Assembly (NCBI GenBank): GCA_024762935.1
Contig: JANTGK010000001.1
Span: forward strand, 6,101-70,100
Direction of reading: 5' to 3'
DNA: 64,000 nucleotides
DNA from: Candidatus Peregrinibacteria bacterium
GTDB taxonomy: Bacteria > Patescibacteriota > Gracilibacteria > CAIRYL01 > GCA-016699755
The notes under the pieces are model-generated. The model saw only the letters and a program-made list of their open reading frames with translations. It did no database searches and was not told the origin of the DNA. Below are positions 1-64,000 of this stretch, piece by piece. Within the stretch, counting starts at the first letter, position 1. Every line of letters starts with the position of its first letter. Made by a program: the position numbers and the translations under genes.

Positions 1-643
1 CGGCAACTGGCATACCTGTTTTTTTGCGTGTCCGGCGTTGCGAGGCTTGTTTTTTTTGAAGGGATTCTAATTTTTTTTCTACACTTTTTATTTGTCGTCT
101 GATATGCCTTTTTTCCTCTTCTATTCCTTTTTCCCCAGCACCTCTTGTCCCGATTCCTGCACCGGCTCGTTCAAAGAGGGTGGTAGAGTCTCGTGCATAT
201 ATTTTCGGAATTTCATGATGAAGTCGTGCCAGTTTGATTTGCATTTTTGCTTCGGGGGCATTTGCATGTCGGTCGAATATATTTAAGATGAGATCTACTC
301 GATCCCAAATCTTTATTCCTTTTGGAAATATTTTTCCGAGGTGCAGATATTGATTTGGCTTTAGGGTTCCACTGATAATAATCAGATCAATATGTTGGTG
401 TTTTGCAAAATCTGATACTTCTTGTATTTTACCGGTTCCGAGAAATGTTTTTGCGGAAGGTCTCTTTCTTTTTTGTATCACTTTTTCTATTACAATTCCG
501 CCCGCAGTTTCTACAAGCGAAAGGAGTTCCTTTATGTTTCGTTCGATACTTTTTCTTTTTGTTCGATGAGGAACAATATCAAGAATAAGTGCTCTTTTTA
601 ATTTTTTAGAATGTAAATGGGTACCCAATGTATTTGATGGCAT
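1..643 (-). CDS. hflX: GTPase HflX, N-terminal part (gene runs off the window start)
   Basis: Absent from the ORF track because it is truncated. My minus-strand translation from ATG 643-641 gives MPSNTLGTHLHSKKLKRALILDIV...HIDLIIISGTLKPNQ...DRVDLILNIFDRHANAPEAKMQIKLARLHHEIP...GAGIGTRGAGEKGIEEEKRHIRRQI, the HflX N-domain pattern. AAGGAG lies 5 nt upstream of the ATG. Confidence 0.8.
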   Translation of the reverse strand, partial: MPSNTLGTHLHSKKLKRALILDIVPHRTKRKSIERNIKELLSLVETAGGIVIEKVIQKRKRPSAKTFLGTGKIQEVSDFAKHQHIDLIIISGTLKPNQYLHLGKIFPKGIKIWDRVDLILNIFDRHANAPEAKMQIKLARLHHEIPKIYARDSTTLFERAGAGIGTRGAGEKGIEEEKRHIRRQIKSVEKKLESLQKKQASQRRTRKKTGMPVA

Positions 644-654
644 ACGTACTCCTT

Positions 655-1521
655 TTATAAATATGGAAGAATACTATCATAATTAAATTCTGCATTATAT
701 ACTTCTAGGATATTTTCTGATGATTCTTTCGTACATCCCCTTGGAAGAAGAAGAAAATCGAGATAATTCAGTCCATGGCGCAATTTTTCTTCTGATTGTT
801 GGCTATTGAGGCTGAATTCAATATTACAAGAATCATGATCAGTGAGATAATTTGCTATAAATATTATTTCCTCTTCTGTTTTCTCCTTCCTGATTTTCGA
901 AAAGAAGTATTTTTTTTCGATTTCAGGAATAATGTAATCCAAAAAATATTTATTTTCTCGAGAAGTTATTTTTAGTTTCTTTTTTTCTATCTCATTTAGC
1001 GGGGAAAGATCTATGATGTTTGGTGGATTCCCTATATCGATACTTGGATATTTCTTGAGTGCTTCCATAAATACGGTGTCAAATTCTAGCTCATCACCAA
1101 ATGGCACAGAGACAATAATCATTTGTCCATTATGTACCCAAAATGGAAAAAATCCTTTCGATGTCACATGCATGAAAATTTCATTCCCTTTGATCATTTT
1201 TGTTTTTACTGAGACGACTGTTTGGAGGACTCTTTTCCACTCGGTTGTCGACCAGTCATTAATATTTTCAATTGTTACTCGAGGATTTTCTTCAACATTA
1301 TTTATCTTTTCTTCTTCCCTCTTTTTTGGTGTGTTATTTCGATTCTGAGATGAAGAATACGTATTTTCTAATTTTGCCATATTTTCGCGTTCCTCTCGTT
1401 GGTTTTTTTGTATGATTTTAGCTCGTGTTTCGTCTACTCCTTTTTGCAGTTTCTCTTGGATGACACAACCTGAAGTTATGAAAAGAGTCGCTATCAAGAG
1501 AAATGCTGGAACAGTTTTCAT
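655..1521 (-). CDS. hypothetical lipoprotein
   Basis: 288-aa ORF. The N-terminus MKTVPAFLLIATLFITSGC looks like a signal peptide with a lipobox Cys. No recognisable catalytic motif. Confidence 0.6.
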   Translation of the reverse strand: MKTVPAFLLIATLFITSGCVIQEKLQKGVDETRAKIIQKNQREERENMAKLENTYSSSQNRNNTPKKREEEKINNVEENPRVTIENINDWSTTEWKRVLQTVVSVKTKMIKGNEIFMHVTSKGFFPFWVHNGQMIIVSVPFGDELEFDTVFMEALKKYPSIDIGNPPNIIDLSPLNEIEKKKLKITSRENKYFLDYIIPEIEKKYFFSKIRKEKTEEEIIFIANYLTDHDSCNIEFSLNSQQSEEKLRHGLNYLDFLLLPRGCTKESSENILEVYNAEFNYDSILPYL

Positions 1522-1552
1522 ATCATCTGTTGTCTAAAAAATATGACTCTCA

Positions 1553-1583
1553 TAAAAAAATGCCTGATGTATCAGGCATTTTC
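1553..1583 (-). terminator. rho-independent terminator downstream of the 1594-2253 gene
   Basis: Perfect inverted repeat AATGCCTGA/TCAGGCATT (1560-1580) with an A-run on the + strand. On the minus strand this reads as hairpin plus TTTTTTT. Confidence 0.7.
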
Positions 1584-1593
1584 TCTTGAGAAA

Positions 1594-2253
1594 TTATAAG
1601 CCTTTAAAAGGATTAGAATCATCTTTTGCTACGGGAATTTTTTTCCTCTTTCGACTCAAGAAGTATGCTCCAGAAGTAACAAGGACGAAGAAAAGAGCAA
1701 GTAAACCCCATATTGCTGGTCCGGTAGCAATATTTTTTAGTGATTTATCTTTATTAATTTTTTCTTCAAGTGTTGTTTTTTCTGCAGATTTTTCTGCTGC
1801 TTCACTAGAGAGTGTGATACTTTTAATGGATAAGGTGTCACCATTTCTGTGAATATAGACCGTTACCTCTTGATTAATGAGGTCATCGAGATTCTTTTTT
1901 GTATTCATTGGGATTTGTGTTGCCCCTGTATCGAGCAGGTAGTGATTCAGATTATCATCTGTATCTGACTGAGCATGAAGGAGGGTTCCGATATACGATT
2001 CTTCTGCTTGTGTATTTTTAAAATCTACTTGAGGAAAATCTTCAAGAGGACTTTCTTCTTGAGCGGACTCATGTGCTGATCCGAGTGGAGGTGGTGGTGG
2101 AGGGGGAATAGCAATTCCTCCTGTATAACTCTGTGCTTCTACTGTTCCTGCAGCTTGCATATTCTTTGGTGGAGTGGCAAATGGGTCAAAAGCCATTGCT
2201 GTATTTCCTGCAAAAAGAAGAAGTGTCATTGCAGATAAAATCATTTTTTTCAT
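1594..2253 (-). CDS. secreted proline-rich protein with C-terminal membrane anchor or sorting-signal-like tail
   Basis: 219 aa. Signal peptide MKKMILSAMTLLLFAGNTAMA, a PPPPPPP tract, and the C-terminus NIATGPAIWGLLALFFVLVTSGAYFLSRKRKK (motif, hydrophobic span, basic tail). Confidence 0.6.
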   Translation of the reverse strand: MKKMILSAMTLLLFAGNTAMAFDPFATPPKNMQAAGTVEAQSYTGGIAIPPPPPPPLGSAHESAQEESPLEDFPQVDFKNTQAEESYIGTLLHAQSDTDDNLNHYLLDTGATQIPMNTKKNLDDLINQEVTVYIHRNGDTLSIKSITLSSEAAEKSAEKTTLEEKINKDKSLKNIATGPAIWGLLALFFVLVTSGAYFLSRKRKKIPVAKDDSNPFKGL

Positions 2254-2315
2254 ATCTTAAAAAATATCATAACATAATATCACATTTTCTTATGAAATAC
2301 AAGAGAGATGGGGAG

Positions 2316-2423
2316 AATTACGAATCAATCAATTACGAATCGGTAAATTACGAATTACGAATGAAGAATGGAGAATGGAGAGAAGAGCTTCTAGCTATTA
2401 GCTACGAGCTTTTAGCCAATTAA
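2316..2423 (+). repeat. phased heptamer array (AATTACG/AATGAAG/AATGGAG then CTNNNAG words)
   Basis: Read in one 7-nt register: aattacg aattacg aatgaag aatggag aatggag agaagag cttctag ctattag ctacgag cttttag ccaatta. Confidence 0.8.
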
Positions 2424-2718
2424 TAAGACACCGTAGGTATTCGTGCCCTTTTGTTTCTTTCATGAGAATGAATCTCGCATTTGTCCCAGAACAAAATTCT
2501 CGCATTTATGACATGGAGTTGCGAAATAAAAAACACTTAGAGTAACTTGCAAAGCTGCTCCTAAAGTAGCATAGAGAGAATGCTGAAGAATATATGTGGA
2601 ACAGCTAAAGATGTGTTTCAGGGTCAAACCCTGAAGCATCGGAGGGAAAGCTGTCAATTGTAAGTTCAGAAGAATGAAGAAAAGCCAATAGCTCATGGTT
2701 TTCTGCTTATGTCTCGTC

Positions 2719-2771
2719 ACTCTTCATACACTCTCTTCTCTCTTCTCTATTCTCCATTAATATTCTCTCTC
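2719..2771 (-). repeat. phased heptamer array in inverted orientation (reverse complement of GAGAAGA/GAGAATA words)
   Basis: + strand reads ctcttca tacactc tcttctc tcttctc tattctc cattaat attctct. It is pyrimidine-rich, the opposite polarity to the array at 2316-2423, and it abuts the glyQS stop codon. Confidence 0.7.
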
Positions 2772-4145
2772 CTAACTGTTGAGTTGTTTTTGAAGATACT
2801 GACCTACGGCACTAATGGCGATTCGTTCTTGCTCCATGGTGTCTCGATTACGAATGGTGACGGTATCATCTTTGAGACTCTCGTGGTCGACGGTGATACA
2901 AAAAGGGGTTCCAATTTCATCTTGTCGACGATATCGTTTGCCTATTGATCCACTTTCGTCATAATCAACAGTCCATATATCTGAAAGGCTCGAGAAGATT
3001 TCTTTTGCTTTTTCTGGCATCCCTTCTTTTTTCATGAGCGGAAAAATGGCCACTTTCACGGGGGCTATTTGTGGTTTAAATTTCATGACAATACGGCTGC
3101 TACCATCTTCGAGTTTTTCTTCGGTGTAGGCTTCACAGAGTATTGCGAGAATGCTTCTATCAAGTCCAAAGGTGGGCTCAAGAACATGGGGAATGAACTT
3201 TTCATTTGTTTGGGGATCACGATATCCAAGATCTTTTCCAGAGAACTGCTGATGCTGACTCAAATCAAAATTTGTTCTGTAGGCGAGACCATAGAGTTCC
3301 TTCCGTCCAAATGGAAAATCGTATTCGATATCAACGGTTCTCTTTGAATAGTGTGAGAGTTTTTCTTTCTCGTGTTCGAGATGGTGACATTTTTCTGGAT
3401 TGAGTCCAATACTGGTGCACCATACATCCATCTCTGTCATCCATGTATCAAAGAGTTCCTCCCACATTTCTTCTCTAATAAAGTATTCGATTTCCATTTG
3501 TTCAAACTCAAGTCGACGAAAGATAAAATTTCCTGGAGTAATTTCGTTTCGAAAAGCTTTCCCGATTTGTGCAACACCAAAGGGGATTTTAACCCGACAT
3601 GTATCAATGATATTTTTAAATTCTAAGAATATTGCTTGTGCTGTCTCTGGTCGGAGATAGGCAATAGAATCCTCTCCTGTTTTTGCCATTTGTGTTTGAA
3701 ACATAAGGTTAAATTTTCGTACTTCGGTTAAATCTTTGTTTCCACATTTTGGACATTTAATCTGGTTGTCTTGAATTAATTTTGTCACCTCGGCATCAGG
3801 GAGTCCTTCACAGTCGATTTTGAGGGCATCTTCTACGAGATGGTCTGCACGAAGGCGTGCTCTGCACGTTTTACAATCAACCATTTGATCATTAAAACCA
3901 CCAATGTGTCCACTGGCCTCCCATGTTTTTGGATGGAGAATAATATCACCATCGATTCCGACAATATCTGGTCGTTTTTGTACAAAAGTTTTCCACCAGA
4001 GGTCTTTTACATTTTTTTTCAATTCAGACCCATATGGACCATACGTATAGGAATTTGCGAATCCATTGTAGATTTCAGATCCTGGAAATAAAAATCCACG
4101 TCTTTTTGAGAGAGAAACGATTTGATCGAGTGTTTCGGCGGACAT
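2772..4145 (-). CDS. glyQS: glycine--tRNA ligase (homodimeric class II type)
   Basis: 457 aa. N-terminus LSKRRGFLFPGSEIYNGFANSYTYGPYGSELKKNV and the overall length are typical of GlyQS-type GlyRS. Confidence 0.95.
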   Translation of the reverse strand: MSAETLDQIVSLSKRRGFLFPGSEIYNGFANSYTYGPYGSELKKNVKDLWWKTFVQKRPDIVGIDGDIILHPKTWEASGHIGGFNDQMVDCKTCRARLRADHLVEDALKIDCEGLPDAEVTKLIQDNQIKCPKCGNKDLTEVRKFNLMFQTQMAKTGEDSIAYLRPETAQAIFLEFKNIIDTCRVKIPFGVAQIGKAFRNEITPGNFIFRRLEFEQMEIEYFIREEMWEELFDTWMTEMDVWCTSIGLNPEKCHHLEHEKEKLSHYSKRTVDIEYDFPFGRKELYGLAYRTNFDLSQHQQFSGKDLGYRDPQTNEKFIPHVLEPTFGLDRSILAILCEAYTEEKLEDGSSRIVMKFKPQIAPVKVAIFPLMKKEGMPEKAKEIFSSLSDIWTVDYDESGSIGKRYRRQDEIGTPFCITVDHESLKDDTVTIRNRDTMEQERIAISAVGQYLQKQLNS

Positions 4146-4289
4146 AATCTTTTGAAAAAAGTATTTTCTTATGGAAAGTATAACAAATGTTGATGAAGAA
4201 GAAAGAAAGATTTCGCTGCGTAATCAATGCATTCAAAAAAATGAATCCATAAAAGAAGAGGAACAATACGTCCAAAAATACTCTTTCTC

Positions 4290-5195
4290 TCACCACAGAT
4301 TTTTTCGTTTTACATACCAATTGGCTAAAAAGATGCTGAGAACAAAAAATATAAAAATTCCAACACTTATAAGGAGAAATGCATATTTATTCTTTTCGAG
4401 ATGATTCGCGAGATTCATGCCAAAGGCACCTACAATGACTGCAAGACCACTCAATACCGCAGTAATAAGTGTTGCGTAGAGATCAAATCGAATAATCATG
4501 TTCCGTCGATTTGCCATCTTTAACGTGATGACTTCTTGGGTGTCATCAATATTTTCACTAAGCTCATGAATACGATGGGAGAGGTCTTCAAACTGTTCCC
4601 AAGAATGCTCAAGAATTGATTCAACTTCTTCAACTTCGTCTTTCTTTTTGCTCAAGCAGAGTTCATAGATATCTTCTTCATCTTTTAATATTTCTTCAAG
4701 GGTTTCTTCCATTTCTTTGATGCTGATTTGAATTTTATTGAGGTGTTTTTTGTGGTTGAGAAGCATTTCAAAGTGTTCATCAGAAACAGTTGATTTTAAT
4801 TTATAGAGAATTTTCTGAATCCCGGATTCAATTTTCTGGAATTCGGTATTGAGTTTATCAAAGGCATATGTCAGAGCTGATTCAAGAGTGCGAAGTTCAA
4901 AAGGAGCTCGTGTTTCTTTTCGTTGTATTTTTGCAATAAGAATGGGAATGAATTCTTCTTGAATGATTTTTGATTCTGATTGAAAGAGGAATACTTGGTC
5001 TTTTCCGATAACCATTTTAATGTTCCAGAAGTTGACAATGATTCCTGCTCCACGAGGAGAAATTGTTGAGAGTTGTTTTACAGAAAATACAGGACGAAGG
5101 TCACGAACATACATGTCAAACTTTTGTGCAATATCCTTCCGTTGAAATTGTTTTTCTGAAATATCGCCATTGCTGTTTATCTGAAAGGCAAGCAT
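4290..5195 (-). CDS. corA: CorA-family magnesium/cobalt transporter
   Basis: 301 aa. Two C-terminal TM helices with a GMN motif (GAFGMNLANH) between them. Confidence 0.85.
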   Translation of the reverse strand: MLAFQINSNGDISEKQFQRKDIAQKFDMYVRDLRPVFSVKQLSTISPRGAGIIVNFWNIKMVIGKDQVFLFQSESKIIQEEFIPILIAKIQRKETRAPFELRTLESALTYAFDKLNTEFQKIESGIQKILYKLKSTVSDEHFEMLLNHKKHLNKIQISIKEMEETLEEILKDEEDIYELCLSKKKDEVEEVESILEHSWEQFEDLSHRIHELSENIDDTQEVITLKMANRRNMIIRFDLYATLITAVLSGLAVIVGAFGMNLANHLEKNKYAFLLISVGIFIFFVLSIFLANWYVKRKNLW

Positions 5196-5301
5196 GTAGG
5201 TATTATATCGAAAGAGTGTATGTATTTAAAGTCTTAAGTGATGCAGCCTGAAGAGAATATAAAATCTGGGTGATTTCTTATGTACTCGCTTGTAGATGAT
5301 T

Positions 5302-5351
5302 GTATGCGTGAAAGTGTGGGAGGACTTTCTGTGCGCATACTTTTAGATTTT
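5302..5351 (+). promoter_or_regulatory. terminator-like hairpin in the leuC 5' leader (candidate attenuator)
   Basis: GTATGCGT (5302-5309) pairs with GCGCATAC (5333-5340). An inner stem GAAAGT/ACTTTC has an 8-nt loop, followed by TTTTAGATTTT. It lies 40 nt upstream of the leuC ATG, with no + strand gene upstream. Confidence 0.45.
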
Positions 5352-5390
5352 CATAAAATATGACACAATGTGTAGGTGTTTTTTGAATAA

Positions 5391-6812
5391 ATGCCACGGA
5401 ATATTATTGAGAAAATTTGGGATCAACATATCGTCTCTTCTCAAGAGGGGGCTCCTGATATTATTTTTATTGATTTTCAACTTCTTCATGAAGTGACGAG
5501 TCCACAAGCATTTGAAACTCTTCGAAAGAGGGGGAAATCTGTTTTTTCTCCTCATCGAAATATGGCGACTGTTGATCATTCTCTTCCAACAGATCAAGAT
5601 CGAAAGAATTTTGCAGATGCATTGAATCAAAAACAAATCGATACTCTTCGTAAAAATTGTAAAGAATTTGGTATCCGTCTCTATGATGTCGATTCGGGGC
5701 ATCAAGGTATTGTACACGTCACTGGTCCAGAGTTAGGGCTGACACAACCAGGAATGACTATTGTTTGTGGTGACTCACATACTTCAACACATGGTGCCTT
5801 TGGGGCGCTTGCTTTTGGTGTGGGGACAACACAAATCTCTCATGTGTTAGAAACAAGTTGTATACTGCTTAATCGTCCAAAGACGATGCGTGTGCATTTT
5901 GTTGGAAAACCATCACAATATTTTAGAGCAAAAGATGCTATTCTTGCCCTTATACAGAAAATTGGCGTGCAGGGCGGTACTGGTTATGTCCTTGAGTATA
6001 CGGGTGAATTTATTCGGAATTGCTGCATGGAAGAGCGTATGACCATCTGTAATATGAGTATTGAGTGTGGCGCTCGAGCGGGACTGATTGCACCAGATGA
6101 AACAACATTCGCATTTTTACAAGAGACTCCTTTTGGAAAAGAAAGTCTTGAGGAGAAAAAAGTATTTTGGCAATCACTTCTTACGGAAAAAGGTGCTGTC
6201 TATGATGCAGATGTAACGCTTGATATTGATGGGATGAATCCATTTGTTACTTGGGGTACTACTCCTGCCCAATCTGTTCAAATTCATGAAAATATTCCAG
6301 AAAAAGAAGAACTTCCTGAGTCTCAACAGTCTCTCGCAGAGAAAAGTTTACAATATACGAGACTCAGTTTTGGGCAAAAAATTTCGGGTCTCCCCATAGA
6401 AAATATCTTTGTTGGAAGCTGTACGAATGCTCGTATAGGCGATCTCCGTGAAGTTGCAGCTGTTTTGAAAGGGAAAAAGGTTGCACCTGGAGTTCGAATG
6501 TTTATCGTTCCGGGAAGTGAACAAGTGGAGAAACAAGCGATTGCAGAAGGTTTGAATAAAATATTTATTCAATCAGGAGCAGAATTTCGAAGGCCAGGAT
6601 GTAGTGCTTGTCTTGCTATGAATGGAGATACTATTGCTTCTGGTGAGAGATGTGCGAGTACCTCAAATAGAAATTTTGTCGGTCGTCAAGGTCCTGGGGC
6701 TATTACTCATTTAATGAGTCCTTTTATGGCTGCAATTGCGGCTATAGAGGGAAAAATTATGAATCCAGAAGAAATTGAGGAGGAAATAAGCTCTTCTTCA
6801 CCAAGGCTCTGA
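5391..6812 (+). CDS. leuC: 3-isopropylmalate dehydratase large subunit
   Basis: 473 aa. Aconitase-family LeuC pattern (MPRNIIEKIWDQHIV, GDSHTSTHGAFGALAFGVG, GSCTNARIGDL, CSACLAMN). The stop codon lies inside a repeat module. Confidence 0.95.
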   Translation: MPRNIIEKIWDQHIVSSQEGAPDIIFIDFQLLHEVTSPQAFETLRKRGKSVFSPHRNMATVDHSLPTDQDRKNFADALNQKQIDTLRKNCKEFGIRLYDVDSGHQGIVHVTGPELGLTQPGMTIVCGDSHTSTHGAFGALAFGVGTTQISHVLETSCILLNRPKTMRVHFVGKPSQYFRAKDAILALIQKIGVQGGTGYVLEYTGEFIRNCCMEERMTICNMSIECGARAGLIAPDETTFAFLQETPFGKESLEEKKVFWQSLLTEKGAVYDADVTLDIDGMNPFVTWGTTPAQSVQIHENIPEKEELPESQQSLAEKSLQYTRLSFGQKISGLPIENIFVGSCTNARIGDLREVAAVLKGKKVAPGVRMFIVPGSEQVEKQAIAEGLNKIFIQSGAEFRRPGCSACLAMNGDTIASGERCASTSNRNFVGRQGPGAITHLMSPFMAAIAAIEGKIMNPEEIEEEISSSSPRL

Positions 6813-7081
6813 AGGGCAGGCAGGGAACATAGAACAGGGAACACGGAGCAAGGAGCAGGGAATAAGGAACACGGAGCAAGGAGCAGGGAATAAGGAACAC
6901 GGAACAGGGGTAGGAGAGAGGTAAGAGAAGTGAATAGAGAATGTTGAATATAGAATATAGAAGGAGGGAATTTTTAATTTTTAATGTTAAATTTTTAAAT
7001 AAGTCTCAATTTTTAATATTATAAAGGAGGAAAGCTGTAAGGTGACAAAGTGACAAAGCTGCAGAGGTGCAAAGTGAAGAG
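6791..7081 (+). repeat. mosaic short-tandem-repeat spacer: 37-nt module, 12 GGARCAN heptamers, further phased heptamers, then GTNRCARA octamers
   Basis: 6824-6907 reads ggaacat agaacag ggaacac ggagcaa ggagcag ggaataa ggaacac ggagcaa ggagcag ggaataa ggaacac ggaacag. There is an exact 28-nt tandem duplication (6838-6865 = 6866-6893). The same 7-nt register continues to about 6998. Octamers gctgtaag gtgacaaa gtgacaaa gctgcaga ggtgcaaa gtgaagag occupy 7034-7081. Confidence 0.85.
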
Positions 7082-7179
7082 GAAATATCGAATGTGAAAA
7101 AGAGAATAGGGAACCAAAAACTTCTTTTTATTGCGAAAATCGAGTCAATCGTTACTCTTGCAATAGGTTTTGTTTTTTT

Positions 7180-8250
7180 ATGAAAAAATATTTTCTCTTT
7201 CTTTTTGCTCTCATTATGGTTACTGGTGGATGTCGTTTTTCTGCAGGGCCATCGAATCCCGATATACAGTCAGAACTTTCTCAAGAGCAGAAGGAAAAAC
7301 TTGAAACAGCATATTTTTCTGGTGGATGTTTTTGGTGTAGTGAATCTGATTTTGAGAAACACTCTGGAATTTTTGAAGTCATTTCTGGATACATTGGGGA
7401 AACAGAAAAAAATGTTACATATGAAAGAGTATCTGCTGGCAAGACAAAACTGAAGGAAGGGGTAAAAGTATTATATAATCCTGAGGAAATCACATATGAT
7501 GATCTGTTAGAAATATTCTGGAAGCATATTGACCCTACTGATAATGGAGGTCAGTTTGCAGATCGTGGACTGCAGTATAGAACTGCTATTTTTTATCAAA
7601 CTCAGGAGCAAAAAAATCGTGCAGAGCAATCGAGAAAAATTCTTGAGGAGTCTGAAAAATTCGATGAACCAATTGCGACAAGTATTCTTCCATTTTCCAC
7701 TTTTTATCCAGCGGAAAACTATCATCAAGATTATTACAAAAAGAATCCACAAGAGTATGAGAGGTATAGAGAGGGGTCTGGTCGTAATGAATTTATTCAA
7801 AATTCTTGGAAAACAGATCCTTTTCAGTCCAGCAGTGATCTCCGAAAACGTTTGACACCGCTTCAATACCAGGTCACACAAAAAAATGCTACAGAGCAGC
7901 CTTTTCAAAATGAATATTGGGATAATACGAGGGAAGGAATTTATGTAGATATTGTCTCGGGAGAACCCCTTTTTAGTTCAAAGGACAAATTTAAATCTGG
8001 TACCGGATGGCCGAGCTTTACAAAACCGATTGATACAAAGTCTGTCACTCAGGTGCAGGATAAGAATTTAGGGATGACTCGGACAGAAGTTCGAAGTGTG
8101 AATGGAGACTCACATCTCGGACACATATTTTCTGATGGGCCGGAACCAACAGGGCAACGTTACTGTATTAATTCAGCTTCCTTACGATTTATTCCTGTTT
8201 CTCAGATGGAGACAGAAGGGTATGGAGAGTTTCTTCCTTTGTTTGAATAG
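7180..8250 (+). CDS. msrAB: fused peptide-methionine sulfoxide reductase MsrA-MsrB, exported lipoprotein form
   Basis: 356 aa. Signal/lipobox [18 protein letters not shown], MsrA active site GGCFWC, and MsrB C-terminal motif [11 protein letters not shown]. Confidence 0.95.
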
Positions 8251-8254
8251 AATT

Positions 8255-8479
8255 ATTGCAAAGATACAGAGTTACAAGGAACAGGGAACATGGAACAGGG
8301 AACAAGGATTGTGGAACCCTTCTTTGCCAAGGTTCCGAAGGGCAGGGCGGGAACAATAAACAATATCCAATTACGAATTCGTCAATTACGAATTACGAAT
8401 GAAGCAGGTTGCAAAGTGATAAAGTGACGAAGTAACAAAGTTACAGAATGACAAAGTTGTAGGGGTACCAGGTGAGAGA
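8255..8479 (+). repeat. mosaic short-tandem-repeat spacer (octamers, GAACAGG heptamers, 37-nt module, AATTACG heptamers, nine GTNRCARA octamers)
   Basis: 8279-8404 reads in one 7-nt register (gaacagg gaacatg gaacagg gaacaag ... aattacg aattacg aatgaag). 8408-8479 reads gttgcaaa gtgataaa gtgacgaa gtaacaaa gttacaga atgacaaa gttgtagg ggtaccag gtgagaga. Confidence 0.85.
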
Positions 8480-8595
8480 AGAAGAAGAGGGAATTGTGAA
8501 ATGAGATACACGGAGGGCAAACACAAGGTGTTCCTGTTGGGGCTTGCAAAGTTGCTTCTAAAAAGGAAATAATCTTATGAATTCTCATATATTCT

Positions 8596-9168
8596 ATGCT
8601 CTTTGAACCGTTTACATCTCGTGCGATTCGTATTCCACGAAAAGATATTGATACCGATATTATTATTCCAGCGAAATACTTAAAGGGAACCGATACTTCT
8701 GGCCTAGCTGATGGGTGTTTTGCAGAACTGAAAAAAGACGCTCAGTTTCCAATGAACCGGCCTGAATTTAAGGCAGCAAAAATTATTATTGCTGGACCTA
8801 ATTTTGGATGTGGGTCAAGTCGAGAACATGCTCCTTGGGCACTTGTTCAATCGGGAATTCGGGCAATTATCTCTTCAGAATTTGCTGATATTTTTCGGGG
8901 TAATGCAGAAAAAAATGGACTTCTTACCCTTCAAATTCCTGAGACAGAAGTACAAGAACTCTTCGAGATGGATGAACTTGCAGAAATTACCATTGACCTT
9001 CCCGAACAAAAAATTATCACTGAGCAGAAGCAATATGCCTTTCAGATTTCACAGTTTTCCAAAATGAGGTTTATTGAAGGACTCTCTGATATCGATTACC
9101 TATCAAAATTTTCTGAGAAAATTTTAGATTTTGAAAAACAAAGATGTGCTCTTTTGCCACGAATATAA
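8596..9168 (+). CDS. leuD: 3-isopropylmalate dehydratase small subunit
   Basis: 190 aa. The LeuD pattern includes GPNFGCGSSREHAPWAL. Confidence 0.9.
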   Translation: MLFEPFTSRAIRIPRKDIDTDIIIPAKYLKGTDTSGLADGCFAELKKDAQFPMNRPEFKAAKIIIAGPNFGCGSSREHAPWALVQSGIRAIISSEFADIFRGNAEKNGLLTLQIPETEVQELFEMDELAEITIDLPEQKIITEQKQYAFQISQFSKMRFIEGLSDIDYLSKFSEKILDFEKQRCALLPRI

Positions 9169-9331
9169 AGAGAGAATAATAGAGAAAAGAATGCATTATG
9201 TATTGCACAATAAGAAGAGAGATTGAATGAAAGTATTACAAGAGTGTAGAGAGAAACTGATGCAATTATCTCTACAGAGAGGTACTTGTTCCTTTCTCTT
9301 TCCATATACACAAAAAAAGAGTATAATTTAA

Positions 9332-9340
9332 TGATATAAT
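9332..9340 (+). promoter_or_regulatory. extended -10 element (TGATATAAT) 8 nt upstream of the PKD-protein ATG
   Basis: TGnTATAAT match at 9332-9340. No Shine-Dalgarno sequence lies between it and ATG 9349. Confidence 0.35.
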
Positions 9341-9348
9341 CACTAAAA

Positions 9349-11532
9349 ATGTCGGAATCTGATAACGACGAAAAAAGTTTATTTTGGCAAAAACTTGAGC
9401 AGGAACAAGAGGCATTGAAAAAAAATACTCCCGTTTCCAAACCTCCAAACAAGCCACATAAACCTCATAAAAAGGGAAAGAGAAAATTTTCTGCTATTGC
9501 CCTCTTTGCAACAGTATTTCTTCTCTTCCTGATTATTATTGTTCTTCTTATTTTTTCGATGTCCCTTGGGGGAGCAGGGAATCCTGTACTTCAGTTTTTT
9601 GGTCAAAATGAAAATACTGTTAAGGATTTTCTCTTGCAAATAGTAAATGGTTCCTTTGGCTTCTTATCTGTTATTCTCCTTATTCTTATTGCTGTTACTC
9701 TATTTTTTGGATTCTCTCTGCCAAAAAACGAGGTTCAGAAAAGAAGTGTTTCATTTGTATTTTCACTTGTCTCTCTTGGGCTTATCTTTGTGACTATTCT
9801 CTCTTGGCTTGGGATGCATAGGTTTGTTTCTGCTCTGGAAATCAGCTCTACTGTTGGAGAGAGGGAAGCAGGAATTATCCTTTATATTCGAGAAAAGGAT
9901 GGACTCCGAAAGATATCGCCCCAAGAAACCGAAACAATGAATGTCCCTCTTATTCTTGGGTTTTCAGCAGAACAGTTCGAGAAGTTTTTTGCGGATAAGG
10001 GTATTAAGTCATATGTGTGGGATTTCACGGGAAATAATGTTTATGACACTTCTACTCAAAACACCCTTCTTGAACGAAGAATACAACGATATGGGAATCA
10101 TGAAGTTGGTCTTCAGGTCCTCTTTGATGATGGCACTACTGCTACTTCACATATCTCCTTTTCTATTCCAGAAGGATCATTTGATGCTTATCCTGAAACG
10201 GGACCTATCCCGCTGAAGGTCACCTTTGATGCGAGCGAAATATCAAAACCATATAAGGGGTCGATTGCCAGTTTCGAGTGGGATTTTAACAATGATTTTG
10301 TTTATGAAGATACATCTCGAAGCCCTACTATTTCACATACATTTGAGAAAATTGGAACGTATACGATTGGACTGAGAATTGTTAATCAAGATCAAACATT
10401 GCAGACTTTCTCTCGTGAAATAACTACAACTAGTACGGAAGAAGACTCCATCACTCCTCTTATTACAACATACCCAGAGATGCCAAATCCTTCTCTGAAA
10501 AGGTTAGAAATTAAGGCGGGGGATACTGTGGTCTTTAATGCCTCAAATTCATGGAGTCTTGATGGAAAAATTATTTCATATCGGTGGAGGTCTTCTGATA
10601 ATACAATTATTAAAAAAGGACCAACGATGGAACGGAAGTTTTTGGATGAAGGGGAGGTCGAAATAAGCCTTACTCTTCGAGATGAATCGGGAAATACGAG
10701 TGAGGAAAAATTTTATGTTGTTGTTCTTCCTTCCCCAAAGCCACCAGTTGTATTGATTGCAACTGATCCTGAGGCAGATTCTGAGCATGGAATTTCTGGA
10801 ACTGTTCCTTTTCAGGTTCTTTTTGATGCTTCAGGGTCAACCGATGAAGATGATGATATTGTTGCCTATGAATGGGATTTTGATGGAGATGGGGAAGTGG
10901 ATGATTCTGGTGAAAAAGTAACGCATACCTTTAATATTGTCGGAAAATACAATGTTCTTGTTTCTGTTCGAGACGAAAAAGGTTTGCAGTCTACTCAGGA
11001 AATCCCTGTAGAAGTAAAAAATACAGATCTTACTGCTGTTATCTATGCGAATCCAGAGAGCGCTTTTGTTCCATGTACTGTGGATTTTGACGGATCTCTT
11101 TCATCGTGTGCAGATTGTGAAATCATGGGGTATGAATGGGATTTTGGGGATGGCAATGTTACTGGGATTACAACTGCAAAAGTTACTCATCCGTATCAGC
11201 AAATCGGGAAATTTACTGCGAGTCTTACGGTGCATTCAAAGGATAATACTGATCAGGTCAGTAAAAATATTTTCTGTCTTGAGGTTCCAGTAGATGCCTG
11301 CTTTACATCGTCAAAATTGAGAGGAAGGGCTCCTCTGAAGGCAAGCTTTAATCCGGATTGTACAACAGGTACTATTGAGAGCTGGGTCTGGGATTTTGGG
11401 GACGGAACCAGTTCTGATGAACGTATTCCGACACATCTCTATAAAAAAAATGGAGAGTATACTGTGACACTAACAGTGACGGATGCGAACAAGAATATAG
11501 ATACTGATACTCTTGTTATTTCTGTAGAGTAG
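9349..11532 (+). CDS. membrane-anchored protein with multiple PKD domains
   Basis: 727 aa. Basic N-terminus, several hydrophobic spans (residues about 50-165), then repeated WDF(G/D/N)xDG...H.Y...G.Y.V.L.V motifs (WDFTGNN, WDFNNDF, WDFDGDG, WDFGDGN, WDFGDGT). Confidence 0.85.
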   Translation: MSESDNDEKSLFWQKLEQEQEALKKNTPVSKPPNKPHKPHKKGKRKFSAIALFATVFLLFLIIIVLLIFSMSLGGAGNPVLQFFGQNENTVKDFLLQIVNGSFGFLSVILLILIAVTLFFGFSLPKNEVQKRSVSFVFSLVSLGLIFVTILSWLGMHRFVSALEISSTVGEREAGIILYIREKDGLRKISPQETETMNVPLILGFSAEQFEKFFADKGIKSYVWDFTGNNVYDTSTQNTLLERRIQRYGNHEVGLQVLFDDGTTATSHISFSIPEGSFDAYPETGPIPLKVTFDASEISKPYKGSIASFEWDFNNDFVYEDTSRSPTISHTFEKIGTYTIGLRIVNQDQTLQTFSREITTTSTEEDSITPLITTYPEMPNPSLKRLEIKAGDTVVFNASNSWSLDGKIISYRWRSSDNTIIKKGPTMERKFLDEGEVEISLTLRDESGNTSEEKFYVVVLPSPKPPVVLIATDPEADSEHGISGTVPFQVLFDASGSTDEDDDIVAYEWDFDGDGEVDDSGEKVTHTFNIVGKYNVLVSVRDEKGLQSTQEIPVEVKNTDLTAVIYANPESAFVPCTVDFDGSLSSCADCEIMGYEWDFGDGNVTGITTAKVTHPYQQIGKFTASLTVHSKDNTDQVSKNIFCLEVPVDACFTSSKLRGRAPLKASFNPDCTTGTIESWVWDFGDGTSSDERIPTHLYKKNGEYTVTLTVTDANKNIDTDTLVISVE

Positions 11533-11576
11533 AGAAAATTCAAAAACTGAAAAAAACTTTGTTTCTCGAGAGAGGT

Positions 11577-11711
11577 ATGAGACAATGGATTGTGCTCTTT
11601 CTTTTATATATGCAACAATCGAAAACAAAAAAATTCTTTATTGTATTTCTTTCGATCCTTGCCGTCGTATCTTTACTGGCGAGCTCTTTTATTGGTCTGC
11701 TGTCTCTCTAG
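11577..11711 (+). CDS. possible small membrane protein (44 aa)
   Basis: My translation is MRQWIVLFLLYMQQSKTKKFFIVFLSILAVVSLLASSFIGLLSL with one clear TM span. It fills an otherwise empty gap, but there is no supporting homology. Confidence 0.25.
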   Translation: MRQWIVLFLLYMQQSKTKKFFIVFLSILAVVSLLASSFIGLLSL

Positions 11712-11717
11712 AGCTTT

Positions 11718-12161
11718 TTGAAGATTCCGCATTTTTCTTTGCCGGCAAGTAATGGGAGGTCATATACCCAAGATGACTTTTCTGACGGAGTTTTTGTGTT
11801 GTATTTTTATCCAAAAGATATGACTTCAGGATGTACAATGGAGTCTCAAGGTTTTCGTGATGCGGAACCAGAATTTTTAAAATATGGGGTTAAGATTTTT
11901 GGGGTCTCAAAGGATCCGATTTCATCTCACGAGAAATTTTCTAAAAAGGAGTCTTTACAGTTTCCACTTCTTTCTGATGAAAATGTGGAACTTATTACTG
12001 CTCTTGGGCTATGGAAAGAAAAATCTCTTTATGGTCGAAAATATATGGGAACCGAGAGAAGTACTTTTTTAATAAAAAATGGCGACATTATTCAAGAGTG
12101 GAGAAAGGTGAAAGTGAAAGGTCATGTAGAAGAAGTTCTTTCGGCTGTTCGCCAACTCTGA
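11718..12161 (+). CDS. bcp: peroxiredoxin Bcp (thiol peroxidase)
   Basis: 147 aa with a TTG start. Motif FYPKDMTSGCTMESQGFRD matches the Bcp/PrxQ active site. Confidence 0.9.
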   Translation: MKIPHFSLPASNGRSYTQDDFSDGVFVLYFYPKDMTSGCTMESQGFRDAEPEFLKYGVKIFGVSKDPISSHEKFSKKESLQFPLLSDENVELITALGLWKEKSLYGRKYMGTERSTFLIKNGDIIQEWRKVKVKGHVEEVLSAVRQL

Positions 12162-12167
12162 TTTTTT

Positions 12168-12944
12168 GTGTTTATGAAATATATCTCTTTTTACACGCTT
12201 GCTCTTGGAAGTATTTTTTTCATTTTTTCAGCATCTTGCAGTGCAAGAGCATATGTATCCCCAACACTTGAGATTCAGAAATGTAAAAAGATTCCGAATC
12301 GAGAAGATCGAAATCATTGTTTAAAAAAATTTTATTCACGAGGAAATCAAGAGCAGTCTGTAGAGGGTGTACAGGGGAGTACATCTTCATTTAAATCGTG
12401 TCGACGGATAGGAAACAGAAAATCAAGAGCCCTCTGTTATGCTCAGTTTCATCAAGAGCTTATTGACTCAAATAGGCAAAAAAATGTTCATTCAGAGACT
12501 TCTTCATCGAAAAAATCCAATCTTTTTCTCAAGATTATTCCTTGCGAAAAAAAGAAAAATCGTAGTGAGCGTATTGCTTGCTATAATGATTTTCACAAAG
12601 AGCAACTTTTAAAAAAGAGAAAACAGAAAGAAGAAAAAATGCAGGAGAGTGAGAAGAAAAAGATTTCTTCTTCGCCAACATTACAGATTTTGGTCTGTAA
12701 AAAAATGTCTGACAGAAAAGAGAGGAGTGCATGTTATCAAGAAATACGATTACAAAATAAGGAATCCAAGCAGCAGAGATATAGCATGGAAAAACAAAAT
12801 TTTAATCATAATGATGAGATGAAGGCATGTTTAAAAATTCAAAATGAAAAACGTCAGAAGAAATGTTTTGACGAACTTGCAAAAATTGAAAAAAGACTTT
12901 TTTATGATCAGGACTCTACGTTTCAACCACAAGACAGTCGGTAG
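12168..12944 (+). CDS. secreted lysine-rich protein with five Cx11C repeats
   Basis: 258 aa. Signal peptide MFMKYISFYTLALGSIFFIFSASCSA. Repeats are CKKIPNREDRNHC, CRRIGNRKSRALC, CEKKKNRSERIAC, CKKMSDRKERSAC and CLKIQNEKRQKKC. Confidence 0.7.
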   Translation: MFMKYISFYTLALGSIFFIFSASCSARAYVSPTLEIQKCKKIPNREDRNHCLKKFYSRGNQEQSVEGVQGSTSSFKSCRRIGNRKSRALCYAQFHQELIDSNRQKNVHSETSSSKKSNLFLKIIPCEKKKNRSERIACYNDFHKEQLLKKRKQKEEKMQESEKKKISSSPTLQILVCKKMSDRKERSACYQEIRLQNKESKQQRYSMEKQNFNHNDEMKACLKIQNEKRQKKCFDELAKIEKRLFYDQDSTFQPQDSR

Positions 12945-12948
12945 ATGA

Positions 12949-13025
12949 GGAACACGGAATCCTTCTTCGCCAAGGCTCCGAAGGGTAGGGAGGGAACAGG
13001 GAGAAAGAATTACAAATTACAGATT
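12949..13025 (+). repeat. phased heptamer spacer containing the 37-nt module
   Basis: Reads ggaacac ggaatcc ttcttcg ccaaggc tccgaag ggtaggg agggaac agggaga aagaatt acaaatt acagatt. The module is at 12961-12997. Confidence 0.8.
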
Positions 13026-13100
13026 TTCTCTATTGCTTTTCTTCTTCTTGAGGGGGATGGAAAAAAAATATACAATGGATAAGATTTTTTTCTTAACCCT

Positions 13101-13517
13101 ATGAAAGTTGCTTCAAGAGCTATTATTATTCATGATGGAAAAATTCTTCTTGTTCGACATAAAGGTCGAGATTTCTATGCTCTTCCTGGTGGAAAAGTAG
13201 ATGCAGAGGAAGATATTCGTTCTGCAATGGTAAGAGAAATAAAAGAAGAACTCAATCGTGACGCACAGGTTGGGAATCTCGTTTTTGTACATGAATTTCG
13301 GTATAAGGAAGGTTCACACAGTCTTGAATTTTTCTTTCTCATTGAGAATGGTGAAGATTTTGTTGGGGAATTAAATGGTACACATACAGAAATCGAGCTT
13401 GCTGAAATAAAATGGATCCCTCTTTCCGAGGTAAAAAATTTAAAACCAAGTTTCTTAATCGATAAAATACAAACGCTCTCTGCCAATTCACCAATAGAGT
13501 ACTATTCTACTGCATAA
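13101..13517 (+). CDS. NUDIX hydrolase
   Basis: 138 aa. Nudix box GGKVDAEEDIRSAMVREIKEELN. Confidence 0.85.
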   Translation: MKVASRAIIIHDGKILLVRHKGRDFYALPGGKVDAEEDIRSAMVREIKEELNRDAQVGNLVFVHEFRYKEGSHSLEFFFLIENGEDFVGELNGTHTEIELAEIKWIPLSEVKNLKPSFLIDKIQTLSANSPIEYYSTA

Positions 13518-13528
13518 AGTATTAGCCT

Positions 13529-14395
13529 TTATGATCTGCGTTCCATAAAGTCGGTGACATCAATTTGGGAGATATCTTGATGCGCAAGGGGTCCTTTTTT
13601 AAATTGGGGAACTTGCTCCTCATATGTTGGGAGTTCTTCTTGAAAGATGATTCCAGTAGGAATCTTTTCTTGTGGGGTGTTACAAAAGGTAATTGCCTCA
13701 CTTCGTGATGAGCAAATGGGGGCAGTCAAATCATTTTTATCGATATTTTTGTTATAAAAGTCGTATGTTTCTTGTTTATTAAATGTGACACAAGGCTGCA
13801 AAATATCGACAAAGGCGGCTCCATTATGATTCATGGCCTGTTTCATAATTTCTGTTAGTCCTGGTGCATCTGCTGAGTATGCACGAGCGACAAATGTAGC
13901 TCCCATTTGAAGAGCAAGTGATGCACCGTTCACATAATCTTCTATAGATCCAAAGGGAGTAGAACTTGTTTTTGTTCCTTTTTTTGCTGTGGGAGAGGTT
14001 TGACCCTTTGTCAGTCCATAAACACCATTGTTATCACATATAACCATTACGTCGAGGTTCCGACGGAAAAAATGAACAAAGTGTCCCATTCCAATACCAA
14101 GCCCATCGCCATCACCGACATTTACAATGATATTATTTTTGTGATTTGCTATTTTTGATCCGGTGGCAAATGGAATAGCGCGTCCATGAAGAGTGCATGA
14201 ACCATAGGTATTTATCCAGTATGGCAGGAGCGATCCACACCCAATTCCGGAAACAACCAATGTTTCATCGGGATCAGCATTGATTTCTACTAATGCTTTT
14301 TTTAATGCAGTCAGTATTCCAAAGTCCCCACAACCAGGGCACCACGAAGGAATAGCTTTTGTACTGTAGTCTTTTACGGTTCTCTCTGTGTTCAT
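13529..14395 (-). CDS. korB: 2-oxoacid:ferredoxin oxidoreductase beta subunit (TPP-binding)
   Basis: Motifs SWCPGCGDFGIL and GDGDGLGIG. The start is moved to ATG 14395 (MNTERTV), which overlaps the upstream stop as ATGA. Confidence 0.9.
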   Translation of the reverse strand: MNTERTVKDYSTKAIPSWCPGCGDFGILTALKKALVEINADPDETLVVSGIGCGSLLPYWINTYGSCTLHGRAIPFATGSKIANHKNNIIVNVGDGDGLGIGMGHFVHFFRRNLDVMVICDNNGVYGLTKGQTSPTAKKGTKTSSTPFGSIEDYVNGASLALQMGATFVARAYSADAPGLTEIMKQAMNHNGAAFVDILQPCVTFNKQETYDFYNKNIDKNDLTAPICSSRSEAITFCNTPQEKIPTGIIFQEELPTYEEQVPQFKKGPLAHQDISQIDVTDFMERRS

Positions 14396-16131
14396 AATTT
14401 TGACAAATATTTTTCTATTTCCTGAGCAATCCATTCTCCAGTCATTGGTCGACCATAGTAACTTCTAATAGAGTAATCAGGCGTTATTCCTGTAAACTCG
14501 GTCAATACTCCCTCAAGTTGTCCAGACTGATTCCCTTCGACCATAATGAGATTTTCTCTATCTTTTAGTATTTCCTGTACAGCATCTGTTTTGAAAGGAA
14601 GGATATATTGCATTTGAATGACCTCTATGTCGAATCCTTTTTTCTGAAGAATATTCTGTGCTTCTAAAGTTGGATTTTTTGTCCCTCCCCAGATCATTAC
14701 TTTATTTTTTGATGATCCAAAAACTTTCGGATCTGGAAGTTCTTTTTCTAATGTTTTTATTTTTCGCCAGCGTTTTTCCATCATTACTTTCACTTCTGGT
14801 GTCTCCTCAACTGGTTTTCCATGTTCGTCATGTTCATAACTCGTTGATGTATATCGACCTCCTTTCATGCCTGGCACAGAACGAGGAGAGATACCATCAG
14901 GTGTGTCTTTATATCGCATAAAATTTCCATCAAGTTCTGAGGGGGGAGCGATTTTTCCTCTATCGATATTGATGTTTTTTGTAATATCAAATTCACAGGT
15001 TCTGTATTGGTCAGCAATATATTTTTCGGTAAGGAATATTACTGGAAGCTGATACTTTTCTGCATAATTAAAGGCTTCTCCTGTGAGATCTACACAGTCT
15101 TGGTGATCACCAGCGGCGATGACAAGCCGAGGAAAATCGCCTTGTCCACAGTGCATAGCCATACGAAGATCTCCTTGCCCCGTTCTTGTTGGTAATCCAG
15201 TGCTTGGACCAGGTCGTTGTGCATCAAAAATGACTACAGGGGCTTCGATTTGACCAGCAAGGCTCACTGCTTCACCCATGAGCGCAAAACCACCTCCACT
15301 GGTTCCTGTGGCTGCTCGAATTCCAGAATGACCAGCACCAATGGCCATATTGACTGCAGATATTTCGTCTTCTGCATGAACAACAACAATGTCATAGTTT
15401 TGTGATTCTTTTGCGAGTGTTGTGAGGATAGTGCTTCCTGGGGTCATGGGGTATGCTGATAGGAATTTTAGCCCAGATCGTATACACCCAAGAGCAATAG
15501 CTTCATTTCCCCCCATAAGAAACCGTTTTTTTTCGTCCCCTTTGAGTTGATTTGAAATCTGGTGGGTAACATTTTCTTTTACATAATCATACCCTGCCTG
15601 TAGAGCACGATGGTTTATTTCTACAACTTCTTTCCCTTTCCGAGTAAAAATTGTTTCGAGAACTGTTTTCATTTGTTCAGGACTCTGACCTATTATGGCA
15701 AAAACAGCACCAACTCCAACAACATTTGCTGCGAGTGAAAGCCCTGACTCTTTCGCCATTCGAGCAATAGGAACATGAATCATTTCTACTGTCTCGGGGA
15801 TATCAATATCATCAATGTTTATCTTTTCTCCATCATAAATAATGGCACCACCTTCGTCGATTTCAGTGCAGTGTTGCTGAACTGAGTTTTTATCCATTGC
15901 TATCATCAGATCATAATGATTTTGATGTGAGAGTATTTCTGTATTTCCAACATGAACAGAGGCGAAGCTGTGTCCGCCACGAATTATATTTTGATATTCA
16001 CTTGTTGTTATAGCAAAGAGTCCTTCACGCGTTAAGGCGAGAGCAAGAGAATGAGTAATAGACTCAATTCCTGTTCCTGCGGGTCCACCAGCTAATATAT
16101 GAATCTTATTTTTTACAGTTTTGGGTGTCAT
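14392..16131 (-). CDS. korA: 2-oxoacid:ferredoxin oxidoreductase alpha subunit (fused gamma-alpha type)
   Basis: The N-terminal gamma-like domain (ILAGGPAGTGIES) is followed by the alpha domain (FLSAYPMTPGS). The start is moved to MTPKTV at 16131 because the longer ORF would overlap the pfkB-family gene. Confidence 0.9.
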   Translation of the reverse strand: MTPKTVKNKIHILAGGPAGTGIESITHSLALALTREGLFAITTSEYQNIIRGGHSFASVHVGNTEILSHQNHYDLMIAMDKNSVQQHCTEIDEGGAIIYDGEKINIDDIDIPETVEMIHVPIARMAKESGLSLAANVVGVGAVFAIIGQSPEQMKTVLETIFTRKGKEVVEINHRALQAGYDYVKENVTHQISNQLKGDEKKRFLMGGNEAIALGCIRSGLKFLSAYPMTPGSTILTTLAKESQNYDIVVVHAEDEISAVNMAIGAGHSGIRAATGTSGGGFALMGEAVSLAGQIEAPVVIFDAQRPGPSTGLPTRTGQGDLRMAMHCGQGDFPRLVIAAGDHQDCVDLTGEAFNYAEKYQLPVIFLTEKYIADQYRTCEFDITKNINIDRGKIAPPSELDGNFMRYKDTPDGISPRSVPGMKGGRYTSTSYEHDEHGKPVEETPEVKVMMEKRWRKIKTLEKELPDPKVFGSSKNKVMIWGGTKNPTLEAQNILQKKGFDIEVIQMQYILPFKTDAVQEILKDRENLIMVEGNQSGQLEGVLTEFTGITPDYSIRSYYGRPMTGEWIAQEIEKYLSKL

Positions 16132-16243
16132 ATGAAATGGATAAGTATTTTTGTTGCCTCTCGATTGCTTCCTGAAAATGAAAGAAAGAGTAGAGGGGGG
16201 GTGTTGACAATCTTTTTCTTGAGAAAGAGGGATTTTACGGATA

Positions 16244-17131
16244 TTACGATCCTTGACCTGATGGAAGTTGCACACATTCTGCACCAAGTTTCATTCCATT
16301 TTCAATGGCTGCATTAAATGTTCCCTCTTTTGTTAGTTCAGCGACAAATCCAGCACAGAAGGCATCACCTGCTCCAGTTGTTTCTATGATTTGTTCCACT
16401 TTTTGTACTGGGAAGGTATTTTCTTTTCCTTCGTGTTTTACCCACACTCCCAGTTCACCCTTTGTCTCTATTTGAGTGATATTATCAGGGATACCCCATT
16501 TTCGAAAATGTTGGAATTCAATATCATTTCCAATAAGAATCGACGACATTTGGCAACATTTATGAAAATTCTCTTTTTCAAAAAAAGGAGTGACTTGTCC
16601 TGGAGCGAATATTGCTGTTCCATTTGTGGCACCGATTCGATATTCCTTTAGGTGTTTTTCGATAGATATCGGTGTTCCTGCCGCAAAAATTGCATATTGA
16701 TATCTGGCGAGATCAGTTTCTATGAAAAAATCAAGAAGACTCTGGTGTTCATTGACTTCGTATACATTTGGTTGCCAAATGATGAGCTGTTGATGAAGGG
16801 GGTCAGAAATAAGATATGCATGGGCAGTGTGATCACCTGCATTTCCATGAATATTTACACCGAGATCTTTTAGTTTTTGTTCATATCCTTTTTCCCAGAA
16901 ATCTTTTCCATATGCAGAAAAAACATCTGAGTGCACTCCTTCTTTGCCGAGCCAATATGAAATATTCCCTGCTGTTCCTCCAAAGAATTCTTTTTTTCCA
17001 TCTGCGATAAAACTGGCATTAAAGTTGCGTATTTCTCCTCCTTCTAGGGGGATTGATTGGCGGAAATCATGAGGAATGGAGAAAATGATATCAAATGCCA
17101 AAGAGCCGACGACCAGAGGTTTTATTTCCAT
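16244..17131 (-). CDS. PfkB-family carbohydrate/nucleoside kinase
   Basis: 295 aa. C-terminal TTGAGDAFCAGF signature of the ribokinase/PfkB family. Confidence 0.8.
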   Translation of the reverse strand: MEIKPLVVGSLAFDIIFSIPHDFRQSIPLEGGEIRNFNASFIADGKKEFFGGTAGNISYWLGKEGVHSDVFSAYGKDFWEKGYEQKLKDLGVNIHGNAGDHTAHAYLISDPLHQQLIIWQPNVYEVNEHQSLLDFFIETDLARYQYAIFAAGTPISIEKHLKEYRIGATNGTAIFAPGQVTPFFEKENFHKCCQMSSILIGNDIEFQHFRKWGIPDNITQIETKGELGVWVKHEGKENTFPVQKVEQIIETTGAGDAFCAGFVAELTKEGTFNAAIENGMKLGAECVQLPSGQGS

Positions 17132-17336
17132 TTTTCTTATTATGCCTTAATTACACAAAAAATTCCAGCTTATTTGTATACTCTATAGTCTGTAAAATTT
17201 TTTTGCAGAGTTTGTAAAATTTCTCAAAAAGGAGGATTTTCACCCTCATTGTTGGAGAATAAAAAGAATTACTCTCTGGGGGATTATAATCTTGCTTGGC
17301 TTTCCTTGATTCTCAGAGAGAGTATACTAGGAGACG

Positions 17337-18227
17337 ATGCCACTTTTTTGTTATTACATTTTTGGCACAATAACTGCTCTTCTCCCAGCATTGCTCTGGT
17401 TATGGATGTGGTATAAAAAAGATAATCAAGAGCCAGAGCCGAAGCAGATGATTGTTCGAAGCTTTTTTCTCGGAATGTTAGCAGTTCTTCCGTTTTTTGG
17501 ACTTGACTGGCAATGGGACAATTCACCGCACCTTCAGAATTTGTGGAAAATATTTTCGACTTCTTTGTATTTTTTTCCACTGCTTCTCTCTACTTTCTCT
17601 TTTGCCTTTTTGGAAGAATCCCTGAAACATTTTGCCGTATTGCGTCTCGGGAAGCATCTCCAGATACATTTTACTCAGGTTATTGATGGCGTCATCTATT
17701 CTGTAGCGGTTGCTCTTGGATTTTCCTTTGCAGAAAATCTTCTCTATTTTATCTCCCTGCTTGAGTATTTTGACCTTTCTGATAGTACTTTATGGAATGT
17801 GGTTATTTTTAGAAGTATTGCGACCACATTTGGACATTCACTTTTTTCCGGTATATTTGGTCTTTTTTGGGGGCATGCTTTTGTTTCTGATGGAGTAACG
17901 ACAAAACACTCATTTTCTTCTTCTCTCTTTTTTCGTCATTTCTTCAGAACATTTCGGTTTCATATTATTCGATCACATATCCTTCGGAATCGTATTTCCA
18001 CCCGAGGTCATGAAAAGGGAGACCTTGTTCGTGAAGGTCTTTTATTGGCGACCATTGTTCACACACTCTTTAATTTGTTTTTAGAGATTCAAATTTTTGG
18101 AATGCCGCTGACCCCTTTTGTAGTTCCACTGTTAGTAGGTGGATTTCTTTATCTGAGAAAACAGTTTCTCCTTCCGAATAATATTCAGATTCTTCAGCCA
18201 GTGCGAAAGGAAAAGAAATATGAGTAG
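17337..18227 (+). CDS. prsW: PrsW-family intramembrane metalloprotease
   Basis: 296 aa, polytopic. Carries EExxK (FLEESLKH) and FGHSLFSG motifs. Confidence 0.75.
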   Translation: MPLFCYYIFGTITALLPALLWLWMWYKKDNQEPEPKQMIVRSFFLGMLAVLPFFGLDWQWDNSPHLQNLWKIFSTSLYFFPLLLSTFSFAFLEESLKHFAVLRLGKHLQIHFTQVIDGVIYSVAVALGFSFAENLLYFISLLEYFDLSDSTLWNVVIFRSIATTFGHSLFSGIFGLFWGHAFVSDGVTTKHSFSSSLFFRHFFRTFRFHIIRSHILRNRISTRGHEKGDLVREGLLLATIVHTLFNLFLEIQIFGMPLTPFVVPLLVGGFLYLRKQFLLPNNIQILQPVRKEKKYE

Positions 18228-18416
18228 GAATCTTTTTTCCTGTAGGTGAGAATTGTGAAAAGATGGACAGAAATATCCTTTTTGGTTTTTTTATTGACGT
18301 TACTAGATTATTGCCCTTGCTCAGTGTACAAAAAGACATTATTAAAAAGTTGAACAGTATAAATAATCAGGAGAGAAGAAGAAAGATTTTAAAGATGTAA
18401 GAAATACTCTGAAAAG

Positions 18417-18445
18417 TTGCTCATCAAGGAAAAACACTATATAAT
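18417..18445 (+). promoter_or_regulatory. sigma-70-like promoter (TTGCTC, 17 nt, TATAAT) ending 8 nt before the ATG
   Basis: -35 TTGCTC at 18417-18422 and -10 TATAAT at 18440-18445. ATG is at 18454 and there is no SD. Confidence 0.4.
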
Positions 18446-18453
18446 ACTCTGAT

Positions 18454-18831
18454 ATGACAGATGATCAAACTTTTCCTGTTGGCGATGACATAAAATCAAA
18501 TCTTGTGATTCCAGATGCTGCTCGAGAGCGTTATCCAGAACTTATTCCAAAAATTATTGAAAGCACGGCTATGAAAGATGATGATGAAAGAAATTATTGG
18601 TTTTCGGTGCTTCCTATTATGACTGATAAACAAGTCGATGAATTAAGAGATATTCTTTCGCCTCAAGGAGATCAGGCTTCAGAAAAAGCTAAAGAATCTT
18701 TTGATCTTGAGAAAGCAGAGGTTATTCGAAGAGAACATCTTTCTGATTATCAGCAAAAAGAATCGGTATCACGGAAACATGATTATGATGAGGCAGAAAA
18801 TCTTCTTTCTGCACTCGAGACAATAGAATAA
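18454..18831 (+). CDS. acidic hypothetical protein
   Basis: 125 aa. From memory, the motif MKDDDERNYWFSVLPIMTDKQVDELRDIL recurs in hypothetical proteins of uncultivated small-genome bacteria. Confidence 0.6.
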   Translation: MTDDQTFPVGDDIKSNLVIPDAARERYPELIPKIIESTAMKDDDERNYWFSVLPIMTDKQVDELRDILSPQGDQASEKAKESFDLEKAEVIRREHLSDYQQKESVSRKHDYDEAENLLSALETIE

Positions 18832-18839
18832 GTGGTTCT

Positions 18840-19223
18840 TTATCTTTTTAGGAGGTCTGCTGTCCATTGTTTCCATTTCGCTCTGTGAATAATTCTCTCT
18901 TGGTCAGGGTTTGGAAGGTTTTCGTATGTTTCTCGCATAGATGCTGCACAGCTATTGCAGTCTTTTCCCCCCGGTTTTATTCCGAGAACAGTAAGAATTT
19001 TTTCAAGCCATGCCCTTGTTGTTATTCCTTTTTCTGTATGGCTGAGAACTTGAAAACTTGTGATTGGTATAGTCTTTTCTTTATATGGAGAGGGATGAAG
19101 TCTATCGTCAATCATTATTTGCTGGAGTTCGGATAGATCATCGGTAGGATCAGGGTTTCTCTCTGTGACAAAGAAGGTTTTTTTACATTCTCTGCATGCC
19201 TGTGAATTTTTTGATGTAGTCAT
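18840..19223 (-). CDS. hypothetical Cys-containing protein
   Basis: The start is trimmed to MTTSKNSQACRECKK at 19223 to avoid overlapping leuA. It has CxxC plus a distal CNSC pair and could bind zinc. Confidence 0.5.
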   Translation of the reverse strand: MTTSKNSQACRECKKTFFVTERNPDPTDDLSELQQIMIDDRLHPSPYKEKTIPITSFQVLSHTEKGITTRAWLEKILTVLGIKPGGKDCNSCAASMRETYENLPNPDQERIIHRAKWKQWTADLLKR

Positions 19224-19311
19224 GATTAACTTATAATATAATAAAATAAATATGTCAAGTTTGCCCTCTCTCTTTAATTCCGGTAAACAGTAGTCAATCT
19301 TTCTTTCTCTT

Positions 19312-20865
19312 ATGAGGAACGATATTGTTCGAATTTTTGATACAACACTGCGAGATGGTGAGCAATCACCTGGATATTCCATGTCCACTCAAGAAAAAAT
19401 CCGTCTTGCAGTCCAGATTGAAAAATTGGGAGCAGATGTTCTTGAAGCTGGGTTCCCAGCAGCAAGTCCTGATGATTATACAGCTGTAAAAAATATTTCC
19501 CAGAAACTTCATTCGATAGAAGTTTGTGGGTTAGCACGTGCGATAGAGTCGGATATTGTTACGACATGGGATGCGATTAAAGATGCTCAAAAACCAAGAA
19601 TTCATACTTTTATCGCGACCAGTGCATTACATATGCAGTATAAATTAAAAAAGACTCCGAATGAGATTCTGAAAATGACAGAAGATGCCGTAAAACTTGC
19701 TAAGAGTCTTTGTAAAAGGGTTGATTTTTCGCCAGAGGATGCCGGAAGAAGTGATCGAAACTTTTTAAAAGAGGTTGTCGAGGTGGCTATATCTTGTGGT
19801 GCTGATGTCATTAATATTCCTGATACAGTTGGATATCTTCAACCAGAAGAATTTGGAGATCTTATTGCATATCTTATCGGTCATTGCAAAGGAGGTAAGA
19901 ATGTGATTTTTTCTACACATTGTCATAATGATTTAGGACTTGGAGTAGCAAATTCACTTGCAGGTGTTCAGGCTGGGGCTCGCCAAGTAGAGTGTACGGT
20001 AAATGGCATTGGTGAACGAGCTGGAAATGCTGCTTTAGAGGAGGTGGTTATGGCTATTAAAACTCGTCCACTTTTTTATGGTCTCAGTACAAATATTAAT
20101 ACAAAAGAGATTATGCGTACAAGTAATCTCTTGAGAAAAATTACCGGACAACCGGTACAGCCGAATAAAGCAATCGTTGGGAGAAATGCCTTTGCTCATG
20201 AGTCTGGTATTCATCAGCACGGTATGATGGCTAAACGTGAAACATATGAAATCATGAAGCCTGAAGATATTGGAATTTCTAAATCACAGATTATTCTTGG
20301 GAAACATTCCGGTGGAGCGGCGTTACGGAGTCGGCTCTCTGAACTTGGGTACGAAATCAAAGATGAAGCTTTTTTAGATATTTTTAAAAAATTTAAGAAT
20401 CTTGCTGATAAAAAGAAAATTATTGAAGACGCTGATCTTGATGCTCTTATGCTTGGTGAGTTTCAAAAAAATATATCTGAGTTCACACTCGTTAGTGTTG
20501 ATGCTCATTGTGGAACAAAGCAGCAGGCATCAGCAACCGTGACTCTTAAGACAAAAGTAGAGGGAGTTGTTACACAGAATGCTCTTGGGACAGGTCCGGT
20601 AGATGCTGCCTTTAAGGCTATTGAAAAAATTACTAAAAAGCTTGGAAAATTAACAGAATTTCGAATGGATGCCGTAACGGAAGGTCTTGATGCTCAAGCA
20701 GTTGTTTCTCTTACGCTGACGACGAATCAAGAGAAAAGATTCTTTGGAAGATCAGGGAATACTGATGTTGTTGTGGCGAGTGTTTGTGCATATCTTGATG
20801 CTATTAACAAGGTTACACAAAGAGAGGGGATTGAAAAAAATTCTCAATATGGGAGAGGGGTGTAA
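19312..20865 (+). CDS. leuA: 2-isopropylmalate synthase
   Basis: 517 aa. IFDTTLRDGEQSPG, HCHNDLGLGVANSLAG, and a C-terminal LeuA dimerisation/regulatory domain. Confidence 0.95.
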   Translation: MRNDIVRIFDTTLRDGEQSPGYSMSTQEKIRLAVQIEKLGADVLEAGFPAASPDDYTAVKNISQKLHSIEVCGLARAIESDIVTTWDAIKDAQKPRIHTFIATSALHMQYKLKKTPNEILKMTEDAVKLAKSLCKRVDFSPEDAGRSDRNFLKEVVEVAISCGADVINIPDTVGYLQPEEFGDLIAYLIGHCKGGKNVIFSTHCHNDLGLGVANSLAGVQAGARQVECTVNGIGERAGNAALEEVVMAIKTRPLFYGLSTNINTKEIMRTSNLLRKITGQPVQPNKAIVGRNAFAHESGIHQHGMMAKRETYEIMKPEDIGISKSQIILGKHSGGAALRSRLSELGYEIKDEAFLDIFKKFKNLADKKKIIEDADLDALMLGEFQKNISEFTLVSVDAHCGTKQQASATVTLKTKVEGVVTQNALGTGPVDAAFKAIEKITKKLGKLTEFRMDAVTEGLDAQAVVSLTLTTNQEKRFFGRSGNTDVVVASVCAYLDAINKVTQREGIEKNSQYGRGV

Positions 20866-20997
20866 ATATATTTATCAATTATATTAATAAATAATAGTTT
20901 ATTAAAAAGTCAAACAAAAACATGGCATAGAGGGTGAAATCGGTCAAGAAATATGGTATTATTATGTTTGGGCTTGGAGAAAAATATTGTATCGCCC

Positions 20998-21993
20998 ATG
21001 AAAAAATCATTCCTCTTTATTGTCGGCTTCATTGTTTCCATTTCATCTTCATATGCGGCATCATTCACTGATGTTCCTGAAGATAGCCCTTCTTATGCAG
21101 CCATTGAGTCTCTTAAAAATCTTTCCATTATTAATGGGTTCCCTGATGGGACGTTTCAGCCATCAAATCCTGTGACTCGAGCCGAAGCACTGAAGATGAT
21201 TCTTTTGAGTGCGAAAATTTCTACAGATGATACAGTAGGTAAGGGGACTGGTTTTGCTGATGTGACCTCAGATGCTTGGTACTCTGCATTTACTTTAAAA
21301 GGGAAAGAGCTTGGAATCATAAAAGGATATGGTGATACCGGGAAATTCTTTCCGAATAATCAGGTGACAAAAGCTGAGTTTCTCAAGATGCTTTTTCAAG
21401 CTTTTCAGCTCGATACGAGTAAACATGAGGGGCTTACTGCCGCGATTTCTGCGGATACAAATGTTGGTGAATGGTATCTTCCGTACCTCAGTTATGCAAA
21501 AACTATTGGCGTCATTACTCCTTCTATTGATAATAAGCTCTTTCCAAATAGCCCTCAAACGCGTTCTGATTGTGCTGAAATTATCTATAAGCTTCTCGTT
21601 ATTCAGCGAGGTGGAGAGGTTCAAAAAATGTTAAATATTACAGAATCACATCTGGTAAATGTTTTAGTAGGTCTTAATGGAGGAGATATAGACGCTGCCT
21701 TACAAAGTGCAAATGATGCTGTTTTCTTTTCAGAAAAAGCACTTGCTGCCGATTCGTCACAAGGGTTGGTGAAAGCAGCAAACAAGATAGCCCTTGGGTT
21801 CAAGGAATTATGTCTTGCTTATAAAGCAGGGGTTGATGGTGATGGTGATCTTCTCGTTCAGCATGTAAATGAGGCAAAACGTCTTGCTGGTGCAGCTTTT
21901 GATGATCATAATTCTACTCAGCAGTTGGGAAAGAAAATTAAAACTCAAGCAGATATTCTTTTGCAACAAGTCCAACAAAAAGCTGCTCAATAG
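20998..21993 (+). CDS. exported protein with three N-terminal SLH domains
   Basis: Signal peptide MKKSFLFIVGFIVSISSSYA, then three SLH-like units (FTDVPEDSPSYAAIESL...GFPDGTFQPSNPVTRAEALKM, FADVTSDAWY...VTKAEFLKM, and a third). Confidence 0.8.
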   Translation: MKKSFLFIVGFIVSISSSYAASFTDVPEDSPSYAAIESLKNLSIINGFPDGTFQPSNPVTRAEALKMILLSAKISTDDTVGKGTGFADVTSDAWYSAFTLKGKELGIIKGYGDTGKFFPNNQVTKAEFLKMLFQAFQLDTSKHEGLTAAISADTNVGEWYLPYLSYAKTIGVITPSIDNKLFPNSPQTRSDCAEIIYKLLVIQRGGEVQKMLNITESHLVNVLVGLNGGDIDAALQSANDAVFFSEKALAADSSQGLVKAANKIALGFKELCLAYKAGVDGDGDLLVQHVNEAKRLAGAAFDDHNSTQQLGKKIKTQADILLQQVQQKAAQ

Positions 21994-22005
21994 GATTTAT
22001 CTTTT

Positions 22006-22368
22006 ATGGATCAAGAAGATCTTTTGAACCGGTATTCTCCTGAGATGACATCTGAAAATACAGGAGAAGATTTTTTGGGTACTCCACCAAAAATATTTCC
22101 AAAAAATCCACAAGCTTCTATTGATTTTCATGGTTATTATGAAAGAGAACTTTCTTCTGCTATTGATTCATTTATTGACATGAGCCTCTCACAGAGTCTG
22201 CTTTTTGTACGGATTATTACCGGAAAGGGGTCGAGCACAGAAAGGGGGTATTCCATCCTTTTTCTCGAGACGGAACGCTGTCTAAAAAGACTTTTTCAGA
22301 CAAAAAATATTCTCATGTATAAAAAATGTGATGGATTTTTTGATGTCTATCTCCAGTACGTATATTAG
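22006..22368 (+). CDS. Smr-domain protein
   Basis: 120 aa. IDFHGYYERELSSAIDSFID...VRIITGKGS matches the Smr pattern (LDLHG...IIHGKG). Confidence 0.6.
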   Translation: MDQEDLLNRYSPEMTSENTGEDFLGTPPKIFPKNPQASIDFHGYYERELSSAIDSFIDMSLSQSLLFVRIITGKGSSTERGYSILFLETERCLKRLFQTKNILMYKKCDGFFDVYLQYVY

Positions 22369-22410
22369 GGGTTTTTGATTTTTTAAAAATTTTTCTTTTT
22401 GAGAAAGGAA

Positions 22411-23199
22411 TTAAATCGTGGGGATAGAATTATCGATTTCTTCTTCTTTTTCTGATTGTTGAAGTGGTACCCCGCGTTCATCCTCATGGTCATAAATCGA
22501 ACCACGTCGTGAAATACCCTGTAGTGATTCTTTAATGCATTCCTTCAGATGGTTAGGGTCAAGCAGGAGGCATCTTTGCACCTGTTTTCGGAAGTGTATT
22601 TGTCCCTCCAAATTATTCTTTTTTTCCACCTCTTTTTTCTGCACTCCTTCCTCCTGCACTTCCTTTTTTTTCTGATTCATTTCTCCTGTACTTTTTTGTT
22701 GCCAGTTTTTATCCGACACGTTGTTTCGAAATGAGAGTTTCAGACATTCTCTAAATTTTTCTATAGAATGAGTTGTTCTATGACATTGCTTGAGTATTTC
22801 TCTTTTTTGTTGTCTTTTTTCTTCATTCATAATTTTTTGTTCTTCTGAGTTGGTGATTTTAAAATGATACATTTTTGGTTTCTTTTCTTTTTTCATGAAT
22901 GCATTTGCTCTTTCTCCAAATTCAATAAAGTTCTCTGAATCATGAGAGAAAGAGGTATTAATATTTTTTTTGTCATGAGTTTTGTATTGATGTTTGTATA
23001 CTCCTTCTTCTTGATTGTGTGAGTGAGTATTTTTTCTTTCTTTTGCAAATTCCTCTTTCTTTTGTACAAGTGAAGCCAAATGTTTATCTGGCTTGATTTC
23101 GGAGGTCAATTGAAAAAAGGAGAGTGATGCAAAGGCGAGTGAAAATCCAATGGCAACACCGATGAATCCTATAGACAGTTTTTTTTTGTCTTCTTCCAT
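22411..23199 (-). CDS. membrane-anchored K/E-rich hypothetical protein with paired-Cys motifs
   Basis: 262 aa. N-terminal TM span (LSIGFIGVAIGFSLAFASLSFF) and motifs CHRTTHSIEKFREC and CLLLDPNHLKEC, which resemble the repeats of the 12168-12944 protein. Confidence 0.6.
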   Translation of the reverse strand: MEEDKKKLSIGFIGVAIGFSLAFASLSFFQLTSEIKPDKHLASLVQKKEEFAKERKNTHSHNQEEGVYKHQYKTHDKKNINTSFSHDSENFIEFGERANAFMKKEKKPKMYHFKITNSEEQKIMNEEKRQQKREILKQCHRTTHSIEKFRECLKLSFRNNVSDKNWQQKSTGEMNQKKKEVQEEGVQKKEVEKKNNLEGQIHFRKQVQRCLLLDPNHLKECIKESLQGISRRGSIYDHEDERGVPLQQSEKEEEIDNSIPTI

Positions 23200-23331
23200 G
23201 AAAGTAAATATAAATTTTTTGTTTCAAGTGATATTATACATAATAATATATATATATGCAAGTACCTCTGTATGCTTTGATTATGGGCGTAGAGCTTTAG
23301 ATTTTTCCAATACTTTTTTGTTTGAACTCCT

Positions 23332-24267
23332 TTAGATGAGGTGTACAATATTTAGATAATAATCAAGTATCGTGTTCCCAAAAAAAAGGGAAAGAATAAG
23401 GCTCAGTATAAGAAAAGGGCCAAATGGAACAAGGGATTTTGATGATGTTTTTCCAAGAATAAGAAGTGGAATATAAAAAACTGTTCCTATGATGCAGGCA
23501 AATAGCACTGCCATTATTCCCATTTTCCACCCCAATATGAATCCCATGATAATACCAAGCCGAAGATCTCCTCCACCTATCCATGCGGGTATTTCTTCAT
23601 CTGTCGTGTTGTCAAAAATTTTTTCAAAAGCACTCCCGAGTCCAAAAAGGGAAAAAACTATCCAAAAGGGAAATGCTATAATCGAAATAATAGCGTTGCG
23701 TACTGGTCCACTCTGTCTTTTTTGTATACTCATTAGTATTCCTGGAATAATGATAGATAGGGAGAATAAACCATAGATTGCTACAAATCCCAATAGGGCT
23801 GGAATAATCTCTGGTATTTCTTCTATGTGAACAAAAAAAGTATTCACAAGAGAAGAAATTATAAGAAATCCTATTGTTGGAAGAGATACTGCGTCAGGAA
23901 TATCCATGTATCGGATATCTGAAAGAACGAGGATGCCGAGGGCAAAAAATATAATCAGATACCAGATCAGGACTACTATTTGGTGATTATTGGCGAGAAG
24001 TCCAGCAGAGAGAAAAAGAATTCCAAAAAATAGCTCCACTATTGGATATTGCCATGAGATGCTTTTATGACATTTTCGACACTTTCCTCTCAGAAGAATC
24101 CAGGATAAAAGGGGTATATTGTCATACCATTTGAGGAGATATTTACAATTTGGGCATTCACTATGCCCCATTACAATTCCTGGTTTTTTTTCATGAAGGC
24201 GAAGTGAAATGACATTCGCAAAACTTCCGAAAAAAAGACCGATAAAAAATAAGTACCAAAAAGTCAT
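23332..24267 (-). CDS. pilD: type IV prepilin peptidase (A24 family)
   Basis: 311 aa. CPNCKYLLKWYDNIPLLSWILLRGKCRKCHKSISWQYPIVE and a polytopic body. Confidence 0.9.
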   Translation of the reverse strand: MTFWYLFFIGLFFGSFANVISLRLHEKKPGIVMGHSECPNCKYLLKWYDNIPLLSWILLRGKCRKCHKSISWQYPIVELFFGILFLSAGLLANNHQIVVLIWYLIIFFALGILVLSDIRYMDIPDAVSLPTIGFLIISSLVNTFFVHIEEIPEIIPALLGFVAIYGLFSLSIIIPGILMSIQKRQSGPVRNAIISIIAFPFWIVFSLFGLGSAFEKIFDNTTDEEIPAWIGGGDLRLGIIMGFILGWKMGIMAVLFACIIGTVFYIPLLILGKTSSKSLVPFGPFLILSLILSLFFGNTILDYYLNIVHLI

Positions 24268-24272
24268 TTTGA

Positions 24273-25310
24273 TTATTTTCGAAAAATTTGATCGATTCTA
24301 TCTGGTGGAGAGAGGAGTGCATCTGCAAAAACTATTGCTGCCATGGATTCTGCTACTGGTACAAAGCGTGGAGCAATAACTGGGTCATGTCGGCCTTTAA
24401 CTGAATATATTATTTGTTCATCATTGGAGGTGTTCATTTTTTGCTCCTGGGCAATGGTCGGGGGTGGTTTGATGGTTACTTGAAGGATAATATCATCACC
24501 AGTGGTAATTCCTCCTGAAATCCCTTCATGGATGGGATTTTGCTCACTCCCTAATCGGGATGCTACTCGTATTCCTTCACCGTACTGAAACGTTCGTGTT
24601 GTTCCAATAGAGAGCATTGCCTTTGCTAGTTCTGCTTCTATTTTTCCAAAAACGGGAGTACCACACATTTTTGGTGGGCTTATGATACGAATTTCTACTT
24701 TTCCGCCGAGTGAGTCATGTTCTTTTTTTGTCTTGATAACGAGCTCTTCCATTTTTTGAGCGGCCTGAGGATCTCCACATCTCATAATATTTTTTTCGAT
24801 TTCTTTTTCATCAAATTTTTTTGCACATATATTTCCGATCTGAACGGTGCTTGCAATAATTTTTGTATTGCAGATATGACTGAGAAGTTTTTTTGCAATG
24901 GCGCCACCAATAACCCGGCTGAGAGTCTCACGTCCACTTTGTCTTCCTCCACCTCGATAATCTCGATGTTTGTATTTGTTGAACCACGTTTGATCTGCAT
25001 GTCCTGGTCGAAAAATATTTTTCATCTCTTCGTAATCTTTCGATTTTTGATCTTTATTCCGTACTATTATGGCAATGGGAGTCCCTATGGTTTTGTCTTC
25101 AAAAACTCCTGAAAGAATTTCTGCTTGATCAGATTCATTGCGTGGAGTTGAGACGCGACTTTGGCCTGGTTTCCGTCTGGTCAGGTCATGTTGAATATCT
25201 TGTACCGTGAGAGGGAGGCCTGCAGGGCAGCCATCTACAATAGCTCCAAGGGCTACGCCATGTGATTCACCAAATGTGGTGACCCGAAAGTTTTTTCCAA
25301 AAGTATTCAT
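24273..25310 (-). CDS. aroC: chorismate synthase
   Basis: 345 aa. FRVTTFGESHG and the GRHDP motif. Confidence 0.95.
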   Translation of the reverse strand: MNTFGKNFRVTTFGESHGVALGAIVDGCPAGLPLTVQDIQHDLTRRKPGQSRVSTPRNESDQAEILSGVFEDKTIGTPIAIIVRNKDQKSKDYEEMKNIFRPGHADQTWFNKYKHRDYRGGGRQSGRETLSRVIGGAIAKKLLSHICNTKIIASTVQIGNICAKKFDEKEIEKNIMRCGDPQAAQKMEELVIKTKKEHDSLGGKVEIRIISPPKMCGTPVFGKIEAELAKAMLSIGTTRTFQYGEGIRVASRLGSEQNPIHEGISGGITTGDDIILQVTIKPPPTIAQEQKMNTSNDEQIIYSVKGRHDPVIAPRFVPVAESMAAIVFADALLSPPDRIDQIFRK

Positions 25311-25398
25311 ACGGGGAGTATATCTGTTTTTTTTGTTCTTTTAAAGAAGCTTGATAGGTTTAATACTTGCCCACTTTTTTTTCTTCTTTTGTATTTTT

Positions 25399-27198
25399 TT
25401 ATTCATCCCTTTTTAATATGGCCATAAAAGCATCTTGTGGAAGGTTTACTTTTCCCATTGCTTTCATACGTTTTTTTCCTGCCTTTTGCTTTTTTAGGAG
25501 TTTATTTTTTCGACTGACATCACCTCCGTATAGGCCAGCTGTTACATCTTTTCGATATGCAGCTATTGTTTCACGAGCAATGATTTTCCCTCCAATGGCT
25601 GCCTGCAGGGCAATGGGAAAATTTGCTCGGGGAATTACCTCTTTGAGTTTTTTGACAATGGGACTCCCAACGTATCGTGCTTCGCTCCTATGGACCATTT
25701 GCGAGAGGCTATCGACGGGGTCACCAGCAATAAGAATATTGAGTTTTACAAGATCTTCTGTACGAAACTCCAAGAATTCTGAGGAAACAGAAGCATATCC
25801 AGAGGAGATACTTTTTAATTTATCATGGAGCTCAGTAATAACGGAAGAGAGTGGCATCTCAAATGTTATGACGACACGAACCTCATCAAGATGTTGCATA
25901 TTTTTATATACTCCCCGACGCTTTGTGCACAGATCCATTGTTCCTCCGACGTATTCTTGAGGGCATATGATTTCAACTCTACTCCATGGCTCCTGAATTT
26001 CTTGTATAAGTGTTGGATCAGGCAAGTTGGCAGCAGAAGATATACGAATTTTTTCTCCACTATTGAGGATGACATCATAAGGAACACTCGGTGCTGTTAC
26101 AATGATATCCATATTAAATTCGCGCTCAAGACGCTCTTGAATGATTTCCATATGGAGCATTCCGAGAAGACCAATGCGAAAACCATTGCCGAGTGCTGGA
26201 GAATGTTCGGGCTCAAACACAAGTGCAGAATCAGATAGTGAGAGTTTTTCAAGTGAATCACGTAGCTGTGGGAAATCATCACCATCTGTGGGGAAAAAGC
26301 CTGCAAAAAGCATTGGGCTTACAATGCGAAAACCCGGAAGAGCTTTGGCATGTTGAGCTTCTTTCCCGACATAGAGGGTGTCACCTACTCGTGCTTGACG
26401 AGTGGATTTTAAGCCAGTAACAACAAAGCCAATCTCTCCTGTTTTTATTTTTTGTTGTGAATCAAATTTCGGACGGAAATATCCACAGTCTAAAATTTCA
26501 ATATCGGTTTTTGTTCCCAAAAATTGTGCTTTTTTTCGTTTTTCTATTTCACCTGAAAAAACTCGAATAAAAGCGACTACCCCACGATATGGGTCGAAAA
26601 CAGAATCAAAAACGAGTGCTTTTGTTTCCTCAACATCCAACTGCTCCCCGGCGAAGGTTTCTTTTGGGGCTGGAAATTTTTTTACTATTTCATCAAGTAC
26701 AGTATCAACATTTAATCCTGTTTTAGCAGAGATTTCTATCATCTCATCACGTCCGATTCCAATGGCATTTTCAATTTCTTTCCCAACTCGTTCTACATCT
26801 GCGGCTGGGAGGTCTACTTTATTAAGAACAGGAATGATTTCGAGATTATGTTCAAGAGCAGAGTAAAGATTTGCTAGGGTTTGGGCTTCAATACCTTGGG
26901 TTGCATCAACGACTAATATAGCTCCCTCTACAGCTGCAAGGCTTCGAGAGACTTCAAAAGAGAAGTCAACATGTCCTGGAGTATCTATGAGATTAAGAAT
27001 ATGATCTTTCCATTTCATGCGTACTGGTTGCAGTTTAATGGTAATACCTCTTTCTCGTTCAAGCTCCATGCCATCAAGGATTTGGGCTTGCATATCGCGT
27101 TTTTTAACAGTTCCTGTTATTTCGAGCATTCGGTCGGCAAGAGTACTCTTTCCGTGGTCGATGTGTGCGATGATGCAAAAATTTCGAATGTTCTTCAT
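25399..27198 (-). CDS. lepA: elongation factor 4 (LepA)
   Basis: The start is trimmed to MKNIRNFCIIAHIDHGKSTLADRM at 27198. DTPGHVDF is present, with a LepA C-terminal domain. Confidence 0.95.
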   Translation of the reverse strand: MKNIRNFCIIAHIDHGKSTLADRMLEITGTVKKRDMQAQILDGMELERERGITIKLQPVRMKWKDHILNLIDTPGHVDFSFEVSRSLAAVEGAILVVDATQGIEAQTLANLYSALEHNLEIIPVLNKVDLPAADVERVGKEIENAIGIGRDEMIEISAKTGLNVDTVLDEIVKKFPAPKETFAGEQLDVEETKALVFDSVFDPYRGVVAFIRVFSGEIEKRKKAQFLGTKTDIEILDCGYFRPKFDSQQKIKTGEIGFVVTGLKSTRQARVGDTLYVGKEAQHAKALPGFRIVSPMLFAGFFPTDGDDFPQLRDSLEKLSLSDSALVFEPEHSPALGNGFRIGLLGMLHMEIIQERLEREFNMDIIVTAPSVPYDVILNSGEKIRISSAANLPDPTLIQEIQEPWSRVEIICPQEYVGGTMDLCTKRRGVYKNMQHLDEVRVVITFEMPLSSVITELHDKLKSISSGYASVSSEFLEFRTEDLVKLNILIAGDPVDSLSQMVHRSEARYVGSPIVKKLKEVIPRANFPIALQAAIGGKIIARETIAAYRKDVTAGLYGGDVSRKNKLLKKQKAGKKRMKAMGKVNLPQDAFMAILKRDE

Positions 27199-27221
27199 GT
27201 TCTTAAAATCTAATATATTGT

Positions 27222-27321
27222 GACAGAACATGGAACAGGGAACAAGGAGTGGAAGAAGTTGCAAAGCTGCAGAGTGACAAAGATACAGAGTGGGGGGATG
27301 AAGAGGTACAAGAGTGAGCTT
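27222..27321 (+). repeat. heptamer plus octamer spacer
   Basis: Reads gacagaa catggaa cagggaa caaggag, then gttgcaaa gctgcaga gtgacaaa gatacaga gtgggggg atgaagag gtacaaga gtgagctt (27258-27321). Confidence 0.8.
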
Positions 27322-27355
27322 GCTCAGTAACATATATCTATGAGAATATTGAGCC

Positions 27356-29785
27356 ATGAAACATCTTCTCTTTCTTGATATTGAAACAACTGGCCTTAAT
27401 CCAGAGAAGGCAGAACTTATTGAGCTTTCTGCTATACGGGTTTCTGCTGATTTTACTGAAGAACTAGAAAAATTTGATGAACTTGTTCGACCAGAAGAAA
27501 AGATTCCTCCTTTTATTACTCGGTTAACTGGTATTTCAGATAATATGGTCGCACAGGCAAGAGACGTCTCTCAAATACGTGAGGAATTTAAAAAATTTCT
27601 TCGTCCTTCTGATATTATTTGTGGACACAACATTCAGTTTGATATTGGATTTTTGAGAGAGAAAGGATTTGATGTTCCAAATGAAGGGCTTGATACTTTC
27701 CCTCTGTCCAATGTTTTGCTTCCAGATGAGCCGAGTTATTCCCTAGAGGTTTTGGCAAAACGATTTCAGATAGAACATCGTGATGCTCATAGAGCACTTG
27801 CAGATGTACAGGCAAATATTGATCTTTTTTTAGAGCTAAAAAAAGTAGCTGAAAATCTTTCACAAGAGATGCAGGCGGACTATAGAGAAATTCTTTCAAA
27901 AAGCTCTTGGACTGGAAATATTCTCTTTGATCAGGTTTTTTCTGGAAAAGGTGTCACAAAAATCTCGGAAAAGAGCCTTCATCAGTTATCTATTTTTGAT
28001 GAAGAGGCAGAAACCTTTCCTAAAAAAATATTTTCTGATGAAGAGTCTCAGGCTGATTGTCCAACACTTTCGGAGCAAAAGGCTGGTAAAATAATTACAG
28101 AGCTTCTCAATAACAATGAATACTCAATACTTTCACTCCCAGCTGAGGTAGGGGAGCTTTCTGCAGCTGTTGTTGCAGCCGTTGGAAAAGTGGAGCCTCT
28201 TTTTATCGCTCTTCCTCAGTCATTTTCATGGAAAACACCCGAAGGTTTCTTTCGATATGCGGCACCAAACCGTGTTATTTGTAGTACTGCCTTTGAGAAG
28301 TGGAAGTCAAAAAAGAATTCCTTCACGGAAACTGAGGTTATTGCTGCATTAAAAATAATTCGAGAAATACACCGTGGATCTTCGCTCATATATTCTGATC
28401 TTCCGTTATTTCGGGAAGAATGGGAAATCGCAAAAAAATGGCTTTCCGATGATCATATTCGTTGTAGTAGCGATTGTCCTGCAAAAAAAATGAGCCTCTT
28501 GTCTAGAAAGCAAAAACGTTTCTTTTGTGATATCGCTGATGTTGCTCAGTGTCCTGCATCACACGGGATCATACTCCGAGCAAGTCAATTTTCAAAATCT
28601 TTAGATTCGCTCTCGAGAAAGTCATTTTCTTTGCAATCGGTGGAAAAATGGGTCCAAAGTATTCAAGACTCAGAAAAGGATTTTTCTGATGCTCTTCTTT
28701 TTGGTATTGGTCTCTTGAAAAGATACCTCCGCGAAAGAGTCGGAGAGAGTCCTTATCGGAAGTTTTTTGTGCTTCATCCTGAGTGCTTTCAGGATTCAGA
28801 GATTCAGAATTTGAAGGAGGGTTTTATAGAGGGGAGAAAGAGGGCACTCACTCTTTTTCCAGAGAATAGTGAGATACAAGAGCAATTATCTCAACTTATT
28901 TCTTTTTTTGAGGAGGAAATTCAGGAGAATGAATGTCGATATATTACTCTGTATGCCGATAATAATTTACTCTTCACTCGTTCAGCGATTTCATTAGACC
29001 CTCTTCTCTCTGAAATGTTAGAAAAAAAAGAATCAGTGGTCTTTACGGGAAAGGCAATACTTCGAAGAGCTGGAAAATATATTTTTGGGAATGGGCTTAA
29101 CACTCCTGACTCTCAGCAGAGCCTCCCTTCTCATTTTGATTATCAAAACAAATCACACGTGTGTATTCCTACATACGGAGGAAATACAAAAATGTCAGGA
29201 GTTGATCTGACCGTCTCTGTTACCAGGGACCTATTTCCACATTGTCATAAAAATATTCTTGTTCTTTTTCCGGGCACAGGGATTGCAGAGAAGTTCTGTA
29301 CTGAAATTACAGATTCTGCAGAGGAAAATGATTTTCAAGTGCTTACTCTTCATGGATCAAAGGGGAAGATTCGTGAACAAATGCGGGGAAAAAAAACAAT
29401 TCTCGTGGCGACACTCGGAAACTGGCAAAAAATTGATTTTAGATATGCTCAGTTTATTGGGTGTATTCAACATCGTCTTTTGTTTGATTCACCACCTGAC
29501 CCGGTGGAACAGCTTCGAAATGAAAATGTAACAGATGAATTTTTGGAGATTGCAATACCGAAAGTTATTCAGAAATTTCAATATTTACTTGGTGGATTAA
29601 CTGCTGGGAGTCACCCATTTTTCTGGGTAAATCTTGATGCTCATTTTCAAAAAAAAGGTGGATTTACAGAGAATATTCTTTCAGCACTCCCAGAACAACT
29701 CCCTATTCATAGGATGCCGGTATCAGAAATAAATGAATCTGTTACTCGTTTTTTACATACTCTTTCTGATGATAATTTTTCTTAG
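27356..29785 (+). CDS. dinG: DnaQ-like 3'-5' exonuclease fused to a DinG-like helicase body with degenerate ATPase motifs
   Basis: 809 aa. Exo motifs FLDIETTGL, GHNIQFDIGFL and HRALADV. The C-terminal region resembles DinG (ILVATLGNWQKIDF, RLLFDSPPDP), but I find no GxGK[ST] anywhere. Confidence 0.75.
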   Translation: MKHLLFLDIETTGLNPEKAELIELSAIRVSADFTEELEKFDELVRPEEKIPPFITRLTGISDNMVAQARDVSQIREEFKKFLRPSDIICGHNIQFDIGFLREKGFDVPNEGLDTFPLSNVLLPDEPSYSLEVLAKRFQIEHRDAHRALADVQANIDLFLELKKVAENLSQEMQADYREILSKSSWTGNILFDQVFSGKGVTKISEKSLHQLSIFDEEAETFPKKIFSDEESQADCPTLSEQKAGKIITELLNNNEYSILSLPAEVGELSAAVVAAVGKVEPLFIALPQSFSWKTPEGFFRYAAPNRVICSTAFEKWKSKKNSFTETEVIAALKIIREIHRGSSLIYSDLPLFREEWEIAKKWLSDDHIRCSSDCPAKKMSLLSRKQKRFFCDIADVAQCPASHGIILRASQFSKSLDSLSRKSFSLQSVEKWVQSIQDSEKDFSDALLFGIGLLKRYLRERVGESPYRKFFVLHPECFQDSEIQNLKEGFIEGRKRALTLFPENSEIQEQLSQLISFFEEEIQENECRYITLYADNNLLFTRSAISLDPLLSEMLEKKESVVFTGKAILRRAGKYIFGNGLNTPDSQQSLPSHFDYQNKSHVCIPTYGGNTKMSGVDLTVSVTRDLFPHCHKNILVLFPGTGIAEKFCTEITDSAEENDFQVLTLHGSKGKIREQMRGKKTILVATLGNWQKIDFRYAQFIGCIQHRLLFDSPPDPVEQLRNENVTDEFLEIAIPKVIQKFQYLLGGLTAGSHPFFWVNLDAHFQKKGGFTENILSALPEQLPIHRMPVSEINESVTRFLHTLSDDNFS

Positions 29786-29850
29786 GAAAGAGATTCGTCT
29801 TCTGAGAAAACTCTTCTATGAACTGATATACCTTTCCCCTTTTCCCTTCT

Positions 29851-30462
29851 ATGTCAGATTTACTTCGTGTCGGCATTCTCGCCAGTACCAATGGGAGTAT
29901 ACTCCCTTCCATATTTTCGGCAGCACTTCCGGGTGTAGAGTACTGTGTTTTTGTTACCAACAAGAAAGCTTGTGGGGCAAGAGAGAAAGCAAAACGTTTT
30001 GGTGTTCCCGATTATTATATTAATCCCGAAGGCATGTCTCGGGAAGAGTGGGATGCAGAAGTTGTGAAAATTTTACAGGAATATAATGTTGATCTTGTTC
30101 TTCTTGTTGGTTTTATGCGTATATTGTCTCCAGTTTTTATTCAATCATTTTCAGGAAGAATCTTGAATGTTCATCCTTCTCTCTTACCAAAATTTGCGGG
30201 GGGAATGAATGCTGATGTACATAGGGCTGTTCTTGAAGCTGGGGAAACGGAGACAGGATCTACTATTCACTTTGTGACTGAGGAGGTTGATGGGGGGCCT
30301 ATATTTTTACAGGAAAAAGTTGATATTGTACCTGATGAAACAGTGTCTTCGCTGAAAGAAAAGGTGCAAGATGTCGAGAGAGTACTTTTTCCTGAAGCAA
30401 TACAAAAATTTCAGCAGGAGAGGTCTCATACTGAAAATGATGAGATGGTTAATAGAGATTGA
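29851..30462 (+). CDS. purN: phosphoribosylglycinamide formyltransferase
   Basis: 203 aa. NVHPSLLPKFAG and the TGSTIHFVTEEVDGGPI motif. Confidence 0.9.
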   Translation: MSDLLRVGILASTNGSILPSIFSAALPGVEYCVFVTNKKACGAREKAKRFGVPDYYINPEGMSREEWDAEVVKILQEYNVDLVLLVGFMRILSPVFIQSFSGRILNVHPSLLPKFAGGMNADVHRAVLEAGETETGSTIHFVTEEVDGGPIFLQEKVDIVPDETVSSLKEKVQDVERVLFPEAIQKFQQERSHTENDEMVNRD

Positions 30463-30523
30463 TTTTTATTGGGAGTACTCAGTACAAAGAGGAATAGAGA
30501 AAGTGCGTGCTTTCTTGTATATA

Positions 30524-31342
30524 CTATTGGTATATTTTTCTGAAATCTATTTCGCATTTTTCAAAGAGTTTTCCTGGACACTGTTTTATATTTTTATCAC
30601 AAATAGTTTTTACCGGAAGTGTACCAAAAAGAGAATTTGTTATTATCACTTCTTCAGCATTTTGTATATCTCTCAGGGACGAATACTTTTCCTCAACGCA
30701 AAATCCATAGTGTATTGCTTTTTTCAAAAAAATCCGTTGCATTGTCCCGGGAAGCGCCTCTTTTTTTGGTGTGATAAAAATTGTCTTTTCTATTCTATAG
30801 ACAATATTGCAAACAGAGCATTCTGTAATATATCCGTTTTCATTTAAAAAAATACAATCAAAGGTATTTGCTTTCTGAGATGCTTGTTTTCCAAGAATAA
30901 GAGGGAGAAGCGACATAGTTTTTGCTTCTGGTAGTAATCGTGAAAGATGAACTGCCGTAAGAGATACTCCCTTTTTAAATTTTTGATACTGTACTAAGGG
31001 GGAGGTAGTAATCAGAAGGGTGGGGGATAGGGCACCAGAAAAATTATAACCATTTTCTCCTCTAGAAATAGATATTCTCACTCGTGATTCTTCCTGTTTA
31101 TTCATGCGGTAGGTGTCTTCTGACCATTTTTGTAATTGTTTTGCACTCCACGAAAAAGGGATATCTAGTTGCTCTGCAGAGTGTCTTAGTCTTTGAAAAT
31201 GAGATAGGAAATCAAAAATTTTTTCATGATGTGTTCGAAAGCTTTCATAAACCCCATCTCCATAGAGAAATCCATGGTCAAATGGAGATATACGCGCCTG
31301 CTGAGCATCTATAAGTTTTCCGTTAAGGTGAACATAGACCAT
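30524..31342 (-). CDS. class IV aminotransferase (IlvE/PabC/Dat family)
   Basis: 272 aa. FDHGFLYGDGVYESFR N-terminal motif. The subfamily is not resolvable by eye. Confidence 0.8.
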   Translation of the reverse strand: MVYVHLNGKLIDAQQARISPFDHGFLYGDGVYESFRTHHEKIFDFLSHFQRLRHSAEQLDIPFSWSAKQLQKWSEDTYRMNKQEESRVRISISRGENGYNFSGALSPTLLITTSPLVQYQKFKKGVSLTAVHLSRLLPEAKTMSLLPLILGKQASQKANTFDCIFLNENGYITECSVCNIVYRIEKTIFITPKKEALPGTMQRIFLKKAIHYGFCVEEKYSSLRDIQNAEEVIITNSLFGTLPVKTICDKNIKQCPGKLFEKCEIDFRKIYQ

Positions 31343-31368
31343 ATTTGGATGAAAGAATGCGAATAGGT

Positions 31369-32034
31369 CTACTTATCGTAATAACTCGAATGAGGAAGGG
31401 CGTCTTTTAGAAAACTCCAGAATCGCTCTGGAGAAATACTGTCATCTCGTGCCATCTCTCCGGAAATACTAATGTCTGCGAGTTCATGATATCTCCTTGT
31501 ACGATCTTCTAAAAGATCTGGATAACATCTCCTGAGGGCTTCTTTTTCATCTTCTCCGTCCTTTTTCTGGTACATATCATTCCAGATAACGGGTTTTAAT
31601 TGCTTAAAAAAGGAGGTGATCATCTCATTGATTAAAAAATCTGGACATGTAAACCCTACAATAAGATATGTTTCTTTTAATTTTTTTAATGAATCGGGTT
31701 CGATATATATGATACTTCCAGTGGTATCGAGGATAAAATTTTTCCCTTCTGGAGGGGGAATGAGGCTGATTCGATTTTCCATTTCTTTATATTCTTTTTC
31801 AGCTTTTTGATATCGATCACGAAATGGGTATCCCATCCATATACTCATTTCGTCCATTTCTGTAAAACCAAGTTCTTCTTGGATGATATCATCTACTGAT
31901 ACTGTCTCAAACGGTTTTAGTTTACTGAGTTGTTTGCTTCGAAACGTCTTACCAATATTTGACATGCCGATAAAGGCAATTTTTAGTGAGTTATTTCTAT
32001 ACTTTTCCTCAAACTCTTCTCGTGTTAGTTGCAT
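31369..32034 (-). CDS. P-loop kinase-like protein (shikimate-kinase-like superfamily, function uncertain)
   Basis: 221 aa. Walker A IAFIGMSNIGKTF near the N-terminus. No further diagnostic motif was recognised. Confidence 0.45.
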   Translation of the reverse strand: MQLTREEFEEKYRNNSLKIAFIGMSNIGKTFRSKQLSKLKPFETVSVDDIIQEELGFTEMDEMSIWMGYPFRDRYQKAEKEYKEMENRISLIPPPEGKNFILDTTGSIIYIEPDSLKKLKETYLIVGFTCPDFLINEMITSFFKQLKPVIWNDMYQKKDGEDEKEALRRCYPDLLEDRTRRYHELADISISGEMARDDSISPERFWSFLKDALPHSSYYDK

Positions 32035-32092
32035 AATTCATACGATACATCACTTGTACTCTACTCGGTTTTTTCTCAAAAAAAAAGTATTG

Positions 32093-32126
32093 TTGACAAC
32101 CCTATAGGGGGTATAGGTAGTATAAA
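32093..32126 (+). promoter_or_regulatory. putative promoter with CsoR-family-type palindromic operator
   Basis: TTGACA at 32093-32098 is immediately followed by the perfect 10-bp palindrome CCCTATAGGG (32100-32109) within ACCCTATAGGGGGTATAGGTAG. -10 candidates are TAGTAT and TATAAA. It lies 18-50 nt upstream of the repressor ATG. Confidence 0.5.
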
Positions 32127-32143
32127 TAGGATTTTTTAAGCAT

Positions 32144-32374
32144 ATGGATAAAGTTATCATACGTCTCAAAAAGGTTACAGGACAGGTCAATGGAATAATA
32201 AAAATGATTGAGCAAAAAGAAGATTGTGAAAAGATTATTATTCAGTTTCAGGCTGTACAAGCTGCTCTTGGAGGTGCTTTTTCAGAAGTGCTCGAGAATA
32301 CTCTTCAGGCCTGTTTAAAAGGAAAAAATCAGGTGCAAATGAAAAAAATCCTACAACTTCTTTCAAAAAAATAA
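32144..32374 (+). CDS. CsoR/RcnR/FrmR-family metal or thiol-sensing repressor (DUF156)
   Basis: 76 aa. LKKVTGQVNGIIKMIEQKEDCEKIIIQFQAVQAAL...LQAC follows the family pattern. Two Cys are conserved, and the residue at C-4 is Thr rather than His. Confidence 0.85.
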   Translation: MDKVIIRLKKVTGQVNGIIKMIEQKEDCEKIIIQFQAVQAALGGAFSEVLENTLQACLKGKNQVQMKKILQLLSKK

Positions 32375-32491
32375 TCTTTTTTCATTTTTTTGACTTTTTG
32401 AGTAGGTACATCAATATGAGTGATAAAAAACAAAAAGAATCCTTTTTTTCCCTTTTATGATTTTGATAGAGTATATTTGATTTTTATTCCA

Positions 32492-34000
32492 ATGCAATTT
32501 TGTTCCACAAGAAATACAAAAATATCCAGCAGCCTTTCAGATGCAGTACTGACTGGTCTTGTTCCTGATGGAGGGTTATTTTTTCCTTCTGAAATTCCAA
32601 TTATTTCTTCACGTGAGCGAGAAGCATTTTCTCGGAGTAGTTTTGTTGAAGTTGCTCAAGAGATTTTTAGAAAATTTTCTGCTGATGAATTTTCTCAATC
32701 TGAAATACAAGAAATAATGAAATCTGCTTATTCGCAGGTATCATTTTCAAATTCCAATGTTGCACCAGTTCGAAAACTCAGTGATGATACTTTTCTTCTA
32801 GAGCTCTTTCACGGGCCAACAGGTGCATTTAAAGATTTTGCTCTTCAGTTTCTGCCGAGGGTGATGCAATTGTCACTTTTGCAAAAATCACTCCCTGAGT
32901 GTTGTATTCTTGTGGCGACTTCTGGTGATACTGGTGGAGCTGCTCTTGCTGGCTATGCTGATGTGCCGGGAACACGGTGTATTGTCTTTTTCCCAAAAGG
33001 AGGTGTGTCTCCATTACAGCAGGCACAAATGCAATGTGCACAGGGAAAGAATATTCTTACATTGGAGGTTTCTGGAGATTTTGACAATGCACAAGCTATT
33101 GTTAAAGAGATTTTTACAGACGAAGAGTATGCTCAGGAGCTTTCAGAAAAGTATAACATCTCACTTTCTTCTGCAAACTCAATAAATATTGGACGCTTGA
33201 TACCTCAGACATTCTATACGTTTTATGCACATGCTCAGATGGTTCGTTCCGGTGAAATTTCCGGAGATGAAGAAGTTGATATCTGTGTGCCAACAGGAAA
33301 TTTTGGGGACCTTTTTGCTGCATTTTTGGCAAAACAAATGGGTCTTCCTCTTGGACACCTAATCTGTGCCAGCAATCAGAATAATACTTCTGCTGAATTT
33401 ATAGAAACAGGAATATTTGATATCCGAAATCGCTCTACTGAAAAAACAATTTCCCCAGCAATGGATATTCTCAAGGCGAGTAATTTAGAACGACTGCTCT
33501 TCTTCTCTTCTCATCAAGATAGCCAAAAAGTTTCTGCCTGGATGAAGCAGCTTCAAGACGAGGGGTATTTTCAGGTTGATTCTCATGTGTTACAAAAAAT
33601 TCAAAAGGATTTTTCAGGGGAGTTTATTTCTGATGCCGAAACGGCAGAAGAAATAAGAAATACATTTTCACAGTACCAATATCTTCCTGATCCTCATACT
33701 GCTGTTGCTCTTTCAGCTTTAAGGAAACATCGACACCGAACGGGCTCTCAGAATAAGACTCTTGTTTATTCTACTGCACACTTTGGAAAGTTTGGAGAAG
33801 CAGTGTTTTCAGCACTTCATCCGAATAATCCTCTTCCCAAAACTGAAAAAGAGATCCTTCATTTCTTAGGAAAAGAAGCTCCTACCCCTTCGGTTCCAGA
33901 TTATTTTTATGATATTTTCAATAAAGAGGTATGCCACCAGAAATATGTTCATGGTGACCTCGTGAATATGAAAAAAGCTATTATAGATTTTCTTCTCTAG
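32492..34000 (+). CDS. thrC: threonine synthase
   Basis: The start is trimmed to MQFCSTRN at 32492. FHGPTGAFKDFALQ is the PLP-lysine motif. Confidence 0.9.
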   Translation: MQFCSTRNTKISSSLSDAVLTGLVPDGGLFFPSEIPIISSREREAFSRSSFVEVAQEIFRKFSADEFSQSEIQEIMKSAYSQVSFSNSNVAPVRKLSDDTFLLELFHGPTGAFKDFALQFLPRVMQLSLLQKSLPECCILVATSGDTGGAALAGYADVPGTRCIVFFPKGGVSPLQQAQMQCAQGKNILTLEVSGDFDNAQAIVKEIFTDEEYAQELSEKYNISLSSANSINIGRLIPQTFYTFYAHAQMVRSGEISGDEEVDICVPTGNFGDLFAAFLAKQMGLPLGHLICASNQNNTSAEFIETGIFDIRNRSTEKTISPAMDILKASNLERLLFFSSHQDSQKVSAWMKQLQDEGYFQVDSHVLQKIQKDFSGEFISDAETAEEIRNTFSQYQYLPDPHTAVALSALRKHRHRTGSQNKTLVYSTAHFGKFGEAVFSALHPNNPLPKTEKEILHFLGKEAPTPSVPDYFYDIFNKEVCHQKYVHGDLVNMKKAIIDFLL

Positions 34001-34082
34001 TCTTTATTGCCAAGTGAAGGCTTTTTATGAGATACTAATGTGCAAGAGAGATACTCTGTAAAACTTATTACATAATGATCGA

Positions 34083-35402
34083 ATGAGAAAGATTCTTTTA
34101 TCGGCAATTATTTTTTTTACAATATCTTTCCCTGTTTATCATGCAGAAGCAGCAAATCTTATTGATTTTTCTTCGACCCCGACAATAGAGGATCAGAATT
34201 TATTTAAAACGATTACGGATTGGCGTAACCAAAAGAGCTATTTATTGGGGCTTACGATTGAATTGGAGCAGGCAGAAGAACGAGTTTTTCCAGAGGCGGA
34301 GGAGGTCAATCGATTAGGAGAAAAATTAAAGAATTTAAATAGTGAGCTGGCACAACTGGAGGCTGAAAAGGCTGATGCAGTAGTTATTGAGAAGAAGAAA
34401 AAGGAGATTGAAGATACTCGTTTTAAATTTGAAGAGCAGACACGTCTGTTTCATGATACTCTTGATCTTCATGAAAAACATAAACAGAAGATACAGGCTG
34501 AAATTGATTCGAGAACTATAGACATAGAAAAATTAGAGGCCCTTGCTAAAGAACAGGCTATAAATTTGGCTATTCGAATCGGACTCTTTTTTGGATTCCT
34601 TCTCTTAATTCTCTTTCTTCGATTCTTTACCGAGAAGATGATTCATCGGCTTTCTGGGCATATTCCTATTCCCCGAGAACGAGCATTGGTAAGAATCAAT
34701 AAGGTTGTTTTTAATGCTATTATTGCCATTTCTTTAGTGGTGGCAATATTTTCACAATTTGTAAGTCTTATTCCATTGTTGGCGGTACTTGGAACAGCGA
34801 TTGCTTTTGCTCTTCGCGATATTCTTGCTTCATTTATTGCTTGGTTCGTTATTGGAACAGAACAGGGGTATAAAATAGGAGACCTTATTGAGGTGACTGA
34901 TACAGTAAATGATAAAATTCGTGGACGGGTTGTAGAAGTACACCCATTTTTAACGATTTTAAGACAGACTGGTCTTAGAGGTGATACTGGACAAGTCATT
35001 AGTTTTCCAAATAAGCTTATTTTTGATCATCATATTCGAAATTTTTCGAAGATGTATCGATTTACCTATATTATGATTGAATTTCTCTTGGAGAGAAATT
35101 CTGATGTCGAGATAGCACGAGAAGCCCTTTCAATTGCTATTCAAGAGGAAAATTCAAAAGATATTGAGGAAGCAAAGAAAAATCTTCCGAATCTTCAGAC
35201 GAGATTCGGAATTACGGAGGAACAAATTGATCCACAGATTTTTATTGAACCTGACCCAAAAGGAATTATGCTTCGAGGAAAATATTTTTGTCGTCTTGAG
35301 AGTCGTCATATGAGTCGAACAAATATTACTACTAATTTTCTCAAGCGTATTCGAGAACATCCAAATGACATTAAGCTTCGGTTTGTTCAATGGGGAGAGT
35401 GA
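34083..35402 (+). CDS. MscS-family mechanosensitive channel with N-terminal coiled-coil domain
   Basis: 439 aa. Signal/TM, a coiled-coil segment, three TM spans, and an MscS beta-domain motif (IGDLIEV...GRVVEV...ISFPNKLIF). Confidence 0.85.
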   Translation: MRKILLSAIIFFTISFPVYHAEAANLIDFSSTPTIEDQNLFKTITDWRNQKSYLLGLTIELEQAEERVFPEAEEVNRLGEKLKNLNSELAQLEAEKADAVVIEKKKKEIEDTRFKFEEQTRLFHDTLDLHEKHKQKIQAEIDSRTIDIEKLEALAKEQAINLAIRIGLFFGFLLLILFLRFFTEKMIHRLSGHIPIPRERALVRINKVVFNAIIAISLVVAIFSQFVSLIPLLAVLGTAIAFALRDILASFIAWFVIGTEQGYKIGDLIEVTDTVNDKIRGRVVEVHPFLTILRQTGLRGDTGQVISFPNKLIFDHHIRNFSKMYRFTYIMIEFLLERNSDVEIAREALSIAIQEENSKDIEEAKKNLPNLQTRFGITEEQIDPQIFIEPDPKGIMLRGKYFCRLESRHMSRTNITTNFLKRIREHPNDIKLRFVQWGE

Positions 35403-35464
35403 TAATGTGTAAATATTTGATTTTTCCTCATTCATCGGTACTATCTATTCATATTTTTTAAGAA

Positions 35465-36517
35465 GTGGATTTTTCTGATTCTCTATTGGACCAAGAAGCA
35501 CAACGGTTATTTATTCATCTAAAAAAATTCGAATATACTCTTGAAGATTGTAAGAAAATGGCAATGACAACTCTTGAGATACAATATCTCAAGAAAAAGA
35601 AAAACGTACTTATTCTCGCTCATTCTTATCAGACACCAGATATTTCTTTTGGAGTTGCCGATGAGCTTGGGGACTCATATGGACTTTCAATAGCTGCAAA
35701 GAATACAAATGCTGATATTATTCTCTTTTCATCGGTACTGTTTATGGGGGAAACGGCCAAAATTATTAATCCAAATAAAACAGTTCTCGTTCCTTCTCAA
35801 GCGGGGTGTAGTTTGGCTGACTCTATTACAGCAGAGGATGTACGAGCTCTTCGGAAAAAATACCCTAATGCCGGTGTTGTGGCTTATGTCAATACAACAG
35901 CTCAGGTGAAAGCAGAAGTGGATGCCTGTTGTACATCTTCAAATGCTCATAAAGTGGTAGAGGCAATGGAACAAGAACAAGTTATATTTTTGCCAGATCG
36001 ACTGATGGGGGAGAACCTAAAAAAACATACCACAAAAGAAATTATTCTTTGGGATGGTGTTTGTATTGTACACGAAGAATTTTCAACGGCGGATGTCACT
36101 GCTGTGCGAAAAGAATTTCCGAAAGCGGAGATTCTGGCTCATCCAGAGTGTGATCCATCGGTTTTACAAAAATCGGATTTTGTCGGGAGCACGGAACAAA
36201 TGTTACATCATCTTGATGAATCTGATTCTCAAGAATTTATGATGATTACTGAGTGTGGACTTACTGATCGTGCCCGTCAGGAACACCCAGAGAAGCAAAT
36301 CGTTGGGACCTGCTTTTTGTGTCCATACATGAAGGAACTGACGCTCAAGAATATTCTCAAGGCTCTGAAAAATCCTTCCCCAAATCAGATAGTTAAAATC
36401 CCAGAAAATATTCGTGTGCGAGCAGAAAGAAGTCTTCATGAGATGTTTGCTCTCGAAAAAAAATATGAGAAGAAGTTTGGCAGTACAAATAATAAATGGA
36501 AAGAGAACTTCAGTTGA
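35465..36517 (+). CDS. nadA: quinolinate synthase
   Basis: 350 aa with a GTG start. ILAHSYQTPDI and the conserved Cys ligands fit NadA. The start codon choice is uncertain. Confidence 0.9.
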   Translation: MDFSDSLLDQEAQRLFIHLKKFEYTLEDCKKMAMTTLEIQYLKKKKNVLILAHSYQTPDISFGVADELGDSYGLSIAAKNTNADIILFSSVLFMGETAKIINPNKTVLVPSQAGCSLADSITAEDVRALRKKYPNAGVVAYVNTTAQVKAEVDACCTSSNAHKVVEAMEQEQVIFLPDRLMGENLKKHTTKEIILWDGVCIVHEEFSTADVTAVRKEFPKAEILAHPECDPSVLQKSDFVGSTEQMLHHLDESDSQEFMMITECGLTDRARQEHPEKQIVGTCFLCPYMKELTLKNILKALKNPSPNQIVKIPENIRVRAERSLHEMFALEKKYEKKFGSTNNKWKENFS

Positions 36518-36554
36518 AGTTCTCTTTCTATATTCTTTCTTTAGTATTGATACT

Positions 36555-37556
36555 CTAGCTTTTTTTTGGTGGATGTTTTGCCGCAAACTCTGCTGTATTT
36601 TTGAGCATTTCTACGCATAGAACCGGATGTTTTCCAGCAGCCGTTTCATCAGAAAGCATGACATAATCTGCTCCCTGCCAAACGGCAGTTGCAATATCCG
36701 TTACTTCAGCACGATGTGGTCGATTTTCGGTTTTCATAGATCGAAGGAGTCCAGTGGCGACAATAGCAAAAGTATTTGGGATTTGTTTTATGTCACCTAA
36801 GAGTTTTCTCTGTACAACGGGGATATGATGAATAGGGATTTCAACTCCCAAATCACCACGAGCAATCATAATGCCGTCAGCTTCTCGAGCAATACTTTTG
36901 AAATTTCGAAGTCCTTCTTCATTTTCTATTTTTGCAGCAATTTCTACTCCTTCCCCAGAAAGTTCTCGAGCTTTTCGTATATCTTTTGATGTTCGAGCAA
37001 ACGAAAGGGCAACCATATCAACTCCTGCTTCTTTTCCAAAAGCGAGTGCTTTTTCATCCTCTTTGGTAATAGTGGGGAGTTTTACTCGAATTCCGGGGAG
37101 GTTTATATGTCGCCTTGAACCCAGTTCTCCATCTGAAAGGATATTTACAACAATGCTGTTCTGGTGAATCGATGTGACCATTCCTGAAAATTGCCCATTG
37201 TCAAACATGATGATGTCATCAAGTTTTACTGATCGTGGCAATTCAAGATATGTGCAAAAAATCATCTGCTTATCAGGATTTTGTGCTTGCTCTTTATTGA
37301 TGAGCGTAAGCCGATCCCCCTTTTTTAGGAGAATTGGTTTTTTGAAAATTCCGGTTCGTATTTCAGGCCCCTTTGTGTCGAGCATTATCTTCGTTTCTTT
37401 TTTGAGATTCCGAAGAGCTTGAATCTGTTTTTTATGCCAAGACAAATCGCCATGAGAAAAATTCAATCGAAAAATATCAACACCTGCATTTTGGAGTTCT
37501 TGGAGTATATTTTCTGAAGATGGTCCGACAGTAGCAATGATTTTAGAGGCTTTCAT
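36555..37556 (-). CDS. pyk: pyruvate kinase lacking the C-terminal domain
   Basis: 333 aa. KIIATVGPSS, FRLNFSHG, MIARGDLGVEIP and MLSDETAAGK are all present. It ends soon after the A domain, 38 nt from the convergent nadA stop. Confidence 0.85.
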   Translation of the reverse strand: MKASKIIATVGPSSENILQELQNAGVDIFRLNFSHGDLSWHKKQIQALRNLKKETKIMLDTKGPEIRTGIFKKPILLKKGDRLTLINKEQAQNPDKQMIFCTYLELPRSVKLDDIIMFDNGQFSGMVTSIHQNSIVVNILSDGELGSRRHINLPGIRVKLPTITKEDEKALAFGKEAGVDMVALSFARTSKDIRKARELSGEGVEIAAKIENEEGLRNFKSIAREADGIMIARGDLGVEIPIHHIPVVQRKLLGDIKQIPNTFAIVATGLLRSMKTENRPHRAEVTDIATAVWQGADYVMLSDETAAGKHPVLCVEMLKNTAEFAAKHPPKKS

Positions 37557-37599
37557 GAGAAAGAAAAAAGAAATTATTATTTATAATGTATCTGTTCTT

Positions 37600-40590
37600 T
37601 TATGTTTCGGAATAAATACTCCATTTTGAAGATAGAGTACTTCCGAGCATATGATACGGGATATCCTCTGCAAGAATCAATCCATCACGGGAAATATTAA
37701 TAAACATTTTCTGTTTTGGGTCTACAAGTCCTGATATTGACCATTCTTTATAAAATGCGTCAGTAAAGGAAATCATGTTGCCTTTCATCTTCATGGGAAT
37801 ATCTTTGAATTTATTTGGAATGTCGGTTGAATCTCCCTTTATTCCTGATTGAGTGAAGAGCCCACGTAATTCTTTTCGCGCCTCTTCTTCTTCTGTGAAT
37901 TCTTCGTATACTTCATGAACGATGTCTTCAAGATCTTCTAAGGAGTTACCTATAATTGATTTATCAATATTTAGGAATTGTAGATGGGAAATATTTTTTG
38001 TTTTTGTGTTCAACACAAAAGATATTGCATCAGATGTAAATGCATTTGGGTGTGCCTTTTTTATTAAAACTTCATTCTCTGAGAGCATAGAGATATCCGG
38101 AAGAGTTGTAGAGAACCCCTTGTTTGCGAGTTCTGCTAATGTAAGTCTCCTTGTGACATCTATGACAAGTGGATCAATTCCAGCAAGGGGGTCTTCTTCT
38201 GTAATTTGCCATGTTTCTTGTAATTGTTGTGTTACTTCTTCTAGTGTGGATGATTTTGTAAGTGCTCGTTCTTTGCGTATAGAGCGTACAGCATCATTGA
38301 GATCAGCGAGGAGGATTTCATCAGGAATCACCAGTTTTTCATTTCTGATTTCTATATTTCGAATAACTTTTTCTACTGGAAGGTATTCTGCCTGGAATAT
38401 GGTTCCATCAGGCATTTTTGCTTCAGTAATTTCTACTGTTCGTGCTTTATCATCATCGTCTCCAAGCATAGATATAATAATAAGTTTTTCTTGAGAGAAA
38501 TCTTCAAGGATTCTTTCTGTAAGACTCATATCGTCGTAAGGGTCAATCTCTTCGGGTTGTTGGACTGATTGTTCTTCCATAAAGAGTAACTGTGCTTCAT
38601 GGATTTGTTTTATTTTATTTTCTGCCTCTATTTTTTTTGCAATGAGTCCTTGAAATTTTTCTTCTGACATGATTCCTTGTTCTCGATAGATATCATTTTT
38701 TGTCTGAAGGGTTTCTTGCTTATCCTTGAGTATTTGGTATGAGGCGAAGAGTTTTGCGTTTGGTTTTGTCTCCAGAAAAAGATTGTTTACTCCTAGAACT
38801 TCTTCTACTCGATTAAAATTTGATTTTTGAAGGAAGTTTTCGGCCGTTTCAAGATTTCGTTCAATAATTTCTAATCCTGTAATCATTTTTTTCTCTTCCT
38901 CATCTTCCCATTGGAGTGCGAGTTTATCTAAATTTGTGGCAGCACTAAAAATGGTGTGTGTGATTTGGTTCATATTTTTTCGCATGAGGTCTGCAATGAT
39001 CTCTCGATATATTTCTAATAATTTTTTATTCTCTTTTGTTCGTTTTTCCGATTCCCAATTTTTAACTATCTCATTGGCTACTTCATCTGCAAGTGTTACC
39101 TCACGTTTTTTGAGAGAGTCTTCTAAGAGGGAAAGAAGGGTCTGTGCTATATGGATATCGATATCCCTCATTCCGTTTCTTTTTTTTGCCTCTGTAATAA
39201 TGTGACTTATGTTTCGAATGACTCGTGTATCAGGTGGTGTTATATTTGCTAGATAGAGGGAGGAGTCTATGACATCATCGGGAGCCTCTTTCGTAGTGAT
39301 GCCGTAAGCGTTATTAATAAATATATATTCGTCAATAAAGGCTGATTTTCGTTTCTCTTGCTCCTGCTGAAAATTATTCTGTATTTTTTTTGGGAAAAAG
39401 GTAAGGTGTTCTTTGAGTGATGTCATTATTCCATTGCCTTCGAGGTGAAGTTTTTTATGAGTTGTTGCTGATTCATATTGACTCGTAATAAGTCTATTAT
39501 CAAAAAGAATATTTTCTTTGACCCATTGATTTTCTTCTGCTGATTTGAGATGGAGTTCTTTTTTTAACTTTGAGAAATGGAGATTTGGAAGTGTGGAAGG
39601 AATTCCCCCTATAGAGAATGTTATTTCTCTCTTTGGTGGCACTGCCATAAGAGTTTTTTCTGGATTCTTTAGGGACCAAATCTTCCCAAATAGAGGGTGT
39701 CTATACGCTGAAACGGTAATCTTATTGTTATCTCGAGAAAATTCTGCTGATGTTCCCCTCGGGTAGAAGGTAGCATTTTCATACCTGATTTCACTTCGTT
39801 CCTGTGAATATACCCATATATCTCCTGCTGTATGTGTAATAATCGGGAAAGGTTGTATTTGTTCAATTTTTATCTCCGCCCCTTCTTCCATGCGAATCAT
39901 CGAAGAATCAAAAAAGGTTATTTCTGCCCTTCCTTCTCTGACCTTGATGCGTTCTCCTCCAAATATTGCTTGGGTATGAGAAACGAGAAAGGTTTCATTT
40001 GAGACAAGGGTTATGGCAGTTTTTTTATTGGATTTTATTGAATTTGGAAGGTGTCCCCACTGCATATCTTTTTTCTCTGATGCGGAATAAATAGTCAGGA
40101 AGATGAGAGAGATTCCAATGATAATAGATATGATGATGTGAATTATTCTTCGTAGGTTTCCACTTCCCTTATCGTCTGATCCTTGCATTGAAAATTCATT
40201 TTCAGGCTTATGATTAGCATTTTGGTTTTGTGAATCTTCAAGAATATTTTGCAGGGTTTGGAGAGTTTCTGTTTCATCTGATGATTCTCTTTCTTGTTTG
40301 TCTTCAAGTCCTAAAATTTGGTTCTCAGAAAGATTCCCTAATTTGGAAGCAATACTTGATTCTGATTGTGTAGCAATCTCATTGTTTTCTGTCTGTATTG
40401 AGATTCCTTCACTTTTAGCAGGGGAGTCCTCTGTCTGGGGTGACTGAGGGGTATTTGACAATATTTCTTTAGATTCATTTGGTACGGGCGAAAAATCGGG
40501 TTGAGTGTTTTTAGTCTTTATTCTTTCACTTGTATTTTTATTATTTGTATTATTCCCCCCTTTTGCCGAATTATTGGTTGAATATTCCAT
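37600..40590 (-). CDS. large membrane-anchored hypothetical protein
   Basis: 996 aa. Low-complexity N/S/Q/E-rich N-terminus, one TM span (IIHIIISIIIGISLIFLTIY), a FecR-like beta segment (GRAEITFFDSSMIRMEEGAEIKI), then a long helical region. Confidence 0.7.
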   Translation of the reverse strand: MEYSTNNSAKGGNNTNNKNTSERIKTKNTQPDFSPVPNESKEILSNTPQSPQTEDSPAKSEGISIQTENNEIATQSESSIASKLGNLSENQILGLEDKQERESSDETETLQTLQNILEDSQNQNANHKPENEFSMQGSDDKGSGNLRRIIHIIISIIIGISLIFLTIYSASEKKDMQWGHLPNSIKSNKKTAITLVSNETFLVSHTQAIFGGERIKVREGRAEITFFDSSMIRMEEGAEIKIEQIQPFPIITHTAGDIWVYSQERSEIRYENATFYPRGTSAEFSRDNNKITVSAYRHPLFGKIWSLKNPEKTLMAVPPKREITFSIGGIPSTLPNLHFSKLKKELHLKSAEENQWVKENILFDNRLITSQYESATTHKKLHLEGNGIMTSLKEHLTFFPKKIQNNFQQEQEKRKSAFIDEYIFINNAYGITTKEAPDDVIDSSLYLANITPPDTRVIRNISHIITEAKKRNGMRDIDIHIAQTLLSLLEDSLKKREVTLADEVANEIVKNWESEKRTKENKKLLEIYREIIADLMRKNMNQITHTIFSAATNLDKLALQWEDEEEKKMITGLEIIERNLETAENFLQKSNFNRVEEVLGVNNLFLETKPNAKLFASYQILKDKQETLQTKNDIYREQGIMSEEKFQGLIAKKIEAENKIKQIHEAQLLFMEEQSVQQPEEIDPYDDMSLTERILEDFSQEKLIIISMLGDDDDKARTVEITEAKMPDGTIFQAEYLPVEKVIRNIEIRNEKLVIPDEILLADLNDAVRSIRKERALTKSSTLEEVTQQLQETWQITEEDPLAGIDPLVIDVTRRLTLAELANKGFSTTLPDISMLSENEVLIKKAHPNAFTSDAISFVLNTKTKNISHLQFLNIDKSIIGNSLEDLEDIVHEVYEEFTEEEEARKELRGLFTQSGIKGDSTDIPNKFKDIPMKMKGNMISFTDAFYKEWSISGLVDPKQKMFINISRDGLILAEDIPYHMLGSTLSSKWSIYSET

Positions 40591-40701
40591 TGCTTTATAT
40601 CTAATTATTTTACAATAAAAATACTATATAGTCAAATAATGAAGTCTTTTTTTGCAAAAAACAGTTTCCACTCTTGATGAATTACGGCAGACTTTGTGGC
40701 G

Positions 40702-42027
40702 ATGTTTTGTGATCAGACGAATGTGACGGTTTCAGCAGGAAAAGGAGGAAACGGGCTCGTTTCTTTCCGAAGGGAACGATGTATTGCTAAGGGGGGTCCA
40801 GATGGGGGGAACGGGGGACGGGGTGCAGATGTTATTGTTCGTGCAGATGAAAATATCGACACTCTTATTGATCTCCATACAAAAAAAAAGTTTGCGGCCA
40901 AAAATGGAACACCGGGTGGACCGAAAAATCAAAACGGTGCTGCAGCGCAAGACCTTATAATTCATGTTCCGGTCGGAACACAGGTGTATCGTGCTGATAC
41001 ACATGAAATACTAGCAGATCTTCAATTGCATAATGATGAATGTATTGCCGCTGTTGGTGGAAGAGGAGGTTTTGGAAATGCACATTTTACTTCTAGTATT
41101 CGTCAAACTCCCCGATTTGCAGAGCTTGGTGAGCCAGGAGAGAGTTTTCATCTCCATTTGGAATTAAAACTTGTTGCTGATGTGGGAATAATCGGGCTTC
41201 CTAGTGCTGGAAAATCCACTTTTATTTCGTCTATAACATCTGCGCGACCCAAAGTTGGAGATTTTCCATTTACAACAATTGTCCCAAATCTTGGTGTTGC
41301 AAAACTGACGGGGTCACGATCACTTATTTTTTGTGACATGCCAGGACTTATTGAAGGCGCCAATAAGGGAAAAGGTCTCGGCCATCAGTTTTTACAGCAT
41401 GTTTCCCGAAATAGGGTCCTTATCCATCTCATTGATATTACAGCCGATAATCCTGCTCAAAATTACAGTATTGTACGGAATGAATTAGAAAAATATAATC
41501 GAGATCTTCTTCGTAAACCAGAAGTTATTGTTCTTTCTAAAGCTGATGTTTTGGGGGGTGATGAAGAACTTTGCCAGATAATCCGTAAAGAATTTGCAAT
41601 ACAAGTTGGTTGTGATTTATCTCATGTTCATGTTATATCTTCTGTAGCAAAGAGGGGAGTCGACACCCTCCTTTCAAAAGTATATGAGATGGTTTACGCA
41701 GATAAATTGAATGATCGAAAGAAAAATCCTCAAAACATTCGTGAAAAAATTGTGTTTCAGCCACATTTTGTGAAAAATCCAAAGGCATATGAAATTATGA
41801 AGGATGAAGACGAAGGTTTTCGTGTTGTGGGGAAACGTATTGAGCAAATTGTGATTCAGACAGATTTTACAAATCATGAAGCTGTATTAAGAGTGCGTGA
41901 TGTTCTTCGTAAAATGGGAATTGAATCAAAGCTAATGGAATTGGGGGCAAAAAAAGGAACACTCATTACCATTGGTAAAAAAGTTATTGATTTACAGCCA
42001 GATATCCTCCAGAAGAAACGAAAATAA
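40702..42027 (+). CDS. obg: GTPase Obg/CgtA
   Basis: MFCDQTNVTVSAGKGGNGLVSFRRE is the Obg fold. G motifs GLPSAGKST and DMPGLIEGA are present, with a C-terminal OCT-like domain. ATG 40702 is preferred over GTG 40696. Confidence 0.95.
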   Translation: MFCDQTNVTVSAGKGGNGLVSFRRERCIAKGGPDGGNGGRGADVIVRADENIDTLIDLHTKKKFAAKNGTPGGPKNQNGAAAQDLIIHVPVGTQVYRADTHEILADLQLHNDECIAAVGGRGGFGNAHFTSSIRQTPRFAELGEPGESFHLHLELKLVADVGIIGLPSAGKSTFISSITSARPKVGDFPFTTIVPNLGVAKLTGSRSLIFCDMPGLIEGANKGKGLGHQFLQHVSRNRVLIHLIDITADNPAQNYSIVRNELEKYNRDLLRKPEVIVLSKADVLGGDEELCQIIRKEFAIQVGCDLSHVHVISSVAKRGVDTLLSKVYEMVYADKLNDRKKNPQNIREKIVFQPHFVKNPKAYEIMKDEDEGFRVVGKRIEQIVIQTDFTNHEAVLRVRDVLRKMGIESKLMELGAKKGTLITIGKKVIDLQPDILQKKRK

Positions 42028-42100
42028 TTTTGGTGTATTCATATTCTGTTCATGAGACGATACAAAAAAATGAGAATCAGATGAATCAACAGACTCTTTT

Positions 42101-42109
42101 TGGTACAAT
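42101..42109 (+). promoter_or_regulatory. extended -10 element (TGGTACAAT) 6 nt upstream of the pth ATG
   Basis: TGnTACAAT at 42101-42109. ATG is at 42116 and there is no SD. Confidence 0.35.
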
Positions 42110-42115
42110 GCAATT

Positions 42116-42661
42116 ATGAAGCTTATTGTATTTCTTGGGAATCCTGGGAAGAAATATCAAAAAACTCGTCATAATACGGGCTGGCTCTGTGCGGATTTTT
42201 TACAAAAATCATGGGCTTTTCCTTCTTTTGTAGAGGAAAAAAAATTCTTTGGGGATCTTTCGGTGAAAATACAAGGAGGGGAGAAGATTTTTCTCCTGAA
42301 ACCAAAGACATTCATGAATCTTTCTGGAAAGGCAGTATTAGCCGTAATGCAATTTTTTAAAATTCCTCTTGATGATGTTCTTATCATTTTTGATGATAAA
42401 GATCAGAAATTTGGAAATATACGATTTCGTAAAAATGGTGGAGCAGGTGGGCACAATGGTATCGATAATATCCTCTCTGTTCTGGGAACAGAGGATGTTG
42501 CCCGCATTAAAATTGGTATTGATTCATTAGAAAGAACTGAATATGGCATACCTACTGCAGATTTTGTTCTCTCTGAATTTTCTCAGAATCAATATACTAG
42601 ACTTTTTCATGAGGTCTTTCTTCAGGTGGAGGAGAAGTGTCGAGACTGGATATCAAGTTAA
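42116..42661 (+). CDS. pth: peptidyl-tRNA hydrolase
   Basis: 181 aa. LIVFLGNPGKKYQKTRHNTGW and GHNG motifs. Confidence 0.95.
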   Translation: MKLIVFLGNPGKKYQKTRHNTGWLCADFLQKSWAFPSFVEEKKFFGDLSVKIQGGEKIFLLKPKTFMNLSGKAVLAVMQFFKIPLDDVLIIFDDKDQKFGNIRFRKNGGAGGHNGIDNILSVLGTEDVARIKIGIDSLERTEYGIPTADFVLSEFSQNQYTRLFHEVFLQVEEKCRDWISS

Positions 42662-42710
42662 CGCTTGTTTTAGCACCTTTTTAGTTTCCTGTTATTATAA
42701 GATATATATT

Positions 42711-43361
42711 ATGAGGATGACCAAAAAGAAAAGAGCTGCAGAAGTTCTTCGGCGTCTTGAGATACAGTTTCCTGATGCACATTGTGAGCTTAATTTTAAC
42801 AATACGTTTGAATTGTTCGTAGCTGTTCAACTGTCAGCACAATGTACTGATGCACGGGTAAATATTACTACCCCTGCTCTTTTTCAAAGGGTACAGAATT
42901 GGAAAGATCTCGCAACGATTTCACAGAATGAACTTGAGCAACTTATTTATTCAACAGGATTCTATCGAAATAAGGCGAAGAACCTTCGGAGAGCAGCCAA
43001 AATGATACTGAACCAGTATTCTGGTGAACTTCCTGTTTCGATTCAGGAGATGGTGAAAATTCCTGGAGTGGCACGAAAAACAGCAAATGTTGTTTTGGAA
43101 ACTGGTTTTGGGGTTGTTGAGGGGATAGTCGTTGATACCCATGTAAAAAGAATTTCTACACTTTTAGGGTTTACAAAAAATAGTATTCCAGAAAAAATTG
43201 AGAAGGATCTTATGAAGTTGTATCCGAAACAAGAATGGGGGAAGATTGGACATCTCTATGTTTGGCATGGTCGACGAACCTGTATTGCACGAAGACCTGA
43301 TTGTCAGCATTGCGTATTGGCAGATATTTGTCCAAAGAGTTTTATTTCAGCACACCTTTAG
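42711..43361 (+). CDS. nth: endonuclease III
   Basis: The start is trimmed to MRMTKKK at 42711. HhH motif IPGVARKTANVVL and a C-terminal 4-Cys cluster CIARRPDCQHCVLADIC. Confidence 0.9.
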   Translation: MRMTKKKRAAEVLRRLEIQFPDAHCELNFNNTFELFVAVQLSAQCTDARVNITTPALFQRVQNWKDLATISQNELEQLIYSTGFYRNKAKNLRRAAKMILNQYSGELPVSIQEMVKIPGVARKTANVVLETGFGVVEGIVVDTHVKRISTLLGFTKNSIPEKIEKDLMKLYPKQEWGKIGHLYVWHGRRTCIARRPDCQHCVLADICPKSFISAHL

Positions 43362-43364
43362 TTT

Positions 43365-44339
43365 TTACCATTTTTTTTCAATGAGAGCTTCGATTGCAAT
43401 TGGTGGAACAATTCGTTTTATTCTATTCTTTTTCTGATATATGAGTTTCCTGCTTTGAAAATATCTTTCCAGAGCTTCAGGAGCAATAAAAAAAGACATA
43501 CAGTCACGAATAATACTTTTGTAGTTTTTCGCAAATTTTTCTGAATGAGAAAAATATTTTGAGAAATTTTTTGTTATGAGCACTCGTAGTCCATACAGAG
43601 AATTAGATTTTTCTTTCCTCGACCTAAAAATATTTTCCGGACCTTTATAATCTTGCCACATTAAAGCTTTTGGAATGAGAAGACATTTTTCTCCTACCCA
43701 TCTGAGACGGTAACTAATATCGACATCATCTTTCTTTTGTAAGAGGCTATCGAAATATTCACCACCATGTTCAATTTTTTCAAGAGCAGATCTTCGAAAG
43801 ATTATTCCAGCATTTGAACCGCCAAATACTTCTTGGATTTTATTGTATATTTCTTTGTCTCTTTTCCCATATCCTCTGTGAAAAAAATCTTGTCCCCTCG
43901 CCATACCAATTCCAAGAGAACCAATAATATTCGTCATTTTTTTTCTTCTGAAATTCCATTTTTTAACTTTTGGAGTTCCAAATCCATATTCTGGATTTTG
44001 CTCCATAACTGTTACCAGTTCTTGCAAAAAATGAGGAGAATAAATCGAATTTTGACTAAGGCATACATAATATTTACCTGTCATTTTTTCTATAATTTTG
44101 TTGTGTCCTCCTGAATGATATGAGTTGAATGCTTTTTCTATAATCACATTTTTTCTTCTCATTTTCTCTTCAAACCTGGCATTTAAGTATTCTGAAATTT
44201 CAAATCTTTTGGATTGGTCTCGAATATAAAATTCTATTTCCCCATCAAATTTTTGTTCAAGAAGCGTACCAATTGAATACTCAAGGTGTCCGAGATTCCT
44301 TGTAAGAACGAGTCCAATAGTAATTTTAGGCAAATTCAT
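43365..44339 (-). CDS. family 2 glycosyltransferase
   Basis: 324 aa. The N-terminal Rossmann-like segment ITIGLVLTRNLGHLEYSIGTLLEQ is typical of GT2 enzymes. Confidence 0.7.
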   Translation of the reverse strand: MNLPKITIGLVLTRNLGHLEYSIGTLLEQKFDGEIEFYIRDQSKRFEISEYLNARFEEKMRRKNVIIEKAFNSYHSGGHNKIIEKMTGKYYVCLSQNSIYSPHFLQELVTVMEQNPEYGFGTPKVKKWNFRRKKMTNIIGSLGIGMARGQDFFHRGYGKRDKEIYNKIQEVFGGSNAGIIFRRSALEKIEHGGEYFDSLLQKKDDVDISYRLRWVGEKCLLIPKALMWQDYKGPENIFRSRKEKSNSLYGLRVLITKNFSKYFSHSEKFAKNYKSIIRDCMSFFIAPEALERYFQSRKLIYQKKNRIKRIVPPIAIEALIEKKW

Positions 44340-44454
44340 AGAAACTTTTTTCGGAGTGGAAAATGTTTAATTATATTATTATACAATATTATCAATATAT
44401 AATAAAGTAAAAAATATTTTGCGATTCTTTTGAAAATACGAAATCATATACTTC

Positions 44455-45732
44455 ATGAATGATGTTTTTCACATTACTGGAAACAAAAAACTCACTGGAG
44501 AAGTTCAAATCTCTGGCTCGAAAAATGCAGCTCTTCCTATTCTTGCTGCATCTCTTGGTATTGGTGGAGTTTCTCACATAGAAAATGTACCAAATATTTC
44601 AGATGTTCAAAGATTTTTTTCTTTGATAGAAGGCTTCGGAGGAAAAATTCAAAGAAATGGAAAAAACGTACAAATAGATACATCAGAAATCTTCTTTTCT
44701 GGTGAGATTGTTCACCCGGATGTTCAAGTGATGAGAGCAAGTATTCTTTTTCTCGCTCCACTTCTTTCTCGGTTTGGAGAGGTGAAAATGCCTTTTCCGG
44801 GAGGTTGTGTTCTCGGAAAACGCTCTGCTGATGCCCATCTTCGAGCATTTGTTTCGCTTGGTGCAGAGGTAGTAGACTCTCAGGATTATCTCCATCTTCG
44901 TTTACCAAAAGGAGTATTTACTCCAGGGACAATTGTGTTGCCGGAAATTTCTGTAACAGCGACTGAGAATGCCATTGTTGCTGCCTCATTTACGGATGGT
45001 ATTACTGATATTCGTCTTGCTGCTGCAGAGCCACATGTTCAGAATTTATGTGAGTTCCTTGAGTCTGCAGGGGTGATTGTTGAGGGGAAGGGGACTCATT
45101 TTTTACGTATTCATGGAGTTTCTTCTGCTACAAGAGCTAAAGGAGTGGTCGTTCCTGACTATCTTGAGGCTGGAACATTTCTCCTTGCAGGAATATTAAC
45201 TGATTCCGAAATTTCTATTGAGAATATTATTCCCTCACATCTCGATTCTTTTCTTGAGAAACTGTGTGAAATAGGTGCTCATATTGTGATTGATGAAAAA
45301 AATCTTTCTGTACGTACTCTGCAAAGGAAAGGAGATTTTTTGGCCACCACTATTCAAACAGGTGTCTTTCCGAAGTTTCCAACAGATCTCCATCCTCAAT
45401 TTGGAGTTCTTATGACACAGTGTGTTGGCACATCACGAATTTTTGAGACACTCTTTGAAAGAAAATTTGCATATCTTTTGGAACTAGAAAAGCTTGGAGC
45501 TGATGTAAATATTCTTAATCCGCATGAATTTCTTATTCATGGGCCAAAGAAATTGTCTGGTGCTCCAGTTGCTAGTCAAGATATTAGAGCAGGTGCCGCT
45601 ATTCTTTTGGCAGCCCTAATAGCAGAAGGAGAAACGGAAATATCAAATATTCATTACATAGATCGCGGGTATGAAGGATTGGAGCAAAAATTACATAGTT
45701 TAGGGGCTGACATTTTTCGTGAGAAGCGTTAA
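44455..45732 (+). CDS. murA: UDP-N-acetylglucosamine 1-carboxyvinyltransferase
   Basis: 425 aa. ISGSKNAALPILAASL and the active-site region PGGCVLGKRSADAHL. Confidence 0.95.
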   Translation: MNDVFHITGNKKLTGEVQISGSKNAALPILAASLGIGGVSHIENVPNISDVQRFFSLIEGFGGKIQRNGKNVQIDTSEIFFSGEIVHPDVQVMRASILFLAPLLSRFGEVKMPFPGGCVLGKRSADAHLRAFVSLGAEVVDSQDYLHLRLPKGVFTPGTIVLPEISVTATENAIVAASFTDGITDIRLAAAEPHVQNLCEFLESAGVIVEGKGTHFLRIHGVSSATRAKGVVVPDYLEAGTFLLAGILTDSEISIENIIPSHLDSFLEKLCEIGAHIVIDEKNLSVRTLQRKGDFLATTIQTGVFPKFPTDLHPQFGVLMTQCVGTSRIFETLFERKFAYLLELEKLGADVNILNPHEFLIHGPKKLSGAPVASQDIRAGAAILLAALIAEGETEISNIHYIDRGYEGLEQKLHSLGADIFREKR

Positions 45733-45756
45733 GATAAGACACGATTTTTTTATTTC

Positions 45757-46257
45757 ATGAAAGTACAGCTTACAGAGGGCTCTCCGGTTTTATCAGTAAA
45801 AGCAGTTCAAGTAACTGTTCTCTTGGGAAAAAAAGTACTTATTCAGTCTCAGTCATCACAAGAAATAGATTGGCCAGGTGAATATGAAGTCTCAGGGGTA
45901 ACAGTACGGTCTTTTGCAGTAAAAAATAATCTTGCATTTTTACTTGCACTCGATGGTGTGCGAATCTTTTTTCCTCCACAGAATAGTCTTGAATCTGCTG
46001 AGGAAGAACTAAAAAAGATTGGCAATATTGAAGTTGTATATGTGGCGGGAGATTCTTCTTCATGGTCTGCAAAGGACTGGAAAAAATTTTTAGAAGAAGT
46101 TGACTGCCCCCTTGTTCTCTTTGGGGAAGGAGGAGAAAAAACAAAAGCTATTCAAAAGGAAATGAGTATTTCTGATATTGAGGGTAATAGTGAAATTACT
46201 ATTTCTTATAATTCTCTTCCTTCTGATAAAACAAAATATGTTTCACTCGTTTCATAG
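45757..46257 (+). CDS. hypothetical protein
   Basis: 166-aa ORF tightly following murA. No motif recognised. Confidence 0.5.
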   Translation: MKVQLTEGSPVLSVKAVQVTVLLGKKVLIQSQSSQEIDWPGEYEVSGVTVRSFAVKNNLAFLLALDGVRIFFPPQNSLESAEEELKKIGNIEVVYVAGDSSSWSAKDWKKFLEEVDCPLVLFGEGGEKTKAIQKEMSISDIEGNSEITISYNSLPSDKTKYVSLVS

Positions 46258-46328
46258 ATAGGGGGAAGGAGTATTGATATGGGCCCATCTTCTTGAGTAT
46301 TTTGTATTTTCGTTTTACTGGTTTGCAT

Positions 46329-46403
46329 ACCCCTGTAGTTCAATGGATAGAATAAGGTCCTCCTAAGACTTAGATCCAGGTTCGACTCCCGGCAGGGGTA
46401 CCA
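46329..46403 (+). tRNA. tRNA-Arg (anticodon CCU), CCA encoded
   Basis: Hand-folded. Acceptor ACCCCTG/CAGGGGT, D arm GTTC-AATGGATA-GAAT, anticodon arm AGGTC-CTCCTAA-GACTT, 4-nt variable loop, T arm CCAGG-TTCGACT-CCCGG (one A-C mismatch), discriminator A, and CCA at 46401-46403. Confidence 0.85.
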
Positions 46404-46490
46404 TTGTTTCCTCAATCTTTACACAACTGGATAGAAATTTGTATTGAAGGATGAATCTTGATGTGGAAGATAGATTTTATCTTTGTTTTT

Positions 46491-46961
46491 TTATTCTTTT
46501 TCGTTGAAAACCTCTTCTGTTACATTGCGACATACAGAATACGAGAATCCTTTTGTCATAAGATGGCGATATATTCTTTCTTTCTTTTTTTGAAGAGGCA
46601 TTGTATTTACCAAGGAAAGAAATTTTTTTTTTGCAAAGGATTTTGCAATGACATCTTCGTTAATTTCTTTTTTTTGCAAAACATCTTCTATAATTTCAGA
46701 TAATACCCCTTTTTTTTTGAGGATATTTCTTAGCATAGAAATGCTCTTTGGTGAAATTGTTTGCTGATAATCAACATAGGCTTGTGCATATTCTCTGTCG
46801 TTGAGAATTTTATGTGTTTGAAAATAGAGTAATACTTCTTTAATTTTCTTCTTTTCTTTTGGAAATTTTCTTTGAAGTTTTTCTTGTAACTCATGAATAG
46901 AATGCATTCGAGATGCAAGAAGTCGTTCCGCTGAGTGAAATATACTTTTGTTTTCATTCAT
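46491..46961 (-). CDS. recX: RecX-like regulatory protein
   Basis: 156 aa. Repeated three-helix pattern with LLASRMHSIHELQEKL and ILNDREYAQAYV, typical of RecX. There is no recA nearby. Confidence 0.65.
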   Translation of the reverse strand: MNENKSIFHSAERLLASRMHSIHELQEKLQRKFPKEKKKIKEVLLYFQTHKILNDREYAQAYVDYQQTISPKSISMLRNILKKKGVLSEIIEDVLQKKEINEDVIAKSFAKKKFLSLVNTMPLQKKKERIYRHLMTKGFSYSVCRNVTEEVFNEKE

Positions 46962-47253
46962 ATTTTTAGTATATCATATCTCTTTTTTGTTCAAAAAATT
47001 TGCACGGTAAATATATACTTTTTTTTTCGTATAATTTTCCACTCTCTCTTTTGATATGAACAGCTATTCATCAGTATATTAATGAATACAAATATTGTAC
47101 TATTCCTCTCTTTTTTCTTTTGAAAAGAGAAAAAGATTTGTACGGATAATTTTCACTTCTTATAATAGAGATTGCTTCGATTTTGTTTTGGGGCAAAAGC
47201 AGCGGAAGAGACTTTCTGAGGCTGCATATAAAGAACAATATTTTTACTCAAAT

Positions 47254-48480
47254 ATGGCTCGAGAGATTGTCATCACCGGTATTGATGTCGGAAATCAAAA
47301 AATTAGAACGATTGTGGCAGTACTAGAACCTGATAAAAAAGAACCCCATATTATCGGAGTTGGTATATCTCCTTCATTTGGTCTTCGAAAAGGGGTTGTT
47401 GTTGATGCAGAGGAGCTTTCTTCAAATATATCAGCAAGCCTTGAAGATGCAGAGAGAATGAGCGGGATACCAGTAAGCCATGCCTTTGTTGGAATAAGTG
47501 GGACTCATGTCGAGTTTACTGCTTCAAAAGGAGTGGTTGCAATAGGAGGTAAAGAGATTTCAGAAGAAGATGTAGAACGCGTAAGGGAGGCAGCTGAGGC
47601 AGTGTCACTTCCTCAGAATAGATATAGACTTCGCACAATGCCTAGAGGTTATGCAGTAGACAGTCAAGATGGGATCAAGAATCCTGTCGGTCTTACCGGG
47701 ATTCGACTTGAAATAGATGCTCATATTATTTCTGGTCAAAAGCAAATTGTTGAAAATATAGAACGAGCAGTTCAACAGTCAGGTGTAGATGTGGATGATC
47801 TTGTTCCTGGGTTCTTGGCTGCTAGTGAGTCAGTTCTTTCTCGTCGACAAAAAGAACTCGGTGTTGTCATGATAGATATTGGTGCGGATTGTACAAACAT
47901 AGTAGTCTTTGAAGAGGGAGTCATTCTTCATTCGGCGGTTATTCCGGTGGGAGGCGGAAGTGTCACGAATGATATTGCTATTGGACTTCGAACGTCTATT
48001 GATACAGCAGAAAAAATTAAAATTGAATATGGTACTACTATGCCTGATGAAGTGAGAGATGCTGAAACAATAGATCTTTCTCTTCTTTCTAAAATCGATA
48101 CGCAGAAGGTATCAAAAAAGCATCTCGCTGAAATTATTCAGGCACGGTATCATGAAATTTTTGTCATGGTGAAGGATGAACTGAAAAGTATTGGTCGTGA
48201 TGGTATGCTCCCAGCAGGAGTGATTCTTACTGGAGCAGCTGTAAAAATGTCGGGTGCACTTGATATCGCACGAGATATTTTAGGACTTCCCGTTCAAATT
48301 GGATTTCCTCAAGGAGTTACGGGTGTTGTGGATAAAGTTGATGACCCCGCTTTTGCGACCGCTACTGGTCTCGCCCTTTGGGGGGTTAAGCATGAGCCTA
48401 TTCACTATGGATTAAAGATGCCCAATATTGGAAAAACATTCACATCTGTTGGCGGTCTTTTCAAAAAACTCCTCCCATAA
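47254..48480 (+). CDS. ftsA: cell division protein FtsA
   Basis: The start is trimmed to MAREIVITGIDVGNQKIRT at 47254. Actin-like ATPase motifs (DIGADCTNIVVF, VILTGAAVKMSG) are present. Confidence 0.9.
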   Translation: MAREIVITGIDVGNQKIRTIVAVLEPDKKEPHIIGVGISPSFGLRKGVVVDAEELSSNISASLEDAERMSGIPVSHAFVGISGTHVEFTASKGVVAIGGKEISEEDVERVREAAEAVSLPQNRYRLRTMPRGYAVDSQDGIKNPVGLTGIRLEIDAHIISGQKQIVENIERAVQQSGVDVDDLVPGFLAASESVLSRRQKELGVVMIDIGADCTNIVVFEEGVILHSAVIPVGGGSVTNDIAIGLRTSIDTAEKIKIEYGTTMPDEVRDAETIDLSLLSKIDTQKVSKKHLAEIIQARYHEIFVMVKDELKSIGRDGMLPAGVILTGAAVKMSGALDIARDILGLPVQIGFPQGVTGVVDKVDDPAFATATGLALWGVKHEPIHYGLKMPNIGKTFTSVGGLFKKLLP

Positions 48481-48482
48481 TT

Positions 48483-48827
48483 ATGAACGTCATTCATTTT
48501 GAAACATCGGCAGATATTGAGAAAAAGTTTGAGGAAATTGATGTTGACCCTCATGCGAGAGACATCATGCTCGAAAAATTTCAGTTTTATGTTCTCGAAA
48601 TTTGTGATGTAAAGACTGTTGAGGCGAATATTCTGAAGCAGGAAATGCTTATTCTTGGTGGAGAAGCTGCGGTAAATCGCCATTCAATTTCTTGCTCTGT
48701 TCCAACGACAACTGTACTGCTTTCCGGAACCAAAAAAATATTTCGCAATCTTTACCAGAGGATTCAATCACAGGTGGGGGATTTACCAAAATATGCTGAT
48801 AATATCAAAGAACTCTTGTTCTCTTGA
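48483..48827 (+). CDS. conserved hypothetical protein between ftsA and ftsZ
   Basis: 114 aa, starting 3 nt after the ftsA stop. From memory, the motif EANILKQEMLILGGEAAV resembles an accessory N-terminal domain fused to some DHPS-like proteins (uncertain). Confidence 0.6.
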   Translation: MNVIHFETSADIEKKFEEIDVDPHARDIMLEKFQFYVLEICDVKTVEANILKQEMLILGGEAAVNRHSISCSVPTTTVLLSGTKKIFRNLYQRIQSQVGDLPKYADNIKELLFS

Positions 48828-48839
48828 TTATCTTTTGAA

Positions 48840-50057
48840 ATGAATTTTTTCTTTTTTACCCTTATGTCCGACGCAAATTTAAAATCAATTTTTTCAGGCT
48901 CCTCTTCTTCATCAGCAAAGAAAAAGTCTACTGTTAGTGAGGTCACTCCTGATCTTTCTCCAAATGCTGTTATACGAGTTATTGGTGTTGGTGGTGCTGG
49001 AAATAATGCTGTAAATCGAATGATTGATGCACGTATTCAGGGGGTTGATTTTGTTCAACTCAATACAGATGCTCAAGCACTCTTTCATTGTAATGCTTCA
49101 AATAAGATTAATATTGGAAAAGGTATCACAAAAGGACTCGGAGCTGGAGCTGACCCTGAAATCGGAAAAAAATCAGCTGAGGAATCCCTTGAGGAAATAC
49201 GAGATATGATTGAAGGAGCTGATATGATATTTATTACCTGTGGTCTTGGGGGAGGAACTGGTACTGGGGCAGCACCTGTTGTTGCTGACCTTGCACGAGA
49301 GATGGGAATACTAACGATAGGTATTGTGACAAGACCTTTCTCTTTTGAGGGGTCACAGCGACGTCAGAAGGCTCTTGATGGACTCAAAGAGCTTGAAGAG
49401 AAGGTCGACACACTCATTACCATACCAAATGATAAAATCCTTTCTATTATTGATAAGAAAACTCCTGTTATGGATGCTTTTGTTATTGTAGATGATGTTC
49501 TTCGTCAGGGTATTCAAGGTATCTCTGATTTGATTACTACTCATGGACTTATCAATGTGGACTTTGCTGACGTTAAATCTATTATGCAGAATGCTGGTTC
49601 TGCTCTTATGGGTATTGGGTTTGGAAGTGGAGAAAATCGAGCTGCAGAAGCCGCTCGAACGGCCATTGATTCGCCTCTTCTGGAATTGGCTATTGATGGT
49701 GCAAAGGGGATACTCTTTAATATTACAGGGGGACATGATCTTTCTATGTTTGAAGTCGATGAGGCAGCGAGAATTATTACAGAGGCTGCTGATCCAGATG
49801 CAAATATCATTTTCGGGTCAGTTATTAGTGAGGCTTTTACTGGAGAAGTCAAAGTAACGGTCATTGCTACTGGTTTTGAGAAATCAACAGCGGAGGCGGA
49901 AAAAGATACATCTGCTGTTCGACGTCTTGGACGTCCTAATCTTTTAGGGGGTACAACCGGACAACCCCAGTCTTCTCCTATAGGGAAGCCATTATCATCA
50001 AAAAAAGAGGAGGACCTTGAGGTTCCTGCTTTTATGCGAAAATCTCTCAGTAAGTAG
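48840..50057 (+). CDS. ftsZ: cell division protein FtsZ
   Basis: [13 protein letters not shown] and [13 protein letters not shown]. The start could instead be ATG 48864 (MSDANLK). Confidence 0.95.
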
Positions 50058-50087
50058 TTGAGTATAGATTTTTCAATAATGACATAA

Positions 50088-50120
50088 AGGATTGAAGAGA
50101 AAATCTTCAATCCTTTTTTA
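50088..50120 (+). terminator. rho-independent terminator after ftsZ
   Basis: Perfect 11-bp stem AGGATTGAAGA/TCTTCAATCCT with loop GAAAA, followed by TTTTTTA. Confidence 0.85.
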
Positions 50121-50174
50121 TATTCGGATTTTCCAGAAGTTTGAAAAATAGGCTTTCTTTCTCCGAGTATTTAC

Positions 50175-50810
50175 ATGACAATACCGCTACGCTTTCTTAG
50201 TAGTTTTTTTATGAAACAACACGAAGAGCTTTTAGAGATACGTCGAAAAACGCTTCATCTTATCATTGGTGTTTGTTTGGCTGGGACTCTTTGGATGGGT
50301 TTTATTGATGCTCTTCTTCTTCTTTCTCTCACATTATTTTTATTGGGTTTTTTTTTGGTTGTGCGCGAATTTCATGTACAGTCACCTGTTCTCTATCGCA
50401 TTTTACGTTTGTTTGAGAGAGAGAAACATATTCATGCTTTTCCTGGAAAATCAGCTATTTGTTTTCTTTTCGGCTGTACCATTTCAGCCCTTCTCTTTCC
50501 TCGTGATATTGCTGTTGCCAGTATTCTTATACTCGCATTTGGTGATGCACTTGGAAACCTTATTGGTCACCATTTTGGAAAAATAAAAACACCATTTCAT
50601 CCGAAGAAAAAAATTGAAGGCCCAATAGTCGCTACGTTTATATCTGCTTTTGCTGCTAGTTTTTTTGTTCCATTTTTTCCGGCACTTATTGCAAGTGCAG
50701 GAGCATTAACACTCGAAATTCCTGAATGGAGAATATTTGGTGTGCATATAGATGATAATGTAATAATTCCTCTTACATCAGGATTTATACTCCTCTTGCT
50801 TGTTTGGTAA
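50175..50810 (+). CDS. polytopic membrane protein of the CTP-transferase-1 / polyprenol (dolichol, phytol) kinase-like family
   Basis: 211 aa with 5-6 TM spans. Motif AFGDALGNLIGHHFGK. The start may be the internal MKQHEEL. Confidence 0.55.
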   Translation: MTIPLRFLSSFFMKQHEELLEIRRKTLHLIIGVCLAGTLWMGFIDALLLLSLTLFLLGFFLVVREFHVQSPVLYRILRLFEREKHIHAFPGKSAICFLFGCTISALLFPRDIAVASILILAFGDALGNLIGHHFGKIKTPFHPKKKIEGPIVATFISAFAASFFVPFFPALIASAGALTLEIPEWRIFGVHIDDNVIIPLTSGFILLLLVW

Positions 50811-50812
50811 CC

Positions 50813-52132
50813 CTATTGCGTTACTTGTTCTGCTTCATTTTCTGATTCTTTTGATTCTATATTATATTCTGATTTTAGATTTTCAAGTGATTCACCTTGA
50901 AGATATTTAACAGCAAAATCCATTTGGGGATCGATATCATTTTCAATATCTTCCAGTGATCTTTTCAGAAGAATGTCAGGAGTGATACCAACTTTATTAA
51001 TACTTCGTCCATTTGGTGTCAGCCATCTTGCAATAGTGATTCTCAGGTGTGATCCATCATGCATGGGAATAACCTCTTGTACTGTCCCTTTTCCAAAACT
51101 TTGATCTCCAACAACTATCCCTCGCTTTAGGTCTTGAATGGCACCAGCGACTATTTCACTTGCTGATGCAGATCCTCGGTTTTGTAAAACAACGAGAGGT
51201 AAGTCAGTTTTTACATTGCCCGATGTATACATTTTTTTGGTATCTGGAGGTCTTCCTTTTTGAATTACTACTATTCCTGTCTTTTTAAATGCAGAGACTA
51301 CTTCTATTGCGGTATCAAGATATCCGCCAGAATTGTATCGAAGATCTAATATAATACCTTGTGCATCTTTTGTCGATACTTCTGAGAGAGCTTTTTTGAA
51401 TTCTTGTTCTGTGTTTGTGCCAAATTGACTGACTTCAATAATAGCAATAGGCCCCTCCCATTTGAGTTCTACTGTTTCAACTCGAATCTTATCACGTTTA
51501 ATTTTTATTTCTTTTTCTTCTCCTGTGCTTGTTCGAAATACAAGAATGTTTACCGTGCTTCCTTTTTTTCCACGAATCTTCTTTACGACATTTAAAAAGT
51601 CTTCACCTGAAGCTGGTTCTCCATCTACTTTTAATATAATGTCTTCTGGGAGCAGTCCTGCTTTTTCTGCTGGGGAGTCACGGAGGGGGGATACGACAAT
51701 AATTGCACCTTGCTTGACGGTCAGTTCGGCTCCGATTCCTTCGAGGTCACCATCAAGTTCATGTTCAAAATCCTCACTTTCTTCGGGAGACATAAATTCT
51801 GAATAGGGATCATTAAGGGACCAAATAAGGCCACGAACAATTCCATATTTCATCTTTTCTGGATCTATTTGAGAAGGGTCAACAAATTTCTCCTTAATAA
51901 TACTTATCGCATCTCTCATGAGAGACACATCAATAGAGTCAATATCAGCATCAGGAATAATAGTGGCGTCTGTATCAATAAATTCAGTTGGGGGTGGACC
52001 CTGTTCATCTACTTTTGACTCGGCGATTACCCATCCGAGTGAAAAGGCAAAAATGGGGAGTAGTACAAAAGATATAAAAGAGATTGGACCACCGCCATGG
52101 TACCCACCTTGTGAATCAGTTGAAAATTTCAT
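50813..52132 (-). CDS. ctpA: carboxyl-terminal processing protease (S41) with PDZ domain
   Basis: 439 aa. PDZ segment (SPAEKAGLLPEDIILKVDG) and the catalytic region GSASASEIVAGA. Confidence 0.9.
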   Translation of the reverse strand: MKFSTDSQGGYHGGGPISFISFVLLPIFAFSLGWVIAESKVDEQGPPPTEFIDTDATIIPDADIDSIDVSLMRDAISIIKEKFVDPSQIDPEKMKYGIVRGLIWSLNDPYSEFMSPEESEDFEHELDGDLEGIGAELTVKQGAIIVVSPLRDSPAEKAGLLPEDIILKVDGEPASGEDFLNVVKKIRGKKGSTVNILVFRTSTGEEKEIKIKRDKIRVETVELKWEGPIAIIEVSQFGTNTEQEFKKALSEVSTKDAQGIILDLRYNSGGYLDTAIEVVSAFKKTGIVVIQKGRPPDTKKMYTSGNVKTDLPLVVLQNRGSASASEIVAGAIQDLKRGIVVGDQSFGKGTVQEVIPMHDGSHLRITIARWLTPNGRSINKVGITPDILLKRSLEDIENDIDPQMDFAVKYLQGESLENLKSEYNIESKESENEAEQVTQ

Positions 52133-52911
52133 AGTGTTTCTTCAAAAATCTCTATTTCTTTAAAATTTTGCGTTTTTCCTTTAGAAATGTCCAGTAATAC
52201 CCCTCGAAATACTGATGGTCCGAGCGCAGGTTCAAACTTTTTTCTCCCCGTTGGAGAGAGAAAATTTTCGATTCCTGATTCAAGTTTGAGTCCGATAATA
52301 GATTCGACAGGTCCAGTCATGCCAATATCTGTTTGAAAATATGTACCTCCTTTCCATATCTTTCCATCTGCTGTAGGTATATGTGTGTGAGTACCGATAA
52401 GTGCTGTTATTTTTTTTCGAAAGTGATGAAAGAATGCTGCCTTTTCACTTGTTGTCTCAGCATGAAAATCTACAAATATTCCTTCCAAATCTTCATGCTC
52501 CCATTGGTGAAGAATTTTTTCCATGGTTCGAAAAGGACATAAAGCTGGGATTTTCATAAATACTCTCCCGAGTAGATTTACAATGCCAAGTTTTTCTCCT
52601 TTTCTTTTTATAATACGTGAACCAATACCAGGAGCCCCATCTTCTAGATTTACTGGTCTGATTATATTATGACGATTGTGATCATATAATTTTGCATTTT
52701 GGAAACTGTGATTTCCTCCAGTAAAAAAATCAACCCCATAAGACTCCATTTCTTTGAGTGTTTTTTCTGTGGTAGACATACCACCTGCAAGATTTTCTGC
52801 GTTTTGTATCACAAAAAGGGGTTCATGCTTTTTTTTTAAATTCGGCAGAACGGTTGATATAATTCTTCGACCGGCTCTGCCGACAGTATCTCCGATAAAG
52901 AGAATTTTCAT
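52129..52911 (-). CDS. ymdB: YmdB-like metallophosphoesterase (TIGR00282 family)
   Basis: 260 aa. MKILFIGDTVGRAGRRI and GNHSF motifs. There is a 4-nt overlap with ctpA. Confidence 0.85.
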   Translation of the reverse strand: MKILFIGDTVGRAGRRIISTVLPNLKKKHEPLFVIQNAENLAGGMSTTEKTLKEMESYGVDFFTGGNHSFQNAKLYDHNRHNIIRPVNLEDGAPGIGSRIIKRKGEKLGIVNLLGRVFMKIPALCPFRTMEKILHQWEHEDLEGIFVDFHAETTSEKAAFFHHFRKKITALIGTHTHIPTADGKIWKGGTYFQTDIGMTGPVESIIGLKLESGIENFLSPTGRKKFEPALGPSVFRGVLLDISKGKTQNFKEIEIFEETL

Positions 52912-52913
52912 GC

Positions 52914-53609
52914 TTATGACGCTATTTCTGCAGTATTGATAGGGATTCCAGGGCCCATGGAAGGAGTAATAGTAATAGAGTTGATATATGTTCCCTTTAT
53001 TCCTGATGGTTTATGATCGATAACTGCTTTCAAAAATGCATCTGCATTTTTGAAAAGATCTCCTTCAGAAAAAGATGCCTTTCCAAGAACTGAATGTATA
53101 ATTCCATTTTTATCTGTTTTAAACTCAATTTTTCCTTTTTTTAATTCGGAAATTGCTGTTGCGATATCTGGTGTCACGGTTCCTGCTTTTGGTGAAGGCA
53201 TAAGCCCTTTTGGTCCGAGTACTCGGGCAATTTTTGCAAGAGATTTCATCATATTTGGTGTAGCAACAGCAACATCAAAATTTATTTCTCCTTTTCCAAC
53301 GGTCTCTATGAGATCCTCGCCACCAATGATATCAGCTCCGGCTTTTTTTGCAGCTTTTGCATCACTTTCATCACAGAATGCAGCAATTTTTACTGTTTTC
53401 CCTGTCCCAGCTGGAAGGGTGATCGTTGCACGGACCACTTGGTCAGCATGTTTTACATTTGCGCCTGTTGCAATATGAATTTCAATTGTTGAATCAAAAG
53501 AAGTCTTCGAAATCTTTTTTACAAGACCACATGCTTCTTGAAGAGTGTATTTTTTTTCTGCTGTGATGAGTTCTGCAGCAGAACGATATTTTTTGCCATG
53601 TTTGGACAT
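52914..53609 (-). CDS. rplA: 50S ribosomal protein L1
   Basis: The start is trimmed to MSKHGKKYRSAAE at 53609. Conserved LGPKGLMPSPKAGTVT. Confidence 0.95.
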   Translation of the reverse strand: MSKHGKKYRSAAELITAEKKYTLQEACGLVKKISKTSFDSTIEIHIATGANVKHADQVVRATITLPAGTGKTVKIAAFCDESDAKAAKKAGADIIGGEDLIETVGKGEINFDVAVATPNMMKSLAKIARVLGPKGLMPSPKAGTVTPDIATAISELKKGKIEFKTDKNGIIHSVLGKASFSEGDLFKNADAFLKAVIDHKPSGIKGTYINSITITPSMGPGIPINTAEIAS

Positions 53610-53760
53610 AAAAGTGATGAGAAAGAAAAGTGGTGCAAACCCCCTCATTTTTTCTGTCTGGAGGGTGATGTTTTATCATCTGTAACCAAGTCAGAAGTTC
53701 CTAAGAGGTCCCACGTAGTAATGATTTTGACGTTCTTTTTTATTGAGGTCAAGGAGAATA

Positions 53761-53848
53761 GTTGCAAAGGGACAAGGCTCCAAGGATGCGGAGCCCCAAA
53801 GGTGCAAAGCTTCAAAGATGCAAAGGTATAGGGTTATAAAGTTGCAAA
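53761..53848 (+). repeat. array of eleven phased octamers (GNTNCAAA words)
   Basis: Reads gttgcaaa gggacaag gctccaag gatgcgga gccccaaa ggtgcaaa gcttcaaa gatgcaaa ggtatagg gttataaa gttgcaaa. The last units overlap the stop and final codons of the minus-strand GT1 gene. Confidence 0.85.
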
Positions 53849-54958
53849 CAGAATTTTTATCATTTTAGAAATATAGTTTTCAGTTGAAAAATTTCTGGAG
53901 TTCTTTTTAGCATTTTTTCCCATTTGGAGACGAATTCCGGGATTATTTAGGAGGTATCTCATCTTATCCTTTGCATCTGCAAGATCTCCCGGTTTAAAAA
54001 GGAGTCCGGTTTTTTGATGTATGACAACCTCGGGGATACCTCCAATATCTGGAGCGAGTGAAGGGATTGTAAATTCAGCTGCCTCTATAAAAGTTATTCC
54101 AAAGGTCTCATACTTTGAACAACTACAAAAAACATCGAGTGATGCATAAAAATTTGAAAGATGAGTTCCTGAGAGATGACCAAGAAGAGTGATATTTTGA
54201 AGCGCTTTTTTTTCAATGGAGTGGCGCATTTTTTTTTCTTCAGGTCCTTCTCCAGCAATAAGAAAAGTATGCAGAGGAAAATATTCTGCCAATTCTATAA
54301 AACATGACATATTTTTTTCTGGAGCTAATCTTCCGGCACTGCCTATGGTGAGTTTTTGAGATTTTATCTTCCTTTTTGTCGGCTTTGGAAGGTGGGGAGT
54401 GGCATTTGGAATAACAGAGATATTGTCACTATGAGAAAGAAGTGTGAGCTCTTTTTTCATCTTGTTACTGGGAACGATTATCTGAACAAAACGACTCCAT
54501 ATTTTCCATAAAAAAAGGAGTGGATTTTTAAAAAACCATTTTCCCAGTGGTGCATGGTGTGCCCAAGTCACCTTGTATCCAAAGAGTTTGGCAAGAGGGG
54601 TGAGAAAGCATTTTTCAAAAAAGCTGAGCATAAGAATACTTTTATACCCTTGAATACGTAAAAAGAGTAATACGAAAAATCCCTGTATACAGAGAAAGGG
54701 GGCGGTAAGAGGGAGAAGAAGAAGAGACTGTATCGAAGTCGGATCTGGCAGAAATACTGCTCGAATCGAAGGAATGTTTTGTTTGTGTGAGAGGTTCAAA
54801 AAATGTTTACAGCTACTCCAAATACTTACTTCATATTTCATCTTTTTTAACTCTTCTATCAGTATTTTGTGGATTTCTTCTTCACCACCCCACCCAGATT
54901 CTAGAGGAAATCTGACAATACAAAGTTTTTGCCTTTTTGTGCCCTTTTTTTTATCCAT
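53834..54958 (-). CDS. family 1 (GT4-type) glycosyltransferase
   Basis: 374 aa. ETFGITFIEAAEFTIPSLAPDIGGIPEVV is the EX7E region. Confidence 0.8.
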   Translation of the reverse strand: MDKKKGTKRQKLCIVRFPLESGWGGEEEIHKILIEELKKMKYEVSIWSSCKHFLNLSHKQNIPSIRAVFLPDPTSIQSLLLLPLTAPFLCIQGFFVLLFLRIQGYKSILMLSFFEKCFLTPLAKLFGYKVTWAHHAPLGKWFFKNPLLFLWKIWSRFVQIIVPSNKMKKELTLLSHSDNISVIPNATPHLPKPTKRKIKSQKLTIGSAGRLAPEKNMSCFIELAEYFPLHTFLIAGEGPEEKKMRHSIEKKALQNITLLGHLSGTHLSNFYASLDVFCSCSKYETFGITFIEAAEFTIPSLAPDIGGIPEVVIHQKTGLLFKPGDLADAKDKMRYLLNNPGIRLQMGKNAKKNSRNFSTENYISKMIKILFATL

Positions 54959-55046
54959 ATATCATCGGAAATGTTACCAAAGTACGATTTTTTAAGAAAT
55001 TGACTAAATAGTTAAAATAGTTTAAAATAATTTATTAAACATAAAT

Positions 55047-58000
55047 ATGAAAGTAAACGTTCTTGCTCAAAAAATTGGATTTGGATTTCTCTTTTTCTGT
55101 ATCCTTACCTCAAGTTCATTTGCCCTTAGGCTTACTGATCTTTCAGATGGAAAAACAGAGGATCAGCTCAAGGGGTTAGTAGAGGAGACCGTTGTTGATC
55201 CTGCTGCTACTCGAGGCCTTGTTACAGATATTAGAGAGCCTGTTATTGAGGCTATTACCATACAAAATAATAAAGAAACAGATGGTGCTTCTCTTGCACT
55301 TCATGGCAAAGAGCTTCTCCCTACAAACGGACGTGTGACTGTCTCTTTTGTGACTTTAAATGGACAGGGGAGTGTCTCAGCTTTTTCCTATTCGTCAAAA
55401 TCTCTTTTGTTATTCCCTCTTCCAAAAAATGTGATTTCGGGTGATGTAGTTGTTTCTGCAACAGGAGAGAATCAGCAGACCAAAAAAAGTAAGCCATTTT
55501 ATTTTGAATACCACCCCCCTGAAATTCTTTTTGTTACGGGCAAGGATGGTTTTGGGCCAGGAAAAACAATACAGGTCTGGGGAAATTATTTTGACGGTGT
55601 GTATTTTCGAGATGGTGGAAAATCCAAAATGGCAGAAATGAGGAGCGGAGTACTGAAGGGAGGCGATGATGTTTCTGTAAAAGGAAATCTTTCGATGGTG
55701 GAGCTTACTCTTCCTATCAAGAATTATAATAAGAAGTTTTGGATTGAACGAAATTGTGATGCAAAGGGGGAAAATTGCCTAAAAAGTAATGAAATTGATT
55801 TCTCGAGTATGATTCATCCTCTTATTACAGAACTCCAAATAGATTATCAAAACTGGGAAGGGACTCTATATGGAGAAAATTTTCCTGAAGATGAATCTGT
55901 CGTTTCGCTTACATTTGGAGATAAGAGGCCTTCATTGTCTTCTTATTCTTCGAAAGAAAATAAACTTACCTTTCCTCTTCCTTGTCCTCTTCCGGGAAGG
56001 GCTGTTGTAAGACTGAATTATAAAACGATAAAAAGTAATCCACTTCTTTTTGTTGTAGAAGATGCTCCAGTAATATTGAGTTCAAGTGTTGCTCCATCAG
56101 AAAATATAGGAACTATGCACTATGAAGTTTCTGTAAACGAAAGGCTTGATATTCCAAAACAATCACAATGTACCAAGGACAGAACTATTTTTGTGGGTGG
56201 GAGAGAGTATGCTCTTCGCAAATATGGCGGAAAATATCTCAGTGGAGATGTGTCTGAATCAGCTATTCCTGCTTCTGCGAATATGTCTGTTGTTTTTCAG
56301 GGTATTGAGTCAAATATTATTCCGTTTGAGAAGAAGAAATTTACTCGAACACCGCATATTTATCGTATTGAAAGTAAGTATGGTTTTCGGCCAGGTGCTC
56401 CATTTCAGATATTTGGAAGAAATTTTGGGAATTCATATAAGTCTTGCGATTCAGGTGTGGGAACTATTAATGGGCCGGCTGTATATTCTGAAGACAGATA
56501 TAAAGTCCGTATTGGAACAGATTCTAATGGTGATCCCATCTATGATCAACGCTGTGACAGAATCCCGCCAACGGTAAAGCCAGAACGAATTGATGCACAA
56601 TTCGCTTCTCTTGCTTATGGTGAACGAACAGGGGTCTCAGATTCTTCTCTTTCCTTTTCAATATCAGGAGTAACGAGCAATTCCTTAAAAATTCATTTTG
56701 GTGACAAGTCAGAAAAGATTGTTCAGGCTGCTCCAGAGATTTCAGCTATTGAGTATCCAGAGGGGCATCTGCCAGGCGATCATATTATTCTTCGAGGAAA
56801 TGAATTTGGGAAAGGGGCAAAACACAATGTGGTATCTTTTGGGAATAAAAAAGTGTTGCCGGTCGGGTCAAACAATCGAGGAACGGAATTGACAGTGAAA
56901 ATTCCTAAAGGAGCTAAGAGTGGAAGTATAACTGTCTTTCGAAAAACTCCTCATCCCCAAACATCTTCTCCTTATGAGGTCATTATTTCGCCACATCCAG
57001 AGAAAAAAGCTATTTTCTCTTTTGCTGAAAAGGATGATGCCATTGTGGAATTAGAGGATGCAGAAAAGCCTTTTTCATTTCCTGCTATTAAGTATGTGAA
57101 TTCCATTGGAGATTTACAGGTGAACAATTTTCGTTTGGAGATTAAATGGGTTGATGGAGATCCAGAAGATATTCACGCATTGAAAAATGCAAAAATACCT
57201 CCTTTTGGTGTTTTTACTTTAAAACGGAATGGAGAAGCTGTTTCTGAGCAGGAAGTAGCGCACTACTCTGGAAAAAATATTACTTTAAATTTTCCCCCTT
57301 TTGTAATTCCTTTGACACAAGGTGAATCAGATTCTCTTACTGTGGAAACGACACTTCTCCCTTTTGCTACAAAAGGATCAAAATTTCAGATGATATTTTC
57401 ACCTCAGAAAAAGAGAGATCTCACACTCTTGAATATTGATTCGAATACAGGAATTTATGCACAACCAAAAGAGAGTATTTCTTCCGCCTCTTTTACTATA
57501 CATACAAATGCCTTCTCTACATGTATTGATGTGGATACAGGAGGCACTCATTGTCGAGAATATGATGAGCGCATTAAGCAAAATCAAACATATTCCCAGT
57601 CAAAAAAAACATCGAAGACATCACGTACTGTGGAGAAGACATTGTCACGTCGAGAAAAAGTTGAGCAAATTTTGGCACGACAACAAAAAGAGAAAGAGCG
57701 TCGTGTTCGTGAGATTTTTCATGAAAAAGAAAAAACAGAAGAAACACGAATAAAAAAAGTCATTGAGAATAAAAGTGAAAAACTTCTTACTCTTGCCGAG
57801 AGGATGACACAGAAATATGGGAAAGAAAAAGGGAATCAAATCCTCTCCATACTTCAGAAACAACATTCTCTCTCTCAAAATCGAATGAAAGGTTCTCCAT
57901 CTTATATCAGGGAACAGAATGCAATTCAGAAGGCGAAAGATGAGGAAAAGAAAATTCGTCAAAAGATTGTTCAAAAAACAGAGAAACTGTATTCTCGGTT

Positions 58001-58694
58001 GCGAAATTATCGAAGAGATTCGGACAGAGATGGGCTTACAGATGCTGAAGAGCTTCTGATGGGAACAGATCCAGATCGGACTGATACTGATAGAGATGGG
58101 TATTCAGATTTTATTGAGGTTGAATTTGGAATTTCTCCATTGGAAAAAAATCCAAAAAAAATTTTTAGCGATATAAGTTCTGCTGGAACAGCCGCTAGTG
58201 AGATATCACGACTCTATTTTCTCGGAATCCTTGACGGATTTTCGGATGGTACATTTCGTCCAAATGATTCTGTGACTCGTTCTGCTTTTGTCGTTTTTGT
58301 TTCTCGTATCTTTTCTAATCCAGATACTTCAAGAGTTCCTTCTGATGTTTATCAAGACGTCACACGGAATGATTGGTTTGCCTCAGATTTGATTGCTGCT
58401 GAAAAATCAGGGATAGACATAGATATACAGAATAATTCCTTTCGACCATATCAACCTATTACTCGTCAGGTCGCTTGTGAAATGATTTCCCCCTTCCTTT
58501 CTGGAAAAGTAAAAGACGAGTTGGTGTATGAAGATGTTGACCCAAAGTACAAAGAATCTATGCGGCTTTGTCTCTCAAAAAAAATTCTGCACACTAGAGA
58601 AAATGAAGAAGGAGAGATGATATCTGGAGGAAGAGAGGATTTGACTCGAGCAGAGATGGCAGTGCTTCTCTATCGGACAATTTTTGCTCGATAG
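55047..58694 (+). CDS. giant exported surface protein: IPT/TIG-like repeats, K/E-rich linker, TSP3-type Ca-binding repeats, three C-terminal SLH domains
   Basis: 1215 aa. Signal peptide, repeated ...I.GxNFG... beta-repeat motifs, DSDRDGLTDAEELLMGTDPDRTDTDRDGYSD, and C-terminal SLH units (FLGILDGFSDGTFRPNDSVTRSAFVVFV; LTRAEMAVLLYR). Confidence 0.85.
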   Translation: MKVNVLAQKIGFGFLFFCILTSSSFALRLTDLSDGKTEDQLKGLVEETVVDPAATRGLVTDIREPVIEAITIQNNKETDGASLALHGKELLPTNGRVTVSFVTLNGQGSVSAFSYSSKSLLLFPLPKNVISGDVVVSATGENQQTKKSKPFYFEYHPPEILFVTGKDGFGPGKTIQVWGNYFDGVYFRDGGKSKMAEMRSGVLKGGDDVSVKGNLSMVELTLPIKNYNKKFWIERNCDAKGENCLKSNEIDFSSMIHPLITELQIDYQNWEGTLYGENFPEDESVVSLTFGDKRPSLSSYSSKENKLTFPLPCPLPGRAVVRLNYKTIKSNPLLFVVEDAPVILSSSVAPSENIGTMHYEVSVNERLDIPKQSQCTKDRTIFVGGREYALRKYGGKYLSGDVSESAIPASANMSVVFQGIESNIIPFEKKKFTRTPHIYRIESKYGFRPGAPFQIFGRNFGNSYKSCDSGVGTINGPAVYSEDRYKVRIGTDSNGDPIYDQRCDRIPPTVKPERIDAQFASLAYGERTGVSDSSLSFSISGVTSNSLKIHFGDKSEKIVQAAPEISAIEYPEGHLPGDHIILRGNEFGKGAKHNVVSFGNKKVLPVGSNNRGTELTVKIPKGAKSGSITVFRKTPHPQTSSPYEVIISPHPEKKAIFSFAEKDDAIVELEDAEKPFSFPAIKYVNSIGDLQVNNFRLEIKWVDGDPEDIHALKNAKIPPFGVFTLKRNGEAVSEQEVAHYSGKNITLNFPPFVIPLTQGESDSLTVETTLLPFATKGSKFQMIFSPQKKRDLTLLNIDSNTGIYAQPKESISSASFTIHTNAFSTCIDVDTGGTHCREYDERIKQNQTYSQSKKTSKTSRTVEKTLSRREKVEQILARQQKEKERRVREIFHEKEKTEETRIKKVIENKSEKLLTLAERMTQKYGKEKGNQILSILQKQHSLSQNRMKGSPSYIREQNAIQKAKDEEKKIRQKIVQKTEKLYSRLRNYRRDSDRDGLTDAEELLMGTDPDRTDTDRDGYSDFIEVEFGISPLEKNPKKIFSDISSAGTAASEISRLYFLGILDGFSDGTFRPNDSVTRSAFVVFVSRIFSNPDTSRVPSDVYQDVTRNDWFASDLIAAEKSGIDIDIQNNSFRPYQPITRQVACEMISPFLSGKVKDELVYEDVDPKYKESMRLCLSKKILHTRENEEGEMISGGREDLTRAEMAVLLYRTIFAR

Positions 58695-58767
58695 ATCTGA
58701 AATTTGCCTCAGAAAAAAAGTAGAGACATTTTTTGATTTTCAAGGAAGAAGTGTGTAAACTCTCTTC

Positions 58768-60375
58768 GTGCCAAAGCTTGTATTTGTTACTGGAGGCGTT
58801 TGTAGTTCCTTGGGAAAGGGGATTGCTTCAGCTTCGATTGCAAAAATATTAAAATCATCTGGGTTTCGGGTTTCGATTCAAAAACTAGATCCATACCTAA
58901 ACGTCGATCCTGGCACGATGTCTCCATTTCAACATGGAGAAGTCTTTGTGACAAATGATGGTGCAGAGACTGATCTTGATCTCGGTCACTATGAGCGGTT
59001 TATTGATGAGTTTCTCACAAAGTATTCGAGTGTTTCTACGGGAAAAATTTATCAGGAGGTTCTCAAAAAAGAACGGAAAGGAGAGTATTTAGGAGGAACG
59101 ATTCAAGTAGTCCCTCATATTGTTGATGAGATTAAATCGCGAATAGACCTTGCTGCTGCGTCTACACATGCAGAAATATTAGTAGTAGAAATCGGCGGGA
59201 CCGTTGGAGACATTGAGGGAGAGCCTTTTTTAGAGGCCATTCGTCAAGTGCGACAAGAGAGAGGAACAGAAAATGCTGTATCAGTGCATCTGACACTTCT
59301 CCCTTATTTAGCAGGTTCAAAAGAACTAAAAACGAAACCAACTCAACTTTCTGTTCGTGAGATTCGGAGGGCTGGAATACAGCCAGAAATCATTATTGCT
59401 CGTGCTGATCAAGAGATTCCAGAGGAACTCCTGAAGAAAATAGCAAAATTTTGTAATACACGTGAGGATGCTGTTTTTGCAGCTCCAACTGTATCGAGTA
59501 TTTATGAAGTTCCCCTTATTCTCGAGAACCAAAGTCTTTCTCAAATATTGGAAAGAGAGTTGCAACTTCCAAAAGTTCGCCCAGAAATGGCGAATTGGAA
59601 GAAAACTGTCAAAAATATCCATACTTCAAATGAGACCATAGAAATCGGGATGGCAGGAAAATATACAGGATTAGAAGATGCGTATCTTTCTGTCATTGAA
59701 TCTATAAAATTTGCCGCTAATTCTGTGGGAAAAAAAGCAAAAATCATTTGGATCGATACTGAGAAACTTGAAAGGGGAGTACAAAAGGAATTAAAAAAAT
59801 TAGAAGAAGTTGCTGGAGTGGTTGTACCTGGAGGATTTGGAACTCGAGGAATCGAGGGGAAGATAATAGTGGCAAAATACGCACGGGAGAATAATCTCCC
59901 CTATTTAGGTCTTTGTCTTGGTTCTCAGATTATGGCCATTGAATTTGCTCGGAATGTATTAGGAATAAAAGGAGCGACGAGCGAAGAGTTTCATGCCCAT
60001 GCCAAGAATCAGATTGTCCATTTTCTTCCTGGGCAATCAGAATCGGTCAAAAAAGGGGGAACACTTCGATTAGGTGCATGGCCATGTAAGGTGAAGAAGG
60101 GGACTCTTGCACATAAGGCGTATGGAAAAGAAGAAGTCTCAGAGAGGCATCGTCATCGATATGAATTTAATACTGATTTTCAAGAAGACTTTGAAAAAGA
60201 AGGCTTTGTATTCTCTGGCACTTCTCCGGATGAGAGTCTTGTTGAAATCGTCGAAATTAAAAAACATCCCTTTATGCTTGGTTCACAATTTCATCCTGAG
60301 TTTTTAAGTCGACCGGGAAATCCACATCCACTTTTTTTGGAGTTTCTAAAGGTAGCAAAAAAGAATTCTTCTTAA
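58768..60375 (+). CDS. pyrG: CTP synthase
   Basis: 535 aa with a GTG start. FVTGGVCSSLGKGI and the GATase region GLCLGSQ...HRHRYEFN. Confidence 0.95.
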   Translation: MPKLVFVTGGVCSSLGKGIASASIAKILKSSGFRVSIQKLDPYLNVDPGTMSPFQHGEVFVTNDGAETDLDLGHYERFIDEFLTKYSSVSTGKIYQEVLKKERKGEYLGGTIQVVPHIVDEIKSRIDLAAASTHAEILVVEIGGTVGDIEGEPFLEAIRQVRQERGTENAVSVHLTLLPYLAGSKELKTKPTQLSVREIRRAGIQPEIIIARADQEIPEELLKKIAKFCNTREDAVFAAPTVSSIYEVPLILENQSLSQILERELQLPKVRPEMANWKKTVKNIHTSNETIEIGMAGKYTGLEDAYLSVIESIKFAANSVGKKAKIIWIDTEKLERGVQKELKKLEEVAGVVVPGGFGTRGIEGKIIVAKYARENNLPYLGLCLGSQIMAIEFARNVLGIKGATSEEFHAHAKNQIVHFLPGQSESVKKGGTLRLGAWPCKVKKGTLAHKAYGKEEVSERHRHRYEFNTDFQEDFEKEGFVFSGTSPDESLVEIVEIKKHPFMLGSQFHPEFLSRPGNPHPLFLEFLKVAKKNSS

Positions 60376-60398
60376 TTTGTATACAAAATGAGTTCAAT

Positions 60399-61016
60399 TT
60401 ATATATTCCTTAGAAAAGGATTTGTTTCCTTTTCTTCTCTTAGTGTATTCGTTTTTTTCTTGCCATAATTATGACCAGGACAAACAATGAGATCGTCTGA
60501 AAGAGTACATATTTTGTTCAATGTATTATTCATTTTCTTTGGATCTGAATCCATAAAGTCTGTTCGGCCTATTCCTCCGATAAAAAGAGTGTCTCCTGTG
60601 AATAAGTAATCACCTATAGTGTAGAGAAGATGATCATTTTGATGACCAGGTGCAGAGTGGACTTTTCCGCTTATCTCTCCTATTTTTATTGTATCTCCTC
60701 CTGATACTGGAATCGTTTTTTTAGGAATTATCCACATACCTTTTGATGGATTTATTCCTTGTTTTTTTTCACTCTCGGGATTCATGTAGATGTCTGCGCC
60801 AGTAAGTGCAGCAAGAATATCTGCTGATCCACTATGATCATAGTGAACATGTGTTAAAAAAATTTTTGTAATTGTATAATTATGAATCTTTGCTTTTTGC
60901 TGTATTATTTCAGGATCAAAGCCGCAGTCTATAACAGCACACTCTTTTGTCTTTGGGCATCCTATGAGATATACAAAGTTATCCATGTGGCCAACGGGGA
61001 TTTGTTGGAAGAACAT
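60399..61016 (-). CDS. MBL-fold metallo-hydrolase (glyoxalase II / ETHE1-like)
   Basis: THVHYDHSG motif. The start is trimmed to MFFQQIPVG at 61016, one nt from the upstream stop. Confidence 0.8.
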   Translation of the reverse strand: MFFQQIPVGHMDNFVYLIGCPKTKECAVIDCGFDPEIIQQKAKIHNYTITKIFLTHVHYDHSGSADILAALTGADIYMNPESEKKQGINPSKGMWIIPKKTIPVSGGDTIKIGEISGKVHSAPGHQNDHLLYTIGDYLFTGDTLFIGGIGRTDFMDSDPKKMNNTLNKICTLSDDLIVCPGHNYGKKKTNTLREEKETNPFLRNI

Positions 61017-61017
61017 A

Positions 61018-61341
61018 TTAAAAACCACCAGAAAGTAGGTCATTTAGATTCTTTTTTGCTGTTCCGGGCCTGAAAGACGGACTCGCTTGTTTTCCAGAAA
61101 GAATGTCTATTTCTTTTTCGATTGCTCTTTTGTTCATGTAGTTTTTTGTAATCCTTTTTCCATCCGTAAGGATTTGAATATTAGGTCCTTTTGCACATTC
61201 ACCAAGACAATGACATGATTCTGTAGTTATGCTGTCTTCAAGGTTTTCTTTTTGTATTTTTTCTATTGCAGAGGTATCTAACTCTGTGGCGAATTTTTTA
61301 CATTTCTTTCCGTGGCATATGCGAATGGTTTTCTTTTTCAT
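61018..61341 (-). CDS. thioredoxin-like [2Fe-2S] ferredoxin-like protein
   Basis: The start is trimmed to MKKKTIRICHGKKC. The Cx4C ... CLGEC AKGPN pattern matches the C-x4-C/C-x3-C ligand spacing of NuoE-type ferredoxins. Confidence 0.6.
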   Translation of the reverse strand: MKKKTIRICHGKKCKKFATELDTSAIEKIQKENLEDSITTESCHCLGECAKGPNIQILTDGKRITKNYMNKRAIEKEIDILSGKQASPSFRPGTAKKNLNDLLSGGF

Positions 61342-61618
61342 AAATAATTTATAGTCGCTTACATTGTACCACATGAATGTTAAATAGTTCAGTGAGAGTG
61401 AGTTTTAGGAGAGTTTTTTAACTGAATAAGAAAATTGTTCATTATTAACGTATACGAAAAGGAGTCATGGATAAAAAAGTGGTTCTATTTTATTGCTTTA
61501 TATAGCCATTTATATGGTATTTGTTAAAAAAAGACTTGACCAAAAAACGAAAACGAGTAAAAATTTTGAACGATACTTTTATGTTTCCCTTCGGGTGCTC
61601 AAATCCCTTTTTTCATCG

Positions 61619-62182
61619 ATGACTCGCGTAAAGCTTTTACGTCTCTATCTTCTTTCACCAGAGGGATCTGAATTCTTTGTTCGAGAACTCACTCGTGATC
61701 TTGATGAACAAATTAATTCTATTCGTCGGGAATTAGAAAATTTAGAAAAAATCGGCATGCTTTCGAGTAAGACTCGTGAGAGAAAAAAATACTATCGTGT
61801 TAATGTAAAATTTCCAATTCTTGAAGAACTTCGTTCAATATTTCAAAAGGCTGAGAGTACGAGTTTAAAAATCCTGAAGAAGATTCAAAAGATGGGGAGG
61901 CTTGACCTATTGGTTTTAACGGGGAGTTTTGTAGGTGTTCCTAACAATGTTGATCTTGTTGCCATTGGAAACCTTGACAAAAAGAAGCTTTCCGACTATC
62001 TTTCCCGGGAGCTTACAAACGAGCTGAAAAGTGAAATTCGATATTCAGTGTTCTCTCAAGAAGATTTTTTATATCGGCTCGAGTGTAAAGATAAGTTCAG
62101 CTACGACCTTCTCAAGGATTCCAAAAATCTTATTATGATGAATAAGATCGAGAAAAAAATTGAAGATGTCGTTGGCACTTAA
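61619..62182 (+). CDS. winged-helix (ArsR-like) DNA-binding protein with uncharacterised C-terminal domain
   Basis: The start is trimmed to MTRVKLLRLYLL. FVRELTRDLDEQINSIRRELENLEKIGML is HTH-like. Confidence 0.55.
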   Translation: MTRVKLLRLYLLSPEGSEFFVRELTRDLDEQINSIRRELENLEKIGMLSSKTRERKKYYRVNVKFPILEELRSIFQKAESTSLKILKKIQKMGRLDLLVLTGSFVGVPNNVDLVAIGNLDKKKLSDYLSRELTNELKSEIRYSVFSQEDFLYRLECKDKFSYDLLKDSKNLIMMNKIEKKIEDVVGT

Positions 62183-62201
62183 CATTTCTTTCTCATTTTT
62201 T

Positions 62202-62723
62202 ATGACGGTACGTATAGAGGATTTACGACAAGAAGGTAAAAAGAAGTCCATTATCTCCTTTCGATCTGGGCAGACAGTTCGTGTGTATAGAAAAATTAAA
62301 GAAGGAGATAAACAACGAATTCAGATTTTTGAAGGACTTATTATTGAAGTGAATAATCAAGGAAGTACTTCTGCTGCTATTACCGTCCGTAAGATTGTTG
62401 GTGGCATTGGAGTCGAGCAGGTGTTTCCGGTTCATTCACCACTTATCGAAAAAATAGAACTCGTAAAAGAAGCAAAAGTACGACGAAGCAAGCTCTATTT
62501 CATGCGTGGTCTTCGAGGGAAAGCAGCACGTCTTCGTGAGAGATTTTTTACTGAGGCTGATTTAAAGGCTATGGAAAAACACGAGCTGACAGATGAAGAG
62601 GTCGAAGAGGCAGTCGTACATGAAAAAGAAGTGGAGGAAGAGAAAAATGCCCTTGATGCCCCACAAGAAAAAGGAGAAAGTGCTTCACCAGAAGAAGTTC
62701 CTTCAAAAGAAGAGGAGAAATAG
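62202..62723 (+). CDS. rplS: 50S ribosomal protein L19 with an acidic C-terminal extension
   Basis: FRSGQTVRVYRKIKEGDKQRIQIFEGLII...VRKIVGGIGVEQVFPVHSP...RRSKLYFMR is the L19 core. About 55 extra E/K-rich residues follow. Start chosen at ATG 62202. Confidence 0.9.
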   Translation: MTVRIEDLRQEGKKKSIISFRSGQTVRVYRKIKEGDKQRIQIFEGLIIEVNNQGSTSAAITVRKIVGGIGVEQVFPVHSPLIEKIELVKEAKVRRSKLYFMRGLRGKAARLRERFFTEADLKAMEKHELTDEEVEEAVVHEKEVEEEKNALDAPQEKGESASPEEVPSKEEEK

Positions 62724-62746
62724 TTTCTTATGAATATTGAATAATG

Positions 62747-62776
62747 AAAGAATGACCTTTGGGTCATTCTTTTTTA
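62747..62776 (+). terminator. rho-independent terminator after rplS
   Basis: Stem AGAATGACC/GGTCATTCT with loop TTTG, followed by TTTTT. Confidence 0.85.
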
Positions 62777-62802
62777 TTTAAAAAAACTTTATAGTACTTT
62801 TT

Positions 62803-63837
62803 GTGAAACAACGGAATATTCTCATTTTCGGCAATTATGGAGGAGAAAATTGGGGGGATGAAATGATTCTTTCAGGACTTGTGTCAGCACTACCAAAAAA
62901 AGCCTTTGACATTACTGTCGTGTCATCAAATCCAAATTTTACTACAAGGATTCATTCGGGTGTACAGTCTGTATTTCCTCCTCCTTTTGGGGTGAAATCA
63001 TTCTTACACTTTCGTCTTTTGCAAACAATTCGAGCGATTAAAAAAGCAGATATTATTCTTTTTGGGGGTGGGGGACTTTTTCAGGATCGAGAACCGAAGG
63101 CCATTTTTTTATGGGGTTGGTATCGTTTTGTAGCTGGTTTTTTTGGGAAACGGATTATATTTGTTGGAAATTCTGTGGGTCCGCTGGCATCCCATATTTC
63201 AAAGCGAATTGTCCAAAAATCATTTCAGCCATCTCGTTTTATATCGGTACGAGATACTGCTTCAAAAAATCTTCTTTTGGATTTGGGTATTTCTCATACA
63301 TGTATTGTATCCGCAACTGATGCAGTATTTCTTCTTCGGAAGACTCCATCAGCAAAAAGAAAAAAGGGGACTCTTCTTCTCCTTCGGGGAGATGGGAAAA
63401 TAACTCATCAGCAAATAAGGAAACTCCTTCCACTCTTGCCAAAACCAGTTTCTTTTCTTGCGATGGACACTGTTGATGTGTCTTTTGGTGAAAGTCTTGG
63501 TCTCCCGCGCATCCAACCAAAATCTCCTTCTGATCTGAGAAGTTTGGTTTCTTCAGCAAAACTGGTTCTCAGCTCCCGTTTACATGGCGGAATTCTTGCA
63601 CTGCAGGCAGAAACACCATTCCTTCTTTTTTCTGCTGCCCCAAAAATTCAGAACTTTTTTGCAGAGAGAAGTCTCAAAAAACTCGTTTTATCAGAGACGT
63701 ATTCTTATAAAAAGGCAAAGACAATGATTACTTCCCTTATAAAAAATGCCTCAAAGTGGATAAAAATATTCCGAAAAATTCGCCTTCTCGAACAGAGGAA
63801 GGCAAAAAATATTCTTCCGGAATTTTTGCAAAAATAA
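62803..63837 (+). CDS. csaB: polysaccharide pyruvyl transferase (CsaB-like)
   Basis: 344 aa with a GTG start. The N-terminus ILIFGNYGGENWGDEMILSGL and later GGGGLFQD are typical of the PS_pyruv_trans/CsaB family. Confidence 0.75.
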   Translation: MKQRNILIFGNYGGENWGDEMILSGLVSALPKKAFDITVVSSNPNFTTRIHSGVQSVFPPPFGVKSFLHFRLLQTIRAIKKADIILFGGGGLFQDREPKAIFLWGWYRFVAGFFGKRIIFVGNSVGPLASHISKRIVQKSFQPSRFISVRDTASKNLLLDLGISHTCIVSATDAVFLLRKTPSAKRKKGTLLLLRGDGKITHQQIRKLLPLLPKPVSFLAMDTVDVSFGESLGLPRIQPKSPSDLRSLVSSAKLVLSSRLHGGILALQAETPFLLFSAAPKIQNFFAERSLKKLVLSETYSYKKAKTMITSLIKNASKWIKIFRKIRLLEQRKAKNILPEFLQK

Positions 63838-63900
63838 GAATTCTCCTTTTTTCTTTCCTCTTTGATTATTAATCATTATTCTTGGGGTAATTTCTTTCTT

Positions 63901-64000
63901 TTATTTTCGTGTCCTCTTGGCATAAAAAGATTGTTGGACATAAGGCATGTCGAAAGCGTCTTCATGAAATGAATGCGTCACAAAATATTCCCCATGCTCT
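63901..64000 (-). CDS. 3' end of an unidentified gene entering from beyond the window
   Basis: The minus-strand frame reads ...EHGEYFVTHSFHEDAFDMPYVQQSFYAKRTRK then a stop (TAA at 63903-63901). Only 33 codons are visible. Confidence 0.3.
   Translation of the reverse strand, partial: EHGEYFVTHSFHEDAFDMPYVQQSFYAKRTRK

What the first reader, a model, noticed from the sequence alone, without database searches (positions are those of the whole stretch)
6824..7081. Intergenic spacers built from phased 7-nt and 8-nt short tandem repeat words (STRR-like mosaic)
Read in a fixed register, 6824-6907 is 12 consecutive GGARCAN heptamers. It includes an exact 28-nt (4-unit) tandem duplication (6838-6865 = 6866-6893). 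The same 7-nt register continues through NNNGAAT and TTTTTAA words to about 6998, and the period then switches to 8 nt (gtgacaaa gtgacaaa gctgcaga ggtgcaaa) at 7034-7081. The same word families recur at 2316-2423, 8255-8479, 12949-13025, 27222-27321 and 53761-53848, so whole spacers rather than short patches are made this way. Heptameric STRR arrays are known from heterocystous cyanobacteria. This is otherwise a small, AT-rich, housekeeping locus, and mixing 7-mer and 8-mer families in fixed module order is not something I can assign to a described element. Candidate roles are slippage-prone contingency DNA, protein or RNA binding arrays, or structured 3' UTRs.
Basis: partly seen in the sequence, partly recalled or inferred. 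Interest (0 to 1): 0.7.

Follow-up and report, generated by a model that had tools for sequence, protein, structure and literature searches.

The report
Mosaic heptad/octad repeat spacers, Peregrinibacteria
Six gaps between housekeeping genes of an uncultured Peregrinibacteria-like bacterium are filled with real, strictly phased 7- and 8-base repeat words wrapped around a small GC-rich motif; this is a new variant of the "short tandem repeat" spacers known from cyanobacteria, and its words also turn up in unrelated viruses.

Summary
6824-6907 is 12 phased GGARCAN heptads that include an exact 28-nt repeat. The 7-nt period runs on to about 6998, and octads follow at 7034-7081. Lag-7 excess in this spacer is z=9.9. 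The same word families fill five other spacers. Independent assemblies reproduce the arrays, so they are not artefacts.

It overwrites the leuC stop codon. It recurs almost unchanged in MAGs of many phyla, sometimes in-frame in genes, and in one MAG inside other heptad arrays.

The host is a Candidatus Peregrinibacteria relative. Close syntenic relatives lack arrays at these positions, yet more distant relatives carry the same words (AATTACA, CAAAG octads) elsewhere.

Units have invariant cores and one wobble position (p=3e-6). Spacers share multi-unit blocks in one module order. All arrays read purine-rich on the G-rich strand, whatever the gene direction.

Best reading: a STRR/BIME-like dispersed mosaic repeat that grows by slippage and is copied at the DNA level. 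Its word cores probably act as recognition sites. It is not structured RNA and not a classic contingency locus. I rate it a new variant of a known kind, with function unresolved.

The parts
6793..6820 (+). Core motif copy 1 (CTTCTTCACCAAGGCTCTGAAGGGCAGG). It supplies the last 7 codons (SSSSPRL) and the TGA stop (6810-6812) of leuC.
   Evidence: The LeuC C-terminus is about 8 aa longer than in relatives.
6824..6907 (+). 12 phased GGARCAN heptads. They include a 28-nt (4-unit) higher-order repeat at 6838-6903 (2.4 copies, 100% identity).
   Evidence: Substitutions concentrate at unit position 7.
6908..6928 (+). Three degenerate purine-rich heptads (GGGTAGG AGAGAGG TAAGAGA) that bridge the word families.
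6929..6998 (+). NNNGAAT x5, then GAGGGAA, then TTTTTAA-type heptads x4, all in the same 7-nt period.
7034..7081 (+). Octad array (GCTGTAAG GTGACAAA GTGACAAA GCTGCAGA GGTGCAAA GTGAAGAG). In the CAAAG+NNN register it has a conserved CAAAG and three variable bases.
7082..7110 (+). Purine-rich tail (GAAATATCGAATGTGAAAAAGAGAATAGG) that ends the mosaic about 70 nt before msrAB.
   Evidence: family D1 member 7071-7114.
2316..2423 (+). Spacer A mosaic: an AATTACG block, then AATGAAG/AATGGAG, then AGCTNNN x5. It lies between two minus-strand genes, so it is antisense to them.
   Evidence: A 37-nt block is 92% identical to 8368-8404 (family D4).
8257..8520 (+). Spacer C mosaic, in order: octads, GGAACAN x4-5 (8278-8312), core copy 2 (8319-8346), GGGAACA, an AATTACG block (8368-8404), CAAAG octads (8409-8469), and a purine-rich tail.
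   Evidence: Spanned 100% identically by Logan unitigs.
12946..13026 (+). Spacer D mosaic: GGAACAC GGAAT, core copy 3 (12962-12989), GGGAACA GGGAGAA, AATTACA x2, then ATTTTCTCT. It starts at the stop codon of the upstream gene.
   Evidence: It resembles the post-FtsJ arrays of relatives L323/L325.
27217..27321 (+). Spacer E mosaic in the divergent lepA/exonuclease promoter region: AGAACAT GGAACAG GGAACAA, then seven CAAAG/CAGAG octads.
   Evidence: 31 nt are 87% identical to an octad array in a 66% GC viral contig.
53761..53848 (+). Spacer F: 11 octads (GTTGCAAA ... GTTGCAAA) with a core-like remnant (ACAAGGCTCCAAGGA). It overlaps the stop codon of the minus-strand glycosyltransferase gene and lies upstream of rplA.

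Best explanation
The spacer is one copy of a lineage-amplified, dispersed mosaic repeat family in a Candidatus Peregrinibacteria-like genome. Each copy is built from a roughly 28-nt GC-rich core embedded in degenerate, phase-locked arrays. The arrays are heptads (GGAACA+N, AATTAC+R, NNN+GAAT, AGCT+NNN, TTTTTAA) and octads (CAAAG+NNN), in a preferred order: GGAACAN, core, GGAACAN, AATTACG, AATGRAG, octads, purine-rich tail.

Shown:
- The arrays are real and fill the unconstrained DNA between a stop codon and the next promoter.
- They share multi-unit blocks between loci.
- They are all in one orientation on the G-rich strand.
- They are absent from the same spacers of syntenic relatives.
- They contain a recent exact 4-unit duplication.

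Inferred:
- Arrays expand and contract by replication slippage or unequal exchange of blocks of 1-4 units.
- Blocks, sometimes with the core, are copied between spacers by a DNA-level process tied to strand or replication direction. This resembles REP/BIME or cyanobacterial STRR/SDR behaviour. It is not an RNA-level function or a gene-specific regulatory function.
- The invariant word cores with one free position, and the persistence of the same words across deep divergence, are most simply explained if the cores are recognition words.
For: - Periodicity and exact repeat.
- Independent unitigs from three runs are identical through the arrays.
- Shared blocks: 2330-2366 vs 8368-8404 are 92% identical over 37 nt, including irregular units. 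The GGAACAN and octad families recur across spacers, always as direct copies and never inverted.
- Colinear module order.
- Core: 3 copies against 0 expected by chance. Two copies are embedded in GGAACAN arrays. Copy 1 overwrites the leuC 3' end.
- Orientation: 6 of 6 arrays are purine-rich on the + strand with flanking genes ++, ++, ++, -+, --, --. The + strand has GC skew +0.07 throughout the window.
- Lineage specificity: the syntenic relatives L018-L021, and L323/L325, have no arrays in the orthologous spacers. There are none in 16-22 kb of L453 (LepA 88% identical) or of L455.
- Word persistence: L323/L325 carry AATTACA/AATGACA heptads directly after the FtsJ stop codon. That array is the only alignable intergenic segment between the two genomes, whose proteins are 60-78% identical. 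L327 has CAAAG octads.
- Position-specific constraint: in the GGAACAN family, non-majority counts by position are [2,0,0,2,1,0,10], chi-square p=3e-6. Adjacent units never share base 7 (0 of 16).
- The same architecture occurs in a deltaproteobacterial MAG: the core sits inside GAATGCG heptads, followed by AGCTCAA and GAATGGA words and a purine-rich tail.
- Precedents: heptads are the commonest long SSR class in prokaryotes, and cross-phylum TAACTGA arrays are known (PMC4679880). Geobacter has hepta- and octanucleotide arrays (PMC2700814).
Against: - No transposase, RAYT, reverse transcriptase or RHH gene is present in the 64-kb window, and no copying enzyme is identified.
- The core's predicted hairpin is no more stable than shuffles.
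- The three cores are direct copies, not inverted doublets as in REPINs.
- The orientation result rests on six arrays in one replichore, plus a few loci with weak skew.
- Slippage alone does not explain why unrelated viral contigs use the same words.
- Retention of an array at an orthologous site hints at selection and therefore at a function that I cannot name.
- Copy-number variation between strains could not be examined.
Confidence: 0.45

Rival explanations
1. The arrays are functional binding platforms. Each 7- or 8-bp unit holds one protomer of an oligomerising DNA-binding protein, as RHH proteins omega, ParG and MetJ do on heptads, 8-bp boxes and metboxes. Alternatively, each unit is read on the transcript by a ring-shaped RNA-binding protein. 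In either case the arrays would act in nucleoid organisation, insulation or regulation of the flanking genes.
For: - Invariant 4-6-nt word cores with free positions at a fixed period.
- At least 4 contiguous units, as omega requires (PMC9499535). [quoted passage not shown]
- The heptad array is the only conserved intergenic segment between L323 and L325.
- The same words are enriched 7-13 fold over composition-matched scrambles in viral contigs of 24-67% GC.
- Arrays with a CAAAG core and variable NNN are widespread.
Against: - At least five different word families in one spacer would need several proteins.
- No RHH or other candidate gene lies next to any array in the window.
- No protein family recurs near AATTACG arrays in 64 viral loci.
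- The words do not match WATCACW.
- Syntenic relatives do without arrays at the same genes.
- An RNA-level reading is contradicted by the two arrays that are antisense to their genes, and by the lack of predicted structure.
Confidence: 0.28
2. The arrays are products of purely local replication slippage. Each arose independently in its own spacer from a seed word, with no dispersal and no function, as ordinary long simple-sequence repeats do.
For: An exact 28-nt tandem duplication is present. Heptads are the commonest long SSR unit in prokaryotes, which has been attributed to polymerase slippage (Mrazek 2007 as summarised in PMC4679880). Arbitrary scrambled heptads also form arrays in viral contigs, at 5-9 loci each.
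Against: - Different spacers share the same five or six word families, multi-unit blocks with irregular units and junctions (92% over 37 nt), and the same module order.
- Substitutions are not spread evenly over unit positions (p=3e-6).
- The words are shared with relatives at non-orthologous sites and with unrelated genomes.
Confidence: 0.1
3. A sequence-specific enzyme writes the repeats. Candidates are a telomerase-like or reverse-transcriptase activity copying a short template, or a strand-specific HUH nuclease/transposase acting on the core hairpin. It would add a templated 6-mer plus one untemplated base per cycle at replication-associated breaks near gene ends.
For: - One hypervariable position per unit, with adjacent units never identical.
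- A single strand orientation.
- The same words in genomes of very different GC content.
- Arrays begin at or inside stop codons.
Against: No candidate enzyme lies in the window or next to the viral arrays. Many word families would need many templates. There is no precedent in bacteria.
Confidence: 0.1
4. Assembly or sequencing artefact: collapsed or chimeric low-complexity joins.
For: Short-read unitigs break at 6867/6874 and at 2445.
Against: Unitigs from three separate runs are 100% identical to the window through the arrays at 6874-7110, 8255-8520 and 12945-13030. The one break is exactly where a true 28-nt tandem repeat loops a k=31 graph.
Confidence: 0.02

Closest known systems
Cyanobacterial STRR (short tandemly repeated repetitive) heptanucleotide sequences, and prokaryotic long simple-sequence repeats generally
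   Same: Tandem 7-nt units that are intergenic, occur at many loci per genome, combine several word families, often side by side, and have no known function. AATTACG arrays also occur in a provirus-like contig that carries the cyanobacterial HIP1 octamer GCGATCGC (L172).
   Different: The host is a Peregrinibacteria (CPR) relative. The words differ from the classical STRR consensus (from memory). Units are systematically imperfect, with a conserved core plus a wobble position. Octads are mixed in. A GC-rich core is embedded.
TAACTGA intergenic heptamer repeats of Beggiatoaceae, Cyanobacteria and Bacteroidetes (MacGregor 2015, PMC4679880)
   Same: One heptamer word forms intergenic arrays in phylogenetically distant genomes, which suggests horizontal spread or a shared factor. 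The function is unknown, and binding sites for a regulator have been proposed.
   Different: There a single word is used, mostly 2-6 copies placed just upstream of start codons. Here several words and two periods fill whole spacers that start at stop codons.
REP / BIME / REPIN elements of Proteobacteria, and small dispersed repeats (SDR) nested in heptamer arrays of Nostocaceae (Elhai 2008; not readable here, cited from memory and via PMC3116915 and PMC5861425)
   Same: A small GC-rich, partly palindromic unit is combined with other short motifs in a mosaic of preferred order. It is dispersed in intergenic DNA and specific to a lineage. The core sits inside heptamer arrays. REP-heptad-REP arrangements occur in viral loci L162, L196 and L197.
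   Different: No RAYT was found. The cores are single direct copies, not inverted doublets. The hairpin is weak. The same core sequence occurs across phyla and in-frame inside genes, which is more like Rickettsia palindromic elements (from memory).
Heptad and octad operator/centromere arrays bound by ribbon-helix-helix proteins: pSM19035 omega with 7-10 x WATCACW (PMC9499535); TP228 ParG at parH with tetramer boxes and AT-rich spacers (PMC3130281)
   Same: Contiguous 7- or 8-bp units with a conserved core and degenerate positions. At least four units are needed, and direct repeats work. This is the best mechanistic model for how such arrays could be read.
   Different: The word sequences differ. 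No cognate RHH or par genes are adjacent. The arrays here are longer, combine many word families, and are scattered among chromosomal housekeeping genes.
Geobacter metallireducens multicopy hepta- and octanucleotide arrays (PMC2700814)
   Same: Both 7-nt and 8-nt tandem families (for example GTTGCTYN x4 and MTYCTGA x5) are dispersed at tens of loci in one genome and are interpreted as global regulator sites.
   Different: There the arrays are short (3-5 units), often form paired sites on opposite strands, and are GC-rich. No mosaic of families within one spacer is described.

Membership tests
STRR (cyanobacterial short tandemly repeated repetitive sequences) | Tandem heptanucleotide units in non-coding DNA at many dispersed loci | tested here: met
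   period-7 arrays in 6 of 33 spacers of the window.
STRR (cyanobacterial short tandemly repeated repetitive sequences) | Occurrence in heterocystous cyanobacteria with the canonical STRR word families | tested here: not met
   Best named relatives of LeuC and LepA are Candidatus Peregrinibacteria / Patescibacteria. The words are GGAACAN, AATTACG and others. The canonical STRR consensus sequences are recalled from memory only.
Long simple-sequence repeats (Mrazek 2007 sense) | A run of a 5-11-nt unit longer than expected from genome composition | tested here: met
   TRF scores 73-132. Lag-7 z=9.9 in this spacer.
Phase-variable contingency locus | A perfect repeat tract inside an ORF or promoter spacer of a surface or variable gene, with copy number differing between strains | tested here: not met
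   Units are imperfect, and adjacent units are never identical. Flanking genes are leuC, msrAB, leuD, a NUDIX gene, lepA and rplA. Strain variation was not testable: the only other data are three runs with identical sequence.
REP / BIME / REPIN | An imperfect palindrome of 20-40 nt able to form a stable hairpin | tested here: inconclusive
   The core can pair CCTTC...GAAGG (5-8 bp), but its minimum free energy is not better than shuffles (z=0.2 to 1.3).
REP / BIME / REPIN | Inverted doublets (REPIN), and a cognate RAYT transposase in the genome | tested here: not met
   All three cores are direct copies on the + strand. No Y1 transposase is among the window's roughly 55 genes. The rest of the genome was not available.
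REP / BIME / REPIN | A mosaic of the palindromic unit with other short conserved motifs in a preferred order, strictly extragenic | tested here: inconclusive
   Module order is colinear in five spacers. However, core copy 1 and spacer F overlap gene ends, and in other phyla the core lies in-frame in genes.
SDR (small dispersed repeats of Nostocaceae) | A very small dispersed unit nested inside tandem heptamer arrays | tested here: met
   The core lies within GGAACAN arrays at 8319-8346 and 12962-12989. It lies within GAATGCG arrays in L013 and L014.
SDR (small dispersed repeats of Nostocaceae) | Sequence relationship to SDR1-SDR6, and restriction to Nostocaceae | not tested
   The Elhai 2008 paper is not held. 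The host here is not a cyanobacterium.
Omega-type RHH heptad operator/centromere | At least 4 contiguous 7-bp repeats | tested here: met
   12 contiguous GGARCAN units. The requirement is taken from PMC9499535.
Omega-type RHH heptad operator/centromere | Consensus WATCACW, overlap with promoters of par or copy-control genes, and an adjacent RHH gene | tested here: not met
   The words differ. The neighbours are housekeeping genes with no RHH or ParA hit.
Omega-type RHH heptad operator/centromere | Cooperative binding of one protein dimer per unit | not testable with these tools
   Needs EMSA, footprinting or DAP-seq.

The most novel reading that the evidence does not exclude
The heptad/octad words and the GC-rich core may belong to a cross-phylum 'repeat grammar' that is written or propagated by an unrecognised, strand-oriented, sequence-specific DNA process, or read by an unrecognised, very widespread factor.

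This would explain three things. The same words (AATTACG, GGAACAG, CAAAG-NNN) and the same core appear in Peregrinibacteria, in a deltaproteobacterial MAG, in other CPR, in Verrucomicrobia, and in viral contigs from 24 to 69% GC. Units have one free position. Arrays keep a single orientation on the G-rich strand.

If so, the Peregrinibacteria spacers would be an unusually rich display of a new class of ultra-small self-propagating DNA, rather than ordinary slippage products.
Probability: 0.15. Interest if true: 0.85.

Novelty: new variant of a known kind. Interest (0 to 1): 0.55.

Why it matters
Tandem heptanucleotide arrays have been known in cyanobacteria since 1990 and in other bacteria since the 2000s, but nobody knows what makes or reads them.

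This locus shows the phenomenon in a small-genome candidate-phylum bacterium, in an informative form:
- several word families with invariant cores and one wobble base;
- two periods, 7 and 8 nt;
- a fixed module order;
- a single strand orientation;
- an embedded core motif that is nearly identical across phyla.

Together with the finding that the same words are over-represented as arrays in unrelated viral contigs, this gives concrete, testable handles on an old open question. Those handles are defined words for binding assays, orientation versus replichore, and gain and loss among close relatives.

There is also a practical consequence. These arrays break short-read assemblies of such genomes and can extend or truncate annotated genes, as seen at the leuC and glycosyltransferase 3' ends.

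Tried and rejected
- **Rfam**: at gathering threshold over the whole window, and at E<=1 over 6700-8650, it found only one tRNA. No known RNA family matches.
- **RNA folding**: neither the cores nor whole spacers fold better than shuffles. Structured RNA is rejected.
- **Promoter/terminator scan**: nothing above the shuffled expectation.
- **Genome-contig scan with the 20-nt core**: 14 hits against about 9 expected by chance. It did not find the source organism, but 12 of the 14 hits share extended flanks and so revealed the cross-phylum motif.
- **Metagenome-contig scan with GAAGGGYAGGNNGGGAACA**: the pattern was too weak, and nearly all 120 loci are chance matches. Only L095 and L074 were informative. 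That scan was wasted.
- **Core against viral contigs and plasmids**: no hit, or chance-level hits only.
- **KOPS-like idea** (the core ends in GGGNAGGG): the + / - counts are 5 to 1, and the array words are not strand-skewed outside the arrays. This is too weak to pursue.
- **Linked enzyme or binding protein**: Pfam on all the window's genes and clustering of 1,356 ORFs near viral AATTACG arrays gave nothing recurrent.
- **Strain comparison of copy number**: the only other assemblies with identical proteins are Logan unitigs from one run series. They are identical to the window or broken at the repeat.
- **Literature**: no paper holds the string AATTACGAATTACG, and no paper links Peregrinibacteria with intergenic tandem repeats. 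Elhai 2008 could not be read.
Full report

Yes. Read in a fixed register from 6824, the sequence is GGAACAT AGAACAG GGAACAC GGAGCAA GGAGCAG GGAATAA GGAACAC GGAGCAA GGAGCAG GGAATAA GGAACAC GGAACAG. Tandem Repeats Finder reports period 7 x12.7 at 6821-6909. It also reports a 28-nt higher-order unit at 6838-6903 with 2.4 copies at 100% identity, so 6838-6865 = 6866-6893 is exact.

The 7-nt period continues without an indel to 6998. It passes through three weak units, five NNNGAAT units and four TTTTTAA-type units. Octads follow at 7034-7081.

Lag-7 self-identity in this spacer is 0.51 (z=9.9 against shuffles). Over all intergenic DNA of the window, lag 7 has z=7.2 and lag 8 has z=3.2, whereas coding DNA shows only the 3-nt period.

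**2. Is it an artefact?**

No. Logan unitigs from three separate runs (SRR19843165-7) match the window exactly. One set ends at 6867 and another starts at 6874, which is where a true 28-nt tandem repeat makes a k=31 graph loop. An 18.6-kb unitig then runs 100% identical through the rest of this array and across the arrays at 8255-8520 and 12945-13030. Only the copy number of the 28-nt unit remains unverified.

**3. Host and gene context**

The window is 37.6% GC. It encodes about 55 housekeeping genes, including a class II aaRS, CorA, LeuC/LeuD/LeuA, MsrAB, LepA, FtsA/FtsZ, L1, L19, CTP synthase and shikimate-pathway enzymes. It encodes no transposase, reverse transcriptase or ribbon-helix-helix protein.

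LeuC and LepA place the organism among Candidatus Peregrinibacteria / Patescibacteria. The nearest named LepA is 80% identical, and the nearest overall is 88% identical.

**4.

A roughly 28-nt GC-rich motif, CTTCTTCGCCAAGGCTCCGAAGGGCAGG, sits at 6793-6820, 8319-8346 and 12962-12989. That is three copies against zero expected by chance.

Copies 2 and 3 lie inside GGAACAN arrays. Copy 1 supplies the last seven codons (SSSSPRL) and the stop codon of leuC, whose product is about 8 residues longer than those of its relatives. Spacer F holds a degenerate remnant of the core and overlaps the stop codon of the glycosyltransferase gene.

A scan of 185,579 species genomes with a 20-nt version of the motif gave 14 hits, against about 9 expected by chance. 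Twelve of the 14 share extended flanks (CCCTnCTTCG...GGCAGGC). They come from Verrucomicrobia, Kaiserbacteria, Doudnabacteria, Saccharibacteria, Babeliales, a Pseudomonadota MAG and a deltaproteobacterial MAG.
- In several genomes the motif is in-frame in proteins, reading LLRQGSEGQA. One example is at the N-terminus of a leucyl-tRNA-synthetase-like gene.
- Variant copies occur in the same loci.
- In the deltaproteobacterial MAG (L013, L014) the core sits inside a GAATGCG heptad array directly after a stop codon. AGCTCAA and GAATGGA words and a purine-rich tail follow it. This is the same architecture as in the window.

The core can form a short stem, but its predicted folding is no better than that of shuffles.

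**5. Anatomy of the family**

The six spacers use the same word families in a colinear order: [octads] - GGAACAN - core - GGAACAN - AATTACG/AATTACA - AATGRAG - [AGCTNNN] - CAAAG-NNN octads - purine-rich tail. Each spacer carries a subset of these modules.

The spacers share more than words. 2330-2366 and 8368-8404 are 92% identical over 37 nt, including irregular units and the junction into AATGAAG. No inverted copy exists.

Units have an invariant core and a free position. In 17 independent GGAACAN units, non-majority bases by position number [2,0,0,2,1,0,10] (chi-square p=3e-6). No two adjacent units share the seventh base (0 of 16). Octads conserve CAAAG and vary the other three bases.

The arrays fill the gap from the stop codon, or from just inside the gene, to about 70 nt before the next start.

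**6. Orientation**

All six arrays and all three cores read purine-rich on the + strand. The flanking genes are ++, ++, ++, -+, -- and --. The + strand has GC skew +0.07 in every 8-kb bin. Outside the arrays the words themselves are not strand-skewed.

In other genomes the core-forward strand is the G-rich strand in 10 of 12 loci. The arrays of relatives L323, L325 and L327 also lie on the slightly G-rich strand.

This argues for a DNA-level, strand-tied process and against a sense-RNA function. The sample is small.

**7. Evolution among relatives**

- A syntenic relative with LeuC 73% identical (CorA-LeuC-LeuD-PKD-AhpC; four strains, L018-L021) has no arrays in 21 kb.
- Relatives with the same LeuC-MsrAB-LeuD order (L323, L325) have no arrays in those spacers.
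- The closest relative by LepA (88%, L453) and a complete Peregrinibacteria genome (L455) show none in 16-22 kb.

The arrays at these positions are therefore gains in the window's lineage.

The words, however, are old. L323 and L325 carry GAACAGGGA-AATTACA-AATGACA... heptads directly after the FtsJ stop codon, ending in ATTTTCTCT like the window's spacer D. L327 has CAAAG octads upstream of leuC.

Between L323 and L325, whose proteins are 60-78% identical, that heptad array is the only alignable stretch among four orthologous spacers. This hints at constraint or homogenisation.

**8. The same words elsewhere**

In 2.9 million viral contigs:
- (AATTACG)x3 occurs in 64 loci whose GC ranges from 24 to 67%. 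Two composition-matched scrambles occur in 9 and 5 loci.
- (GGAACAN)x4 occurs in at least 100 loci, of which 94 are GGAACAG. A scramble occurs in 8 loci.
- CAAAG-NNN x4 occurs in at least 120 loci of 25-69% GC. In 46 of 129 arrays the NNN varies, as it does in the window. No control could be run for this octad pattern.

AATTACG arrays in viral contigs are mostly intergenic. They often start at the stop codon, sit beside other heptads (AATTAGG, GAACACT/GAACACG, AATCACG) or between REP-like hairpins, and lie on the G-rich strand in 47 of 63 de-duplicated cases. No protein family recurs beside them.

GGAACAG arrays in viral contigs lie inside replication-initiation protein genes, next to iteron-like repeats.

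One 66% GC viral octad array matches window spacer E at 87% over 31 nt, including the GAAGAAGT flank.

No paper in the library holds the tandem AATTACG string.

**9. Interpretation**

The best-supported reading is a dispersed mosaic repeat family of the STRR/LSSR and REP/BIME type. Arrays grow by slippage or unequal exchange, as the exact 4-unit duplication shows. Blocks are copied among spacers in one strand orientation, and the family has recently amplified in this lineage.

The invariant cores, the wobble position, the persistence of the words and the cross-taxon enrichment are not explained by slippage alone. They suggest that the cores are recognition words. It could instead be whatever machinery propagates the repeats.

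Three readings are rejected:
- Structured RNA. There is no Rfam hit, folding is no better than shuffles, and two arrays are antisense to their genes.
- A classic contingency locus. The units are imperfect and the genes are housekeeping.
- An assembly artefact.

The function itself is unresolved.

**10. Relation to known systems and novelty**

Heptanucleotide arrays are established in cyanobacteria as STRR. Mrazek 2007 found them to be the commonest long SSR class in prokaryotes (via PMC4679880). Cross-phylum TAACTGA arrays are described in PMC4679880. Geobacter metallireducens has both hepta- and octanucleotide multicopy arrays (PMC2700814).

The following appear to be new relative to what I could find:
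- the host group;
- the multi-family, two-period mosaic with a fixed order;
- the core-plus-wobble unit design;
- the embedded core shared across phyla;
- the overlap of its words with arrays in unrelated viral contigs.

I therefore class it as a new variant of a known kind, of moderate interest. There is a smaller chance that it exposes a general, still unrecognised mechanism.

Noticed in passing
L001-L014 (genome contigs); window 6793-6820, 8319-8346, 12962-12989: A roughly 30-nt GC-rich motif (CCCTnCTTCGCCAAGGCTCCGAAGGGCAGGC) is almost identical in MAGs of Verrucomicrobia, several CPR phyla, Babeliales, Pseudomonadota and a deltaproteobacterium. It is often in-frame in proteins, reading LLRQGSEGQA (for example aaRS genes in L009 and L011). 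Variant copies occur in the same loci (L005, L009). All hits are MAGs.
   Followed up: partly
L206-L305, e.g. L221:8245-9102, L226:661-1494: (GGAACAG)x4-14 is conserved at the DNA level inside phage replication-initiation protein genes (phrog_16167/1408/2149), in contigs of 46-72% GC. It encodes EQGTGNREQGTGN between the N- and C-terminal domains and lies just downstream of iteron-like repeats (CTCACTGAGGA...). This layout is like a lambdoid origin placed inside the initiator gene.
   Followed up: partly
L142-L205: (AATTACG)n arrays occur in viral contigs of 24-67% GC, including giant-virus MAG bins (L145, L173). They are about 7-13 times commoner than two scrambled controls. In some phages direct and inverted AATTACG arrays face each other and would form long intergenic hairpins (L151, L163, L176).
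   Followed up: partly
L162, L196, L197: AATTACG heptads are sandwiched between two REP-like hairpins (CCGTAGGGTGGATnnnnCCGCGCATCCAC) in provirus contigs of about 57-62% GC. This is a BIME-like REP-heptad-REP arrangement.
   Followed up: no
L328-L447, e.g. L333, L344, L350, L356: CAAAG+NNN octad arrays, some with the NNN changing stepwise along the array, are common in viral contigs of 25-69% GC. L333 (66% GC) matches window 27252-27282 at 87% over 31 nt.
   Followed up: partly
L095:1240-1520 (minus strand): A CPR-like WecB/TagA-type glycosyltransferase gene carries in-frame hairpin-repeat insertions. One is a core variant (CCCCTTCGTCCGCCGATTCGGCGGACTTCGGAAGGGCAGGCAGGGAACAGTGAACAG) that runs straight into GGAACAG-type heptads.
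   Followed up: no
window 5391-6812; window 53834-53848: Repeat insertions reshape gene ends. The last 7 residues and the stop codon of LeuC come from the core motif. The last octads of spacer F encode the C-terminal residues and stop codon of the minus-strand glycosyltransferase.
   Followed up: yes
L018-L021 (about 12600-15700): Four strains of the syntenic relative differ in the LeuD-PKD spacer and in the length of the PKD-domain protein (737, 632, 737 and 673 aa). One strain (L020) has an ISL3 transposase inserted upstream of CorA.
   Followed up: no
window 22629-22693: A 32-nt tandem duplication (CCTCTTTTTTCTGCACTCATTCCTCCTGCACTT, 2 copies, 81% identity) lies inside the unannotated minus-strand ORF 22411-23199.
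   Followed up: no
window 37600-40590 (-), 655-1521 (-), 1594-2253 (-), 12168-12944 (+): Four sizeable ORFs, including one of 996 aa, have no Pfam hit.
   Followed up: no
L325:15120-15190: About 100 nt downstream of the AATTACA array, a relative carries a longer core-like variant (CCTTTCGGCAAGCTCCCCTCGACCATGCTCGGGGCAGGCAGGG). This suggests a family of related GC-rich cores that share the GGGCAGGCAGGG end.
   Followed up: no
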